Source of the DNA: Candidatus Dadabacteria bacterium
Lineage (GTDB): Bacteria; Desulfobacterota_D; UBA1144; Nemesobacterales; Nemesobacteraceae
Length of the DNA stretch: 64,000 bases
Assembly: GCA_022819805.1 (NCBI GenBank)
Contig: JAJEGO010000065.1
Span: 4,794 to 68,793, forward strand
Reading direction: 5' to 3'
Each line of letters begins with the position of its first letter. Positions within the stretch are counted from its first letter, which is position 1. A model generated the notes under the pieces. It saw only the letters and a program-made list of their open reading frames with translations, was not told the origin of the DNA and ran no database searches. Shown here piece by piece: positions 1-64,000 of this stretch. Both the position numbers and the translations under genes were made by a program.

Positions 1-1046
1 TTCATTCTCCGGGAAGTGTCGCGCGCGCGGCGGTTGATTGCGCCCGCGAGAGAGTATCGGATTACCTCGGGGCGAGACCGGGAGAAATAGTTTTTACTTC
101 CGGTGGCAGCGAAAGCAACAATTCCGCCATAAAGGGCTTGGCCTACACCCTTTCGGACAGAGGGAATCATTTGGTTACGACCGCGGTCGAGCACGCCTCG
201 TGTCTTGAGACGTTTGCGTTTCTTGAGCGCGGTGGTTTCGAGGTCACTTACCTCCCGGTGGATTCCCTCGGACTGGTTTCCCCCGAGCAGTTCCGGGATG
301 CGATTACCGAGCGCACGATTCTTGTTTCCTGCATGTACGTGAATAACGAGACCGGTGTTATAAGCCCGATTCGCGAGATAGGAGAAATTGCCCGCGAGAG
401 GGGGGTGGTTTTTCATACCGACGCGGTTCAGGCTTTGGGGAAGATGGAAATTGATCTTGGGGACTTGCCGGTGGATATGGCATCTTTTTCCTCACACAAG
501 ATTTGCGGTCCCAAGGGGGCGGGGGCTCTTTACGCAAGAAAAGGAATCGGCCTTGAGCCTTTCGTGCACGGCGGGGGGCAGGAGAGGGGAAAGAGATCGG
601 GAACGGAGAACGTGGCGGCCGTATGCGGATTCGGTTACGCATGCGAGCTTCTCCGTGCGGAGCTTGAGACGGAGAGCGAAAGACTGGGAGAGCTGCGCGA
701 CCGTCTTTTCGAGGAGCTTTCCCGGAGAATAGAGGATGTTTATCTTAACGGACATCCCGACTCAAGAGTCTGCAATACCCTTAACGTTGGTTTTCCCGGC
801 ACTCCGGGGGATTCGGTGGTAATGAATCTCGATACCGCCGGTGTGGCGGTTTCAACCGGTTCCGCCTGCTCCGAGGGAAACATTGATCCTTCCCACGTAT
901 TGGTTGCCATGGGACTTGAAGAACAGGAAGCGCTCTGCTCGGTCAGGTTCAGTTTCGGCCGTTTTACCCGTTCGGAGGAAGTTGACAGGGTGGTTGAGCT
1001 TCTTCCCGCCATAGTGGAGAGGATAAGAGCGCTTAGGGATTTCTGA
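1..1046 (+). CDS. cysteine desulfurase (NifS/IscS family, class V aminotransferase), 5' end outside window
   Basis: The frame is open from base 3, reading HSPGSVARAAVDCARERVSDYLGARPGEIVFTSGGSESNNSAIKG upstream of the first ATG. The PLP-lysine region SSHKICGPKGAGALY and the C-terminal SACSEG motif are present. Confidence 0.85.
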   Translation, partial: HSPGSVARAAVDCARERVSDYLGARPGEIVFTSGGSESNNSAIKGLAYTLSDRGNHLVTTAVEHASCLETFAFLERGGFEVTYLPVDSLGLVSPEQFRDAITERTILVSCMYVNNETGVISPIREIGEIARERGVVFHTDAVQALGKMEIDLGDLPVDMASFSSHKICGPKGAGALYARKGIGLEPFVHGGGQERGKRSGTENVAAVCGFGYACELLRAELETESERLGELRDRLFEELSRRIEDVYLNGHPDSRVCNTLNVGFPGTPGDSVVMNLDTAGVAVSTGSACSEGNIDPSHVLVAMGLEEQEALCSVRFSFGRFTRSEEVDRVVELLPAIVERIRALRDF

Positions 1047-1112
1047 CGGGATGTCCGGGAACCGCCTGCCGAATTGTGTATATCGGCGGATAGCATGTAT
1101 TTGCCGCCGGAA

Positions 1113-2153
1113 TTAGGGGTAAAGCGGGACGGAGTCAAGTCCCAAGCCCTCAGGGAGATCGAGCATGATGTTCATGTTCTGTATCGCCTGGCCGGAGGCT
1201 CCCTTCACCAGGTTATCTATGGCAGAGACAATTACCGCGGTCTTTTTACCCGGGTTCGCCTTTACGCCTATGTCGCAGAAGTTTGAACCCCTGACGGAGG
1301 AGGTATTAGGAAAAGTCCCCTCGGGAAGAATCCTCACGAAGGGCGAGTTCCCGTAGAATTGTCCGAGGGCGTCAAGCAGTTCTCCGGTTTCATGGCTGCC
1401 CGAGAGGTTTACGTATATTGTCGAGAGTATGCCCCTGTTTATCGGTACAAGGTGCGGGGTGAAGACAACTCCCACCTTGCTGCCCAGAAAATCCGAGAGT
1501 CCCTGGTCTATTTCAGGGGCATGGCGGTGCTCGCCCACCTTGTAGGCTTTCATTCCTTCGGACACCTCGCAGAAATGGAGGTCAAGCGAAGGGTTCCTCC
1601 CTGCTCCTGAAGCCCCGGATTTGGAATCAATAATGATTCCCTCCGTCTCCACCATGCCGTTTTCAAGAAGCGGCGCGAGCGGAAGGATCGAGGAGGTGGG
1701 GTAGCATCCCGGGTTTGCCACCAGTTTTGTTTCCGATATCCGTTCCGCGTGCAGTTCGGGGATTCCGTAGACGGCGTTCTCCAGAAGATGGGCGCACGGA
1801 TGATCCCCGTACCAGTCCCTGTAGGTGCCTTCCCTGAGGCGGAAATCCGCCCCGAGGTCAATTATCCTTACGTCCCTTCCGTAAATTTCTTCTATGAGCT
1901 CGGCCGATGCTCCGTGCGGAAGTGCGGCGAATACCACGTCGGTATCGTCCGGGATGAGCGAGGGATCCGAACTGCTGAGCTCGAGATCGGCTATTTCTCC
2001 AAGGTGCGGAAACACCTCGGCCAGAGCACGACCCGCGTGCCTTGACGCTGTTAAATGGGAAATACTCGCCCGGGGATGTCCGTGGAGCAGCCTTATGAGT
2101 TCCGCTCCCGTGTAGCCGCTTGCTCCGAGAATGCATACGTTAAGATTTTTCAT
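1113..2153 (-). CDS. argC: N-acetyl-gamma-glutamyl-phosphate reductase
   Basis: 346 aa. N-terminal Rossmann motif ILGASGYTGAELIRLL and the catalytic Cys region ANPGCYPTS are present. Confidence 0.9.
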   Translation of the reverse strand: MKNLNVCILGASGYTGAELIRLLHGHPRASISHLTASRHAGRALAEVFPHLGEIADLELSSSDPSLIPDDTDVVFAALPHGASAELIEEIYGRDVRIIDLGADFRLREGTYRDWYGDHPCAHLLENAVYGIPELHAERISETKLVANPGCYPTSSILPLAPLLENGMVETEGIIIDSKSGASGAGRNPSLDLHFCEVSEGMKAYKVGEHRHAPEIDQGLSDFLGSKVGVVFTPHLVPINRGILSTIYVNLSGSHETGELLDALGQFYGNSPFVRILPEGTFPNTSSVRGSNFCDIGVKANPGKKTAVIVSAIDNLVKGASGQAIQNMNIMLDLPEGLGLDSVPLYP

Positions 2154-2505
2154 TACGGTGAAACGATACTACGGGAATCAGAAAAACTCAATCCGCCTCC
2201 GGCAATCAAGACATTTGTCCCGGGGATGATTCGGGCAACCTTGGATTCTCGGTATCCGTTTCAGAATTTCCGGGGGGTTTTCGGGGAATTAGGAGGTGTT
2301 TTATTATCCGGTAGAATTACCAAGGGCGTTTTGAGGCTGCGGTTGACCGCAGACCGGGTGGAAGCTCCGTTTAGCAGCGAGGACAAGGTCTCGAATCCGC
2401 GGGAGGAAAACCTGCCAATACCGAGAAGATATACCGCTTGATCAGTTTCCCGCACACTCGGGATCATAATCGGGCGGCGCACTAGGCATTATCGACTGAT
2501 TCTCT

Positions 2506-5500
2506 ATGCACGTCGCCGATTTCTCAGTAAGAAATTCCTTTTTCGTAAACCTGCTGATGGGAGCCATACTGCTCATAGGGCTTCTTTTTTCATTCTCTCT
2601 TCCCCTTGAACTGTTTCCCTCCGTAAAACTCGAAATGGTGACGGTAACCACGTCTTTTCCGGGTTCCTCCGCCGAAGACGTTGAGAACCTTGTAAGCGTT
2701 CCGATTGAGCAGCAGATAAAGAACGTCTCCGGCGTCAAGATCGTAAAATCCGTTTCTTCCGAAGGGTTCTCGCGGGTTACGGCCGAGGTTTACCCGGGTG
2801 AAGACACCAGAAGGATCGCCTGGGATATTGATTCCAGGATCAACCTGATAGCGGACGATCTTCCCGAGGACGCAGAAGAACCCGTGACCGAGGAGCAGAA
2901 GGCGAGCTTCCCGCTTGTGAGCGTTTCGGTCTCGGGGGATATGCCTAGAGATCTTCTCTATAGCAGCGCCAGAGGACTGCGGGATGAACTTGCGCTTTTG
3001 GACGGTATTGACAGCGTGACTTCCGTCGGACTGCCCGACCCGGCGATATGGGTCTATCTGGATTACCCGAAGATGGTGCAGTTCGGGCTGGGGATTGAGG
3101 AGATCTCAGATGCCATCAACGCGAGAAATCTGGATATTCCCGGGACGAATTTTACTCGGAACAGCGCTGATTTTCTGCTTAGGACCGAGGGAAAGATAAG
3201 GTCTGTGAAAGACCTTGTCGATATTCCGGTCGCCAGGAGCATTGAGGGTAAACATGTTCTGCTCCGCGATGTGGCGACGGTCGCTCTCGGGGAACAGCGA
3301 GAGGACTTGAGATCGAGAATAAACGGTCATCCCGCGATTACTTTCTGGGTGGAAAAGCAGAAGGACGTTGATATTCTCGATACCGTCGACCGCGTAAGGC
3401 AGCTTACCGAGAAATACGAAACGAAACTTCCCGAAGGTGCGGAGATAACCTTGGCGTTTGACAGGTCGCACTGGGTGAAAAGTCGTCTTCAGACCATGCT
3501 TAAAAGCGGGGGTCTGGGTTTTGTTCTGGTGGTACTCCTTCTCGCTCTTTTCCTTGATCGCAGGGCGGCCTTCATAGCCGCGCTGGGGATTCCCGTTTCC
3601 TTCTTGGGGGCCGCGATATTAATGAAGATGACCGGCACGACGCTTAATGTCCTTTCCATGTTCGGTCTTATAATGATGCTGGGAATGGTGGTTGATGACG
3701 CCATAATCGTCGTTGAGAACGTCCAGAGGTATATATCAAGGGGAATGGAACCCATGAGGGCGGCGGTGGTTGGGACAAGAGAGGTTGCCTGGCCTGTGGT
3801 CGCTACGGTGCTGACCAATATCGCCGCGTTTACCCCCCTTCTTCTTGCCACCGGGCTCATCGGACAGTTCCTTTCCGTAATTCCCAAGGTTGCGATATTC
3901 GCTCTTTGCTTCTCCCTTTTCGAAGCCCTGCTGATCATGCCGTCTCACTGCGCCGACTGGCTTCCTGCGAGCGGCACGAGGAGACCTCCTCGCGGAAACG
4001 CGCCGCTTCTGCGCGTAAGGGGCCTGTATCTGCGGGGACTTCTGTTCGCCCTTAGAAATCGCTATGCGGTAATAGGATGTTTTGCGACTGTTTTTTCCTT
4101 TTCAGTGTTTGTGTTTGTCCAGATTCCCAACGTGATGTTCTACCTTCATGATACCGAGGAGATAATGATAAGGGTTGAGAACTCTCCCTCGTCCAGTCTG
4201 GAGCGTACGGCCGCTTCAGTAGCCCAGGTGGAGGAAGCCGTGCGCCGCAGTGTCCCCGCTCATGTCCTGAAGAACACTTTGTCCATGGTTGGCATCGATA
4301 TGTCGGACTCTGACAATCTGTTTTCCACGGGAGACCATGTGGCCTCGGTTCTGGTTCAATACGAGGATTACTCCGAGAGAAAGGAAAACGCGCTTGAACT
4401 CTCTCGGATCGCGGAGAGCAGAGCAGGGGAAACGGTTACGGGACCCAAGCAGGTTGATTTCCTCATAACGGTGGGTCCTCCTACCGGGAAACCGGTGGAC
4501 GTCAAGATAAGCGGGGATGACATACCGGTGCTGATGGAAATAGCTTCCCGGGTCCGGGAATTTCTGAGCAGTCAGCCGGGGGTGAGCGCCGCGACCAGCA
4601 ATCTTGTTTACGGAAAGCCCGAGGCGAGAGTTGAGATAGACGAGAGGAAAGCCGGGGTGTTCGGTATTGATAAGTGGAGCGTGGCGCGGGAAATCAAGGC
4701 TCTTGGAGACGGTCTCACAATTGCGAAGACCAGAGTGGGCGAGGAAGAGGCCGAGATAAATCTGCGATACGGAAGGGGAGGAGATTCCAGTGTTTTCTCG
4801 GTAAAATCGCATCAGGTCCCGACCCCTCTCGGGAAGCGGGTTGCTATCGGCACTGTGGCGGAGATAAAGGACTCCAGGACGCCTCTTGAGATAAGAAGGG
4901 AGAAGCTTCGAAGAACAGTCACCGTGACAGCCGAAGTGGACGCCCAGACGACTACTTCAAGGGAAGTAAACGCGAATCTTTCGCGTCACCTCGACAGTCT
5001 TCTGGAGAGCTACCCCGGCTACTCGTTTCGGTTCGCGGGGGAGGAGGAGCAGTACACTCAGGCTATAAGCGACATAAAAAAGGCGTCGCTTTTGGCGATA
5101 CTTCTTATTTATCTCATTCTCGCAAGCATACTGCGCTCCACTTTTCAGCCCCTTATAATAATGAGTGTGCTGCCTTTTTGCGTTACGGGAGTGATCGTGG
5201 CGATTCTGTTGCGCGGCGAACCCATGACGCTTCCTGCCATAATAGGAATGGTTGCGCTTCTGGGGATAGTTGTGAATGACAGCCTGTTGCTGCTCAACTT
5301 TATCAACCGGAGGGCGAAAAAGCTGCCGAGCAAGGCTGCGGCCATAGTATTTTCCGCGAGGTACCGCTTCCGGCCTATCGTTCTTACCACGCTTACGACA
5401 TTCTCGGGGCTTTTCTCCCTGATGTTTGCCTACAAGGGCCAGGCGGGCATTCTCGCTCCGATGGCGGCTTCCCTGGGGTTCGGACTTGTTTTTTCGACCT

Positions 5501-5625
5501 TCGTCATACTTTACCTCGTGCCCTGTCTTTATCTGGCCCTTGATGATATTACCAAGCGGTTGCGGTATTTTACCCATCCGAGAATGTTGGAGCCGGGTGG
5601 AAGAGATTTCCTGCAAATTGATTAA
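2506..5625 (+). CDS. RND family efflux transporter permease (AcrB/HAE-type, 12-TM)
   Basis: 1039 aa. Two large periplasmic loops alternate with TM bundles. The C-terminal half resembles AcrB-like proteins (GIVVNDSLLL). No adjacent membrane-fusion or outer-membrane partner gene is present. Confidence 0.8.
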   Translation: MHVADFSVRNSFFVNLLMGAILLIGLLFSFSLPLELFPSVKLEMVTVTTSFPGSSAEDVENLVSVPIEQQIKNVSGVKIVKSVSSEGFSRVTAEVYPGEDTRRIAWDIDSRINLIADDLPEDAEEPVTEEQKASFPLVSVSVSGDMPRDLLYSSARGLRDELALLDGIDSVTSVGLPDPAIWVYLDYPKMVQFGLGIEEISDAINARNLDIPGTNFTRNSADFLLRTEGKIRSVKDLVDIPVARSIEGKHVLLRDVATVALGEQREDLRSRINGHPAITFWVEKQKDVDILDTVDRVRQLTEKYETKLPEGAEITLAFDRSHWVKSRLQTMLKSGGLGFVLVVLLLALFLDRRAAFIAALGIPVSFLGAAILMKMTGTTLNVLSMFGLIMMLGMVVDDAIIVVENVQRYISRGMEPMRAAVVGTREVAWPVVATVLTNIAAFTPLLLATGLIGQFLSVIPKVAIFALCFSLFEALLIMPSHCADWLPASGTRRPPRGNAPLLRVRGLYLRGLLFALRNRYAVIGCFATVFSFSVFVFVQIPNVMFYLHDTEEIMIRVENSPSSSLERTAASVAQVEEAVRRSVPAHVLKNTLSMVGIDMSDSDNLFSTGDHVASVLVQYEDYSERKENALELSRIAESRAGETVTGPKQVDFLITVGPPTGKPVDVKISGDDIPVLMEIASRVREFLSSQPGVSAATSNLVYGKPEARVEIDERKAGVFGIDKWSVAREIKALGDGLTIAKTRVGEEEAEINLRYGRGGDSSVFSVKSHQVPTPLGKRVAIGTVAEIKDSRTPLEIRREKLRRTVTVTAEVDAQTTTSREVNANLSRHLDSLLESYPGYSFRFAGEEEQYTQAISDIKKASLLAILLIYLILASILRSTFQPLIIMSVLPFCVTGVIVAILLRGEPMTLPAIIGMVALLGIVVNDSLLLLNFINRRAKKLPSKAAAIVFSARYRFRPIVLTTLTTFSGLFSLMFAYKGQAGILAPMAASLGFGLVFSTFVILYLVPCLYLALDDITKRLRYFTHPRMLEPGGRDFLQID

Positions 5626-5713
5626 TGACTAATTATCCTATTTCCCTATTGACTAACAGCAGGCAAGTGTATAGTTTTTGCGAAGTTCAGAGTCAAGTTT
5701 GGGAGGTTTTGCA

Positions 5714-6721
5714 ATGTCCATCAGGGTTGGAATAAACGGGTTTGGGAGAATAGGAAGACACGTACTCAGAATCGGTCTCGGCAGAGAAGACCTTGAGTTC
5801 GTGGGCATAAACGATATTACAGATACCGAAACCCTGGCTCATCTTTTCAAGTACGATTCGGTGTTTGGTCGTTACCCGGGAGAGGTCGAGTTTGACGGCG
5901 AGGGAATAACCGTAGATGGAAAGTCCATAAGGGTGTTTTCCGAGAGAGACCCTGCAAATATTCCCTGGGCCGATACGGGGGCGCAGGTCGTGGCGGAGGC
6001 AAGCGGTATTTTCAGGACCCGCGAGGCCGCAGCGGCGCACATGGGTGAGACCGTGAAGAAGGTAATAATTACCGCGCCTGCCAGCGGCAAGGTGGATTTC
6101 ACCACGGTAATCGGTATAAACGATCATGACTACGAGCCGGAAAGCCACGACGTGATTTCAAACGCGTCCTGCACGACCAACTGCTTCGGCCTGCTGGTCA
6201 AGGTCCTTCACGAGAATTTCGCGATCAGGCGGGGGGAGATGACCACGATACACTCCTATACGAACGATCAGAGAATACTTGACACTCCTCACAAGGATAA
6301 AAGAAGGGCGAGGGCGGCAGCGCTTTCCATTATTCCCACAAGCACGGGGGCGGCAAATGCCATACAGATCGTCTTTCCCGAACTCAAGGGGAAACTCTCC
6401 GCGGTTGCGGTGAGGGTCCCCACGCCCAACGTGTCGCTTGTGGATTTCACCTGCGAGGTGGAGAAAGGAACTTCTGCGGATGAAGTGAACGCCAAGTTCA
6501 AGGAAGCGGCTGAAGGAACACTTAGTGGTTACCTCGCTTACGTCGAGGACGAAATCGTTTCTTCCGATCTTGTGGGAGACACTCATTCCTGCTCTTTTGA
6601 CTCCATGCTGACTTCGGTGGTGGAGGATAGCCTAGTCAAGGTTGTCGCCTGGTATGACAACGAGTACGGATACACTTCCAGGGTGGTTGATCTTATAGAA
6701 CTTGTCGGGAGAGCGCTTTGA
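5714..6721 (+). CDS. gap: glyceraldehyde-3-phosphate dehydrogenase, type I
   Basis: The start was re-derived at MSIRVGINGFGRIGR. The catalytic SNASCTTNC motif is present. Confidence 0.92.
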   Translation: MSIRVGINGFGRIGRHVLRIGLGREDLEFVGINDITDTETLAHLFKYDSVFGRYPGEVEFDGEGITVDGKSIRVFSERDPANIPWADTGAQVVAEASGIFRTREAAAAHMGETVKKVIITAPASGKVDFTTVIGINDHDYEPESHDVISNASCTTNCFGLLVKVLHENFAIRRGEMTTIHSYTNDQRILDTPHKDKRRARAAALSIIPTSTGAANAIQIVFPELKGKLSAVAVRVPTPNVSLVDFTCEVEKGTSADEVNAKFKEAAEGTLSGYLAYVEDEIVSSDLVGDTHSCSFDSMLTSVVEDSLVKVVAWYDNEYGYTSRVVDLIELVGRAL

Positions 6722-7914
6722 AGAAAAAGCTTCTTGTAACTGATATTCCCGACTCGCAGTACGAGGGGAAAAGAGTCTTCGTAAGGGTTGATTTCAACGT
6801 TCCCGTAAACGGCGGAAAGATAACCGAAGACTACAGGATAAGACGCACTATTCCCACAATCGATTACCTTACAAGATGCGGGGCCAGAGTAATACTGGCT
6901 TCCCATATGGGGAGACCTAAGGGACGCAGGATAGAACGTCTTTCCATGGCTCCTGTGGCTGCTAGGCTTAATGAGTTTCTGGGAACCAAGATCCATTTTC
7001 CGGGCGCTGTCGTGGGCAGGAAAGTTAATAACACCTCGAAAAGACTCAAAAACGGCGAGGTGATGCTCCTTGAAAACCTGAGGTACCACAGCGAGGAACA
7101 GGAAAATGATGCGGATTTCTCGAAAAAACTCGCGTCTTTAGCCGATATCTACGTGAACGAGGCTTTCGGCACCTCGCACAGGGCCCACGCTTCCACTTAC
7201 GGAATGACCGCTCACTTCGATAAGAAGCTCGCGGGCCTCATGGTTGGAAACGAAATGAAGTTTCTCAGCCGCCTGATAAGAAGACCCAAGAAACCCTACG
7301 TGGTCATTGTCGGGGGAATGAAGATAAAGGACAAGATAGGGGCCCTAAAGAACATAATCAAGAAGGCGGACAAGGTTCTTATAGGGGGCGGAGTGGCTTA
7401 TACATTTCTGGCGGCGCAGGGAGTGAACGTAGGGAAATGTTCTGTGGAGAGGGAGATGCTCTACTGGGCCCGGGAGGCCCTTGACACCTACAAGGAAAAG
7501 ATCCTTCTGCCCGTTGACCACGTGATGGCTGAGTCTGCCGGCGGCAAGAAGACTCTTGCGGTTACGGGCGCTGAGATCCTCGACGACATGACGGCTTTTG
7601 ACATAGGGCCTAAGACAGTGGAGAAATTCACTTCGCACATAAAGGGAGAGGGTACGGTCTTCTGGAACGGTCCCATGGGATTTTTCGAAGTGGACGATTT
7701 CTCAAACGGCACAAGCGCCATCGCCAGATCGTTCGCGCTTGCCACGTGGAGAGGGGCTACCACTGTTCTCGGAGGAGGGGACAGCGTGGCGTCGCTTAAA
7801 AAGTCCGGAGTCAAGTTCTCCGAAGCAACCCACGTTTCGACCGGGGGTGGTGCCTGTTTCGAGTTCCTCGGAGGATCCGACCTCCCGGGAATATCGGTTC
7901 TCAGTGACAGCTAG
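6718..7914 (+). CDS. pgk: phosphoglycerate kinase
   Basis: 398 aa. RVDFNVP and the GGGA/GGGD hinge motifs are present. A 4-nt overlap with gap suggests an operon. Confidence 0.92.
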   Translation: MKKKLLVTDIPDSQYEGKRVFVRVDFNVPVNGGKITEDYRIRRTIPTIDYLTRCGARVILASHMGRPKGRRIERLSMAPVAARLNEFLGTKIHFPGAVVGRKVNNTSKRLKNGEVMLLENLRYHSEEQENDADFSKKLASLADIYVNEAFGTSHRAHASTYGMTAHFDKKLAGLMVGNEMKFLSRLIRRPKKPYVVIVGGMKIKDKIGALKNIIKKADKVLIGGGVAYTFLAAQGVNVGKCSVEREMLYWAREALDTYKEKILLPVDHVMAESAGGKKTLAVTGAEILDDMTAFDIGPKTVEKFTSHIKGEGTVFWNGPMGFFEVDDFSNGTSAIARSFALATWRGATTVLGGGDSVASLKKSGVKFSEATHVSTGGGACFEFLGGSDLPGISVLSDS

Positions 7915-7968
7915 GACCCTATCAGGTATTTATTTCAGTAGAATCTGAAATTTTTCAGGGGTGAACAC

Positions 7969-9042
7969 ATGGCCATAAAAGAACTTAAGGGAATCGATAA
8001 GGTACAGGCGTTTTTGGGAGAGGATTCGGAATACCTGCTCGGTCACAAGTGCACGACTATAAGCAAAAAAAGCCTTTATCTTCCGGGGCCGGGTTACATA
8101 GACGAGGTATTCGTCCAGAACGACCGTTCGCCCGCGGTGATAAGAAACCTGCAGACCCTCCTTAATCACGGCCGTCTCGGAGGAACCGGATACGTATCAA
8201 TTCTTCCAGTGGACCAAGGGATTGAGCACTCTGCTGGAGCGTCTTTCGCGGTCAATCCTCTTTATTTCGATCCCGAGAACATAGTGAAGCTCGCCATGGA
8301 GGGAGGCTGTAACGCCGTAGCCTCGACAGTGGGGGTGCTGGGTTCTGTCTCAAGAAAATACGCGCACAAAATTCCCTTCATAGCTAAAGTCAACCACAAC
8401 GAACTGCTAAGCTACCCCAACACTTTCGATCAGATTCTTTTCGGGAACGTGGACCAGGCCTTTCAGATGGGAGCGGTGGCGGTCGGAGCGACGATATATT
8501 TCGGTTCCGAAGAAAGTTCCCGCCAGATTCAGGAAATATCAGAGGTTTTCAGCCACGCCCACTCCTTGGGACTTGCGACCATACTCTGGGCTTACCTGAG
8601 GAACCCGGCCTTCAAGCAGGACGAGGCCGATTACCATGTTTCGGCTGACCTCACGGGGCAGGCAAATCACCTCTCGGTGAGCGTGGGAGCCGATATAGTC
8701 AAGCAGAAGCTTCCGGAAAACAACGGCGGCTTCACGGCTCTTTCCTTCGGAAAGACCCACGAGCGCGTTTATTCGAAACTGACTTCCGATCACCCGATAG
8801 ACCTTACCCGCTACCAGCTTGCCAACTGTTACATGGGAAGGATAGGACTTATAAATTCGGGAGGGGCCTCGGGTTCGGACGATCTAGGGGACGCGGTTAG
8901 AACCGCGATCATAAACAAGAGGGCCGGGGGGATGGGGCTCATAAGCGGAAGAAAATCCTTCCAGAAGCCTATGAAGGAAGGCGTCGCGCTTCTGAAAAGC
9001 ATTCAGAATGTCTACCTGGAGCGGGAAATCACGGTTGCCTGA
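7969..9042 (+). CDS. fbaB: class I fructose-bisphosphate aldolase (DhnA/FbaB type)
   Basis: 357 aa, and E. coli FbaB-like in both size and sequence ([10 protein letters not shown] ... Schiff-base lysine region). Confidence 0.75.
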
Positions 9043-9052
9043 GCGTCTGGGC

Positions 9053-10102
9053 TCACTTGAAGTGGCTTATTACTTCCCCCGCGAGTGTATTGAATGAGTA
9101 CTCGAGATCGGGGCTGAAATCCCTGATTATGAAGTGCGTAACTCCGGCCTCTATATATTCCTCAAACCTTTTTATTGCGTCCTCAGCCGTTCCGTAAATC
9201 ACGAAATCAGACAGTATCTCCCGGGTGTAGTACGTCTCTCCCATCTGTCTGAATCTGGTCAGCATGTCAGGGTCGTTGGGCATTATGCTTGTGTAGGAAA
9301 GCCCCTCGTACTTGGGATCTATTTCGAGATCGTATCCGGCTTCCTCTATGACGTCCGGCCAGATTATCGCATGCTTTATTCTGTCAAGAGTTTCGTAGGC
9401 CGTGTCCCTGTCCCTGGCGATGGACACGAAAATGTATATGCATTTCTCAAAGTTCTCTGGAGCGGTTGGATTTCCGCTCATGGCTTTTTCCACCTCAGCG
9501 AGCTTGCTTGAAAAAACCCATGTGGGCATCGCGTTTGTTACCCAGCCGTTTCCGAGCGCGCCGGCGACCCCCAGAGCCTTCGGTCCGGTCGCGGCTACGT
9601 ATACCGGAACTTCTCCGTTAACCGGGCTTATCCTTACCTCGGCTTCACTGAGAGAGTAGAACTCCCCCTGAAAAGTCACCGCCTCCCCCGCCCATAGCTG
9701 CCTCATGAGCGGCACGGACTCCTGAAGACGCGCAAGAGGTCTGTTCCAGTTTATGCCGTAGTAGTCAAGATTCATCTTTTCCCCGTACCCAAGACAGCTG
9801 AACGCTCTTCCACCCGAGAGGTTGTCTATGGTCGCGAGCCTGTGGGCGAACATCGCGGGATGGGACCTGTGGGGATCCCCGATGGCTCCGAGGCGGATTC
9901 TGTCCGTTTTTACCGCCGCGGCCGTGATTACCGACCACACTTCCGGAGTCAGTTTTTTCGCCATAAACAGTATGTGGTCGGGAAACCATACTGCGTCAAA
10001 ACCGGCCGCCTCGCAGCTGACGGCAAAGTCCACGAGCTCCGTAACCGGCTTGCCCGGAAGAGGGGCTGTAAGCCCGAAGCTTATTTTTTCACCCATTTTC
10101 AC
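9053..10102 (-). CDS. luciferase-like monooxygenase (LLM) family F420-dependent oxidoreductase (Fgd/Mer-like)
   Basis: 349 aa TIM-barrel LLM signature. LMRQLWAGE and [17 protein letters not shown] resemble F420-dependent G6P dehydrogenase and methylene-H4MPT reductase. Confidence 0.7.
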
Positions 10103-11163
10103 TCCTCCTCGGATTCCTTGGTGTCTTTTAAGAAGTTTAGGAACTTGCTTACCATGTTGTAGGAGCCGATATATATGGGGGTTCTCTGGTGAAGCTCCGT
10201 CGGCTGAAGATCAAGAGTTCTTTCCGTCCCGCTTGACGATGCTCCTCCTGCCTGCTCCACGATGAAAGCCATCGGGTTGCACTCGTAGAGAAGCCTGAGT
10301 TTCCCGTTCGGAGAGTCTGCGGTCTGCGGGTAGAGAAATATTCCTCCCTTGAGCAGGTTCCTGTGGATATCGGCGACCATGGACCCGACGTATCGAAGTG
10401 ACAGGGGACTGTTCTCTCCGTCCCTGCAGTGATCGAGATATTCCTTTACCCTCTCGGGAAATTTGGGGTAGTTATAGTAGTTAACCGAGAAAATACTGCC
10501 TTGGCTCGGGATCTTTATGTCCGGATGCGAGAGGCAGAACTCTCCTATCGACGGGTCAAGTGTGAACCCGTTTACTCCGTGGCCGGTTGTGTACACCAGC
10601 ATGGTCGAGGAACCGTAGATTATGTATCCGGCGGCCGTCTGGGCCTTGCCCGGCTGCAGGAAATCCTCTTTTGAGCACGGGGAGAACATCTTGGATGTTC
10701 TCCTGTATATGGAGAATATGGTTCCCACCGACACGTTAACGTCTATGTTGGAAGATCCGTCAAGAGGGTCCATTGCTATGACGTATTTTGAGGCTTTCGA
10801 CTTCTCGTCGGAAAAAGCTATGAAATCCTCGTTTTCCTCAGACGCCACTCCCGCGCATTCACCGCCGTGTTCAAGCGCGGTCAGAAACTTCTCGTTCGCG
10901 TAGGAATCGAGCTTTCTTACCTCTTCTCCCTGGATGTTTACTTGGCCCGTTTTGCCCAGGATATCCGCCACGAGACCGGCTTTGTTCACTTCCCTGTGAA
11001 CTATTTTCGCCGCAAACCCTATGTCCCGAAGCAGTCTTGAAAGCTCCCCGGTGGAATAGGGAAATTCATACTGATTTCTTATGATAAATTCGTCAAGAGT
11101 AGTTATCGAAACCATGTTGCGAGTTGTTCTAGAGAACGGCCGCGGACGAAACGCTTTTCTCAT
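10099..11163 (-). CDS. fbp: fructose-1,6-bisphosphatase class I
   Basis: 354 aa. [22 protein letters not shown] metal-binding motifs are present. It overlaps the LLM gene by 4 nt. Confidence 0.9.
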
Positions 11164-11317
11164 AAAAGGATAACTGAATCGGGGGAGTTAATTAAGGGAA
11201 TATTGATTAATAATGATCAGGGAAACCGTTTCGGCCTGATAAGCCGCACGGGATTGCGGAATCCTTAGGTGGCATCGCGAAGAAAGCGGCCATGAATACC
11301 ACGCGGTTCACCCCCGC

Positions 11318-11854
11318 TCATTCAAAATCTGACTCTGGTTTCCTTTCCCGCAGTTCCCGCAGTTTTTCCAGGCTCTCATCAAGATTGTCCGGAGCCTGTT
11401 CCCTGATAATGTGATATCCGCTGATAACTTTGGGAGCCAGAACGGAGTTCTTGATGAAAGGGGCATCCTCATCCACAAACTGCTTGACCCCGGCTACCAC
11501 GAGGTAGCAGAGCAGCAGGCCGATTATGAATCCCATCGCTCCGCCGAGGAGGTGGTTAATCCATCCCATCCTTACCTTTTCCAGCAGGTCCGTCAGAAAA
11601 TGCGAGAGATAGTGTATGAGAATGTACGCGAGACAGGCTACGATCAGGAATCCCAGTATGTCCGCGATTTTCGGTTCGGCGATAATGTTTTTTTCAAGCA
11701 GAACCGACCCCAGCGGCTCATAGAAAAAAAAGCCCAGCGCCAGTCCTCCTATTATGGCGGTCAGTGAGAAAACCTGCTTTATGAGGCCTGACCTGAGTCC
11801 TGCCCCGAAGCAGACCAGGATCATGAATAGGAGTAAGATGTCGAACAGGTTCAA
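11318..11854 (-). CDS. cvpA: CvpA family membrane protein (colicin V production)
   Basis: 178 aa with four TM segments. The N-terminus MNLFDILLLFMILVCFGAGLRSGLIKQ is typical of CvpA. Confidence 0.75.
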   Translation of the reverse strand: MNLFDILLLFMILVCFGAGLRSGLIKQVFSLTAIIGGLALGFFFYEPLGSVLLEKNIIAEPKIADILGFLIVACLAYILIHYLSHFLTDLLEKVRMGWINHLLGGAMGFIIGLLLCYLVVAGVKQFVDEDAPFIKNSVLAPKVISGYHIIREQAPDNLDESLEKLRELRERKPESDFE

Positions 11855-11982
11855 ATCGGTTTTCCGTTACGTTTTTGCAGACTATTATGCGAAAAATTCA
11901 TTTAAAAAAGGAAACTTACATTAGGTTAATGGCAGTGTCCAGTCTTTGACTTTCGGGTTCGTTCATATAGTCTAACCGTCCG

Positions 11983-12966
11983 ATGGAGTTCTCGGACATA
12001 CTTGAGATAATTCACCCCAGCCTCGCGGAAACGGAAAGGAAAATCGATGAATTCATAAAATCCGACGTTCCGCTGGTTTACGAGATAGCCAGGTATCTGC
12101 TTGGCGGAGGAGGAAAGAGGATAAGGCCCTCCCTCGTTCTTCTTTCAAGCGCCGCCTGCGGGCTTGCTGAGGGGGAAAACCGGATTGCGGCCGCCGCGGG
12201 TATTGAGCTTTTCCATGCCGGCACACTTTTTCACGACGACGTGGTCGACCAGGCGGAATTCAGAAGAGGAAACGCCTCTTCCAATATGGTCTGGGGAAAC
12301 AAACCCACCGTGCTCGTAGGGGACTTTATGCTGGCGCGAGGTCTCGAACTTATATACAGCTGCGGCAGCCTTGAACTCCTGAGGGTGATTTCCAGGGCTT
12401 CATCGCGCCTTGCCGAGGGGCATGTGCTTGAGATCATGAGCGAAAGAAAAATGGTCGAAGTCTCGGAGGATTTCTGTTTTTCTATAATTGATCACAAAAC
12501 GGCTGCACTTATTGAATGCTCGACCGAGACCGGAGCGCTTTTAGCTAATAGTTCAAACGGAGCGGTTAAAGCTCTCTCACACTACGGACGCAACATAGGA
12601 ATAGCGTTTCAGCTTGTAGACGATGCGCTTGATTACTGTTCCGAGGAAGACAAATTCGGAAAAAAAACCGGTCAGGATCTGGCTGAGCGCAAGATGACCC
12701 TTCCGCTTTACTATTCCATTGAAAACGCCCCGGAAGACGTAAGGCGCAAAGTGATAGAAACGCTTGATAAGGAAGATGACCTCAACGGTTCCGATATAAC
12801 GGAGATAACGCAGATCGTAAGCCACTACCGCGGGGTTGATCTTACCAGGCAGCGGGCAAAAGAGTTTGTGGTCGAAGCGAAGAAATCTCTGGAAGGAATA
12901 GCGCAAAGCGATTATAAGGAATCCCTCGACAACCTTGCCGATTACGTGGCCGAGAGAAACTTCTGA
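11983..12966 (+). CDS. ispB: polyprenyl diphosphate synthase (octaprenyl/heptaprenyl type)
   Basis: First aspartate-rich motif LFHDDVVDQAEFRRG and second motif FQLVDDALD are present. Confidence 0.8.
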   Translation: MEFSDILEIIHPSLAETERKIDEFIKSDVPLVYEIARYLLGGGGKRIRPSLVLLSSAACGLAEGENRIAAAAGIELFHAGTLFHDDVVDQAEFRRGNASSNMVWGNKPTVLVGDFMLARGLELIYSCGSLELLRVISRASSRLAEGHVLEIMSERKMVEVSEDFCFSIIDHKTAALIECSTETGALLANSSNGAVKALSHYGRNIGIAFQLVDDALDYCSEEDKFGKKTGQDLAERKMTLPLYYSIENAPEDVRRKVIETLDKEDDLNGSDITEITQIVSHYRGVDLTRQRAKEFVVEAKKSLEGIAQSDYKESLDNLADYVAERNF

Positions 12967-13415
12967 TAGTAGTTGTCGAGCGCAAGACCCATTACATAAG
13001 CGTCCCCTCTTCCCCTGCCGTAGTAGTTTTTGCGCGTTCTTATGATTTCGAACCCGAGCTTCTCGTAAAGCGTGATTGCCGGGATGTTTGTTGTTCTTAC
13101 CTCGAGAATAACCGAAAGAGCCCCCATTTTCTCGTAAAAATTAAAGGTGTCTGAAAGCAGTTCAATCGCCACTCCCTTTCTCCTGTGGCAGGATGCCACG
13201 GCAATCTTGAATACGTGAATTTCATCGTAGATAAGGGTGGATATTGAGTAGCCCGCAACTTCTTCGTCGGTTCCGTTTACAGCGATATTGCAGAAGAACC
13301 CGGGTTTCTTGATGTAATCTGTGAGTATCTGCTTAGGCCACGGAGAGATAAAGGACTCGTTTTCGATTTTCACGATCTCGTTTATGTATTTCGGTGAGAG
13401 GTGTTTTATGATCAT
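12942..13415 (-). CDS. rimI: ribosomal-protein-alanine N-acetyltransferase (GNAT)
   Basis: GNAT fold motifs (HRRKGVAIELL). The start was moved to the internal Met MIIKHL, because the upstream 9 codons overlap the end of meaB. Confidence 0.65.
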   Translation of the reverse strand: MIIKHLSPKYINEIVKIENESFISPWPKQILTDYIKKPGFFCNIAVNGTDEEVAGYSISTLIYDEIHVFKIAVASCHRRKGVAIELLSDTFNFYEKMGALSVILEVRTTNIPAITLYEKLGFEIIRTRKNYYGRGRGDAYVMGLALDNYYQKFLSAT

Positions 13416-13426
13416 CTTCCCTGCGC

Positions 13427-14437
13427 TTACTCGGGCGGACAAATCCTTTCGAAATAAAGATCGAGCAGATTCGCTGCTCCCGTGTAGGGGTCCGTCTTTC
13501 CTTCCATTACTTCTTTTTCCACTTTGCCGAGCGTTTCTTTGACGAGGGAGTTTTCATAGAAGCTGTCCTCAAGGTTCTGTAGGAGCGCTTCGTGCAGGCG
13601 GTATTTAGCCTGCTTTCTTCTTTTTTCCGTAAAGTATCCGTTTTCTCTGCAGAGATCCTCATAGTCCATGACGCACTGCCAGATTTCCCTTATTCCGTAA
13701 CCCGTGACGGAGGAGCAGGCATAAGCCTTGGGAACCCACCCGGATTCGGGTGGCCTGTGAAATCCAAGGGCTTCCTCCATTTCTTGTTTCATAAGCTCCG
13801 CCTTTTTCTTGTTTCTCCCGTCCGCTTTGGTTATCAGTACGGCGTCAGCGCGCTCGATTATCCCCCTTTTTATTCCCTGAACGTCATCTCCCGCCCCTGT
13901 AATCATGAGCAGCATGAAAAAATCGACCATGGAGTGGCAGGTAATTTCGGACTGCCCGACTCCCACCGTTTCTATAAAGATCGTGTCGAACCCTGCCGCC
14001 TCGCAGAGAATCACGGCGTCGCTTGTCTTTTTTGCGACTCCTCCCAGGGAGCCGGATGACGGAGAAGGCCTTATGTAGACGTTTTCGTGCCGGGAAAGCT
14101 CCTGCATTCTGAGCTTGTCGCCCAGGACGCTTCCCCCGGTTTCGCTGCTCGTGGGGTCGATTGCGAGCACCGCTATCTTTTTTCCGCACTCGCGGGCCAG
14201 GTAGAGACCCAGAGATTCTATGAAGCTGCTCTTTCCGACTCCGGGGATGCCCGTAATTCCCACCCTTATGGATTTTCCGGACCGCGGCAGACACCACGTG
14301 ATTATCTCCCGCGCAAGCTTCTTGTGCTCGGGGAGGGTGCTCTCCGCGAGGGTTATCGCCCTGCTCAGAGCCGGTATCTCTCCCTTGGCTATGCCTTGGC
14401 GGTAAACTTCTGTTTCCGTTTTTTTGTGCGGGGTCAT
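13427..14437 (-). CDS. meaB: methylmalonyl-CoA mutase-associated GTPase MeaB/ArgK
   Basis: Walker A motif [15 protein letters not shown]. It overlaps the mutase large-subunit gene by 4 nt. Confidence 0.9.
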
Positions 14438-16566
14438 GTTAGGGTTTCTACAAGGGGCATGAGTATGGCTTCGGCCGCTTCGGACAGCACTGTGCCTGGA
14501 CCGAATATCTGCGAGACTCCGGAGTTTCTGAGGTAATCGTAATCACGTTTGGGTATTACTCCTCCTGCGACCACCATTATGTCATCGCCCCCCATTTCGT
14601 TGAGTTTTTTTATAAGTTCGGGGATGAGTGTCTTGTGGCCGGCGGCCAGGCTTGATATTCCGATTATGTGGACATCGTTTTCAACCGCCTGTCTCGCCGC
14701 TTCTTCAGGGGTCTGAAAGAGCGGACCTATGTCCACGTCAAAGCCGAGGTCGGCAAAGCCAGTCGCTATTATCTTCGCCCCGCGGTCGTGGCCGTCCTGT
14801 CCCATTTTTGCGACCAGTATCCTGGGTCTTCGTCCTTCCAGAGTAGCGAAACGGTCGGCAAGCTCTCTTGCTCTGGCAAATCCGGCGTCCTTCGAGATTT
14901 CCGATGAATACACTCCCGAGATCGTACGCCATCCGGGCCTGTATCTTCCCCATGCTTCCTCGCACGCGTCCGATATCTCTCCGAGGGTGGCGTTTTCCCT
15001 TGCGGCCTCGACTGCCAGGGAGAGGAGGTTGCCCTGCCCGGTTTCTGCGCATTCGGTGATTTTGCGAAGCGTGTGCTCAACCGCCTCGGAATCCCTTTTT
15101 TCCTTGAGCTTTTTTAGTCTTTTAATCTGGTTCTCCCTCACCTTGCGGTTATCCACTTCCAGTATATCGAATTCTTCCTGCGCGTCTGAATTATAACTGT
15201 TGACCCCTACTATTAAGTCTTTTCCCGAGTCTATTCTCGCCTGTTTTCGCGCCGCCGCTTCCTCTATTCTCATTTTCGGTAAACCGGTTTCTATGGCTTT
15301 GGACATCCCTCCCAGTTCTTCTATTTCGGTTATAAGCTCCCACGCCTTTCTCGCCAGATTGTGAGTCAGATATTCAACGTAGTAGGAGCCCGCCCATGGA
15401 TCGATCGACCTGCATATATCGGTTTCCTTCTGAAGATAAAGCTGGGTGTTTCTCGCTATCCTGGCGGAAAAGTCGGTGGGAAGGGCGATTGCCTCGTCAA
15501 GGGCGTTTGTGTGAAGCGACTGTGTGCCGCCGAATACCGCGCTTAGGGCTTCAACGCATGTTCTCGTCACGTTGTTAAACGGATCCTGTTCCGTGAGGCT
15601 CCATCCCGAAGTCTGGCAGTGGGTTCTGAGCATGAGCGACGCCGGTTTTTTGGGCTCGAAGGTCTTGACGATCTTGGCCCAGAGCATCCTCGCCGCCCTC
15701 ATTTTCGCGATTTCCATGAAATGGTCCATTCCTATTCCCCAGAAAAAAGAAATCCTGGGAGCAAAATCGTCGATACTGAGTCCCGCCCCGACGCCCGCCC
15801 TTAGATACTCAAGGCCGTCGGCAAGTGTGTAGGCAAGTTCTATGTCCGACGTGGCGCCCGCTTCCTCCATGTGGTAGCCGCTTACGCTTATCGAGTTGAA
15901 TTTCGGCATGTTTCTCGACGTGTATTCGAAGATGTCAGAAACTATCTTCATCGAGAATTCGGGCGGGTAGATGTAGGTGTTCCTTACCATGAACTCCTTG
16001 AGTATGTCGTTCTGGATCGTTCCGCTGAGTTTTTCCGGTTCCACTCCCTGCCGCTCCGCGACGACTATGTAGAAAGCCATGATCGGCAGAACCGCGCCGT
16101 TCATGGTCATGGAAACCGAAATTTCGTCAAGAGGTATTCGATCGAGAAGAATTTCCATGTCGAGTATCGAATCTATTGCCACGCCCGCTTTTCCGACGTC
16201 TCCGGAAACTCTGGGATGATCAGAGTCGTATCCCCTGTGAGTCGGAAGATCAAAGGCTATGGAAAGCCCCTTCTGTCCCGCGGCCAGGTTTCTCCTGTAG
16301 AACGCGTTTGACTCCTCCGCGGTCGAGAAGCCCGCATACTGCCTTACGGTCCATGGTCTTGCGACATACATGGTCGGGTAGGGTCCGCGAAGGTAGGGCG
16401 GGATTCCCGAGACGAATCCTAGGTGTTCTGAGTCGCTGAGGTCGTCACCGACATAAACGGTTTTTATGTCTATTTTCTCTGGCGATTCCCGGATTATGTC
16501 CCCGGTTGTACCGGTGTTGTCGCTTGAACCGGCTCCGAGCTTTATTTTCGAAAAATCGGGTCTCAT
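14434..16566 (-). CDS. scpA: methylmalonyl-CoA mutase large (alpha) subunit with C-terminal B12-binding domain
   Basis: 710 aa. TIM-barrel substrate domain plus C-terminal cobalamin-binding DxHxxG region ([10 protein letters not shown]). Confidence 0.9.
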
Positions 16567-18482
16567 GTCCTGACCTCACCTGAGAGAAGCGGCTGCTGGT
16601 ATCTCTCGATCATTTCGAGGACATCGGAACCCCCATGGATGAAGTCATCCGCTCCCGCCTGCGCAAGCTTCTCCCGCACACTTTGTCCACCACCCGGAAC
16701 AACAGCTTTTATTTCCGTTTTTTTGCTCTTGAGTTTTTTTATCGCTTCTTCGGCGAACTGCTCGTAATCCTTGTCGGAACCGCAGATCACTACCGCAAGC
16801 GGGCTCTCGCGCAGAGCTGCCGCGATTCCCTGATCAACCCCCGGATTTTCGGCTCCGTCAACTACCTCGAACCCTCCGCATCCGAAAAAATTCATCGAGA
16901 AAACCGATCTTGCGGCCGTCTGCGGAGAGTCGCTCAGATGAAGCAGGAAAACCCTCGGCGCTTCGCCCGTTCTCTCCGCGTGTTCCTCGCTTAGAAGCCT
17001 TGTTCTCTCAAAACCTTCGGCTGCCCTTGATTCCACAAGGGGCGCTATTTCAGGGGCCGAACCGTTTACCTCTTTTTCTGTGGACGGGGTTTTCTGGATG
17101 TGTCCTGACATTTTTTCCAGCAGGTTGGGGAACTCGTTTGTTCCGATGAGGGTTTTTTTCCTGCGTGAAATGCCGTAGAGCGTTTTTTTCCTGCTGCCCT
17201 CGACCGCGTTCTGTATGAATCCGCTTTTCAGGCACTCGAGGTAGCCGCCTTTTCTCTCTATTTCCTGGAACAGTTCGAGGGATTTCTGCGAAATGGACTG
17301 CGTCAGTTTTTCTATGTGATAGGAGCCACCCCCGGGATCAATTACCGCGCCAAGATGGGATTCGTTTTTTATCAGAAGCTGTATGTTCCTCGCCACTCTT
17401 CTTGAGAGTTCGTCGGGTTCCCTGTAGCAGACGTCAAAGGGCTCCACGGTCAGGGAATCCGTCCCCCCGATTACCGACGCCATGGCTTCAAGCGCCGTCC
17501 GCAGTATGTTTGCGTGCGGGTCGTAAACGGTTTTGTTGAAGGTTGTGGTACGGCAATGAACCCTCATTCTCGTGGATTCGGTGCGAGCCGGGGAGAACTG
17601 CTGTGCGACGTTCGCCCAGAGCGCTCTTGCAGCGCGGAGCTTGGCAATTTCCGCAAAGTAGCTTGAGCCGGTGGAGAAGGAAAAAACGAGGTGGCGGCAT
17701 GCGCTGTCTGCATCAACGCCCCTTTCCCTGAGCATGACCAGATACTCGGTCGCGGCGGCAATTGTGAAAGCAAGTTCCTGGGTTATCGTTGCCCCTGAGT
17801 TTTTAAACGTCGAACTTTCTACCGAAAACCCTGCGTAACCGGGTGCGGTATCGGATAGATATCTGATAGCTTCCGCTACCTTCTCCACGTTTTTTTCAAG
17901 CGGTACTGCACTAGGCCCACGTGAGAGCAACTGGGACAGGGGATCAAAAAACACGGCGCCGCCGAGTTCCCGGGTATCGATTCCCTTTTTGCTGCAGGAG
18001 GAAATGAAAAACCTGCAGACTTTTTCCGGGTCTTCCCTCAAGGCAAAATTGACTCTGATGCGCGAGGGATCTATGTGCTTTATAAGAGTCTCAACATCAT
18101 TGCGTTTCAATTTTGTTTCAGGGATGAATGTGAGCGAATCCGCTCCGCCTTCCGCAGCCGCCCGTGCCCCGTGCGCCGCGTCTTGCGGAGCGGCAACTTT
18201 TACCTCTTCTGCAAGAAGCCAGCTGTTATCTTTTTTGCGGCTCCCCCGGACAAACGGAAATTCTCCTGGAAGCGGGTTTCCCCCTAAGAAGAAATCTGCG
18301 GCTTCCTCTTTGGTGTAGAAGGGCTCAACCGCTATTCCGTCTTCGGTGTTCCATATAAAATCTTCGTAGGATCCCGGCTTTGCGATCTTCTTTTCGGCTT
18401 CTTTTTTCCAGCTTTTCTTTGATATGTTTGGAAAATCATCGAAAAGAAGGCTCTGTGCGTGTTTTTTTTCCGCTTTACTCAT
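16563..18482 (-). CDS. mutA: methylmalonyl-CoA mutase small (beta) subunit
   Basis: 639 aa mutase-like protein lacking the His-ligand B12 motif. It overlaps the large-subunit gene by 4 nt. Confidence 0.8.
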
Positions 18483-18513
18483 AAAATACGTTTTTCATCT
18501 AAGGTCTCGTGGG

Positions 18514-18537
18514 TGAATAAGTATATAATTCCGATTT
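18514..18537 (+). repeat. solo copy of the IS1595-like transposon terminal inverted repeat (20/24 identical to the right IR at 63729..63752, including an exact 17-mer GTATATAATTCCGATTT)
   Basis: TGAATAAGTATATAATTCCGATTT here versus GCCAATAGGTATATAATTCCGATTT at 63731..63755. Confidence 0.5.
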
Positions 18538-18650
18538 GCTTCTGCCAACATACTGAAACTGTTTAAGTTTCAATTTTTCCCGCCTGCCGTCACGGGAAGG
18601 CTTCGTTTGGGGAATTGTTATTTGGTTTTTTCGACTTTAATATTAAGGAA

Positions 18651-19325
18651 GTGTCTGGAAAAGCGGTTGTAATGGTTTCTGGAGGCGTGGACAGTTCGAC
18701 TCTCTGCTACAAGGCGGTGCGGGAAGGTTACGCAGTATTTCCTCTTACCTTTATATACGGGCAAAAGCACGAGAAAGAGATCCGTTCCTCAGAGAATATA
18801 TGCCGCCGCCTGGGACTTGCCGCCAACATAATAGATCTTTCTTCGATAAGGACTCTTTTCGGCGCCTGCGCGCTTACCGACGGGGACGTCGAGATTCCGA
18901 GAGTCTCCGCGGCGGCGCGCAATTACGATACCCTCTCCACTACAGTCGTTCCGAACCGAAACGCCATTTTTCTTTCTCTGGCGGTCGCCTATTCGCAGAG
19001 CATCGGCTGCGACACGGTATTCTACGGCGCGCATCATTCCGACAGGGGAGTGTATCCCGACTGCCGCCTGGAGTTCGTTTCCGCTTTCGAGGAGGCCGAG
19101 AAGCTCGCGACTGACAATGAACGGCTCTCCATAGTCGCTCCGTTTGTGGATCTGGATAAATCAGGGATAGTCAGACTCGGCGCGCGTCTCGGGGTTCCCT
19201 TCGAAGACACATGGTCGTGTTACGTGGGCTCCCGGACGCACTGCGGCACCTGCAGTTCCTGCAGGGAGAGGAAAAGGGCTTTTATCGAAGCGGGTATAGC
19301 CGATCCGACCGAATACGAGGCGTAA
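18651..19325 (+). CDS. queC: 7-cyano-7-deazaguanine synthase
   Basis: PP-loop SGGVDSS and C-terminal Zn-binding CxxC...CxxC motifs. The start is uncertain: GTG at 18651 or ATG at 18672. Confidence 0.88.
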   Translation: MSGKAVVMVSGGVDSSTLCYKAVREGYAVFPLTFIYGQKHEKEIRSSENICRRLGLAANIIDLSSIRTLFGACALTDGDVEIPRVSAAARNYDTLSTTVVPNRNAIFLSLAVAYSQSIGCDTVFYGAHHSDRGVYPDCRLEFVSAFEEAEKLATDNERLSIVAPFVDLDKSGIVRLGARLGVPFEDTWSCYVGSRTHCGTCSSCRERKRAFIEAGIADPTEYEA

Positions 19326-19330
19326 CTGCG

Positions 19331-19972
19331 GTGAAGGTAAACGAGATCTTTTTTTCGATACAGGGTGAAGGAGTCCATATCGGGCTGCCGACGGTTTTTC
19401 TCAGGCTCTTTGCCTGTGATCTCAGGTGCAGCTGGTGTGACACCATGTACGCCGTGGAGGGATCTGACTTCCGGGAGATGGAAACCGGTGAAGTGCTGAA
19501 CCAGATTCTTGGGTATGGCTGCTCCCGGGTCTGCATAACTGGAGGGGAACCCCTTATCCAGCGCAGTGCCGTGGAGGAGGTGACGGAACTTTTGCTCGAG
19601 AAGGATTTTGTGGTCGTGCTTGAAACAAGCGGACACAAGAAGCCTCCCGGGATCTTCTCCCATCCCAATTCGGTCGTGAGCATGGACTGCAAGTGTCCCG
19701 GTTCGGGCATGGCCTCCAGAATGGATTTTTCCCTCTACGACGCCTTGGAAGAGAAGGACCAGCTTAAGTTCGTAATAGCCGATGAAGCTGACTACGAGTA
19801 CGCGAGGGGTGTTATAGCCGAGCATCGCATCAAGGCCTCGATCATATTTCAGCCAGTTTACGGCACAAAAGCGGACTGGATAGCGGAGAGAGTTCTCCGC
19901 GACGGCATGGAAGACATAAGGGTGCTTCCGCAGCTTCACAAAATATTCTGGGGAGAGAAAAGAGGGGTTTAG
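19331..19972 (+). CDS. queE: 7-carboxy-7-deazaguanine synthase (radical SAM)
   Basis: EIFFSIQGEG and the CDLRCSWCDT cluster. A GTG start just after the queC stop was chosen. The ORF-track start at 19211 lies inside queC. Confidence 0.88.
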   Translation: MKVNEIFFSIQGEGVHIGLPTVFLRLFACDLRCSWCDTMYAVEGSDFREMETGEVLNQILGYGCSRVCITGGEPLIQRSAVEEVTELLLEKDFVVVLETSGHKKPPGIFSHPNSVVSMDCKCPGSGMASRMDFSLYDALEEKDQLKFVIADEADYEYARGVIAEHRIKASIIFQPVYGTKADWIAERVLRDGMEDIRVLPQLHKIFWGEKRGV

Positions 19973-20102
19973 CCTCCTTGCGTTATTTTTAGACCTCGGC
20001 CCCGTCTTTAATTTTTTAACGCTTTTTGTTGTTATTGTGTTAAAATTCAGGGTATAAAACATAGTTTGTGCGGGCGGGTTTAAAGCCGAGGAGAGATGTG
20101 CT

Positions 20103-20966
20103 GTGGAAGAACATACTGAAGATTACAATTATGAGCCTTTTGCCGATACCGAGGAATACAGAAAGGTAAATGGCGATATGACAAGAAACTGGATCCAGAT
20201 AATGGTTGACAGGGGGGTTGAGAGCCTCGACAAGTTTCTTGACATCGCTACAGGCGCAGGCACCATGGCGCAGCTTTTTTTCGATATGCTCCCTGCAAAC
20301 CTCAGGGAATCAGCGGTTTTCTGCCTTGACCAGTCGGCCGGCGCTCTTAAGCTTGCCAAAAGCAGGCTTGAGAAAGAGGTTGACAAACTGACCCTTATCA
20401 ACTCATCCATACAGGAGCTTGATCTGCCTCCGAAAAGCCTTGACGTGGCGGTATGGGGTAACGGCATCCACTACCTTGACGAGGAGGAGCAGATCAAGAG
20501 CCTTAAGGCGATCAAAAAGGCGCTTAAGCCCGGGGGATGGTTCTTTTTCAACACCGCTTTTTACGAAGAGGCAAGGCCCGCGGAGACCATACCTTTCTAC
20601 AGAACCCAGGTGAGAAACGCCGTCCAGTTTCTCAAAAAACAGGGGATAAAGAGAGTGAAAGTCGAGAGAAAAGCCGAAGCCGCGAAGTTTCACCCGCGTT
20701 CCTACTACGAGGAACTGGTCGGCGAGTTGGGGTTTGATCTTATCGACGCCCAGGAGTTTGCCGCCGACCTTACGAAAGAAGCTTGGGAGCATATCAGTTC
20801 CTTCCAGCAGTATGCCGCCGGCGCCCTTCACGGCTATCCGGATGAGGCTGCTTCCGATGCGATGAAAAACGCGGTTGAGCCTGCCATCCTTCTCCACGGC
20901 GAAGTGAATGAGGACGGCAACCATTTCGTTACCAGAAAATGGCTTTCAATAAGCGCACGCGCGTGA
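20103..20966 (+). CDS. class I SAM-dependent methyltransferase
   Basis: Motif I LDIATGAGTMAQ and a post-I acidic residue, with a Rossmann-like order of motifs. The substrate is unknown. Confidence 0.7.
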   Translation: MEEHTEDYNYEPFADTEEYRKVNGDMTRNWIQIMVDRGVESLDKFLDIATGAGTMAQLFFDMLPANLRESAVFCLDQSAGALKLAKSRLEKEVDKLTLINSSIQELDLPPKSLDVAVWGNGIHYLDEEEQIKSLKAIKKALKPGGWFFFNTAFYEEARPAETIPFYRTQVRNAVQFLKKQGIKRVKVERKAEAAKFHPRSYYEELVGELGFDLIDAQEFAADLTKEAWEHISSFQQYAAGALHGYPDEAASDAMKNAVEPAILLHGEVNEDGNHFVTRKWLSISARA

Positions 20967-20984
20967 TTTTCCGTTACGGGGGTT

Positions 20985-21305
20985 CTATTCGCCCGACACG
21001 CTGTTTTTCCTGAGAAAATCGAATGTGTAGAATCCGGTCTCGCACCAGATCTCGCCTATAAACCTTATAGCGTAATTACCGACGTACTCTATCCTCTCCG
21101 GCGCCATGCCGCTTTTTCCGAGAGGAATCCGTTTTTTAAACGGAAGTTTCCCGGTCCTGCTTTTTTTTCTGAGCCTTCTGCAGGTGGCACAAGGGCAGAT
21201 TTCCCTGAGTTCCTCGTAAAAGAATATGCTCTCCTCCCCGTCATCCCAGACGATCTGAAGAGCTTTTTCGGTAAATTCGTTTATTTCCCTAGGTTTTACG
21301 CTCAC
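20985..21305 (-). CDS. DUF971 domain protein (gamma-butyrobetaine hydroxylase-like N-terminal domain)
   Basis: 106 aa. A conserved Zn-ribbon CPCATC follows W..DG...F. Confidence 0.6.
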   Translation of the reverse strand: MSVKPREINEFTEKALQIVWDDGEESIFFYEELREICPCATCRRLRKKSRTGKLPFKKRIPLGKSGMAPERIEYVGNYAIRFIGEIWCETGFYTFDFLRKNSVSGE

Positions 21306-21449
21306 GAATGATATTTTACCTGTCCGCTGAACAGCAATCGATCTGAACGGATTTCACTGTGTTGAGGTATCGGTCTGAGTACAATTCTAACTTCGACCGC
21401 CTTTATTCAGCGTGGTCTCAAGCGCCACAAGCAGTTGAGGGATTATCTT

Positions 21450-21459
21450 GGGGGGGGGG
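21450..21459 (+). repeat. G10 homopolymeric tract in the intergenic region upstream of the sirtuin-like gene
   Basis: Directly read: ctt-gggggggggg-cagttaac. Confidence 0.95.
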
Positions 21460-21519
21460 CAGTTAACTCGGTGTTTTTTGCGGTCCGGTATAGGCTGCTG
21501 TTGGCAGGCCAAGGTCAAT

Positions 21520-21549
21520 TTGCGGACAGTTAACGCAAGCGGTTATAAT
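21520..21549 (+). promoter_or_regulatory. candidate sigma70-type promoter (TTGCGG, 18-nt spacer, TATAAT) 12 nt upstream of the sirtuin-like ATG; the GTTAAC palindrome occurs in the spacer and again at 21460
   Basis: Sequence reading only. The leader would be very short. Confidence 0.3.
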
Positions 21550-21560
21550 CAAAACCTGAA

Positions 21561-22325
21561 ATGAGCGAGCAGGAACAGGATGCGCTCTCGGCGACGGTCA
21601 AGTGGATACAGGAAGCCTCTCAGATAGTTTTTCTAACGGGAGTTGAACTCTCTCTTGAAGTTGGGCTGCCCGACGTCTCTGATCTGAGCTTCAATCCCGA
21701 CATAGGAAAATTCAAGAATCGCCCGGAGGTAAGAAGGGAGTACTGGGAAAAAATAAAGGACTTCTATCCCAGAATTTCCGAGGCGCGGCCCTCTCCGGCC
21801 CACGAAGCGATCTACGAGATGGAGTTTCTCTCCAACGTTGACTGCGTTTTGACCCAGGCGGCCGACGGTCTGCACAACAAAACCGGCAGCGAGAGGATAA
21901 TAGAGATATACTCGTCGATAAACTGGATTCACTGCCACGAATGCGGAAACGATTACCGCACCGACGGGATTCTGCTTTCCCTTGAGGACAGCAAAACCGG
22001 CATTCCGAAATGCAAGGAATGCCAGAGCGATCAGATGAAGCCTCCGCTGTCCTTCCCCGGACAGCCGCTTCCTCACTGGGAGATAAGGGAGTCCTGGATG
22101 AGGCTTCAGCACTGCGATCTTTTCATAGTTGTCGGGGCGAATCTGGAAATCGAGCCCGTGGCGTCCTTTCCCTTTCAGGTGATGAATAAGGGGAACAGGG
22201 TCGTTATTATCGGCGAGAGAAAAACCCCGGCCGACGATTACGTAAGCGCCGTCATATACGGAAGCCCGAGCCAGGTCATGCCTTACATAGTTGATAAACT
22301 CAAGGAAACCCATACGGTCTCCTGA
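21561..22325 (+). CDS. sirtuin (Sir2/CobB) fold protein with degenerate NAD-binding and catalytic motifs
   Basis: Aligns along its whole length with CobB. The Zn-ribbon CHEC...CKEC is retained. GAGIS is replaced by GVELS, QNID(N/D)LH by QAADGLH, and the catalytic HG by YS. Confidence 0.7.
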   Translation: MSEQEQDALSATVKWIQEASQIVFLTGVELSLEVGLPDVSDLSFNPDIGKFKNRPEVRREYWEKIKDFYPRISEARPSPAHEAIYEMEFLSNVDCVLTQAADGLHNKTGSERIIEIYSSINWIHCHECGNDYRTDGILLSLEDSKTGIPKCKECQSDQMKPPLSFPGQPLPHWEIRESWMRLQHCDLFIVVGANLEIEPVASFPFQVMNKGNRVVIIGERKTPADDYVSAVIYGSPSQVMPYIVDKLKETHTVS

Positions 22326-22380
22326 ACCGCGGGAGCCCTGGGAGGGGAATGGGAGAGCAGGCTTGTCCACCGAGACAAAA

Positions 22381-23856
22381 ATGGATGATAAAGACGTTGC
22401 CCGGGAGATGGAACGCTACGTTTCTAATCTCGACAGGGACATCTACACAATAAGCAACATTCCCGAGGAAGTCGTTGCCGTAATCTTTGCCTACGTAAGC
22501 AGAAGCCCCAAGAGTTTCAGGGAAAACATAGACACCGTGATAAGGGAGCAGGAGATGGGGAGGGACAGGGCGGAGAAGTTCCACGAGAAGTGGGTTCTTA
22601 ACTACGGTCACGCTTCTGTTGCCGAGCACGCGACCGTGCACATAGGAGTTGAGAGGGTTTCAAGGCTTTTCTCGTCCCTGCTTGAATGCGTAAACGAATT
22701 CCTCTCGTTTACCGAATACTCGCAGAGATACCAGAGACCGCGCAAAGGCGACAACTATATTCCCCAGGAGCTTGACCAGCACCTCGCCCTTAAAAAGGAG
22801 TTCGAGGAGCTTTGCGATTTTCAGTACGAGGTTTACTCGCAGCTTAACACCGAGCTTTTTGATTTTCTGAAGACAAAGTTTCCCGTTCCCGAAGGCAAGG
22901 AGGAGAAAGCCCACTTCAGGGCGCTTGAGAAAATAGCGTTTGAGGACGCAAGGTATGCCCTTAATCTCTCCACACTTACGAATCTCGGCATGACGGCGAA
23001 CGCAAGGGCCATGGAGCAGACCATCTCCGCTCTTCTCTCGAGCCGCTACCTTGAGGCGAGAAACAGGGCCGAGGAGATAAAAAGCGAGGTCAGGTTCTCG
23101 GTTCCGACGCTTGTGAAGTACGCTGACGAGAACCCCTACATAGTTGGAACGCGAGAGGCGCTCGAGGATCTCTCGCGTGGTCTTGGCGATGCCGGAGAGA
23201 ACCAACCCGGTAACGGGTCATCGGTCACCCTTTTTGACTACACGGGGCGGGGAAAGGAAAATCCCGAGGCCGAGGCTCTAAGGGAGATTGCAAGAGGCCT
23301 TCTTTTCGAATTCTCGGGACTTCCAATCGGAGACATAGAAAGGCACCTTTCCGAAAACACCCCGGAGCTTGAGAGGATCTTCTCAATCTCCGTTGAGGAA
23401 CTTGGAAAGTACGACAACCCGGCGGGCATATTCAGATCGGTTAACTACAGCGCGGAGTTTGTCCTGAGCGAGGCGGCGTGGCATCAGCTGCTTAGGCACA
23501 GGAAAGTCAGCTGGACCGTAAAGGAGCCTTCCGTGGGAGAGGGCGTGACGATTCCACCGCACGTTACGGAATCGGGAACGGAGGAGCTTCTGCTCGAGGC
23601 CGTCGGGCGAAGCGAGCGTTTCCATGAAGAACTCGTCGACGCCGGTCTTCGTGACGTGGCGAGCTATGTTGTCACAAACGCCCACAACAGGAGAGTCTGC
23701 GGCAGCTTAGATCTCTGGGAGCTGTACCACCTGACGAACCTGCGGATGTCTGAGGGGGCGCAATGGGACATAAAGAACGTCATTGGGCAGCTTGCCCAAG
23801 AGATTGGCAAGGTGCATCCGGTCTTCGTTCGTTCCGCTTTGAAGAGGGTTGGTTAA
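22381..23856 (+). CDS. thyX: flavin-dependent thymidylate synthase ThyX-like, tandem-duplicated (two Thy1 domains)
   Basis: The N-half keeps GHASVAEH and SQRY. The C-half keeps RHR-x9-S and RxxSxxAQWDI. The start is the first in-frame ATG; the ORF-track start at 22291 is a TTG. Confidence 0.65.
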   Translation: MDDKDVAREMERYVSNLDRDIYTISNIPEEVVAVIFAYVSRSPKSFRENIDTVIREQEMGRDRAEKFHEKWVLNYGHASVAEHATVHIGVERVSRLFSSLLECVNEFLSFTEYSQRYQRPRKGDNYIPQELDQHLALKKEFEELCDFQYEVYSQLNTELFDFLKTKFPVPEGKEEKAHFRALEKIAFEDARYALNLSTLTNLGMTANARAMEQTISALLSSRYLEARNRAEEIKSEVRFSVPTLVKYADENPYIVGTREALEDLSRGLGDAGENQPGNGSSVTLFDYTGRGKENPEAEALREIARGLLFEFSGLPIGDIERHLSENTPELERIFSISVEELGKYDNPAGIFRSVNYSAEFVLSEAAWHQLLRHRKVSWTVKEPSVGEGVTIPPHVTESGTEELLLEAVGRSERFHEELVDAGLRDVASYVVTNAHNRRVCGSLDLWELYHLTNLRMSEGAQWDIKNVIGQLAQEIGKVHPVFVRSALKRVG

Positions 23857-23874
23857 GAAGGAAAAAGGGATGGT

Positions 23875-24096
23875 TTGATGTCGCTTCAGCCTGTGAGAAG
23901 ATGTGAAGAATGTGGTTACGAGACCACGGCGAAAACGGATATATGCCTTTCCTGCGGAGAGAGGATGCGGCGCAGGGCGAAAGGTGGAGTCAGGGGACTT
24001 CTTCGAAGTGTAATACTTATAGCGATCGCGGTTTACATCCTTTTGTCCGCGTTTAAGGTTTTCGGATTTTCACCGGGGGCGGGGTATTATGGCTGA
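23875..24096 (+). CDS. small zinc-ribbon protein with C-terminal TM helix
   Basis: CEECGY...CLSCGE, followed by the hydrophobic segment LLRSVILIAIAVYILLSAF. Confidence 0.5.
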   Translation: MMSLQPVRRCEECGYETTAKTDICLSCGERMRRRAKGGVRGLLRSVILIAIAVYILLSAFKVFGFSPGAGYYG

Positions 24097-24586
24097 TCCC
24101 GATCACGTCTCGAAAGTAAAAAATGGTGCGGCCGCGTGGAACCGGTGGCGTGAGGAAGAGCCCGATGTCCTGCCGGATCTTGGCTGGGCGAATATTAACG
24201 GGCTTGATCTTGACGGCGCGGTATTTGCGGGGGCAGTTCTCAAGCTTGCTTTCTGCAAGGGGTGCAGCCTGGTGGGTGCGGATTTCTCAGGGGCGAGCAT
24301 GCGTGGAGTAAACTTCGAGGGATGTGATCTTCGGGGTGCTGTATTCAGGGATGCCAACCTTGAGGGAGCTCACATGCTCGGGGCCGATCTCACGGGTGCC
24401 GATTTCACGGGTGCTAACCTCAAGCTTGCGAATTTTGACGGGGCGATTCTCAGGGATGCCGACCTTACGGGCGCGAAGAAACTTCGGGCCCCGCAACTCT
24501 TCGCTCTCAAGGACCTTCAGAATCTCAAGGTTTCAGACGCAGTCCTTGAGAAGGTAAAAGAGCAGTCTCCGCATCTATTTGAGTGA
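24089..24586 (+). CDS. pentapeptide-repeat protein
   Basis: About 20 consecutive A(D/N)LxG-type pentapeptides. The start overlaps the preceding stop (ATGGCTGA). Confidence 0.8.
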   Translation: MADPDHVSKVKNGAAAWNRWREEEPDVLPDLGWANINGLDLDGAVFAGAVLKLAFCKGCSLVGADFSGASMRGVNFEGCDLRGAVFRDANLEGAHMLGADLTGADFTGANLKLANFDGAILRDADLTGAKKLRAPQLFALKDLQNLKVSDAVLEKVKEQSPHLFE

Positions 24587-24693
24587 GTTTTTCGCGCAGG
24601 AAAGTTTTTTTGAAACTTTCTCACATCCCTTGATACCCAAGCGGTCTCGGTGCCTTGCCAATGGCTGCTTGACCGATTAATTTACGTTTAACA

Positions 24694-25845
24694 ATGGACA
24701 GAAAAATCTACAGCGTATCGGAACTCAATTCCTCGATAAAGGATGCGATTGAGCTTGAGTTCGGCGGGGAGACAATATGGGTTGCGGGAGAAATTTCCGG
24801 TTTCAAGGGGCATTACGCAAGCGGCCACTGGTATTTTTCCCTGAAGGATGGGCAAAGCCAGATCTCCGCGGTCTGTTTCAGGGGTAATAATCAGCAGATA
24901 AAGTTCACGCCGGAGAATGGAATGGATGTGATTTGCTCCGCGTGCGTTGGGGTTTACGAGAAAGACGGTAAGTACCAGCTGTACGTAAGCGCCATGGAAC
25001 CGAAGGGGGTGGGCGCCGAAGCCCTTGCGCTTGAAAAGCTCAAGCAGAAGCTTTTGGAAGAAGGACTTTTTGACGTCTCGAAAAAACGCCCCCTTCCGTT
25101 TCTCTCCCGCAGGATAGGAGTGGTTACTTCCCCTTCCGGGGCCGCCGTGAGGGACGTAATAAAGGTTGTATACAGAAGATCTCCCAATGTTGAGATAATT
25201 ATTTCCCCCGCAAGCGTTCAGGGAGACGGTGCTCCGTCTGAGATAGTGAGAGCCCTTGAGAGGCTCTACGGCATGGAGGATCTGGATATTGTGATCGTGA
25301 CCAGGGGAGGGGGGTCAAAAGAGGACCTAAAGGCCTTTAACGACGAGGGAGTCGCAAGAAAAATCGCCGCTTCTCCTTTTCCCGTGATTTCTGCCGTGGG
25401 TCACGAAGTGGATGTGACGATAGCCGATCTCGTATCCGACAGGAGGACGGCCACTCCTTCAATGGCTGCTGAGCTTGCCGTAAGGGAAAAAAGAGAGATT
25501 CTCGAAGATCTAGCGCAGTATCGCCGTCGCCTAGATTTTTCCCTAACAAGCCGCGTTGATATGTTTTCCATGCAGCTTGACGGACTCGCAGCAAACTTCA
25601 GACATCACATGACATCGCAGATCGAGAATCTTGAACGGCGCATCGAGAATTACTCGGGAAAACTCACTTCACTTAATCCTTTCAGTGTCCTGCAGAGGGG
25701 ATACGCCATTGTTTCAAGAGAAAAGAACGGCGAGATAGTGCAAGATTCCCGAACGCTTGAGCACGAGGAAAAACTCATCTTAAGGCTCGGCAGAGGCAGG
25801 GCGTTTTGTAGCGTTGATGGAACTGAAGACGAACCGCAAGCCTGA
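24694..25845 (+). CDS. xseA: exodeoxyribonuclease VII large subunit
   Basis: N-terminal OB-fold region YSVSELNSSIKDAIE...WVAGEISGFK, with the catalytic domain following. Confidence 0.88.
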   Translation: MDRKIYSVSELNSSIKDAIELEFGGETIWVAGEISGFKGHYASGHWYFSLKDGQSQISAVCFRGNNQQIKFTPENGMDVICSACVGVYEKDGKYQLYVSAMEPKGVGAEALALEKLKQKLLEEGLFDVSKKRPLPFLSRRIGVVTSPSGAAVRDVIKVVYRRSPNVEIIISPASVQGDGAPSEIVRALERLYGMEDLDIVIVTRGGGSKEDLKAFNDEGVARKIAASPFPVISAVGHEVDVTIADLVSDRRTATPSMAAELAVREKREILEDLAQYRRRLDFSLTSRVDMFSMQLDGLAANFRHHMTSQIENLERRIENYSGKLTSLNPFSVLQRGYAIVSREKNGEIVQDSRTLEHEEKLILRLGRGRAFCSVDGTEDEPQA

Positions 25846-25848
25846 TTT

Positions 25849-26844
25849 TCAGGGAACGACGGAAAGACTCTTCAGTTCGACGACGGATATGTCCTGCGCG
25901 AGCAGAAGGTCTCTTGTCCTCTCAGGCGGGGGAACATCCGTGAGTAGAAGCCTTATCCTTCCCCCGAGGGCGCTTCTTAGGTCCTCACCCGATCCGTTTC
26001 CACCTCCGAGCCTGTTAACGAGATTTTCGATTTCCGCACCCGCAAGAAAAAGCATGACCGGCATTATCTCGGGGACATCCGCGAAAAAATCTTCCGTGTC
26101 CTCTGCTATGGCCCCCCTGGCCGCGGTCTGCAGGTTGAGCAGATTGGCGAATTTTGAAAAAGAACCGCTACGGGGAAGGTAGGAAAACGTTTGGTCCTCG
26201 ATCGAAATCGCCCCTAGTTCCTGTTCTGATAGGCGCAGGAGATCAAGTATGTCTCCATGGGAGAATCCCCTGTTTTCATCGGGGGCGCCTCCCGCATTGA
26301 ATATTACGGCCTCTGAGTCTTCCTTTACCGAACTTCCAAGCGCGTTTATCTCGTCCTTGAGCTTTTTTCTGGCGAGAAAACCGAATTTTACGACGTTCGG
26401 GTAACTGACTATTTCTTCCTCTACTGGAACCCTATCGTTTACGCTTAGAAAGGCTTTTTCTACTTTTTCTCCAAGCATGGGGTCCCCGACCAGTTTCCGC
26501 GCGTCATCTGTGCTTGCGGAGAGCAAAAAGCAGTCTCCAGCAGCGATCTCGAGAATATCCCTTGCTTCCTTGAAGCTCCTTGCAGGCAGAGATGTTCCCC
26601 CGAGCGTGAATACAGCCAGTTCGAAAAAAAGGCACGCCAAGGTGTTGGGCGAGAGAACAATTATCCTGCTTCCGGTGGAGAAACCCGAATTCAGAAGAAA
26701 GCAGGCTATGCTTTCAACCTCGGTCACGAGGTCGGGCCAGGTGATCTGTTTCCAGCTCCACCCGTCTTTTTTCTGAAACAGCAGCCTTGAGCCGTTTTCC
26801 TTTGTTCTCTCCCTGAGGAAATTATAGAAGTTTCTCTCATTCAT
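25849..26844 (-). CDS. AMP-dependent synthetase/ligase-like protein with degenerate motifs, apparently C-terminally truncated (possible pseudogene)
   Basis: Collinear with the N-terminal roughly 60 % of acyl-CoA synthetases. The P-loop TSGTTG is replaced by NAGGAP. The ORF stops 4 nt from the xseA stop, before the expected GYGxTE region. Confidence 0.45.
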   Translation of the reverse strand: MNERNFYNFLRERTKENGSRLLFQKKDGWSWKQITWPDLVTEVESIACFLLNSGFSTGSRIIVLSPNTLACLFFELAVFTLGGTSLPARSFKEARDILEIAAGDCFLLSASTDDARKLVGDPMLGEKVEKAFLSVNDRVPVEEEIVSYPNVVKFGFLARKKLKDEINALGSSVKEDSEAVIFNAGGAPDENRGFSHGDILDLLRLSEQELGAISIEDQTFSYLPRSGSFSKFANLLNLQTAARGAIAEDTEDFFADVPEIMPVMLFLAGAEIENLVNRLGGGNGSGEDLRSALGGRIRLLLTDVPPPERTRDLLLAQDISVVELKSLSVVP

Positions 26845-26934
26845 ATTTCTTTTTCGAACCGCCTTTGCGGATTGTGATTCGGGTAAAATTAAAAATTATA
26901 ATTTAACCGGTTTACGCGCCGTGGTGATGGATTT

Positions 26935-28290
26935 ATGAAAAGGGAACTTGATTTCGAGAAGAAAAATTTTGCGGGGGCTCTTGAGATAGTAAAGACCCTC
27001 TCGGAAAAGGGACACGAAGCCTTTTTCGTGGGCGGATGCGTGCGTGACGCGCTGCTTGGCGTTGGGTCCAACGAGATTGATATAGCCACAGGCGCGACTC
27101 CGGAGCAGGTGCAGCAGGCGTTTTCGAAGACTGTGGCCGTGGGGGAGAGCTTTGGCGTGGTGCTGGTGATAAGAGGAGAGATGAAATTCGAGGTTGCCAC
27201 TTTCAGGAGGGAATCGAGTTACGGTGACGGGAGACACCCGGAGAGTGTCGACTACACGAAAAGCCCGAAAGAAGACGTCCGGAGAAGGGATTTTACGATA
27301 AACGGGATGCTGTACGACCCGCTCTCGGGAGAGCTTTACGATTACGTGGGAGGTCTTGGGGATCTTGAGCGCGGGCTCGTTAGGACCATAGGAGAACCCG
27401 AAAAAAGGTTCGGCGAGGACAAGTTGAGAATGATGAGGGCGGTGCGGTTCACATCATGTCTCGGTTTTGAGCTTGACGGAGTTGCGCTTTCTGCTATCCG
27501 CGACGAGGCCGCCGGAATATCCGTCGTGAGCGGGGAGAGGATACGCGAGGAACTCATCAAAATACTCACCCGCCAAAATCCTGGGAACGGAGTGAGGCTT
27601 CTTAGCTCAAGCGGTCTTCTTGAGCATTTTCTCCCCGAAGTCGAATGTATGCATGGGGTGCAGCAGCCCCCTCAGTTTCATCCCGAAGGAGACGTGTTTG
27701 AGCACACATGCCTCGTGATGGATATGCTCTACGGTAACACCGACGGCTGCTACTCAGAGGAGCTTGCGGTTGCCGCCCTTCTCCATGACGTGGGCAAGCC
27801 GCCCACTTACAGCGAATCCGACAGGATAAGGTTCAACGGACACGACAGGGTGGGGGCTAGGATGTCGGAAGACATATGCAGGAGACTCAGGTTCTCCAAA
27901 AAGCAGATAAAGAGAATTTCCGAGCTTATCCTCGAGCATCTTAAGTTCAAGGATGTTTTCAATATGAGAGAAAGCACTCTCAAGAAATTTCTTTCCCTCC
28001 CGTATTTTGAGGAGCATATGCAGATGCATCTTGCGGACTGCATGGCCAGTCACGGAAAGACCGACGCCTATGATTTTATCAGAGAAAAGATGGAAGAGTA
28101 CGGGCGGGAGGAGATAAAACCCACACCGCTTCTCGCCGGACAGGACCTCATAGATCTCGGCTATTCTCCTGGACCCGTTTTTTCGAAAATACTGGGCCAG
28201 GTTGAAGAACTGCAGCTTGAAAACCGGCTTTCCTCAAAGGAAGAAGCAGTAGAGTTTGTCCTGAAGAATTACCCCGCCGACCGCAGTTAG
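26935..28290 (+). CDS. cca: CCA tRNA nucleotidyltransferase with HD domain
   Basis: FVGGCVRDALLG...EIDIAT polymerase-beta head and the HD motif LHDVGKP are present. Confidence 0.88.
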   Translation: MKRELDFEKKNFAGALEIVKTLSEKGHEAFFVGGCVRDALLGVGSNEIDIATGATPEQVQQAFSKTVAVGESFGVVLVIRGEMKFEVATFRRESSYGDGRHPESVDYTKSPKEDVRRRDFTINGMLYDPLSGELYDYVGGLGDLERGLVRTIGEPEKRFGEDKLRMMRAVRFTSCLGFELDGVALSAIRDEAAGISVVSGERIREELIKILTRQNPGNGVRLLSSSGLLEHFLPEVECMHGVQQPPQFHPEGDVFEHTCLVMDMLYGNTDGCYSEELAVAALLHDVGKPPTYSESDRIRFNGHDRVGARMSEDICRRLRFSKKQIKRISELILEHLKFKDVFNMRESTLKKFLSLPYFEEHMQMHLADCMASHGKTDAYDFIREKMEEYGREEIKPTPLLAGQDLIDLGYSPGPVFSKILGQVEELQLENRLSSKEEAVEFVLKNYPADRS

Positions 28291-28407
28291 CGGCTATCGT
28301 TCGAGTTTCACTTAAAATCTGGATTGCTTCTCTTGTTCACGGTGGCTGTATGCATATTTCTAAAACCATATCCCGCTATTTCCTTGTACTTTAAAACCAC
28401 GAATGTT

Positions 28408-29628
28408 TTAACCGCCTTGAATTGCCGTGGAGTAGATGTCGATGTCTTTGGAACTCATGCCTAAGCGGTGTGCCGTGCTTCGCCAGTCTTTTAGGGCAGT
28501 TGATATTTCATCGATAATTGCCTCGGCCTCTTTTTTCTTCAGAGCGAAAAACGGTGTTGCCTCGCGTGCCAGATCAAGACCGGCTTCAGGTCCTTGCTCC
28601 GAGATCCAGGTTGTAAGTTCCCGGGCTTTTTCCGCAAGCGGTACAGGATTCAGGTCGTAAGCGGGCGATAGGCGCCATCTGCCGTTGCGGTCGTAAAGGA
28701 ATCCGTGATTGCGGAGGTGATCGTCGAGATTGCCAATAAGCACGTTGAAGACAACCCGTCGCCAGAGTTCGTTCAGGTCTTCCGTGGGCGAGCTTGAATA
28801 CATGCGTATAATTTCTGCGATATCAGTGTAAGTTCCTTCGTCTCCATCGTTTAGTCCGAGAAGACTCATGGCCGACAGAAACGGGATGCGCCGGCTGCCC
28901 GCTCGGTCAAAGCGTCGAATCAGTGCCACTGGACGACCGACAACATTCAGTAACTTGGCGTCTGCCACGGTTAATCCCGCTTGGCGCGCCAAGGTCATTG
29001 CCAACACCTCTCCATGCGGTATGCTCCGATCATCATCGGGTTTTGGGAATTTGGCGATTGCCAGAGAGCCGTTTTTGTCTTGTACCGAGGATTTGGGGCG
29101 GGCACCGCCGAGAGGGGAGCCTTCATTCAAAAGCAACTTAAGGTCCTCCGCCGTTTCAGTATTTGTCTGCACCGCATCGGCCGCGTTTATAAGTGCTGGT
29201 AACTGGATCAGGGGTGGCACGCGAAAACCGGCGATATGATGATCAAAAGAGTCCTCTCCCTCTCGCCTGAAGCGCAACGCTCCGATACGTGCGTGATCCG
29301 TGACCCCGAGCAGATAATCGATCTCCAAAAGGGTTCGTTTTTCCCCGGATTTACTAAATGCGCGCCTGATAAGTTGTCTACCCCAGCGATCGGGTGCCGC
29401 GTCGCGGATGGCTCCCGGCAGGGCAGATTTATCTGAAAAAGTGTAAAACGCTCCGTCCCGGAGTGGCAGGTTTTCCGGATCAATTGCGAAGGCATCGGTT
29501 CCGCGGAGCCATTCGTCTGCGTATTCGAACGCCGAACTTTGGCTGTGGCGCCTGTTGACATAGCGGAAGCGCCCTACAATGCTGGTGCAGTCTGCCGTGT
29601 CAATATGGACTTCGATCGTGTCCTTCAT
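28408..29628 (-). CDS. hipA: type II toxin-antitoxin system HipA-family serine/threonine kinase toxin
   Basis: HipA N-domain, then the GGARPKSSVQDK loop, the catalytic NLDDHLRNHGFLY and the SPAYDLNP motifs. Confidence 0.85.
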   Translation of the reverse strand: MKDTIEVHIDTADCTSIVGRFRYVNRRHSQSSAFEYADEWLRGTDAFAIDPENLPLRDGAFYTFSDKSALPGAIRDAAPDRWGRQLIRRAFSKSGEKRTLLEIDYLLGVTDHARIGALRFRREGEDSFDHHIAGFRVPPLIQLPALINAADAVQTNTETAEDLKLLLNEGSPLGGARPKSSVQDKNGSLAIAKFPKPDDDRSIPHGEVLAMTLARQAGLTVADAKLLNVVGRPVALIRRFDRAGSRRIPFLSAMSLLGLNDGDEGTYTDIAEIIRMYSSSPTEDLNELWRRVVFNVLIGNLDDHLRNHGFLYDRNGRWRLSPAYDLNPVPLAEKARELTTWISEQGPEAGLDLAREATPFFALKKKEAEAIIDEISTALKDWRSTAHRLGMSSKDIDIYSTAIQGG

Positions 29629-29966
29629 TAGCTAATCCTTTTGCTTGTGCGGCGGACAGGCATGATTTTTTTGGGCAGGCGGTCCTCGTCGAGATCGAGA
29701 CCCAAGGGGTCATTGATGCGGTCGGCGACGTCGGCCAGACCTCCGCTAAGACCAAGAATAGCTAGAACCGTCGCGTAGATGCCCATTGAGACCGTGGGAT
29801 CACCCTTTTCAACCTTGTAAAGAGTAGCGCGACTTATAAAGGCGCGTTCCGCCATTGAAACCGTCGAGATGCGGCGTTTTTTGCGCGCAACGGCTATATC
29901 CGCGCCAAGTTTGACTAAAGCTTGCCGTGCTACCCGCGGAAGTGTTTTAGGTGCTTGTGATTTCAT
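29628..29966 (-). CDS. hipB: XRE-family HTH antitoxin (HipB-like)
   Basis: 112 aa with HTH ISTVSMAERAFISRATLYKVEKG. It overlaps hipA by 1 nt and has an AT-rich upstream region. Confidence 0.8.
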   Translation of the reverse strand: MKSQAPKTLPRVARQALVKLGADIAVARKKRRISTVSMAERAFISRATLYKVEKGDPTVSMGIYATVLAILGLSGGLADVADRINDPLGLDLDEDRLPKKIMPVRRTSKRIS

Positions 29967-30195
29967 TGTCCTATATTATTACCAATTAAACTTAAATTGT
30001 CTACTATATAAGACATTAAATTAAAATAGAGGGGTTATGGGTGTACTGATAAACCTGTTGTTGGGGTCGGAAAGCTTCTTTGCGAGATATGCCTTAAGGG
30101 TGGTCTACATAAGAGGCACAACTGGTATGGAGAGGTGGAACCTGCAAATAGCGGGTTTTCTCCCGCACCGCGCCGGGGATGCAACGGCGTGTAAT

Positions 30196-30240
30196 AAAAA
30201 ACGGGGAACAACGTATCGTTACGCTGTCCCCCGTTTTATC
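30196..30240 (-). terminator. rho-independent terminator of the atpZ-atpI-atpB-atpE operon (9-bp GC stem AACGGGG/CCCCGTT flanked by A/T runs; potentially bidirectional)
   Basis: Sequence aaaaaacgggg-N21-ccccgtttt lies immediately downstream of the atpE stop. Confidence 0.7.
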
Positions 30241-30249
30241 GTGTATGCG

Positions 30250-30579
30250 TCAGATTTTTCCCTGGAGCAGAAACGCTATCAGCAGGGCGTAGATTACCAG
30301 AGACTCGATCAGGGCGAGACCGATAATCATAGGCGTCTGAATCTTCGCGGAAGCACCGGGGTTTCTGGCTATGCCGTCTACAGCGGAAGCCGTGGCGAGC
30401 CCCTGACCTACTCCCGCAACGCCTGCGGCTATGCCTATTCCTACGCCGGCACCGATGCCAAGTCCCATCTTTGCCAAGTCGCCTAGGCCGCCCCCCTCGG
30501 TCGCGGCAAACGCGTCAGGAACGAAAGCGCCGAACGAAGCCAGTGCCGCCAGACCTATAAAAGAAAATAACCTTTTCAT
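30250..30579 (-). CDS. atpE: F0F1 ATP synthase subunit c with N-terminal signal-peptide-like extension
   Basis: [15 protein letters not shown] ... ARNP ... LIESLVIY hairpin motifs. These are preceded by [25 protein letters not shown]. Confidence 0.88.
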
Positions 30580-30600
30580 TTCTTACCTCCTAGATTTATG

Positions 30601-31290
30601 TCAGTGTTCATGCGCTTCGGCAAGCGCGATATATATAGTCGAAAGTATGGTGAATATAAAAGCCTGCAGAAAAGACACGAAAATACCGAGTCCCACGAAA
30701 GCCATGGGGATCAGTATATGCGTGAGGTTGGTAAACACCCCAAGCACCATGTGGTCGCCCGTTATGTTCATGAAAAGCCTGAGGGAGAGCGACAGGGGCC
30801 TTACAAGATGGCTTATCACCTCGATGATCAGCATAAGCGGTGCAAGGAAAATCACCGGACCCAGAAAATGCTTGACGTAACCCAACCCGTGCTCCCTTAT
30901 TCCGTAGTAGTTGTACATGACGAATATGAGAAGCGAGCACGCTACCGTGGTGTTAAGGTTTCCGGTCGGCGGCAAAAAGCCCGGGACCATCCCCAGCAGG
31001 TTCGCAAACAGTATGAAGAAAAACGATCCGGCCAGAAGCGGGAAATATTTCTTCGCCTTCTCCCGGGATCCGAAAACGTTTTCAATCGTGTTGAAGAGAA
31101 ACTCAAGTCCCACAAGCTCGAAGAAAATGTTCATCGACGGTTTCTCTTCGGGGATTACGGATTCTTCTCTCGAGTAATGTTTTGTCACCCTCAGGCCGAT
31201 AAACAGTATGAACAGAAGTACCAGCACTCCGCCCAGAATATGGTCGTACTGTATGAGACCGGCCAGTGAAAACCAGCTGAAATGTTCCAT
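30601..31290 (-). CDS. atpB: F0F1 ATP synthase subunit a
   Basis: 229 aa with 5 TM segments and the conserved LSLSLRLFMNITGDH arginine region. Confidence 0.88.
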   Translation of the reverse strand: MEHFSWFSLAGLIQYDHILGGVLVLLFILFIGLRVTKHYSREESVIPEEKPSMNIFFELVGLEFLFNTIENVFGSREKAKKYFPLLAGSFFFILFANLLGMVPGFLPPTGNLNTTVACSLLIFVMYNYYGIREHGLGYVKHFLGPVIFLAPLMLIIEVISHLVRPLSLSLRLFMNITGDHMVLGVFTNLTHILIPMAFVGLGIFVSFLQAFIFTILSTIYIALAEAHEH

Positions 31291-31292
31291 CT

Positions 31293-31634
31293 CTAACCCT
31301 TCAAACCTTTGCCTATTATTACTATCACCACGGAAGTTAAGCCTATCATTAAACCATATATATTTAGTTTTGCAAATATGAGCAGAACCGCTATTATCGC
31401 AAGCAGCGCGAGCATTTTCATAACCAGTATGAATATGGAAAATGCGAGGGAATATCTCTTTTCCGCAAGTGCTTTTACAATGAATCTTATGGCCACGTAA
31501 TCCAGCAGAAAAAGCACTCCCGCAACAGCTATGGCCACTGCGACCGCTGTTTCCCCGATGGCGATGTTCACGACGAAAAGAAGTGCCGTTACCGCCAAGG
31601 ACGTCTTCTCAACGCCGAGATCAAGATTTTTCAT
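31293..31634 (-). CDS. atpI: ATP synthase protein I (AtpI)
   Basis: 113-aa hydrophobic protein immediately upstream of atpB. Confidence 0.6.
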   Translation of the reverse strand: MKNLDLGVEKTSLAVTALLFVVNIAIGETAVAVAIAVAGVLFLLDYVAIRFIVKALAEKRYSLAFSIFILVMKMLALLAIIAVLLIFAKLNIYGLMIGLTSVVIVIIGKGLKG

Positions 31635-31809
31635 CGTTTCCGTTTTCTCTGTTCTGTCTGAGTTTCAGGGTACGCAAAAGCAGGGTCAATCCCGCTATGA
31701 CTCCGCACACAAGACCTAGCAGGGTAAAGAAGGGGAAGGCGGTGTCAAGTTTTCCGTCAATATAGTCACCGAGGACTAGCCCCGCTATGACGGAAAAAGC
31801 GAACTCAAT
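31621..31809 (-). CDS. atpZ: AtpZ/AtpR-like small membrane protein; no canonical start codon in frame (start uncertain)
   Basis: The minus-strand frame reads ...IGIEFAFSVIAGLVLGDYIDGKLDTAFPFFTLLGLVCGVIAGLTLLLRTLKLRQNRENGNDEKS*. The G..LD...T.P motif is typical of AtpZ. Its stop overlaps the atpI ATG by 14 nt. The frame stays open back to 31905. Confidence 0.45.
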   Translation of the reverse strand: MEFAFSVIAGLVLGDYIDGKLDTAFPFFTLLGLVCGVIAGLTLLLRTLKLRQNRENGNDEKS

Positions 31810-31849
31810 TCCGATTACAGTGAAAAAAAGCCAGTTGGAATTTCTGATT

Positions 31850-33163
31850 TCACTCTCCCTGAGAAATTTCCCGAAGCGACGTGTGGATGGCCCGAAGCGT
31901 CTGGTCTATCTGCTTTTTCGTGTGTGCTGCCGAAACGAATACGCTTTCGAACTGGGACGGGGGAAACATGACTCCGTTTTGAAGAAGGTTTCTGAAGAAT
32001 CTTGCGTACTTTTCCGTGTCACATCCAAGCGCCCCGGAGTAGTCCGTGACTCTCTCTGCGGTGAAAAACACGGTGAACATTGAACCTACCGAGTTTACGG
32101 TGACGGCAATGCCGAGCTCGGCTGCTATCTCCCGTATTCCGGATACCAGAATGCCGGTCAGGCCCTCCATCCGCCTGTAGGTTCTTGCGTTTAGCTCTTT
32201 TATGGTTGCAAGTCCCGCGGCCATGGCAAGCGGATTTCCCGACAGGGTCCCCGCCTGGTACATGGGACCTTCCGGGGAAACCATCCCCATTATTTCCCTG
32301 CTTGCCCCATATGCTCCCACCGGAAGCCCTCCTCCTATTATTTTCCCGAGGCAGGTTATGTCCGGGGTTACGTCGAACAGAGCCTGTGCGCCTCCCCTGG
32401 CGAGACGAAACCCTGTTATGACCTCGTCAAATATGAGAACTGCTCCGTGTTTTTTGCAAGTCGAGCGCAGTCGCTTGAGAAAGTTTTTCTCCGGGGTTAC
32501 CACTCCCATATTCCCCGCCACGGGTTCGATTATCACCCCGGCGATCTTCCGGGGGTACTTGGCGAAGAGCTTTTTGACGGAATCTATGTCGTTATACCGC
32601 GCGAGCAGGGTCCTGTTCACAAACGATTTCGGAACCCCGGCGCTGCTTGGATTCCCGAAAGTCGTGGCTCCGGAGCCGGATTTCACGAGCAGAAAATCCG
32701 AATGCCCATGGTAGCATCCCTCAAACTTGACTATGTATTCCCTTGCGGTGACCGCTCTTGCGAGCCTTATGGCGCTCATCGTGGCCTCGGTTCCGGAGTT
32801 AGTCAGGCGAACCTTCTCAATCGAGGGAAAGCTTCTGGTTATCAGCGCGGCGAGGTCTGTTTCCAGTTCGCACGGGGCGCCGTAGCTGGTTCCAAGCGGG
32901 AGCCTCTCCCCAACGGCGCTTACGACCGAGGGATGTGAGTGCCCAAGGATCAGCGGACCCCACGAGGCCACGTAGTCGATGAACCTGTTGCCGTCCGCGT
33001 CATATACGTAGGAGCCTTCGGCCCTCGATACAAAAAGCGGTGAACCTCCCACGGCCGCGAAGGATCTCACGGGGCTGTTTACCCCGCCCACAAGAACGTT
33101 TTTCGCCCTGCGAAAAAGTTTCTCTGAATTGCTGGTGTTCATAGAAAGACGGTTAGACCTCAA
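31850..33163 (-). CDS. hemL: glutamate-1-semialdehyde 2,1-aminomutase
   Basis: VLVGGVNSPVRSF N-terminal motif and the PLP-lysine region. Confidence 0.92.
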   Translation of the reverse strand: MRSNRLSMNTSNSEKLFRRAKNVLVGGVNSPVRSFAAVGGSPLFVSRAEGSYVYDADGNRFIDYVASWGPLILGHSHPSVVSAVGERLPLGTSYGAPCELETDLAALITRSFPSIEKVRLTNSGTEATMSAIRLARAVTAREYIVKFEGCYHGHSDFLLVKSGSGATTFGNPSSAGVPKSFVNRTLLARYNDIDSVKKLFAKYPRKIAGVIIEPVAGNMGVVTPEKNFLKRLRSTCKKHGAVLIFDEVITGFRLARGGAQALFDVTPDITCLGKIIGGGLPVGAYGASREIMGMVSPEGPMYQAGTLSGNPLAMAAGLATIKELNARTYRRMEGLTGILVSGIREIAAELGIAVTVNSVGSMFTVFFTAERVTDYSGALGCDTEKYARFFRNLLQNGVMFPPSQFESVFVSAAHTKKQIDQTLRAIHTSLREISQGE

Positions 33164-33178
33164 CCACGGCTGGAACTT

Positions 33179-33994
33179 TTATTGTTCCGGTCCCGACAGG
33201 TTTTTCAGGTGTTTTTTCGCCTCGGCGGCCTCGGGTGACTTTGGGTATGCTTCAATCAGCGATTCGAAAAAAAGACTCGCTTCGTTCGGTTTTCCTATTT
33301 CCATGAGGGCAAGTCCCTGGTTGAGTTGGCAAAGCGGGATTTTGGGGCTGGCGGGCCAGGTTTCGATTATGTTCTGGTATTCGAGTATGGCTTCCTCGTA
33401 GAGCTTTTCCCTGAAGTAGGAATCCGCGATGAGAAACATTGCGTCTGCGGCCTCATCGCTTCGGGGGGCGTCGGCCAAGTGTTTCCTCAGCAGCGCTCTT
33501 GCGGTCTCGTAATTCCCGTCGGCAAACTCCTTTAGTCCCAGATTGTAATTCTCCTTGGGTTTTTTCTCCGCGGGGGTGGGCGCCGTTTCGGTTTTCCCGG
33601 CTGGAGTTTCCGAAGCCTCCACAGGAGGCGTGGCGGGCGGTGTCTTCGGTCCGGGCACTGCATCTTTGGCTCCGGAGCCCGCACTCATCGACAGTCTGCT
33701 TTCTATGCTTTTGAAGCGCTCCTCGATCTGCGCGTGTATTTTGCCTATTATCTGCTCAAGTTCCAGAAGCTTGTTTTCAAGTTCGAAAGTCTTTTCGTTA
33801 AGATCCAGTATGTTTTCTTCTTTCTTTACTTCCGCCTTCAGCCAGTCGATATCCTTTTGAGTCTTTTTTAAGGTTGTCTCGATTTCTCTTTGCCTGGAGT
33901 AAATGAAATCCATGTCACCTTCCGATGCCACGCACCCGTACATGAACGTGGAGCAGAACAACGCTGCGGCGACGGCCAGATGTTTTTTTCTCAT
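33179..33994 (-). CDS. cpoB: cell-division coordinator CpoB/YbgF (coiled coil plus TPR)
   Basis: Signal peptide, long coiled coil and C-terminal TPR repeats. It overlaps the pal-like gene by 4 nt. Confidence 0.7.
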   Translation of the reverse strand: MRKKHLAVAAALFCSTFMYGCVASEGDMDFIYSRQREIETTLKKTQKDIDWLKAEVKKEENILDLNEKTFELENKLLELEQIIGKIHAQIEERFKSIESRLSMSAGSGAKDAVPGPKTPPATPPVEASETPAGKTETAPTPAEKKPKENYNLGLKEFADGNYETARALLRKHLADAPRSDEAADAMFLIADSYFREKLYEEAILEYQNIIETWPASPKIPLCQLNQGLALMEIGKPNEASLFFESLIEAYPKSPEAAEAKKHLKNLSGPEQ

Positions 33995-34776
33995 TGGTTA
34001 TCCGAAGGATTGCTGTCTGAAGAACTGTCGGCGGAGAGAGCCAAGAAGTGTCCACGTCTGTTGCGGCTGTACGCCTCTTCCGACGTTCCCTCCTGCCATA
34101 TTTCCGTCTCTCCCTTGCTGATGGAGTGCAGCATGTCGGGGGATACGCCTTTTCCGATCATGTATTTCTTGATTTCATCCGCCCTTTTCTTTCCGAGGGA
34201 AAGGTTGTATTCCTCGGTCCCGCGGATGTCGCAGAAACCGAAGACGAGAATGAATTTGATCCTGTCTTTGTTTTTTTCAAAGACGGCGATGTTGCGGTCG
34301 ATTATCTCCATTGTCTCTTCCGATATCTCCGCGCTGTCAAATTCGAAAAAGACATCCGAAGTTGGAAGGTTAAGGAGATTTTCCCTGGAAAACGCGTCGC
34401 TTAGCAGGGATTTCCGTATTTCCTGGGCCTCTTCGTCAAAGCCCTCCATGAAGGTATCTTCCCTGGCCGCGCCGATTGCCTGCGTGGCCTTCAGTTCCGC
34501 CTGAGAAAGAACCTTGTCCGCTTCCTCAAACTCTCCGTCGCTTATCAGGCTTTCTGCCAGGTCGAAGAGTTTTTGCGCCTCTTCATACTCCCAGGTGTCT
34601 TCGGCGCCCTCCGCGCGGGCCTCCTCAAGCTTTTCTGAAACCGCGAGAACCTTATACTCAATTTCCGCTGAGGGTTCCGCGGGCGGTGGAGGCGGAGTCT
34701 TCTTTGAGCACCCTGAAATGTGCAGAATACCCACAACCAACAGGAAAAAGGCAACCGCCGGGATTATTTTTTTCAT
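33991..34776 (-). CDS. pal: OmpA-family / Pal-like lipoprotein
   Basis: The start was set at the internal MKKIIPAVAFFLLVVGILHISGC lipobox. C-terminal OmpA domain TSDVFFEFDSAEI...NLSLGKKRA. Confidence 0.75.
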   Translation of the reverse strand: MKKIIPAVAFFLLVVGILHISGCSKKTPPPPPAEPSAEIEYKVLAVSEKLEEARAEGAEDTWEYEEAQKLFDLAESLISDGEFEEADKVLSQAELKATQAIGAAREDTFMEGFDEEAQEIRKSLLSDAFSRENLLNLPTSDVFFEFDSAEISEETMEIIDRNIAVFEKNKDRIKFILVFGFCDIRGTEEYNLSLGKKRADEIKKYMIGKGVSPDMLHSISKGETEIWQEGTSEEAYSRNRRGHFLALSADSSSDSNPSDNQ

Positions 34777-34919
34777 GTATAGAGATTCAGTCTGTTTTAA
34801 AAGGCGCCGCCGCGTCGCGGCAGGTAAACTTAAGAACGGGATTACTCTAGCACAAGGGAAATGTTTTTTCAATTTTCCCGAAACATTTTGTTCTCGGGAT
34901 AAAAAAAAGGAGTTTTTCA

Positions 34920-35495
34920 GTGAACGACGCGTCTTCGGTTTCCGGGATTTTCTGGAACGACTCCCCGGTAGTGGTCATAACCAGCAGGCGGAAGGATAAG
35001 ATAAACGGCCAGGTGGCCGTAACGCTTGTCACCTCTTCCATAGTACATACCATCCCCAGGCTCCTTGTCGGAATATGGAAGGGAAACCACACCCACGGAT
35101 TCATAATGGAAAGCAGGAACCTCGTGGTTCACCTTCTCAGAAAGGATCAGATCGCCCTTGTCCGAAATTTCGGCTTTTATTCCGGCAGGGACAGAGAAAA
35201 GTTCCCCGGCATAGACCACTTTGAGGGCAGAAACGGCTGCCCGGTCCTAAGGGACGTGCATTCCTACGTCGAGTGTTCGGTGCTCAACGCCATGGACGGG
35301 GGAGACATGACGGCTTTTCTGGTAAGCGCCGATTACGGGGAGATAGTGAGGGGAGGGGGATGGATGACGCTTGCTGACTTCTACACTCTCGCTCCCGAGG
35401 AATGGGTGATGGAGTACGGACGGAAACTGATGGAGTCTGTGAGTTTCTCAATGCCGATAATCCATAAAATAAGCCACGAGCCGTTTGAGCCTTAA
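34920..35495 (+). CDS. flavin reductase-like domain protein (FMN-binding split barrel)
   Basis: 191 aa. The GIFWNDSPVVVITS...GQVAVTLVTS pattern fits the flavin reductase family. Confidence 0.65.
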   Translation: MNDASSVSGIFWNDSPVVVITSRRKDKINGQVAVTLVTSSIVHTIPRLLVGIWKGNHTHGFIMESRNLVVHLLRKDQIALVRNFGFYSGRDREKFPGIDHFEGRNGCPVLRDVHSYVECSVLNAMDGGDMTAFLVSADYGEIVRGGGWMTLADFYTLAPEEWVMEYGRKLMESVSFSMPIIHKISHEPFEP

Positions 35496-35512
35496 GCGGC
35501 GCTGTTTTCCCC

Positions 35513-35911
35513 TCAGCGGATTATTATGGTCGCGGAGCCGGAGTTTCTCTCCGCGTATCTCCTGAGTCTGTTTCTGAGTTCTTTTTTGAACCAGTCCCTG
35601 GTAAAGGGAACAAGAAGGGAGAAGCCGAGGAGATCCGTGAGCAGTCCCGGGGTGAGAAGCACCACCCCTCCCACGAGTATCAAGAGGCCGTTTATGAGGT
35701 TTTCCGTGGGCGCTCTTCCCTGGGCGAGTTCCGCTCTTATCGCGCCGACGGCGCGGGTTCCCTGACTTCTTGCGAGCGCCGCTCCAAGAACTCCCGTCGC
35801 TATTACTATAAGTATGGTCGGCCAGAGTCCTATCAGGTTCCCGAGCTTTATGAGCAGCGCCAGCTCGATAAGGGGAACCACGGTGAACAGAATTAGCAGT
35901 CTTGCAAACAT
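35513..35911 (-). CDS. fxsA: FxsA family membrane protein
   Basis: N-terminus LLILFTVVPLIELALLIKLG and a basic C-terminal tail. Confidence 0.75.
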   Translation of the reverse strand: MFARLLILFTVVPLIELALLIKLGNLIGLWPTILIVIATGVLGAALARSQGTRAVGAIRAELAQGRAPTENLINGLLILVGGVVLLTPGLLTDLLGFSLLVPFTRDWFKKELRNRLRRYAERNSGSATIIIR

Positions 35912-35985
35912 TTGAAGTCGTCTCGGATAATCCCGGTTATCTGTACGGTATAATAATATATCCGGGGGAAAATGCCGAATTGCCG

Positions 35986-36726
35986 ATGGGAAAGCTGCTT
36001 TTGCGAAGAAGAATTCTCATATCATTTCTGCTTGTCCTGTGTATCGGGGTGGGGGGATGCCGGCTCTTCAGGTTCCTTGAGGTAAAAAGCCAGCTTGGGA
36101 GTTTCGGCGAGAATTTCAGCGTGAGCGACCACGACGGCCTGAGACTCATCTTCAAAAAGCCCGTCCTGCTCGCAGGAGACATGGAGTGGCTCATGGTCTA
36201 CTCCCCGCCCGTGAAAACCCCCATTTCCGAAGACACCGAGCTTTGGACCTATCACCTGGTGAAGAAATATCCGGGCAGAAAAAGCGAAAGCGGGAATTTT
36301 GACTTGGACATGGGGATGAAGCTTTGTAGCGGGAAGCTCTGCGAGATCGCCTTTCCCGAGCGCTTCGCGAAGTACATAAACAAGGAGGTTCTCGGCAAGG
36401 TCATGGGCTCGGTGGGCGGCGCCGAAGTGAAAAAGCTTGCTAAGACGAGCACCGCGGCGGTCAAATCCCTTGAGTCCAAGGAAATCCCGAACTTCTCAGA
36501 GGTGATAGAGATTCTCGGCCGCCCGTACACAAAGCTCAGCGAAGACGGCGGAGATGTCTTCGTCTACAAGTACAGGCTGCGGGAGAGGACCCCGGAGGGA
36601 AAATACATCGTGTTCAGGCTTCTTCTGAGCTTTAACGAGAAAACGGCCAAGCTCAAGAGGCTGGTGCTTCCGCTTAGAAGCGTGAGGCTCGCGATGAATT
36701 TCGAGGCGGACGTGGCGGGAAGATGA
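35986..36726 (+). CDS. hypothetical lipoprotein
   Basis: Signal peptide with lipobox LCIGVGGC. No recognisable domain was found by eye. It overlaps ispE by 4 nt. Confidence 0.45.
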   Translation: MGKLLLRRRILISFLLVLCIGVGGCRLFRFLEVKSQLGSFGENFSVSDHDGLRLIFKKPVLLAGDMEWLMVYSPPVKTPISEDTELWTYHLVKKYPGRKSESGNFDLDMGMKLCSGKLCEIAFPERFAKYINKEVLGKVMGSVGGAEVKKLAKTSTAAVKSLESKEIPNFSEVIEILGRPYTKLSEDGGDVFVYKYRLRERTPEGKYIVFRLLLSFNEKTAKLKRLVLPLRSVRLAMNFEADVAGR

Positions 36727-37586
36727 GTTTTGTGAAGCTTCTTTCCCCGGCGAAGGTGAATCTGTTCCTGAGGGTTCTCCAAAAACGCCCGGACGGGTAT
36801 CATGAACTCCAGTCCATACTCCAGCCCGTAAGCCTCTTTGACGAAATAAGCCTTTCGGTGGAGTCGGGAGAAGGGGTAAGTCTTTTCCCTTCGGGAAGGG
36901 ACATGCCTTCTGGAAAGGACAACCTTGCCGTGGCCGCATGCCGCCTTTATCTTGAAGCTGCCGCGGTGCGAAAAAGGGTTTCGATAGCGATAGAAAAAAA
37001 CATTCCTCTCGGCGCGGGACTCGGCGGAGGAAGTTCAAACGCCGCAGCGGTTCTCGTGGGTCTTAACAAGGTTCTCGGGAAATTTACCGACGCCGAACTG
37101 CTACAGATGGCCGCATCTCTCGGAGCCGACGTCCCGTTCTTTATAAGATGCACCGCCTCGTTTGTCGAGGGAGTGGGGGAGAAGGTGAGCGTGCTTTCTG
37201 ATTTTCCGCTCTTTCACTACGTTATCCTCTTCCCCCGCAAGAGCCTCTCGACCCGGGAAGTCTATGCCGGGTGGAAACAGCCGTACCGGCTGCCCGAGAG
37301 AGCCGATCCCGTTTCCTTGGTGGAAGGGTTCCGCGGCGGTTTCCCCATTGAAAACGGTCTTGAGGAGGCGGTCTTCGGGATTTTCCCCGATATTTTCTCC
37401 TTCAGGGAGATTTTCCGGTCGCTCGGGGCGCGCTATGTGCTCGTGTCGGGAAGCGGGTCGTCGGTTTTTTCCGTTTTCCGCAAACAGGGGGAGGCGGAGC
37501 AGATCTACGAATACCTGAGAACCTCTTCTGAATTTGACGTTTTTCTGGCCCAAGGGATAAGCGGCTGGCATTTCCTTGCGGACTGA
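36723..37586 (+). CDS. ispE: 4-(cytidine 5'-diphospho)-2-C-methyl-D-erythritol kinase
   Basis: LLSPAKVNLFLRVL and GHMP-kinase motif PLGAGLGGGSSNAAA. Confidence 0.9.
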   Translation: MSFVKLLSPAKVNLFLRVLQKRPDGYHELQSILQPVSLFDEISLSVESGEGVSLFPSGRDMPSGKDNLAVAACRLYLEAAAVRKRVSIAIEKNIPLGAGLGGGSSNAAAVLVGLNKVLGKFTDAELLQMAASLGADVPFFIRCTASFVEGVGEKVSVLSDFPLFHYVILFPRKSLSTREVYAGWKQPYRLPERADPVSLVEGFRGGFPIENGLEEAVFGIFPDIFSFREIFRSLGARYVLVSGSGSSVFSVFRKQGEAEQIYEYLRTSSEFDVFLAQGISGWHFLAD

Positions 37587-37775
37587 ACCTTCTCAGCTGA
37601 CTTGCTTGCGGCCCGCGCTTCCGCTTGCGATACTTCGTTATGCTGACCGTCTTATATTCTCCTGAAATAATTTAACTGCCTGTTCTGCTTGCAAGAATAG
37701 GGTTGTGGGAGTAAAATGCCTAAGAGCAGAGAAAAGCTGCTCAGAACCGGAAAACTGCCCTGATTTAAAATAGCT

Positions 37776-39107
37776 TTGAAGATGAAATTAACACGCCTGG
37801 GAAAACTGAGGAATCGCCTTGGGTGCAAGGGGTGTTCCGTGATACGCATTGGGAGGGGAGTCGCTAAAGCCTTGAATATATCGCGTGTTTTCGTTGTCGT
37901 CGCGGGACTTTTGCTGGGACTTATGCTCATGGGAGGGCCTGCGGAGGTCAACACCCAAGAGACCAGTGTCGACGGCGATCTCAGATTGGTGGACATGGCT
38001 ACCGGTGAGGTAGTGAGCCTTGTTATTGCTGCTGCGCCCTCGGGCAGGCTTGAAATATTTGATGATGAAGATGGCGACGGCACTGGGGAATGGAAGGCAA
38101 TATGCGACGATTATCTTGGAGCGCTGGGAACGCAAGAAAGGGGAAACCTTCGGGTGATCGGCAGGCAGGAGGCCGAGGTCGCGTGCCGTCAGCTGGGCTA
38201 CTCTGGGGGTACTCCCATAACTGGGTTGACGCTGCCGGATGATATGGATTACCTGCTTGACAACCTTGAATGCGCGGGGTCTGAGGCGAGAATTTTCGGA
38301 GAGGGCAAGTGCAGACACCAGCCGCGCGGAGAACATGATTGCGAAAGCCAGAGAGCCCTTGGCGTCACATGTGAAGCCGCCACCTCGAATGACGATGCCG
38401 TAGGCAGGCTCGCAATCACGGGCGAAACTAAATTGAGGCAGACACTTGCCGCGGATCACACGGGCATTACCGACGAGGATGGCAAGCCGACTGAGGAGGC
38501 TTCTTTCAGCTATCAGTGGATCAGGGTTGATAATTACTGGAATGAAACCGAGATTCCCGGCGCGACGGCTTCCACCTATGTCCTTCAGGATGATGATGAG
38601 GAAAACTGGATCAAGGTGAGGCTGAGTTTCACGGACGATGATGGAAACGCGGAAGAGGTCTTCAGCTTTGAAGAGGGGCCCGTTTATACTGACAAGCCCG
38701 ACGGCTCTCTCCGATTAAGGCCCATTTTGCTCAGTTACAGCCTCGATGATGGTTCCACGCTCTCCGTGGACTCGGATCAGTTCACCGGCATGATCGAAAT
38801 ACTTGATGAGCCGAGCAGGAAATGGAAGGGAGTATGCGATGACGGGGCGGATGATGAAAATCTGGGGTGGGGCACGGAAGAAGCGCAGGTCGCATGTCGC
38901 CAGCTGGGCTACTCCGGGGGAATTCCGATCACCGAGATAGATGGGACCACCTCTCCGCCGACCTATTTTCTCCTTGATGGGGTGGAATGCGGAGGGACGG
39001 AGAAAAAGCTGCTTGATTGTGAACATGCGGAACGTGGAATTCACGATTGCACCTCGCTCGAATATGCAGGCGTTTTTTGTGACGACCCGGATAGCGACGA
39101 AAATTAA
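37776..39107 (+). CDS. secreted/anchored acidic protein with two SRCR-like (scavenger receptor cysteine-rich) domains flanking an Ig-like beta-sandwich repeat
   Basis: Hydrophobic N-terminal anchor. Two copies of CDD..G....EA.VACRQLGYSGG....(LD.L/LLDGV)EC.G.E..L..C....RG.HDC...(GV.C/GVFC). Between them lies a Y.W.RVD....EIPGAT.STYVL.DDD....IKV.LSFTDDDGN segment. Confidence 0.7.
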   Translation: MKMKLTRLGKLRNRLGCKGCSVIRIGRGVAKALNISRVFVVVAGLLLGLMLMGGPAEVNTQETSVDGDLRLVDMATGEVVSLVIAAAPSGRLEIFDDEDGDGTGEWKAICDDYLGALGTQERGNLRVIGRQEAEVACRQLGYSGGTPITGLTLPDDMDYLLDNLECAGSEARIFGEGKCRHQPRGEHDCESQRALGVTCEAATSNDDAVGRLAITGETKLRQTLAADHTGITDEDGKPTEEASFSYQWIRVDNYWNETEIPGATASTYVLQDDDEENWIKVRLSFTDDDGNAEEVFSFEEGPVYTDKPDGSLRLRPILLSYSLDDGSTLSVDSDQFTGMIEILDEPSRKWKGVCDDGADDENLGWGTEEAQVACRQLGYSGGIPITEIDGTTSPPTYFLLDGVECGGTEKKLLDCEHAERGIHDCTSLEYAGVFCDDPDSDEN

Positions 39108-39280
39108 TGAGGAAGCTTCCCATAAGCCGGTTCCCGGCTTTTATCTTATAATTTAGCCAGCTCAATCCTTCTACAGAAGTTCAGAAAAAACTGGGCGGGG
39201 TCTTAACTTGGTTGATGTCCGCGGTTCGGCTTTTGCTTTAACAGTCGTACGAATGTGGTAACATAAAACTTCCTTGCGAC

Positions 39281-39354
39281 TGGGGCGTCGTCTAACGGCA
39301 GGACACCGGGTTTTGGTCCCGGTAGTGGGGGTTCGAGTCCTCCCGCCCCAGCCA
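39281..39354 (+). tRNA. tRNA-Gln (anticodon UUG), CCA encoded
   Basis: Clean cloverleaf folded by hand: 7-bp acceptor tggggcg/cgcccca, D-arm with GG, anticodon stem ccggg/cccgg with loop ttTTGgt, T-arm gggggTTCGAGTCcctcc, discriminator G and CCA. The ends match E. coli tRNA-Gln (UGGGG...CCCCAGCCA). Confidence 0.9.
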
Positions 39355-39375
39355 AAAAAGACCGTTCTAGCGCCC

Positions 39376-41502
39376 GTGCCGAAAAATTTTCTTAAAGGAC
39401 TTAACTCTTCCCAGACTGAAGCCGTAACTCACGGAGAAGGTCCCCTACTGGTGCTTGCGGGTACGGGTACAGGAAAAACTAAAATTCTAGCTCACCGGAT
39501 CGCCTACCTGATAAACGATCTTTCTATTCCTCCAAGAAACATCTTGGCCGTGACCTTTACAAATAAGGCGGCCGCGGAAATGAAAAAAAGAGCAGAAGAA
39601 CTGGCAGGTGATCAGATAAGCGGTATCTGGGTTGGTACCTTTCACTCAATCTGTCTTCGGATTCTTAATATGGAAGTAAATTCTCTTGAGGGTTACACAA
39701 GGGGTTTCGTCGTCTACGACCAAGCCGATCAGCTTGGCCTCCTGAAAAGTTGCATGAAGGAGCTTGACTACGGGGAAACTCTTTTTTCGCTCAACGGCGT
39801 ATTCTCAGAATTTGACGCCATCGAGAACAGAGGGGACGTGTTTTTCAAGGACGATTTTTACGGTCGCGCACTTAGGGAGCTTTATGATTTCTACAAGGAC
39901 GAGCTTGTGAAGCGAAACGCCATGACGTTTAACGACCTACTTCTGCTTGCAAACAGGCTTCTTTCTGAAGATGAAGAGGTTTGTGCCCGCTGCCAAGGCA
40001 GGTTTTCTCACGTGCTTGTCGACGAGTATCAGGATACTAATGTTTCTCAGTACCGTTTCGTAAAGACCCTATCGCAGTGCCACCAAAACCTTTTTGCGCT
40101 GGGTGACGACAGCCAGTCGATTTACGGATGGAGAGGAGCCGACATAAACAATATCCTCAACTTCGAGAGTGACTTTCCTGGAGCAAGGGTAGTTAAACTC
40201 GAACGCAATTACCGCTCAACGACAACCATACTTGGTATTGCGAACTCTGTTGAGAGGAAAAACCTGAGGAGGAAGGAAAAAGCCCTGTGGACCGAAAACC
40301 CCGAGGGAGAGAAGGCAGTGGTATTTAAGGCAGGCGACAGCGCAGATGAGGCGCGGTTCGTGGCGGAGCAGATTTCACGCCTAGTCGGATCCGGGGATTT
40401 TACTTGGGGCGACATAGCGATTTTCTACAGGGCTAACTTTCAGTCAAGGGTAATCGAACAGGGATTCAGTGCCGGGAAGATTCCCTACAAGATAGTGTCT
40501 GGTGTAGGGTTTTATCAGAGGGCCGAGGTAAAGGACGTAGTTGCCTACCTGCGGCTGATTCAGAACCCAAGAGATGACCTGAGCTTTGAGAGAATAGTGA
40601 ATATTCCGCCAAGAAAAATAGGGAAAGTCACACTACAAAAGCTACGTGAAATTTCAAAAAGCGGCGGATTTACTCTTCTGGAAGCAATTAAATACTCCCA
40701 AGAGCAGAAGCTTTTGCCTACGCGATCACTTGGTGCCCTTTCCCGGTTTCTGGATATGATGGAGGAGCTTCGTTCAGAGGCGGAAAATCAGCCGACGGTG
40801 CGCGTGATTGATATTCTTCTCGAACGTATCGGCTACATGGATCACATAGGAGAGGATCTCCAAAGGGCGGAAAATATCAAGGAGCTTTTGGCTGCGGCCA
40901 AGGACTCGGAGGATGAAAACCTCTCTTATTTTCTTGATTCTGTACCGCTTGCAACTGACGAGGACAGGGCGGATTCCGAAAACAAAGAAGTCTCCCTCAT
41001 GACGATTCATGCGGCCAAGGGACTTGAGTTTCCCGTGGTGTTCGTGGTCGGGGTAAACGAGGGCTTGCTTCCGCACCAAAGATCCGCATCCACATTGGAG
41101 GGGCTTGAGGAAGAAAGGAGGCTTTTCTATGTAGCGATTACCCGAGCCGAGCGCTTGCTTTACCTCAGTTACGCTTCCCTAAAGGCCGCTTCGGGTGGCA
41201 CGTACAGTACTCGCAGGTCGGTTTTTCTGGACGACCTTCCTCCGGAACATGTCGTCTACGAATCCCGCAAGAAAGAAATTTCTGGCCAGGATTCTGACCG
41301 CTTTTCCGACTCGTCCTCAAAGACACAGGACGAGTCTAGGGGTGAAGGCCAAAGACTAAGACCCGGACAGAGGGTTACCCACTACATCTTTGGTCCCGGG
41401 GTCGTTAAGCGGATTGAGGGTAAGGGGGATGAGGCAGTGGTCACGGTTGATTTTTTCGGTTCCGAGGTGAAGAAAATCCTCGCGAGTTTTCTTTCCGCCT
41501 AG
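39376..41502 (+). CDS. uvrD: ATP-dependent DNA helicase UvrD/PcrA family
   Basis: Walker A AGTGTGKT, motifs through VDEYQDTN, and a C-terminal Tudor-like tail. The start was re-set to GTG 39376; the ORF-track start at 39274 would run through the tRNA. Confidence 0.85.
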   Translation: MPKNFLKGLNSSQTEAVTHGEGPLLVLAGTGTGKTKILAHRIAYLINDLSIPPRNILAVTFTNKAAAEMKKRAEELAGDQISGIWVGTFHSICLRILNMEVNSLEGYTRGFVVYDQADQLGLLKSCMKELDYGETLFSLNGVFSEFDAIENRGDVFFKDDFYGRALRELYDFYKDELVKRNAMTFNDLLLLANRLLSEDEEVCARCQGRFSHVLVDEYQDTNVSQYRFVKTLSQCHQNLFALGDDSQSIYGWRGADINNILNFESDFPGARVVKLERNYRSTTTILGIANSVERKNLRRKEKALWTENPEGEKAVVFKAGDSADEARFVAEQISRLVGSGDFTWGDIAIFYRANFQSRVIEQGFSAGKIPYKIVSGVGFYQRAEVKDVVAYLRLIQNPRDDLSFERIVNIPPRKIGKVTLQKLREISKSGGFTLLEAIKYSQEQKLLPTRSLGALSRFLDMMEELRSEAENQPTVRVIDILLERIGYMDHIGEDLQRAENIKELLAAAKDSEDENLSYFLDSVPLATDEDRADSENKEVSLMTIHAAKGLEFPVVFVVGVNEGLLPHQRSASTLEGLEEERRLFYVAITRAERLLYLSYASLKAASGGTYSTRRSVFLDDLPPEHVVYESRKKEISGQDSDRFSDSSSKTQDESRGEGQRLRPGQRVTHYIFGPGVVKRIEGKGDEAVVTVDFFGSEVKKILASFLSA

Positions 41503-42974
41503 GATAGGCAGCTCACGACGAGGCTTTTGGCCCACTCGGGAGAATCCGCCGCGTAGCTCTCACCCCCGGGCTGATCCGAGAAGGGACTCTCGAAGATCCT
41601 TCTTACTTTTTCTATCTCCGAATAGTCCTCCTGCTCAAGAGCCTCCCTTATTGCGGTCTCCATTATATGGTTTCTCAAGACGTACCTTGGATTGACGGAA
41701 TCCATGAGACTCTTTCTCTCGGGGTCGGGAAGCGAATTTTCCCTGAGTTCCCCGGCGTACTCACGGAACCACTGCCGCCATTGATCCGAGGTTTCGGAAA
41801 GTTCCACGAGCCAGGGGTTCTCCCCGAAAGAGCCGTCGCGCCTTACATCCGAGATATTCCGAAGGAAGATATGGTAATCCGTTTTGAATTCGGCGAGCAC
41901 CCCGAGGGTCTTCTCGATGAACCGCAGGGATTCCTTTTTTTCCTTCTCAAAGCCGAACTTACGTAGCATGAGATCTCTGTAGGTTTCGGAGAACGCCTTG
42001 TTGTAGATGTCAATCGTGTCGCGGGCTTCTTTTTCGTCCACGAGGCTTTCTAGGCACGTTGCGAATTTCTCAAGGTTCCACCGGGCGATCGCGGGCTGGT
42101 TCCCGTAGCTGTACCTGCCGAAGTGGTCCGAGTGGTTTGATACATGATCCCTGTCAAACGTTTCTAGAAATCCGTACGGTCCGTAATCAAGGGTGAGGCC
42201 TGTTACTGACATGTTGTCGGTGTTCATCACTCCGTGAGTAAAGCCGAAAGCCTGCCACTTTGCGATCGTGGCAGCTGTTCTCTCAGCCACTGCGCGAAGA
42301 AAAAGCCCGTAGCCTTCCTTTGCTCCGCTCGGAATATCGGGGTAGTGGCGGGCGATTACGTAATCCGCAAGCGTCCGGACGCTCTCCTCCTCCCCCCGGT
42401 GATAAAAGCCTTCGAAAGAACCGAAACGCACGTGGGTTTCCGCGACCCGCAGCATCATCGCGGCGGGTTCCCTGGTTTCCCTGTCGATTCTCTCGGTGCC
42501 TCCCACCACGCAGAGCGCCCTTGTGGACGGAATACCCAGATGATGGAGAGCCTCGCTTCCTAGGTATTCCCTTATGGAGGACCTGAGAGTTGCCCTTCCG
42601 TCAAAGCCTCTTGAAAATCTTGTGGCTCCGCACCCCTTTAGGTGAAGATCCCATCTGCGGTTCCGTTCGTCGATTATCTGCCCGAGCAGAAGTGCCCTTC
42701 CGTCTCCAAGATGTGGATTGTAGACCCCGAACTGCCACCCGGCGTAGTACATTGCGAGGGGGTCTGCGCCCGAAAGCGGCTTTTTCCCGCAGAGATACTC
42801 GGCCAGAAGAGGATTTTGTTTTTCGCCGGGGTCTATGCCGAGTTCGTCGGCTAGGTTTTCATTGAACGCAACCACGTGGGGGTTCTCAAAGGGGAGAGGG
42901 TCTTTTTTCTGGTAGAACTCTGACGGCAGTTCCGCGTAGGCGTTTTCAAAGCGAAGATCCGTTATTTTTCTCAT
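41499..42974 (-). CDS. selO: protein adenylyltransferase SelO (YdiU/UPF0061 family)
   Basis: 491 aa with the characteristic N-terminus LRFENAYAELPSEFY and a kinase-like fold. Confidence 0.8.
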   Translation of the reverse strand: MRKITDLRFENAYAELPSEFYQKKDPLPFENPHVVAFNENLADELGIDPGEKQNPLLAEYLCGKKPLSGADPLAMYYAGWQFGVYNPHLGDGRALLLGQIIDERNRRWDLHLKGCGATRFSRGFDGRATLRSSIREYLGSEALHHLGIPSTRALCVVGGTERIDRETREPAAMMLRVAETHVRFGSFEGFYHRGEEESVRTLADYVIARHYPDIPSGAKEGYGLFLRAVAERTAATIAKWQAFGFTHGVMNTDNMSVTGLTLDYGPYGFLETFDRDHVSNHSDHFGRYSYGNQPAIARWNLEKFATCLESLVDEKEARDTIDIYNKAFSETYRDLMLRKFGFEKEKKESLRFIEKTLGVLAEFKTDYHIFLRNISDVRRDGSFGENPWLVELSETSDQWRQWFREYAGELRENSLPDPERKSLMDSVNPRYVLRNHIMETAIREALEQEDYSEIEKVRRIFESPFSDQPGGESYAADSPEWAKSLVVSCLS

Positions 42975-43104
42975 CTCACAGTGCCCTCTGCGCCTTGTTG
43001 CGCGTTATGCAGGCGGGGGACCAGGCGGCCGGGAAAAAGCTCCGCGCCCAGGTCCGTGTTATGCCTCGACCCTGTAAGGAAGTATAATATTCCCCTAGGA
43101 AATC

Positions 43105-43389
43105 ATGAAATACAGAAAGAACAAAATAAAAACCGAACACTCGATAATAAAGGGACTCCGCCGTTTTCTCGAAGACAACATCTCGGGCCTTGACCATGTG
43201 ACGGGAATCATACCCGGGGAGATAAAGGTGGGCCGCTCCACGGGGGAGAACCTCGCGGTGAGCTACAAGTACAACACCCGAAGCGGAGCCAAGCTCATAG
43301 CGAGAAGCGGAACCTCGGTGCAGGAGGTGTTCATCATCACCAAGAACCCCGAGGGACTGAGAGAGGTTATAGAGCTTTCAGGCAAATGA
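43105..43389 (+). CDS. small conserved hypothetical protein
   Basis: 94 aa with no recognisable motif. It overlaps the dnaE stop by 12 nt. Whether it is coding is uncertain. Confidence 0.35.
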   Translation: MKYRKNKIKTEHSIIKGLRRFLEDNISGLDHVTGIIPGEIKVGRSTGENLAVSYKYNTRSGAKLIARSGTSVQEVFIITKNPEGLREVIELSGK

Positions 43390-46300
43390 ACTTTCCCTGA
43401 GGGTCACCGCTCCTTCCCCGAGCAGGCCCTCAACGTTTTCTATAAGCTCATCCCCTAAGTCGACCTTGCAGTTCCCGACCCTCAAAACGGCCTCCGAGCG
43501 GTCGGTTTTAATGTTTATTATCACGGTTGAGTTCCCTGGGAACTTCTCAAGAATTTCTCTCAGGCCGAGTATGTTCCGCTCGCTTGCGGATTCACGCGCG
43601 ATACTTATGTAGACGGCGGAATTCGTTCTGGTTTCCTTGAGCGAGGAAATGTCGCTTGCGAGAAGACGCACCTTTTCATCCGAGACCTCGACCCTTCCTT
43701 TCACTATTACCGGTTCCACTTTCTGCTCCAGAAGCGCTCGGGATTTCTGCAGGGCATCGTTAAAAACGATCGCTTCTGTGAATCCGTTCAGATCTTCGAG
43801 GGTCAGGTAACCGATAAAGCTGGTTCCCTTCCTGGTGTTTTTGATCTCGATCGATCTCACCACCCCGGCGATTCTCACCTCGGCGCCGTCTTTTGCCTGT
43901 TTTATTGATTCGGTGTCGTGAAGGGGGCTGTATTTTTCAAGCTCAGCGGAGTACTTTCGAAGCGGATGGGATGATATGAAGAACCCGAGCACATCCAGTT
44001 CGTTCTCAAGCCTTGCGCGGTCATCCCATGGCTCGCTCTCCTCAAGCTTCGGGGCGGCCACGGAACTCGGAAGGTCAAACAGCATTCCCTGCCCGTTTGC
44101 CGGTGCATGTTGTTTCATCGCATTGTAGCCCAGCAGCGACTCGCGGGAGGCAAACAGCCGCGCCCTGTTGGGTTCGAGGGAATCGAAAGCCCCTCCCATT
44201 ATCAGGCTTTCAAGGGCCTTTTTGTTGAGTCTTCTCGAATCCACCCTGGCGCAGAAATCGGTAACGGATTCAAACTCCCCGTCTTTTTCCCTGCCTCTGA
44301 CTATCTCCTCGGTCAGGCCGTCCCCGACGTACTTGATCGCCGTGAACCCGAACAGTATTTTCCCTTCTGAAACCGTGAATCCTGAGCAACTGCGGTTTAT
44401 GTCGGGCTGCAGCACGTCAATTCCGAGCTTTCTGCACTCGGTTATCCCTGAGATCACCTTGTCCACGTTGTGGGCTTCTACGGACATGAAGGCCGCCATG
44501 AATTCCGCCGGGTAGTGCGCCTTGAGGTAGGCCGTCTGGTAGGTGATCATGGCGTAGGCGGCGCTGTGGCTCTTGTTAAAGGAGTATTCGGCGAACTTCT
44601 CAAGGGTATCGAAAAGCTCGGCCGCTCTTTTGCGCTCGATGCCTTTTTTCTCCGCTCCCGTGAGAAACCTTTTGCGCTGCGCTCTCATTTCGCTTGATTT
44701 CTTCTTGCCCATGGCCCTTCGCAGAAGATCTGCCTCCCCCATGGTAAAACCCGCAAGTTCGCTTGCCGTCTGCATTATCTGTTCTTGGTAGACGAAAAGG
44801 CCGTATGTTCCTCCCAGTATTTCCCGGAGCGCCGGGTGTGGAAAATCAACTTTATCCCCGTTTTTTCTCCGGGTGAACTCATCCGCCATGCCGCTGTCAA
44901 GGGGGCCGGGACGGTAAAGTGCCAGGGCGGCTGTTATGTCCTCGAATTCCGTGGGTCGCAGCCTCGCGAGAAGATCCTTCATCCCCTGGGATTCAACCTG
45001 GAATATGCCCATGGTCTCGCCTTCGCGGAGCAGGGCGTAAACCTTCGGGTCGTCAAGGGAAACTCTGTCCAGATCGAACTCCTTTCCGTCCTTTCCCCGG
45101 TTTTCCCTGACGTACTTAACCGCCTTATCGAGTATGGTAAGGGTCTTTAGGCCGAGGAAATCGAATTTCACGTAGCCCAGCTTTTCTATTGAACTCATGT
45201 CGAACTGGGTCACGACCTCGTTTTTGCTTCCCTTGTAAAGAGGTATGTAGTCGGCCAGCGGTTCGTTCGATATCACTACGCCCGCCGCGTGGGTTGAGGA
45301 ATGGCGCACCATGTTCTCAAGCGATCTCGCAAGTTCCACCGCTTCGGCAAGCTGCTTGTTCTCGGAAAGACGTTCCTTTATTTCCTTCACCCTGTTTACG
45401 GCTTCCTCTATGCTGAACACCTTTCCCCGGAAAGAGGGGATCATCTTCGAGAGCCGGTCGACTTCTGAGTACGGAAGCCCGAGGATCCTCCCCACGTCCT
45501 TTATCACCGCTTTTGAGGACATGGTCCCGAAGGTGCCGATCTGGGCCACCTTGTCCGCCCCGTACTTCTCCGTGACGTACCTTATCAGCTCGTCCCGGTG
45601 CTCCCCGCAGAAATCGACGTCTATGTCGGGCATGCTCACCCTCTCGGGGTTAAGAAACCTCTCGAAAATAAGGTCGTGCTTTATTGGGTCTATGGCAGTT
45701 ATGCCGAGAGCGTAGGCGACAAGGCTGCCTGCGGCGCTTCCCCGCCCCGGTCCCACGGGGATATCGTTTTTCTTCGCGTGGAATATGAAGTCTGAGACCA
45801 CTAGGAAGTACGCGGAGAACCCCATCTTGCAGATGGTGTCAAGCTCCGAGCGTAGCCGCTCGCGGTAGACCTCGTGGGAATCTTCTGGTATTTCGTTTTC
45901 CTTGAGCATTCTCTCGAGGTTTTTGCCCGAGATCTCGCGCATGAATTCGTCAAGCGATTTCCCCTCGGGAGGGGTGTATTCGGGAAACCTGTACCCGTCG
46001 CTTTTGAATTCGAAGTCGCAGCGCTCGGAAATCCTTACCGCCTCATCAAGAGCGTCCTCAAAACCCTCCATCTCCCGGGCCATCTCCTCCCTCGTCTTAA
46101 CGTAGAAGTCGTCGCTTTGGAACCTCATCCTTTTCTGGTCAGCCACCATGCTTCCGGTCTGGATGCACAAAAGCGCGTCGTGCGACTTGTAATCCTCCTT
46201 GGTGAGAAAATGGCAGTCGTTGGTCGCCGCGAGCTTTATGTCCAGGCGCTCGCCGATTCTTCTGAGTCCCCTGTTGATCCTGCGCTGTTCCTCAAGGCCG

Positions 46301-46827
46301 ATTGCCTGCACTTCAAGGTAGTAGCGGTCCCCGAATATTTCCTTGTAGATCGACGCGATCCTTGTCTGTTCCTTTAGGTCTTTTTTGAAAATGGCTTGGG
46401 AGAGTTCGCTGCTCATGCATCCCGAGAGCACAATCAGTCCCTCGTTGTGCTCAGAGAGCATTTCGTGGTCGACGCGCGGGCGACGGTAGAATCCCTCGAA
46501 GTATCCCTTAGTTACGAGCCTTGAGAGGTTCCTGTATCCCTGCTCGTTCATGCAGAGCACGGTGAGGTGATAGTTTTTCCCGTCAGACGGTTTCTCAAGC
46601 TTGAGCGTGGGGGTTACGTAGAGCTCGCACCCTATTATGGGCTTTACGCCCCCAGCTTTTGCCTTTTCGAAAAACTCGTAGGCGCCGAAGAGATTTCCGT
46701 GGTCGGTGACTGCGACGGCGGGCATGGAGTGGCTCTCGGCTCTTTTGATCAGCTCGTCGAATTTTATCGAGCCGTCAAGGAGCGAGTACTGCGAATGTAG
46801 ATGTAGGTGAACGAAGGAGTCTGCCAT
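43378..46827 (-). CDS. dnaE: DNA polymerase III alpha subunit
   Basis: 1149 aa. The PHP domain HLHLHSQYSLLDG and polymerase core motifs are present. Confidence 0.92.
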   Translation of the reverse strand: MADSFVHLHLHSQYSLLDGSIKFDELIKRAESHSMPAVAVTDHGNLFGAYEFFEKAKAGGVKPIIGCELYVTPTLKLEKPSDGKNYHLTVLCMNEQGYRNLSRLVTKGYFEGFYRRPRVDHEMLSEHNEGLIVLSGCMSSELSQAIFKKDLKEQTRIASIYKEIFGDRYYLEVQAIGLEEQRRINRGLRRIGERLDIKLAATNDCHFLTKEDYKSHDALLCIQTGSMVADQKRMRFQSDDFYVKTREEMAREMEGFEDALDEAVRISERCDFEFKSDGYRFPEYTPPEGKSLDEFMREISGKNLERMLKENEIPEDSHEVYRERLRSELDTICKMGFSAYFLVVSDFIFHAKKNDIPVGPGRGSAAGSLVAYALGITAIDPIKHDLIFERFLNPERVSMPDIDVDFCGEHRDELIRYVTEKYGADKVAQIGTFGTMSSKAVIKDVGRILGLPYSEVDRLSKMIPSFRGKVFSIEEAVNRVKEIKERLSENKQLAEAVELARSLENMVRHSSTHAAGVVISNEPLADYIPLYKGSKNEVVTQFDMSSIEKLGYVKFDFLGLKTLTILDKAVKYVRENRGKDGKEFDLDRVSLDDPKVYALLREGETMGIFQVESQGMKDLLARLRPTEFEDITAALALYRPGPLDSGMADEFTRRKNGDKVDFPHPALREILGGTYGLFVYQEQIMQTASELAGFTMGEADLLRRAMGKKKSSEMRAQRKRFLTGAEKKGIERKRAAELFDTLEKFAEYSFNKSHSAAYAMITYQTAYLKAHYPAEFMAAFMSVEAHNVDKVISGITECRKLGIDVLQPDINRSCSGFTVSEGKILFGFTAIKYVGDGLTEEIVRGREKDGEFESVTDFCARVDSRRLNKKALESLIMGGAFDSLEPNRARLFASRESLLGYNAMKQHAPANGQGMLFDLPSSVAAPKLEESEPWDDRARLENELDVLGFFISSHPLRKYSAELEKYSPLHDTESIKQAKDGAEVRIAGVVRSIEIKNTRKGTSFIGYLTLEDLNGFTEAIVFNDALQKSRALLEQKVEPVIVKGRVEVSDEKVRLLASDISSLKETRTNSAVYISIARESASERNILGLREILEKFPGNSTVIINIKTDRSEAVLRVGNCKVDLGDELIENVEGLLGEGAVTLRESSFA

Positions 46828-46956
46828 CGCGGGTTACAAAATTATACATTTTTCTTCGGTTTCATCCAGTAGTGGAAGAAAGTGACAACCGGGCTTCGAT
46901 CAAGTAAATTTAAAAAGTCTGGTTGCGGACAAAATGGGTGGTTAAATCTTTACGTC

Positions 46957-48492
46957 ATGCACGAGGAAACGGAGTTCAAGCTCTCTCTTTCGCCTTCCGT
47001 GGCGAGTCGGATTCTGCGCTACAAGGGACTCAGGCCCCACCGCAAGGGCCGCCGCGTAAAGCGCCATCTCGTAAGCACCTATTTCGATACTCCCCGCCAT
47101 GCGCTTAGAAAATCCGAGATAGCGCTTCGGGTGCGCGATAACGGCAAGGGAAGGGAGCAGACCGTGAAGGCGCCGTTCCAAGGCCCCGCGGGCCTCCAGA
47201 ATTTCCGTGAGTGGACAGTGCCTGTAAACGGCGACTGCCCGAATCTCCGCGCGGTGGACGATCCCGCGCTCGTGCGCGAGCTCTCCCGCCGGCGTTACGA
47301 AAAGCGCCTGCGTCCGGTGTTCACCACGGACTTTGAGCGTGAAGCGGTTTGCATAAGGACCAATGGCACGGAATTCGAGCTTGCGGTCGATCAGGGGGTG
47401 ATTTGCGCCGAGACGCGCGAGGGGCTCGTCAAGGAACGTATCTGCGAAGCGGAATTCGAACTGCTCTCAGGCGACCCCGCGCACATGTTCGATATAGCGC
47501 TTGAACTCTGCGAGGTTTACGACATACGGCTCGGTCATCTTACCAAGGCGCAGAGGGGCTACGCGCTTGCGAGACCGGCGCTCCGCCCAAGACCCCGCAA
47601 GGCTCCCAAGGTTGTGCTTGCAGAGGAGATGAGTGTGGGAGAGGCGTTTAATTTCATCGTCTCGGGTGCCCTTGAACATATGTTCGCAAACGAGATTCCG
47701 ACCCTTGAGGGAAAGGCCGAGGGAGTGCACCAAACAAGGGTGGCGATGAGACGTGTGCGCGCGGCGCTCCGCGCTTTTAAGAGGATACTTCCCTACGACA
47801 AGAGAAAGGCGTTTAACGGAGAATTCCGCTGGTTCCAGCAGCGACTGGCCCCGGCCCGCGACTGGCAGGTCTTTTTAAGCGAGACGCTCCCCAAAATAGC
47901 GTCCTATGCTCCCGAGCAGGAAGAAGCGATAGAGCGCCTTCGGCGTATCGCCCGTGCAGAGCGGCGCCGTGCCGTCGGGGATGCGGCCGCCTATCTTGAG
48001 AGCCGCCGCTACGCCCGTCTTCTGCTCCAGTTCGAGCGATGGATAGCTTCTGTCGAGAAGGAAGTCGGCTCAAAGGCTTTCAGTCAGCCCGTGAAGCCGT
48101 TTGCGAAAAGTGTGCTTAAGAGAACATGGCGCTATTTTCTCGAAGATACGAGGCCTCTTTCGCGTCTTCCTGACGAGGATCTTCACGAAATAAGAAAACG
48201 CGGGAAAAAGGCCCGCTACGCAACGCAGTTTTTCAACTCGCTCTGGAGCGGCCCCGAGGTTCCGCCCTTTATGAAGCTCATGGGACGCTTCCAGGACAGC
48301 TTGGGAAAGACAAACGACGCGATAGTCGCGCGGCACATCCTGGCGGCGGTCAAGCCCGGGAGGCTTGATCCCTCGGTAATCCGCCTCGCGCAGGAATGGT
48401 CCCAGGCCCGGGTGAAAAAATGCCTTCGTACGGCGCAGCCGCAGTGGAGACGCCTCGGACGGCTTACGCCGTTTTGGAAGGTGGCGGAGTGA
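46957..48492 (+). CDS. CYTH and CHAD domain-containing protein
   Basis: N-terminal CYTH triphosphate-tunnel motif EFKLSL...E.E, then a long helical CHAD region. The start was set at MHEETEFKL. Confidence 0.75.
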   Translation: MHEETEFKLSLSPSVASRILRYKGLRPHRKGRRVKRHLVSTYFDTPRHALRKSEIALRVRDNGKGREQTVKAPFQGPAGLQNFREWTVPVNGDCPNLRAVDDPALVRELSRRRYEKRLRPVFTTDFEREAVCIRTNGTEFELAVDQGVICAETREGLVKERICEAEFELLSGDPAHMFDIALELCEVYDIRLGHLTKAQRGYALARPALRPRPRKAPKVVLAEEMSVGEAFNFIVSGALEHMFANEIPTLEGKAEGVHQTRVAMRRVRAALRAFKRILPYDKRKAFNGEFRWFQQRLAPARDWQVFLSETLPKIASYAPEQEEAIERLRRIARAERRRAVGDAAAYLESRRYARLLLQFERWIASVEKEVGSKAFSQPVKPFAKSVLKRTWRYFLEDTRPLSRLPDEDLHEIRKRGKKARYATQFFNSLWSGPEVPPFMKLMGRFQDSLGKTNDAIVARHILAAVKPGRLDPSVIRLAQEWSQARVKKCLRTAQPQWRRLGRLTPFWKVAE

Positions 48493-48574
48493 GTTCGGCT
48501 TTTCACGTGCCGGGCAATTATGTAAACTCACGGGCTGTGGGTGTTAAGACGCAGCATGTTACGCCCTCGGGAGG

Positions 48575-50734
48575 TTGCAGGTGGCTTCTTCAATAACGGA
48601 CATCGCGAGCAAGAGAGGTTCCAGGGGTTCTTCCAAGAAGTATCTTAACAGGGAGCTTTCCTGGCTTGATTTCAACCTGCGGGTTCTCGAGACGGCGGCA
48701 AGCAAGAAGGTTCCGCTTCTTGAGAGGGTGCGGTTCCTGTCCATCTCCGCGAGCAACCTCGATGAGTTCTACAAGGTGAGGGTTGCGGGTCTTGCGGGAC
48801 AGGTCATGGAGGGAGTGACCGACCGCAGCAAAGACGGTCTTACGCCGTCCCAGCAGCTCGAAGCCATAAGGGAGAAGGTGCGCTTTCTGCTCGACAGCCA
48901 GTACGAGTGCGAAAAGGAACTGTTTTCCCTCTGCAAGAAGGCGAAGATCAAGATCGTGACTCCCGAGAAACTCGACCGCTCGGACGCCGAATGGCTTTCC
49001 GAATGGTTCTCGAAACAGCTTTTTCCGGTGCTTACCCCTCTTTCCATAGACCCGGCGCATCCGTTTCCCTTCATACAGAGCGAAAGCCTCGTGTGCGCCG
49101 TGCAGCTGAGCCGCGCCGAGGACGGAAAGCGCATGACGGGTCTCATACTGCTGCCTTCCCAGGTGGAGCGCTTCATAAGGGTTCCTGGAGGGAAAAAAAT
49201 CCAGTTTGTCCCGATCGAGAAGGTCATCGAGCACAACATGAAATCCCTTTTCCCGGGTTTTGAAGTCGAGAACCAGGGGATCTTCCAGATCACCCGCGAC
49301 AGCCTTCTTGAGATAGACGAGGACGCGGAAGATCTGGTCGATACGTTTGAAACTGCCCTTAAGCAGCAACGCAGGGGAGGGTCCGTGATCAGGGTTGACG
49401 TAAACGCGGACATGCCGGACGCGATCGTCGACTTCATAATGGACAAGCTTGAGGCCCGTGACGCGCATTTTTTCAGAATCAAGGGGATGCTCGGTCTTGA
49501 GAGCGTGAAGCAGATAATACTCGATGAGCGAAGCGACCTTCTGTACAAGCGCATGAGTATCCGCTACCCAGAGCGGGTAAGGGAATTCGGAGGCGACGTG
49601 ATGGCCGCCATACGGCAGAAGGATTTCGTCGTTCACCACCCGTACGAGAGTTTCGACGTCGTAGTCGAGTTCCTGAAACAGGCCGCGGCGGACCCGGCGG
49701 TCGTCGCGATCAAGCAGACGCTTTACCGCACCTCGGTAGACTCCCCGATAGTGAAAAGGCTCATAGAGGCCGCCGAGGCCGGAAAATCCGTAACCGCCAT
49801 GGTGGAACTCAAGGCCCGTTTCGACGAGGAGGCCAACATCCGCTGGGCTCATGACCTCGAGGATGCGGGAGTCCAGGTCGTGTTCGGATTCCTCGACCTT
49901 AAAACCCACGCCAAGGTGTCGCTCGTGGTGAGAAGGGAGGGTTCCGACATCCGCACCTACGCCCACTTCGGCACCGGCAACTATCACCCCGTAAACGCCA
50001 AGATATACACTGACCTCAGCTACTTCACGGCCGACGAGGCGCTCGGCCGGGACGCTGCCAAGCTTTTTAACTACATGACCGGTTACGCCACTCCGGAGAA
50101 GATGGAGAGGATATTTTTCTCTCCCGTCACGATGCGCCCGAAGGTGCTTGAGCTGATAAGGGACGAGATAGATCACGCGAAGGCCGGCCGGCCGGCGGTG
50201 ATATGGGCCAAGATGAATTCCCTTGTGGACAGCAAGATCATAGACGCGCTCTACGCGGCGAGCCGCGCGGGGGTGCGGATCGAGCTTTTCGTTCGGGGAA
50301 TATGCTGCCTCCGGCCCGGGGTGCCTGGGCTTTCTGAGAACATCAGGGTAAAGAGCATCGTGGGGCGTTTCCTCGAGCACAGCAGGGTCATCTGCTTTGG
50401 CGCCGGGGAGGGGCTTCCCTCTAATGCCTGCAAGGTCTTCATCTCGTCTGCAGACTGGATGCCCCGCAATCTTGACCGCAGGGTGGAGTCACTTGTTCCG
50501 ATCGAAAACGCCACCGTGAAAAAACAGCTCGTTGAGCAGGTGATGGTCGCTAATCTAAAAGATGTCGTGAACAGCTGGGAAATGGGACCGGACGGCTCTT
50601 TCCGCAAGCTGAAAAGAGAAGGGGACAATTTTTCGGCTCACAAATACTTTATGACCAACCCCAGTCTTTCGGGGAGAGGCAAGGCGCTTGCCGAATCCCG
50701 GCCGCTGATGCCGGCTGAGTTTGTGCAGGAATAA
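48575..50734 (+). CDS. ppk: polyphosphate kinase 1
   Basis: NRELSWLDFNLRVL N-terminus, PLD-like HKxxxxD-type tandem C-domains, and the histidine autophosphorylation region. Confidence 0.92.
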   Translation: MQVASSITDIASKRGSRGSSKKYLNRELSWLDFNLRVLETAASKKVPLLERVRFLSISASNLDEFYKVRVAGLAGQVMEGVTDRSKDGLTPSQQLEAIREKVRFLLDSQYECEKELFSLCKKAKIKIVTPEKLDRSDAEWLSEWFSKQLFPVLTPLSIDPAHPFPFIQSESLVCAVQLSRAEDGKRMTGLILLPSQVERFIRVPGGKKIQFVPIEKVIEHNMKSLFPGFEVENQGIFQITRDSLLEIDEDAEDLVDTFETALKQQRRGGSVIRVDVNADMPDAIVDFIMDKLEARDAHFFRIKGMLGLESVKQIILDERSDLLYKRMSIRYPERVREFGGDVMAAIRQKDFVVHHPYESFDVVVEFLKQAAADPAVVAIKQTLYRTSVDSPIVKRLIEAAEAGKSVTAMVELKARFDEEANIRWAHDLEDAGVQVVFGFLDLKTHAKVSLVVRREGSDIRTYAHFGTGNYHPVNAKIYTDLSYFTADEALGRDAAKLFNYMTGYATPEKMERIFFSPVTMRPKVLELIRDEIDHAKAGRPAVIWAKMNSLVDSKIIDALYAASRAGVRIELFVRGICCLRPGVPGLSENIRVKSIVGRFLEHSRVICFGAGEGLPSNACKVFISSADWMPRNLDRRVESLVPIENATVKKQLVEQVMVANLKDVVNSWEMGPDGSFRKLKREGDNFSAHKYFMTNPSLSGRGKALAESRPLMPAEFVQE

Positions 50735-52235
50735 TCTTATGACAGAAATATCTCCTTCCGCCGTGCCGTTCGGCGAGGGTGGGACCGTGGCGGTAATCGA
50801 CGTGGGATCAAACTCCATACGTCTCGTTGTCTACAAGGGACCGAGACGCGCTCCGCTTCCTATACTTGATGAAAAAGTCTCCTGCGGCTTAGGACGCGGA
50901 ATGGACTCAGAGGGCAGGATGTCGCCGCGAAGCATGGACCTGTCCCTCCGGACCGTAAGCCGCTTCGTTGACATCGCGCGCTCCATGAGGGTTTCCGGTA
51001 TAAAGGCGGTTGCCACCGCCGCGGTGAGAAACGCCGCAAACGGCCCCGACTTCAAGGAGGCCGTCGAGCGTGAGTGCGGGATTTCGCTTCGGGTGCTCTC
51101 TGGCATCGAGGAGGCGAGGCTTTCTGCGCTCGGCACCCTCTGCGCCATTCCGGATTCGGACGGCGTGATGGGGGACATAGGAGGCGGGAGCCTTGAACTG
51201 GTAGAGATCTGCGAGGGAGAAATAAGAAATCACGCCACGTTGCCGCTGGGTACCATCCCGCTTCTTGAAAGCGGTCTCAGTCCCCAAAAGGCCGCCAAGG
51301 AACTGATCGCTCCCCGTCTTGAAGAGCTTCCCTGGCTTAAAAACGCGAAAAAGAAAACCTTCTACGCCGTCGGAGGATCGTGGCGCGCCCTGGCGAAAAA
51401 ACACATGGAAACCGAGGACTACCCGCTTCGCATAGTTCACGGCTACAGTCTTTCGAGTTCAAGGGCGCTTGAGATGACCCGGGAGGTAGTTGATATATCC
51501 CCGGGCTCGCTTCGGAGCCTCTGGATCATAGGGAGAAACAGGATGGAATCCGCTCCCTACGCCGCGGCGCTTATGAAAAGTCTTCTGAAAAAAACAGGGG
51601 CAAGAGATCTTGTGTTCTGTACGTACGGCCTTCGGGAAGGGTGCATATATGATGATCTTCCACCGGAGCAGCGCTCCTTGGACCCCCTCATTGTCATGTG
51701 CCAGGAAATCGCGCTCAAGACGGGAAGATCGATCGGGGACGGCGAGGCTTTCTGCAGGTGGATAGAGCCGGCGATTCCTGATGAGTGCTCCGGGAATCCG
51801 AGGCTGAGACTTACCGCCTGCCATCTTTCCGACATAGGGATTTCCGAACATCCCGAGTACCGGGCCGAACAGGTGTTTTTGAGGATACTGCGGATGCCGT
51901 TTGTGGGAATCACGCACCCCGAAAGGGTAAGGGTGGCTTTTTCGGTCGCCTCAAGGCACGCGGCGATCGGAAACCTGGTCCGCCGCTGGGAAGTCTCGGA
52001 TTTTCTTTCCGGGGGCGATATTGAGGAAGCCAGAGTTACGGGGCTTGCGCTTCGCCTGGCTTACACGGTTTCTGGAGGGGTGACGCGGATTCTTGAGAGT
52101 ACGAGGCTTGAGAGGTCCAGGGGAAAGCTTACGCTGCGTATGCCTGACCAGATACCGCATCCTGAGACCGTCGGCCGTCGTTTAGGGGCCCTCGCAAAGG
52201 CCGTCGGATGCGATTACGAGACGATCGCTCGGTAG
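50721..52235 (+). CDS. ppx: exopolyphosphatase / guanosine pentaphosphate phosphohydrolase (Ppx/GppA)
   Basis: ASKHA-fold motifs AVIDVGSNSIRLVVY and DIGGGSLE. It overlaps ppk by 14 nt. Confidence 0.88.
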   Translation: MCRNNLMTEISPSAVPFGEGGTVAVIDVGSNSIRLVVYKGPRRAPLPILDEKVSCGLGRGMDSEGRMSPRSMDLSLRTVSRFVDIARSMRVSGIKAVATAAVRNAANGPDFKEAVERECGISLRVLSGIEEARLSALGTLCAIPDSDGVMGDIGGGSLELVEICEGEIRNHATLPLGTIPLLESGLSPQKAAKELIAPRLEELPWLKNAKKKTFYAVGGSWRALAKKHMETEDYPLRIVHGYSLSSSRALEMTREVVDISPGSLRSLWIIGRNRMESAPYAAALMKSLLKKTGARDLVFCTYGLREGCIYDDLPPEQRSLDPLIVMCQEIALKTGRSIGDGEAFCRWIEPAIPDECSGNPRLRLTACHLSDIGISEHPEYRAEQVFLRILRMPFVGITHPERVRVAFSVASRHAAIGNLVRRWEVSDFLSGGDIEEARVTGLALRLAYTVSGGVTRILESTRLERSRGKLTLRMPDQIPHPETVGRRLGALAKAVGCDYETIAR

Positions 52236-52686
52236 GAAGGTCACCGATAAATACTCCCTTCCATCGCATATAACTCTTTTACCGTGGACAGAACGCTGCC
52301 GTAAAATTGTCACGCTGAAAGGTGCATGGAAGTGACTTGGTTATGGGTTACTCCTCCAAGGACGGAAGGGTTGGAGCTGACCCGCCAGGTCCAGACCACT
52401 CAGAATTCCGCTTTCCCATCAAAATCGCCAGAGTGCACTCGCTCCAAAGCGAGGGGTCTTCACGAAAGCAATCTAATTGGAAGGAAGAACTTAAAAAACC
52501 TGAACAGATATTGACTCAACAGTTGGTACTAGATACATTGAAGTGACAATAGGTAAAGGACATGATTCAGTGTGTCTGTTCCACCAGCACTGGACTTCCT
52601 CAAGGAAAGCCGGTTTCATGTCCTTTACCTTTATTCTGAAAATCCAGACAAAACGAATCAGTTTTCTCTTTTCAGGATCTGTTCCT

Positions 52687-54393
52687 TTACCTCTTTAGCT
52701 TGTAGCCGGCCTCCACCATGTCCCAAGTGTCTTTCGTTACTCCCTGTTCTCGAAGCTTGTTTTTCTGGGTTCTCTGCGTACCGGTCTTGGGGAAGGAATC
52801 GACAGACCTTATGAACCTTGGGATCATGAAGTAGGGCATCCTGGGCTGGAGGTAGTCCATAAGTTCTACGGGGTCTACCTTTTTTCCTTCCTTCGGGATC
52901 ACCAGTATCATGAGCTCGTCTTCTGCGTATTTTCCGGCTTCCGACTTTATGCCAATAGCGGCCGACTCCTCGACATCGGGGTAGGAATTAACAATCTTCT
53001 CCACTTCGAAGGAGCTTATGTTCTCGCCCCTTCTTCTTATGTAGTCCTTTACCCTGTCGACAAAGTATATGTAGCCGTCTTTGTCCATTCTCCCTGCGTC
53101 GCCGGTGTGGAACCAGAAGTTTCTGAAGTCCTCAACGGTCTTCTCCGGCATCTTGTGATAATAGTGAAGCATTACGTTCGGGATCCTGGGGCGCACTATG
53201 ATTTCTCCTATGCTCCCCCTAGGTACCTCTTCATCCGTCTCAGGGTCGGCGATCTTTATCTCGTAGTTTGGAGCTTCCTTCCCGCAGGATCCAATCCTGA
53301 AGGGCTCTCCCGGTCTCATCCAGGTGCACTGCCCTATTTCGGTCAGTCCGTAGCCCTCCATGAACTTTATCCCGAAGCGTTCCATGAACTTCTCTATCAT
53401 GTCGTGAGGGGCGGGGGAGCCCAGAACAAGCTTTATCTTGTGCTGGTTCTCTTCGGGCACCGGAGGAGTGTTCCAGAGAAAGTACGACATGGTCCCCACG
53501 GTGTTTAACTTGGTTATCCCGTGGTCTACCATCCATTTCCAGAAGCGGCTCGAGCTGTATTTCTCCTCGACCACAGTTTTCGCTCCCTTTATAAGCGCCG
53601 GATATACGGTCATCACCATGGCGTTTGAGTGAAAAAGCGGAAGGCACGTGAAGCAGATGTCGTCCGGGCCGACGTCCATTATTTCGGCGTAGTTCCTGGC
53701 GCTGCTGTAATCTGCGGCCGAGGGTCTCATTACTCCTTTTGATCTCCCGGTGGTACCCGAAGTGTACATGAGCCTTGCGTAGTCCATGAAGGTAACCTCG
53801 ACGTCCGGCTCCTTGCCCGAACCCGAGTTTATAAACTCCGAGTAAGAAGTCATCTTGCGGAACTTGTAACCGTGCCTCTTGAATTTTTCGCTTCCGCTTC
53901 TTGTCCAGACTATCACGTGGCGAAGCTTGGAGAGATTCTTTGCTATGGGGGGCATCCGGTCCAGGTACTCTTCCGCTATGAAAAGCACCTCCGCGTCCGA
54001 ACTGTCGATTATGTATTCAAGAAAATCCATCTTGTAGGCTGTGTTTATGGGTACCATCACGGCTCCCGCCTTCAGGATTCCGAACCACGTTATGACGTAG
54101 TCATCTGAGTTCGGCATGTACACGGCAACTTTCTCCGCTTTCGCTACCCCGAGACCGCAAAGGGCGTTTGCCACGCGGTTTGCAAGACGATTTGTCTGGT
54201 AGAAGCTTATGGGCTTTTTGTAGCCGAACTGAAGGAAGGGTTTTCTGCCCAGTTTTTGCGCCTGTTCCCTTAGCACTTTGGGAAGCACCCAGTTTGACCT
54301 GTCTTCCTTCAGGTACCAGTTGACGTCGAATTTCCCGTTTTCGCGCTTGTAAGTGACGGGATGCATAAGGTCCTTAGGTTTTTTTCTTGCCAT
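52687..54393 (-). CDS. AMP-binding acyl-CoA synthetase / long-chain-fatty-acid-CoA ligase
   Basis: Intact YTSGTTGRSKGV, GYGLTE and C-terminal GWFHTGD-type motifs. Confidence 0.88.
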   Translation of the reverse strand: MARKKPKDLMHPVTYKRENGKFDVNWYLKEDRSNWVLPKVLREQAQKLGRKPFLQFGYKKPISFYQTNRLANRVANALCGLGVAKAEKVAVYMPNSDDYVITWFGILKAGAVMVPINTAYKMDFLEYIIDSSDAEVLFIAEEYLDRMPPIAKNLSKLRHVIVWTRSGSEKFKRHGYKFRKMTSYSEFINSGSGKEPDVEVTFMDYARLMYTSGTTGRSKGVMRPSAADYSSARNYAEIMDVGPDDICFTCLPLFHSNAMVMTVYPALIKGAKTVVEEKYSSSRFWKWMVDHGITKLNTVGTMSYFLWNTPPVPEENQHKIKLVLGSPAPHDMIEKFMERFGIKFMEGYGLTEIGQCTWMRPGEPFRIGSCGKEAPNYEIKIADPETDEEVPRGSIGEIIVRPRIPNVMLHYYHKMPEKTVEDFRNFWFHTGDAGRMDKDGYIYFVDRVKDYIRRRGENISSFEVEKIVNSYPDVEESAAIGIKSEAGKYAEDELMILVIPKEGKKVDPVELMDYLQPRMPYFMIPRFIRSVDSFPKTGTQRTQKNKLREQGVTKDTWDMVEAGYKLKR

Positions 54394-54451
54394 TTTTTCT
54401 CCTTTTCCCGGCAGGATAGGGGAGTTAGGATTAAGGGTCAGGTCTTTCTAT

Positions 54452-55213
54452 CTAACTGAATTCTTCTCCCGCCGGTTCCGCCTCGGGTTTCTTCTTGGCG
54501 AATATCTTTGCGATAACTATTCCCAGTTCGTAGAAAATGAAAAGCGGGATGAGCATGAACATCATCGAGACGGCGTCTGTGGTAGGGGTAATGAAAGCGG
54601 CCAGTATGGCGTTTATCAAAAGCGCGTATTTTCTCTGCCTGGCCAAAAACCCAGCCGTCACGAGTCCCAGCCTCGAGAGGATGAATATCACTAGCGGAAA
54701 CTCGAACACCAGCCCGAAACCGATCATAAGCGCCGTAAGGAACGATAGCGCTTCCTTTATGCTCGGAAACGCCTTTACGTACTGGGTCGTGTATTCTCCG
54801 AGCAGGAACCGCAGTCCCTGAGGGGCGGCGACGAAGTAGCAAAAAAGGGCGCCAAGGATGAAAAACAGGGTTCCGAACGTAACAAGTGGGATGACGACCC
54901 TTTTTTCCTTCTTGTAAAGCGCCGGGGAGACAAAATGCCAGGCGTTATAGAGAATAAACGGAACCGAGAGGAAGAAGGAGAAAAACAGCGATACCTTTAG
55001 GTAGGTTAAAAATCCCTCGGCCGGGCGCGTGAATATGAGGGAGCTTCCCTCGGGCAGGCTCCTTATTATGGGCCCCATGAGCAGGTCGAAGAGCTGTTTT
55101 GAGAAAATATAGCAGGGGACGAAAAAGACAAGTACGGGAATTACTGAATATATGATTCTTTTTCTGAGCTCTTCAGCGTGCTCGAGGAAATTCATGCCGC
55201 TTTCTTCTTTCAT
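54452..55213 (-). CDS. tatC: twin-arginine translocase subunit TatC
   Basis: 6-TM protein whose N-terminus LEHAEELRKRIIYSV is typical of TatC. Confidence 0.88.
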   Translation of the reverse strand: MKEESGMNFLEHAEELRKRIIYSVIPVLVFFVPCYIFSKQLFDLLMGPIIRSLPEGSSLIFTRPAEGFLTYLKVSLFFSFFLSVPFILYNAWHFVSPALYKKEKRVVIPLVTFGTLFFILGALFCYFVAAPQGLRFLLGEYTTQYVKAFPSIKEALSFLTALMIGFGLVFEFPLVIFILSRLGLVTAGFLARQRKYALLINAILAAFITPTTDAVSMMFMLIPLFIFYELGIVIAKIFAKKKPEAEPAGEEFS

Positions 55214-55377
55214 TACGGCAGGTTAGGGTAACCCAAATCGTGATTTTTAACAATTCCTTCGGCATTCGCCGGAGGCTCTCTGCGCACGCTTTCCGAATGC
55301 GGTTTGACTGATTGACATTGTCTTTGGTTTAACTATTATGTTACTGGTTTTTTATCCCGCCTTTCCGGAGGAATCTC

Positions 55378-56968
55378 TTGAAAATACTTATAACTGACGG
55401 ACTTGCGAAGCAGGGTCTTGAACTTCTGAGGGCAGCTGAGGGAGTGGAGGTCGACGAGAGAAAAGGCATATCTCCTGATGAGCTTGTTGATATCATAGGG
55501 GACTACGACGGCCTCGTGGTAAGAAGCGCCACGAAGGTTACCAAGGAAGTCATAGAGGCTTCGGGTGGCAGGCTTCGGATAATAGGCCGCGCCGGCATAG
55601 GAATAGACAACATAGACCTTGACGCCGCGACAAGAAACGGGGTGGCCGTTATGAACACCCCCGAGTCGAATTCCATAACCACCGCGGAGCACACAATCAC
55701 GCTGCTTCTCTCCCTCGCGAGAAGGATTCCCCAGGCCCACTCCTCCATAAAATCGGGCAAGTGGGAGAGAAACAAGTACAAGGGAGTCGAAGTCTATGGA
55801 AAGACAATCGGCCTTGTGGGCCTCGGAAACATAGGCAAGCTGGTGGCCGAGCGGGCTATGGGCCTTAAGATGAAGGCGATTGCCTACGATCCGTACCTGA
55901 GCCGGGAAGCCGCGAAGAAACTCAGCATTGAGCTTGTCTCTTTGGACGAACTTTTCCACCGCTCGGACGTGATAACGGTACACACACCACTTACGGACGA
56001 GACGAGGGATCTTGTAAACTCGGAGTCTTTCGCAAAGATGAAAGAATGGGTGATAGTGATTAACTGCGCCCGGGGAGGAATAGTGAACGAGGCGGACATG
56101 GCCGAGGCGCTTCGCGAAGGCAAGGTGGGGGGAGCGGCGTTTGACGTATACACCTCAGAACCTATCGACCCCGACAACCCCGTTCTGTCAGTTGAAGAGA
56201 ACATAGTGCTTACTCCGCACCTCGGTGCCTCCACGGAGGAGGCGCAGATAAAGGTCGGGACCACCATGGCGCAGCAACTCATAGATTTCGCGCAGAAAGG
56301 GGTCGTTAAAAATGCGGTCAACATGCCGTCGCTTACCACGGAGCAGCTTGCCGTTATGAGGCCGTATATGTCAATTTGCGAGAAGATAGGGAGTCTTCAC
56401 GGGCAGTTGTGCAAGGGCGCCGTTCGCACCGTAGAGGTGACTTACGAGGGCGAAGCGGCCGAAATGGACTGCGGGTACCTGACGGTTGCCGTGCTGAAAG
56501 GCTTTCTCTCGCACATAATGGACATCTCGGTGACCTACGTTAACGCTCCATCAATAGCCGAGGAAAGGAAGATAAAGATAGTGGAGTCAAAATCGGCGGC
56601 CATGAGCCAGTACACGAGCCTCATTACCGTAACTGTCACGACCCGCGAAGGGACCAACGAGATTTCGGGAAGCGTCTTCGGCGGGAACCATGAAAGGATA
56701 GTGAAGGTAAACGGAGTCGAGATCGACGTTGTTCCCGAGGGATTTCTGCTCGTGAGCCACAACTACGACCGCCCGGGCTTCATAGGCTCGATGTGTTCTG
56801 TTCTCGGGAAAAACGACGTCAACATCGGCCGGATGCACCTTGGAAGGAAATCCGTGGGCGGAGAAGCCATAGTTTTTACGAACATTGATACCGAGGTTAG
56901 CGAGGAAGTTATCCGGGAGATTTCCGCCATAGAGAATATTATTTCGGTAACCCAGGTCAGTTTTTCAG

Positions 56969-56976
<8 letters not shown>
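55378..56976 (+). CDS. serA: D-3-phosphoglycerate dehydrogenase with ASB and ACT domains
   Basis: NAD motif GLGNIGKLVA, catalytic R/E/H residues, and a C-terminal ACT domain. Confidence 0.9.
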
Positions 56977-59532
<2,556 letters not shown>

Positions 59533-59922
59533 TCAGTCTCTTTTTAGAACCTCGATTGTCTGCGCCGTGAGCTTGGGATCGAACCTGTTTTCAGAGGAGA
59601 TGAAATTGCTGTCGAAAAGACCCCTCGCTTCCACTATGTTTCCTTCGGCGAAAGAGAGTTCCTTGTCCCAGATGACCGTTATGTAGTTTCCTTCGTTGTC
59701 GGCCAGCTTGAAGGTCGTTGATTCCGCCGGTTCCTCAGATGTCGAGATTTCCCATACTTTTCCCTTAACGCGTACTTCCTGCATCGTGTATACAGAAGGG
59801 TTAAGCACAAGAACCACCACGGATTTGTCGGCCGATATCATGGAAGTCGCAGGGTCTTCCCATCTTGCGCACGCGGGGGCGAGCAGTATGGCTGCCAGAA
59901 AAAAGACGGTGAGTATTTTCAT
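59533..59922 (-). CDS. hypothetical lipoprotein
   Basis: Signal peptide with lipobox LLAPAC. No recognisable domain. Confidence 0.45.
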   Translation of the reverse strand: MKILTVFFLAAILLAPACARWEDPATSMISADKSVVVLVLNPSVYTMQEVRVKGKVWEISTSEEPAESTTFKLADNEGNYITVIWDKELSFAEGNIVEARGLFDSNFISSENRFDPKLTAQTIEVLKRD

Positions 59923-60914
59923 TCGTTTTCTCCGATTACTGAGGTATGTCCACTCACATTATCCTTAATTCTCTCGTACGCGTCTATTATTTTCATTACT
60001 AGCGGATGCCTTATGACGTCGGTCTTGGAGAAGTGAACAAACTCTATTCCCTTTATTCCGGAGAGGATGTTCATGGCTTCGATCAGCCCGGAGTTCTGTT
60101 CCCTGGCTAGGTCTATCTGGGTGATATCTCCCGTTATGACCGTTTTTGAGCCGAACCCGAGCCGGGTGAGAAACATCTTCATCTGTATCGCCGTCGTGTT
60201 CTGCGCCTCATCAAGAATTATAAACGCGTCATTAAGCGTTCTTCCTCTCATGTAGGCTATCGGCACGATTTCAATCATGTTCTTCTCAATGAGCCTGTTG
60301 GCTTTCTCGAATTCCATCATGTCGTAGAGGGCGTCGAAGAGGGGTCGCAGGTAGGGATTTACTTTTTCCTGGAGATCACCGGGGAGGAATCCCAGTTTTT
60401 CTCCCGCCTCCACAGCGGGACGCGCGAGCACTATTCTGTTTACCTTCTTGTTTGTAAACGCAGAAACGGCCATTGCCATCGCCAAGTAGGTTTTCCCCGT
60501 CCCGGCGGGACCTATGCCGAACACCATGTCGTTTCTTCTTATGGCGTCGATGTAGAGTTTCTGGTTTATAGTCTTGGGGCTTATTATTTTTTTCCGAACG
60601 GATATGCAGACCGTGTCGAGGAATATCTCTTCAAGTGAGGCGTCTTTCTGGCTGAGAAGCCTCTTGGCTATTTTTATGTCGGAAGGCTGAAGAACATACC
60701 CTTTTTCTATAAGCGAGTACATCTGCCCCATGAGCATTCCCGCTTCCGCGGTCCTTTTCTCGTTTCCCTTGAGAGTGATTTTGTTGCCCCGGGTGTGGAT
60801 GCTTATGTCGAATTCGTTTTCTATTTCCTTGAGATTCGAGTTAAGCTCCCCGTAGAGGACCTTTACAGCTTCTATGTTCTCAAGTTCAAGCTCTCTGATT
60901 CCGTCCATAGGCAA
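59919..60914 (-). CDS. phoH: PhoH-like ATPase
   Basis: Walker A GPAGTGKTYLA and Walker B ILDEAQN. Confidence 0.88.
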   Translation of the reverse strand: MPMDGIRELELENIEAVKVLYGELNSNLKEIENEFDISIHTRGNKITLKGNEKRTAEAGMLMGQMYSLIEKGYVLQPSDIKIAKRLLSQKDASLEEIFLDTVCISVRKKIISPKTINQKLYIDAIRRNDMVFGIGPAGTGKTYLAMAMAVSAFTNKKVNRIVLARPAVEAGEKLGFLPGDLQEKVNPYLRPLFDALYDMMEFEKANRLIEKNMIEIVPIAYMRGRTLNDAFIILDEAQNTTAIQMKMFLTRLGFGSKTVITGDITQIDLAREQNSGLIEAMNILSGIKGIEFVHFSKTDVIRHPLVMKIIDAYERIKDNVSGHTSVIGENE

Positions 60915-61250
60915 TTGGGCTACCGCGTACAGGAAAGATTATGTTTCGCGTCCAGAATTTTTATGGTTTTTTGCTCCCACCCGAAAACGATTCTTTACAG
61001 CCTTGGTATCTCACTTTTGCTTATTTTCCCTTTTTTTAGGCTTTTTCTCAACAGTGGTTTGTCATTCAAGGGCTCTTTGCCCCGTGGGAGACTGCCTCCT
61101 GCGTGTTGCCTGCGCTTTGCTTAAAAAGGCGGAATTATTTGTTTGATAAGAAATTTAAAATTCCAACTCAGGCACACGCTGCCTGATGCGAGAAATCGAA
61201 ATGCATAGAGAAGGTCTAAAAAAAACGAACACACATATATATAATTTCTT

Positions 61251-61274
61251 TCGGAATAATATACCTATTGGCTT
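61251..61274 (+). repeat. left terminal inverted repeat of the IS1595-like unit
   Basis: See mobile element. It overlaps the last codons of the nuclease ORF. Confidence 0.7.
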
Positions 61275-61927
61275 TTGAGTAATTTTAGCACATTTTCTTC
61301 CAGCTTCAAGCGGTCAGGGTTTTCGTAGAAATCCAAGACTGCCTTAGGGTTGTTTTTCCTTGTTTGGTCAAACGCTTTTCTGATATACACCCCAAAGCCA
61401 TATTTCTGCTTCTTGCCTTCCCATTCGTTCCGTTTTCTCTGGTATTCCTTCAATCCCTTGTCAAAGAAATCATGAAGGTTTCTTGCCTGTTGAACTGTAA
61501 CAACATCCATACCGAGAAAGAAAGTAACGTCACGCTTGGGAAATGACCCGAGAAGGTAAATGCCGTTCGGTCTAGGAAGCCCGCTGTTCCATACAGGCTT
61601 GCCTGTTCGGCCTTTGTTGAATTTGGTCTCGATACAGAACAGGTAATCATCCTCAAAGATGAGGAAATCGGGATAGTTCTGTTTCCCATTAGGGGTTACC
61701 ATGAACTCTTGCTTATGCCCGTAGATGTTCGCAATGGGTTCAGCTCGTTCTTTGAGCAGGATCGCTTCTTTTATTTCTCCCCACTTCTCAGGTCTATCCG
61801 CCCGTTTGGTATATCCCTCGGACTTGATAAGTTGTTCCATCCGCTCTTCAAACTCCGTCCCTTTTCCTGCAGCCACAAACTCCGCAGGAGCTTTCCTGAT
61901 CGCCTCAAAGACGTTAGCCAGCTTCAT
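61265..61927 (-). CDS. PD-(D/E)xK-fold nuclease, candidate type II restriction endonuclease
   Basis: 220 aa. YPDFLIFEDDYLFCIETKF gives PD-x12-ExK. The ATG lies inside the region that an ON-phase methyltransferase would read through (14-nt overlap). Confidence 0.5.
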   Translation of the reverse strand: MKLANVFEAIRKAPAEFVAAGKGTEFEERMEQLIKSEGYTKRADRPEKWGEIKEAILLKERAEPIANIYGHKQEFMVTPNGKQNYPDFLIFEDDYLFCIETKFNKGRTGKPVWNSGLPRPNGIYLLGSFPKRDVTFFLGMDVVTVQQARNLHDFFDKGLKEYQRKRNEWEGKKQKYGFGVYIRKAFDQTRKNNPKAVLDFYENPDRLKLEENVLKLLKSQ

Positions 61928-62218
61928 GAAGAATCATGTACTCCCTTACCACATCGTTTTTTCGAAAACCCGGGACAACCGTGCCGCAATCATAGGCTAT
62001 TCTTTCAAAATCCATCTCCCACAGACGCTCTACAATTTCATTGTTATCTGCATCAAACAACATCCATTGCTTGTTTTTCTCACAGGCTTTGGCCGTTCTT
62101 TCCCTGCGAGTGTAATCTTGATATCCCTGTGCCGGAACGGCGAAGACAAAGCGCTTGTTGAAAACGCTTAACGCTTCCTTTGTGTTGTTGTATTGATGAA
62201 GAAGAAAATCAGAGTGAT

Positions 62219-62776
62219 TTATAGGGGGGGGGCGGATAAACGCATATCATTCCCGGCAAAAGGCAGCCGGGTCCATATCTGGAACTCGGTGTTGACTGAG
62301 TAATTTTCCTGTTTCTCGGTATAAAAAGCTTCTCTCTCAAGAGGATAAGAACCTATCCAGGCAAACTCTCCGTTCAAAAGTCGGTGGATCCGATATTTGC
62401 GGAAAGTAACTGGCAGTATGAAAGCGATGGTGTCTGCGATTTCAGAGGCCTTGTTAAAGAAATCTATTGCCAGCTTAGAGCGTTTGCCGAAAGGTGGATT
62501 CCCTATAACAACGGTCTCCTGTCTGCGATAAAAAAACGGGCGGTATGTCCAAGTCAGGAAATTCCCTTTTATAATCCCTGGATGTTGCGGTGCTATATCA
62601 ATCCCAGTTCTTCTCTCAGGCGGCAGCAGATCATAAAACGACCCTTCCCCCGCTGACGGCTCTATGTAAAAGAGGGAATCCACAAGTATTTTGGCTTGCT
62701 GTGCTTCCTGTAGAAAGTAGGTAAAACAAGCCTCGGCAATATACGGTTTTGTATAAAATTGGTCATGGGGCAACAT
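62219..62776 (-). CDS. TaqI-like gamma-class N6-adenine DNA methyltransferase, truncated at a C9 tract (phase-OFF); the full-length frame would extend to 61914
   Basis: Motif X region QFYTKPYIAEACF, motif I IEPSAGEGSF and motif IV IGNPPFGKR. The ORF ends ...LSAPPL* right after CCCCCCCCC. Inserting one C opens a further 102 codons with no stop. Confidence 0.7.
   Translation of the reverse strand: MLPHDQFYTKPYIAEACFTYFLQEAQQAKILVDSLFYIEPSAGEGSFYDLLPPERRTGIDIAPQHPGIIKGNFLTWTYRPFFYRRQETVVIGNPPFGKRSKLAIDFFNKASEIADTIAFILPVTFRKYRIHRLLNGEFAWIGSYPLEREAFYTEKQENYSVNTEFQIWTRLPFAGNDMRLSAPPL
62224..62232 (+). repeat. G9 (C9 on coding strand) homopolymeric tract inside the methyltransferase gene
   Basis: Read directly: ata-ggggggggg-cgg. 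Confidence 0.95.
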
Positions 62777-63665
62777 CCAGCATTCCCCCTATGATGTTGT
62801 CGAAAATGCGTTCCGTACTTTCTTTACGATTTCCCCATTTGAAGGCAAAATGAGAGATATAATCCCCTGCGTACTTTTCGGAAAAGTGGTGGTGCTGTCC
62901 ATAACAGCCCCTCTTCAATAACGCCCAGAAAGATTCTATCGTGTTCGTGTGAACATATCCGTTAGCATATTGTCCCGCCGAGTGATTGACTGTCATGTGA
63001 GGCATGAGTTTAAACATGCTCTTGTAAGCAGGGAACTCATCCGTCATCAATACCGCATTCTCGGTATCTACGCAGGACTGGAGGAACTCTGCGAACTTCT
63101 TGGCGGTAAGGTCTTTTTTGTTGAACGGCACAACTCTTATCTGCCCGTTTCTCTCGGCGATACCAACAACGGGAAGCTTCTTAGTTCCTCTACCCCTCTT
63201 GTTAGGTTCTCCACCCCCGTTATTCTGCTTTCTGGGCTTGCCTCCGATATAAGCCTCGTCCATCTCTACTATACCCTTAAGAAATGCCCCCTGATCTGTC
63301 TTAGTTGCCTCCCTTATCTTGCGAAGCATACGAAAAGCCGTCTTTTGAGTAACGCCTATATCCCTTGCTAACTGGCAACTTGAAAGGGATTTTTTCGCTC
63401 CTGCTTCAAGAATGATCGCCATAATCCATTTGTACATTTCAATCTTGGTATTGTGAAAAAGAGTGCCGACCGTAACGCTAAAAGAATGGTTGCAATCGTG
63501 GCAGTTCCAGCGATACCCGCTCCTTGCTTTCTTGTCCTTTTTCTTTGCTACCTTGAGGCTTCCGCAATAAGGGCAGAACGCAAACTTGGCATATCTGACT
63601 GATTCAAGAAACTCTATGCATTTTTCATGAGTTCCGTATTTTTCTAGGATTGTTGTTAAGGTCAT
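62763..63665 (-). CDS. IS1595-family transposase (Zn-ribbon plus ISXO2-like DDE domain)
   Basis: N-terminal CPYCGS...CHDCNHSFS zinc ribbon, VEMDEAYIGGKP and downstream DDE-region motifs. It ends 10 nt before the methyltransferase start. Confidence 0.85.
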   Translation of the reverse strand: MTLTTILEKYGTHEKCIEFLESVRYAKFAFCPYCGSLKVAKKKDKKARSGYRWNCHDCNHSFSVTVGTLFHNTKIEMYKWIMAIILEAGAKKSLSSCQLARDIGVTQKTAFRMLRKIREATKTDQGAFLKGIVEMDEAYIGGKPRKQNNGGGEPNKRGRGTKKLPVVGIAERNGQIRVVPFNKKDLTAKKFAEFLQSCVDTENAVLMTDEFPAYKSMFKLMPHMTVNHSAGQYANGYVHTNTIESFWALLKRGCYGQHHHFSEKYAGDYISHFAFKWGNRKESTERIFDNIIGGMLDVAP

Positions 63666-63728
63666 TTACTCTCTCTCCTTTTCTCTTAAGCAATGGTAAA
63701 ATTATACAGGAAAGAGAATCAAATGTCA

Positions 63729-63752
63729 AGCCAATAGGTATATAATTCCGAT
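63729..63752 (+). repeat. right terminal inverted repeat of the IS1595-like unit
   Basis: See mobile element. Confidence 0.7.
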
Positions 63753-63858
63753 TTCTTTTGCTTGATTAAAGGGTAGGAAAACCTCTGGCGCGGTGTTTTT
63801 TAATATAGTTATCGCCAATATAACATGAGGCGCCCCGATTTTCACCGCTACCGCCGTA

Positions 63859-64000
63859 TCAACTTTGCTTCATCTCGCATCTGCCGCCTCGCATGGCGAT
63901 GTGCCCGATGATACCAAAGAAGGTTGAGAACACCACGATTCCCGCAAGTGATAGACCGCCAACCGTGGTGGCGTACGCCGCGTAGTTGGCGTGTGCCTTG
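63859..64000 (-). CDS. C-terminal fragment of a membrane protein, 5' end outside window
   Basis: The minus-strand frame is open from the window edge: ...KAHANYAAYATTVGGLSLAGIVVFSTFFGIIGHIAMRGGRCEMKQS*. It is hydrophobic. No start lies inside the window, so it is absent from the ORF track. Confidence 0.35.
   Translation of the reverse strand, partial: KAHANYAAYATTVGGLSLAGIVVFSTFFGIIGHIAMRGGRCEMKQS

What the first reader, a model, noticed from the sequence alone, without database searches (positions are those of the whole stretch)
62224..62232. Homopolymeric G9/C9 tract switches the methyltransferase between truncated and full-length frames (candidate phase variation)
The methyltransferase ORF runs through CCCCCCCCC and stops one codon later, at 185 aa. 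That is too short for a gamma-class methyltransferase: motifs X, I and IV are present, but everything after motif IV is missing. With one extra C, the reading frame stays open for 102 more codons (...PINHSDFLLHQYNNTKEALSVFNKRF...KQWMLFDADNNEIVERLWEMDFERIAYDCGTVVPGFRKNDVVREYMILHEAG*) and ends at 61914. That is a 14-nt overlap with the ATG of the nuclease gene. An open frame of that length is unlikely by chance at this GC content; I estimate below 1 %. Removing one C gives an immediate stop. This is the classic architecture of slipped-strand phase-variable restriction-modification and phasevarion genes, here combined with a transposon location. The translational coupling would also lower nuclease expression when the methyltransferase is OFF.
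Basis: seen in the sequence. Interest (0 to 1): 0.8.

Follow-up and report, generated by a model that had tools for sequence, protein, structure and literature searches.

The report
Poly-C frameshift switch in transposon-borne methyltransferase
A run of nine C's knocks a DNA-methyltransferase gene out of frame inside a 2.5-kb mobile element that carries a restriction-modification pair; relatives keep the same run in both in-frame and out-of-frame lengths, which is the comparative signature of a reversible on/off switch rather than a dead gene.

Summary
G9 lies at 62224-62232 (C9 in the minus-strand gene). The ORF stops at 185 aa, and one extra C gives a 287-aa protein ending at 61914, 14 nt into the next gene.

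The repaired protein matches 285-290-aa homologues end to end and a PADLOC Type II methyltransferase profile. Its model resembles gamma-class N6-adenine DNA methyltransferases. The downstream gene is a PD-(D/E)XK Type II endonuclease.

Transposase, methyltransferase and nuclease form a 2,499-bp IS1595-family element (61252-63750) with 22-bp inverted repeats and an 8-bp target duplication.

This is not an old pseudogene. Three diverged copies all carry C9, yet the out-of-frame part has dN/dS of 0.03-0.05. Deeper lineages keep a poly-C run at the same Pro-Pro-Pro site: C10 in frame in two, C9 out of frame in five. All four orphan methyltransferases have interrupted runs. CCC is only about 19% of proline codons elsewhere in these genes.

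The best reading is a slipped-strand contingency switch, currently OFF, that probably co-silences the nuclease. Switching in this population is not shown: every assembly of this allele has C9. Recoding at the run remains a rival.

The parts
61252..63750 (-). IS1595-family element with cargo (2,499 bp): transposase, methyltransferase, restriction nuclease
   Evidence: The boundaries come from the 3-way alignment with L001 and L002, where similarity starts and stops exactly here. A self-BLAST finds the terminal inverted repeats. The same element is found at other insertion sites in L001, L035, L036 and L044.
63729..63750 (-). Left inverted repeat CGGAATTATATACCTATTGGCT
61252..61273 (+). Right inverted repeat (CGGAATAATATACCTATTGGCT read inward). 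The nuclease stop codon TAG (61267-61265) lies inside it.
63751..63758 (.). 8-bp target-site duplication AAAGAAAT, left copy
   Evidence: Read. Copies L001, L036 and L044 have their own 8-bp duplications.
61244..61251 (.). 8-bp target-site duplication AAAGAAAT, right copy
63701..63729 (-). Consensus sigma-70-type promoter TTGACA-17-TATAAT (12 of 12), starting at the inner end of the left repeat
   Evidence: This is a consensus match only.
62763..63665 (-). IS1595-family transposase, 300 aa, with an N-terminal zinc ribbon. Its last 14 nt overlap the methyltransferase start.
   Evidence: Pfam DDE_Tnp_IS1595 E = 2.6e-38 and NCBIfam transpos_IS1595 E = 1.7e-53
62219..62776 (-). Methyltransferase, N-terminal 185-aa reading frame (Rossmann core, EPSAGEGSF motif I, NPPF motif IV), ending APPL*
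62224..62232 (-). C9 homopolymer (G9 on +) across the Ala-Pro-Pro(-Pro) codons. C10 would be in frame.
61914..62225 (-). Methyltransferase C-terminal domain (about 102 codons) in the -1 frame relative to the N-terminal part. It is intact and under purifying selection.
61265..61927 (-). Type II restriction endonuclease candidate, 220 aa, PD-(D/E)XK (D87, E100, K102 invariant). Its ATG lies 14 nt inside the methyltransferase 3' end.

Best explanation
The C9 run is a slipped-strand (DNA-level) contingency switch in the methyltransferase gene of a two-gene Type II restriction-modification operon. That operon is cargo of an active IS1595-family element.

**Proposed mechanism**
- Replication slippage changes the run length.
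- C10 (or C7, C13) yields the full 287-aa enzyme: a gamma-class N6-adenine catalytic core plus a C-terminal domain.
- C9, C8 or C11 yields a core-only fragment of 185-189 aa that lacks the C-terminal domain and is presumed inactive.
- The window shows the OFF state.
- The nuclease ATG lies inside the methyltransferase 3' end and has no well-spaced Shine-Dalgarno sequence. Premature termination 292 nt upstream should therefore also lower nuclease synthesis, through loss of translational coupling and probably Rho polarity. M-OFF cells would then not be killed.

**Shown**
- The tract, the two frames and the homology of both halves.
- The structure of the mobile element.
- Purifying selection on the out-of-frame half.
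- Conservation of the homopolymer across deep lineages, with both in-frame and out-of-frame lengths.

**Inferred**
- That the length actually switches at high rate in this organism.
- That the truncated product is inactive.
- That the nuclease is co-silenced.
For: 2. **Not an old pseudogene.** The window, L001 and L002 all have C9 and are near synonymous saturation (dS 0.74-2.7). Even so, the part downstream of the run has dN/dS 0.028-0.051, like the N-terminal part (0.024), the transposase (0.02-0.03) and the nuclease (0.03-0.04). The wrong frames give values above 1.6.
3. **Both states exist in otherwise intact genes.** C10 is in frame in L044, a SPAdes contig at 10.7x with the same IS architecture, and in L035. 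C9 is out of frame in the window, L001, L002 and L042, the last on a 173-kb ptg contig whose name suggests a hifiasm/HiFi assembly (my inference). L043 also has C9 but needs the opposite correction.
4. **The homopolymer itself is maintained.** It sits on the deepest branches of the subfamily tree, at 50-70% amino-acid identity, while CCC is only 12-27% of proline codons elsewhere in these genes.
5. **Link to the nuclease.** Seven of 8 methyltransferase-plus-nuclease pairs carry C9 or C10. All 4 orphan methyltransferases (L004, L005, L007, L034) have interrupted runs. L034 encodes the same protein as IS-borne L035 but reads CCCCCCTCCC.
6. **Conserved gene overlap.** The methyltransferase stop overlaps the nuclease start in every lineage, by 8, 14 or 23 nt.
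7. **Precedent.** In H. pylori, a C repeat encoding PPPP turns the Type IIG enzyme JHP1272 on and off, and repeats longer than 8 bp are considered switch-prone (PMC3936762).
Against: - **No heterogeneity for this allele.** All 5 contigs with this exact allele, plus the Logan assembly, read C9. No C8, C10 or C11 variant of the window, L001 or L002 alleles appeared in the protein searches or cluster lists drawn from a 15-billion-protein collection.
- **The three closest lineages are all OFF.** That is also what a fixed, recoded frameshift would look like.
- **Some tract lengths are not trustworthy.** L002 (2.95x), L035 (4x), L036 (6x) and L043 have contig names that suggest long-read assemblies. 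L036 differs from L035 only by 5 indels and no mismatches, so it is noise.
- **Ascertainment bias.** L042 and L043 were picked because they were truncated.
- **The lethality problem is not solved.** An OFF methyltransferase with an intact separate nuclease would normally be lethal. Co-silencing is inferred, not shown.
- **Unknown slippage rate.** The mismatch-repair status of the host, probably Candidatus Dadabacteria, is unknown.
Confidence: 0.6

Rival explanations
1. Programmed recoding. C9 is the functional wild-type allele, and full-length methyltransferase is made from it. This could happen by transcriptional slippage (RNA polymerase adds one C on the run) or by -1 ribosomal frameshifting on C_CCC_CCC. 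Either would set a fixed low ratio of full-length to truncated protein, and through coupling a low nuclease level.
For: - C9 out of frame is shared by three lineages at near-saturated dS, with strong purifying selection downstream, and by the deeper L042.
- There is no in-frame start codon between the run and Met-237, so the conserved residues 186-236 can only be translated as a continuation of the N-terminal part.
- The run fits the formal X_XXY_YYZ pattern in frame, and a 0-frame stop follows one codon later.
- IS elements commonly use such recoding, and proline CCC codons are known shift-prone sites (review PMC5009743).
Against: - In-frame C10 alleles with the same conserved homopolymer exist in L044 (short-read assembly) and L035. 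Recoding gives no reason to keep the run there.
- L043 needs a shift in the opposite direction, so no single ribosomal mechanism fits all cases.
- No conserved stimulatory RNA structure was found. There is only a 6-bp AU-rich hairpin 3 nt after the run, without covariation, and it is broken in L042. No conserved upstream hairpin was seen either.
- From my own knowledge, bacterial transcriptional slippage is documented for A/T runs, not C runs.
Confidence: 0.13
2. Non-adaptive mutational hotspot. The run is only a fragile site. The C9 alleles are independent, recent, effectively irreversible inactivations of a costly restriction-modification cargo on its way to decay, with no selected switching.
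For: - Four of the 8 truncated homologues among the best 120 N-terminal hits break exactly at the poly-C run.
- This allele is uniformly C9 in all assemblies.
- The family shows frequent loss of the nuclease, leaving orphans and remnants.
Against: - A purely deleterious run is one synonymous change away from being removed, and it was removed in the orphan lineages. Yet it persists on deep branches despite low CCC usage.
- None of the five out-of-frame lineages has any second lesion in the C-terminal part or in the nuclease.
- dN/dS is 0.03-0.05.
Confidence: 0.2
3. Sequencing or assembly error. The true run is C10 and the gene is simply intact.
For: Homopolymer length errors are common. L036 shows five such errors in 2.5 kb, and several relatives have contig names that suggest low-coverage long-read assemblies.
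Against: - The window scaffold and four other contigs give the identical 185-aa product, and an independent Logan assembly of SRR16351693 also reads C9.
- L001, another Logan contig found in two samples, also has C9.
- The large genes inspected at the right-hand end of the window are uninterrupted.
Confidence: 0.05

Closest known systems
Homopolymer-switched restriction-modification genes of Helicobacter pylori, e.g. Type IIG JHP1272/HP1353-1354 (Krebes et al. 2014, PMC3936762)
   Different: - Those enzymes are fused nuclease-methyltransferase polypeptides, so OFF removes both activities automatically. Here the nuclease is a separate gene, and co-silencing has to come from polarity or coupling.
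- This system is cargo of an insertion sequence, in an uncultivated and probably sponge-associated bacterium.
- Switching here is not demonstrated.
Phasevarions (phase-variable Type III mod and Type I hsd genes of Haemophilus, Neisseria, Moraxella and others)
   Same: A simple-sequence repeat inside a methyltransferase ORF gives stochastic ON/OFF expression. In those systems restriction depends on the methyltransferase, so OFF is safe (my own knowledge).
   Different: - Those are Type III or Type I systems with tetra- or pentanucleotide or homopolymer repeats.
- Their regulatory (epigenetic) role has been shown experimentally.
- Here the system is a small Type II pair, and no regulon is known.
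IS1595-family insertion sequences with passenger genes (Siguier, Gagnevin & Chandler 2009, cited in PMC2853133) and transposon-like restriction-modification units (Furuta et al. 2010, PMC2853133)
   Same: A DDE transposase with an N-terminal zinc ribbon, terminal inverted repeats and an 8-bp target duplication. Restriction-modification genes bounded by inverted repeats and 8-bp duplications have been described.
   Different: I found no description of an IS1595 element carrying a complete Type II pair translationally chained to the transposase (14-nt overlaps), or of a conserved homopolymer switch in such cargo. That is absence in the searched library only.
Ancient frameshifts in homopolymers rescued by polymerase slippage (poly-A tracts of Buchnera and Blochmannia; IS-element and dnaX slippage sites)
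   Same: A frameshift at a homopolymer is conserved between lineages while the downstream frame stays under purifying selection. The concept is from my own knowledge and from PMC5009743 and PMC3017870, which were listed.
   Different: Those are A/T runs, and the out-of-frame length is the conserved state. Here the run is poly-C, and in-frame lengths occur in sister lineages.

Membership tests
Simple-sequence contingency (phase-variable) locus | Repeat tract of switch-prone length (homopolymer of about 8 or more) inside the ORF | tested here: met
   C9 at 62224-62232. The threshold of more than 8 bp is quoted in PMC3936762.
Simple-sequence contingency (phase-variable) locus | A change of tract length by one unit toggles between full-length and truncated product | tested here: met
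   C9 gives 185 aa, C10 gives 287 aa, and C8 gives 188 aa.
Simple-sequence contingency (phase-variable) locus | Tract-length polymorphism, both ON and OFF, among otherwise intact alleles of related strains | tested here: met
   C10 in L044 and L035; C9 in the window, L001, L002, L042 and L043. Downstream dN/dS is 0.03-0.05.
Simple-sequence contingency (phase-variable) locus | Length heterogeneity within one population or allele | tested here: not met
   Five contigs plus a Logan assembly of this allele all read C9. No variant of the allele appeared in the protein searches or cluster lists. Consensus assemblies cannot show minority variants, so this is weak evidence.
Simple-sequence contingency (phase-variable) locus | Measured reversible switching at high frequency | not testable with these tools
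   Needs reads, amplicons or culture.
Type II restriction-modification system | SAM-dependent DNA methyltransferase with motif I (FxGxG-like) and catalytic (D/N)PP(Y/F) | tested here: met
Type II restriction-modification system | Separate endonuclease gene with a nuclease catalytic motif, adjacent to the methyltransferase and co-inherited with it | tested here: met
Type II restriction-modification system | Demonstrated cleavage and methylation of a defined sequence | not testable with these tools
   The specificity is unknown.
Gamma-class N6-adenine methyltransferase | Motif order with motif I before motif IV, and the target-recognition region at the C-terminus | tested here: met
   Motif I lies at residues 39-47 and NPPF at 93-96. 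The C-terminal domain covers about residues 186-287. The longest structural alignments are to gamma-class enzymes. That the C-terminal domain is the recognition domain is inferred.
IS1595 family insertion sequence | DDE transposase of the IS1595 type with an N-terminal zinc ribbon | tested here: met
   Pfam PF12762 E = 2.6e-38 and PF12760, the latter below its cut-off. NCBIfam NF033547 scores 181.7 bits against a cut-off of 75.
IS1595 family insertion sequence | Terminal inverted repeats and an 8-bp target-site duplication | tested here: met
   The 22-bp repeats match at 21 of 22 positions. AAAGAAAT is duplicated. Other copies have their own 8-bp duplications.
Programmed -1 ribosomal frameshift site | In-frame slippery heptamer X_XXY_YYZ | tested here: met
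   (GC)C_CCC_CCC fits in frame. Efficiency on an all-C heptamer is not established.
Programmed -1 ribosomal frameshift site | Conserved stimulatory element (downstream structure or upstream Shine-Dalgarno-like sequence) | tested here: not met
   Only a weak 6-bp AU-rich hairpin was found, with no covariation, and it is broken in L042.
Programmed -1 ribosomal frameshift site | The out-of-frame arrangement is conserved in all orthologues that carry the site | tested here: not met
   L044 and L035 are in frame with C10. L043 needs the opposite shift.

The most novel reading that the evidence does not exclude
The C9 allele is not OFF but recoded. RNA polymerase or the ribosome slips on the all-C run at a set frequency, so one gene makes a truncated core and a small amount of full-length methyltransferase. 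Through the 14-nt overlap, the same slip meters nuclease synthesis. That would be a C-run recoding device controlling the methylase-to-nuclease ratio of a mobile restriction-modification unit.
Probability: 0.1. Interest if true: 0.8.

Novelty: new variant of a known kind. Interest (0 to 1): 0.5.

Why it matters
- **Where phase variation has been studied.** Homopolymer switching of restriction-modification genes is mostly known from host-adapted pathogens, and from Type I, III and IIG systems where switching off the methylase is automatically safe.
- **What differs here.** The switch sits in the methylase of a classical two-gene Type II system with a separate nuclease. The run has been kept by selection across very deep divergence. 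The whole unit is the cargo of an active insertion sequence in uncultivated, apparently sponge-associated bacteria.
- **If it switches.** It would show how a selfish restriction-modification module can travel and persist in a silent but re-armable form. It would also give a testable case of nuclease co-silencing by polarity or coupling.
- **For annotators.** These 185-aa "fragments" should not be called pseudogenes.

Tried and rejected
- **Pfam and NCBIfam scans.** Neither found anything for the methyltransferase or the nuclease. PADLOC and structure comparison were needed instead.
- **DNA pattern scans.** The sequence just after the run was searched in metagenome contigs and genome contigs.
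- **Viral contigs.** Only relatives at 35-38% identity with non-homopolymer PP codons were found, and there was no match to the tract pattern.
- **Plasmid and phage collections.** Only distant homologues below 40% identity were found.
- **L036 as evidence of C9/C10 polymorphism within one sample.** Rejected. It differs from L035 by 5 indels and 0 substitutions, so it is consensus noise.
- **Old pseudogene.** Rejected on dN/dS.
- **Split methyltransferase with an independently translated C-terminal part.** Rejected. There is no in-frame ATG, GTG or TTG between the run and Met-237, although residues 186-236 contain many invariant positions.
- **Conserved frameshift-stimulating RNA structure.** Not found.
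- **A second protective copy of the methyltransferase, or another copy of the element, in the window.** None found.
- **Literature on IS1595 with restriction-modification cargo.** Nothing specific turned up.

Full report
**1. Observation**

On the + strand, 62216-62240 reads GATTTATAGGGGGGGGGCGGATAAA, so G9 occupies 62224-62232. The gene is on the minus strand.
- The ORF 62776..62219 gives 185 aa ending ...MRLSAPPL* (GCC CCC CCC CTA TAA).
- Adding one C gives a 287-aa protein, ...SAPPPINHSDFLLHQYNNT...REYMILHEAG*. Its stop at 61916-61914 lies 14 nt inside the next ORF, whose ATG is at 61927.
- Deleting one C gives ...APPYKSL*.

Two details are off. The stop after a one-C deletion comes five codons later, not immediately. 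The truncated product does not lack "everything after motif IV" (section 2).

A 9-mer G/C run is not improbable in 64 kb. My arithmetic from the composition gives about 0.56 expected, and two are seen, the other being G10 at 21450-21459. The significance comes from what follows.

**2. What the genes are**

*Methyltransferase*
- The repaired 287-aa protein finds 1,257 homologues. The best are 285-290 aa, 82-83% identical over 100% of the query (E down to 3e-166).
- Pfam and NCBIfam have no model for it. PADLOC's Type II methyltransferase profile PDLC03274 is matched from residue 5 to 285 (E = 2e-46).
- In a 52-sequence alignment, 50 columns are invariant. These include E39/G43/G45/F47 (motif I), N93-P94-P95-F96 (motif IV) and many residues after position 185, such as H188, Q195-Y-N-N-T199, Q217-G218, E233, W238 and P269-G-F271.
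- The AlphaFold model is confident (pLDDT 93, pTM 0.86). The seven-stranded Rossmann core is complete by about residue 170, and a separate alpha/beta domain occupies about residues 186-287.

*Nuclease*
- The 220-aa downstream protein belongs to a small family of 63 hits. One is named a type II restriction endonuclease by NCBI.
- P86-D87, E100 and K102 are invariant.
- The two genes are neighbours in unrelated genomes.

Together they form a Type II restriction-modification pair.

**3. The mobile element**

- Upstream lies a 300-aa IS1595-family transposase (Pfam E = 2.6e-38; NCBIfam 181.7 bits).
- Alignment with two related contigs fixes the element ends at 63750 and 61252, a length of 2,499 bp.
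- The ends are 22-bp inverted repeats matching at 21 of 22 positions. They are flanked by a perfect 8-bp duplication, AAAGAAAT.
- Related copies lie at other sites with their own 8-bp duplications: TTTAAGTT in L001, ATAATAAT in L036 and AAACTTTT in L044. The element is therefore active.
- A 12-of-12 TTGACA-17-TATAAT match starts at the inner end of the left repeat.
- The transposase overlaps the methyltransferase by 14 nt, and the methyltransferase overlaps the nuclease by 14 nt.
- The nuclease stop codon lies in the right repeat.
- There is no second copy of the element or of the methyltransferase in the window.
- The host is probably Candidatus Dadabacteria. The neighbouring HisZ falls in a 90% cluster with MAG proteins so named. 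The source scaffold is ENA ERZ23491513 KELL22-1_SAMN22237341 scaffold_325.

**4. Is it a dead gene?**

Two other contigs, L001 and L002, carry methyltransferase N-terminal parts 94% and 91% identical that also stop at APPL*. Their DNA has exactly G-C9-TATAAATCA.

These three copies are very old relative to each other. Nei-Gojobori results are below.

| Region | dS | dN/dS |
|---|---|---|
| Transposase | 0.96-2.7 | 0.02-0.03 |
| Methyltransferase, N-terminal part | 1.4-2.2 | 0.024 |
| Methyltransferase, downstream of the run, shifted frame | 0.74-1.13 | 0.028-0.051 |
| Nuclease | not tabulated | 0.03-0.04 |
| Same downstream DNA, the two wrong frames | not tabulated | above 1.6 |

The out-of-frame half has therefore been translated and selected throughout. 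It is not an inherited pseudogene.

It is not independently initiated either. There is no ATG, GTG or TTG in frame between the run and Met-237, yet residues 186-236 are among the most conserved.

**5. The run in other lineages**

| Locus | Tract | Frame | Context |
|---|---|---|---|
| P0001-P0004 loci (74-83% identical) | TCACCGCCT, CCTCCGCCT or CCCCCGCCC | in frame | interrupted proline codons |
| L035 (4x) | C10 | in frame | IS-borne, nuclease present |
| L034 (64x) | CCCCCCTCCC | in frame | phage-like contig; only a right-repeat remnant; nuclease cut to 39 aa |
| L036 (6x) | C9 | uninformative | differs from L035 only by 5 indels, so it is consensus noise |
| L044 (65% identical; SPAdes contig, 10.7x) | ACC-C10-AATA | in frame | same IS architecture and its own target duplication |
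| L042 (67% identical; 173-kb ptg contig, name suggests hifiasm) | G-C9-TATAAAA | same APPL* stop | C-terminal frame and nuclease intact; not in an IS |
| L043 (52% identical) | GT-C9-TGTG | needs C8 or C11 | nuclease intact |

L034 and L035 encode the same 286-aa protein, in the 90% cluster of P0009.

- On a neighbour-joining tree, the poly-C carriers occupy the deepest branches and the interrupted alleles are nested among them.
- Outside the run, CCC is only 12-27% (mean 19%) of proline codons in these genes. An all-C run at the same Pro-Pro-Pro site in five deep lineages is therefore not codon-usage chance.
- Seven of 8 methyltransferase-plus-nuclease pairs have C9 or C10. All four orphan methyltransferases have interrupted runs. 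This comes from the gene tables.
- That association carries two caveats. L042 and L043 were chosen because they were truncated, and the lineages are not independent.

**6. Mechanism**

These data are the comparative signature of a simple-sequence contingency locus:
- a homopolymer of switch-prone length, kept by selection;
- both in-frame and out-of-frame lengths in alleles that are otherwise intact and under purifying selection;
- locking by a synonymous interruption where constitutive methylation is wanted, as in orphan and phage-borne copies.

A direct precedent is the C repeat encoding PPPP that turns the H. pylori Type IIG enzyme JHP1272 on and off (PMC3936762).

The special problem here is the separate nuclease gene. 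In every lineage its ATG lies inside the methyltransferase 3' end, with overlaps of 8, 14 or 23 nt. The only Shine-Dalgarno-like sequence, AGGGAG, sits 13 nt upstream and is fixed by the Arg-Glu codons.

I therefore infer that termination at 62219, 292 nt upstream, removes translational coupling and exposes the mRNA to Rho. The nuclease would then fall together with the methylase. This step is not shown.

**7. Rivals**

- **Recoding** (transcriptional slippage or -1 frameshifting on C_CCC_CCC). It would explain why the three closest lineages and L042 are all C9. It does not explain the conserved run in the in-frame C10 alleles or the opposite offset in L043. No conserved stimulatory structure exists: only a 6-bp AU-rich hairpin without covariation.
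- **Non-adaptive hotspot with recent independent inactivations.** This fits the uniform C9 in this population. It does not fit the long-term retention of the run or the absence of any second lesion.
- **Assembly error.** This is unlikely, given five concordant contigs and an independent Logan assembly.

My weights are 0.60 for the switch, 0.20 for the hotspot, 0.13 for recoding and 0.05 for an artefact.

**8. Limits**

- No reads were available, so heterogeneity within the population is untested.
- No C8, C10 or C11 variant of this allele appeared in the protein searches or cluster lists.
- Several relatives come from contigs whose names suggest low-coverage long-read assemblies.
- Enzyme specificity, the inactivity of the 185-aa product and nuclease co-silencing are all inferred.

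**9. Verdict**

The finding is a new variant of a known kind: a selected poly-C frameshift switch in the methylase of an insertion-sequence-borne, two-gene Type II restriction-modification unit, seen here in the OFF length.

Noticed in passing
window 21450-21459 (+): G10 is the only other G/C run longer than 6 in the window. It lies in the divergent intergenic region between a 106-aa gene on the minus strand (20985-21305) and a Sir2-like 254-aa gene (21561-22325). It could be a promoter-spacer homopolymer.
   Followed up: no
window 63701-63729 (-): A perfect TTGACA-17-TATAAT promoter consensus starts at the inner end of the left inverted repeat. The transposase, methyltransferase and nuclease are chained by two 14-nt overlaps, so the cargo looks co-transcribed with the transposase.
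   Followed up: partly
L034:6001-6986 versus L035:3955-6454: In one metagenome the same 286-aa methyltransferase occurs twice. One copy is in an intact IS with the nuclease and C10. The other is in a phage-like contig (portal and capsid genes, 64x) with only a right-repeat remnant, the nuclease cut to 39 aa and the run interrupted as CCCCCCTCCC. The cargo appears to have been captured by a phage as a locked-ON orphan methylase.
   Followed up: partly
L043:5546-5554: A relative at 52% identity, with an intact nuclease and not in an IS, has C9 at the same Pro-Pro-Pro site. It is out of frame in the other direction and needs C8 or C11.
   Followed up: partly
window 62205-62219 (-): A small inverted repeat AAATCA-CTC-TGATTT begins 3 nt after the run and is conserved in 4 of 5 poly-C lineages. 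It overlaps the conserved I-N-H-S-D-F codons and shows no covariation.
   Followed up: partly
family level: The methyltransferase family is large (at least 1,257 hits) and has no Pfam or NCBIfam model. The cognate nuclease family has only 63 hits, so most members are orphan methylases. Distant members occur in many phages, including Campylobacter and Helicobacter phages.
   Followed up: no
window 56969-58228 and whole window: HisZ falls in a 90% cluster with MAG proteins named Candidatus Dadabacteria. Several family hits are named Candidatus Poribacteria. Both suggest a sponge-associated source. The only Rfam hit in the window is one tRNA at 39281-39351.
   Followed up: partly
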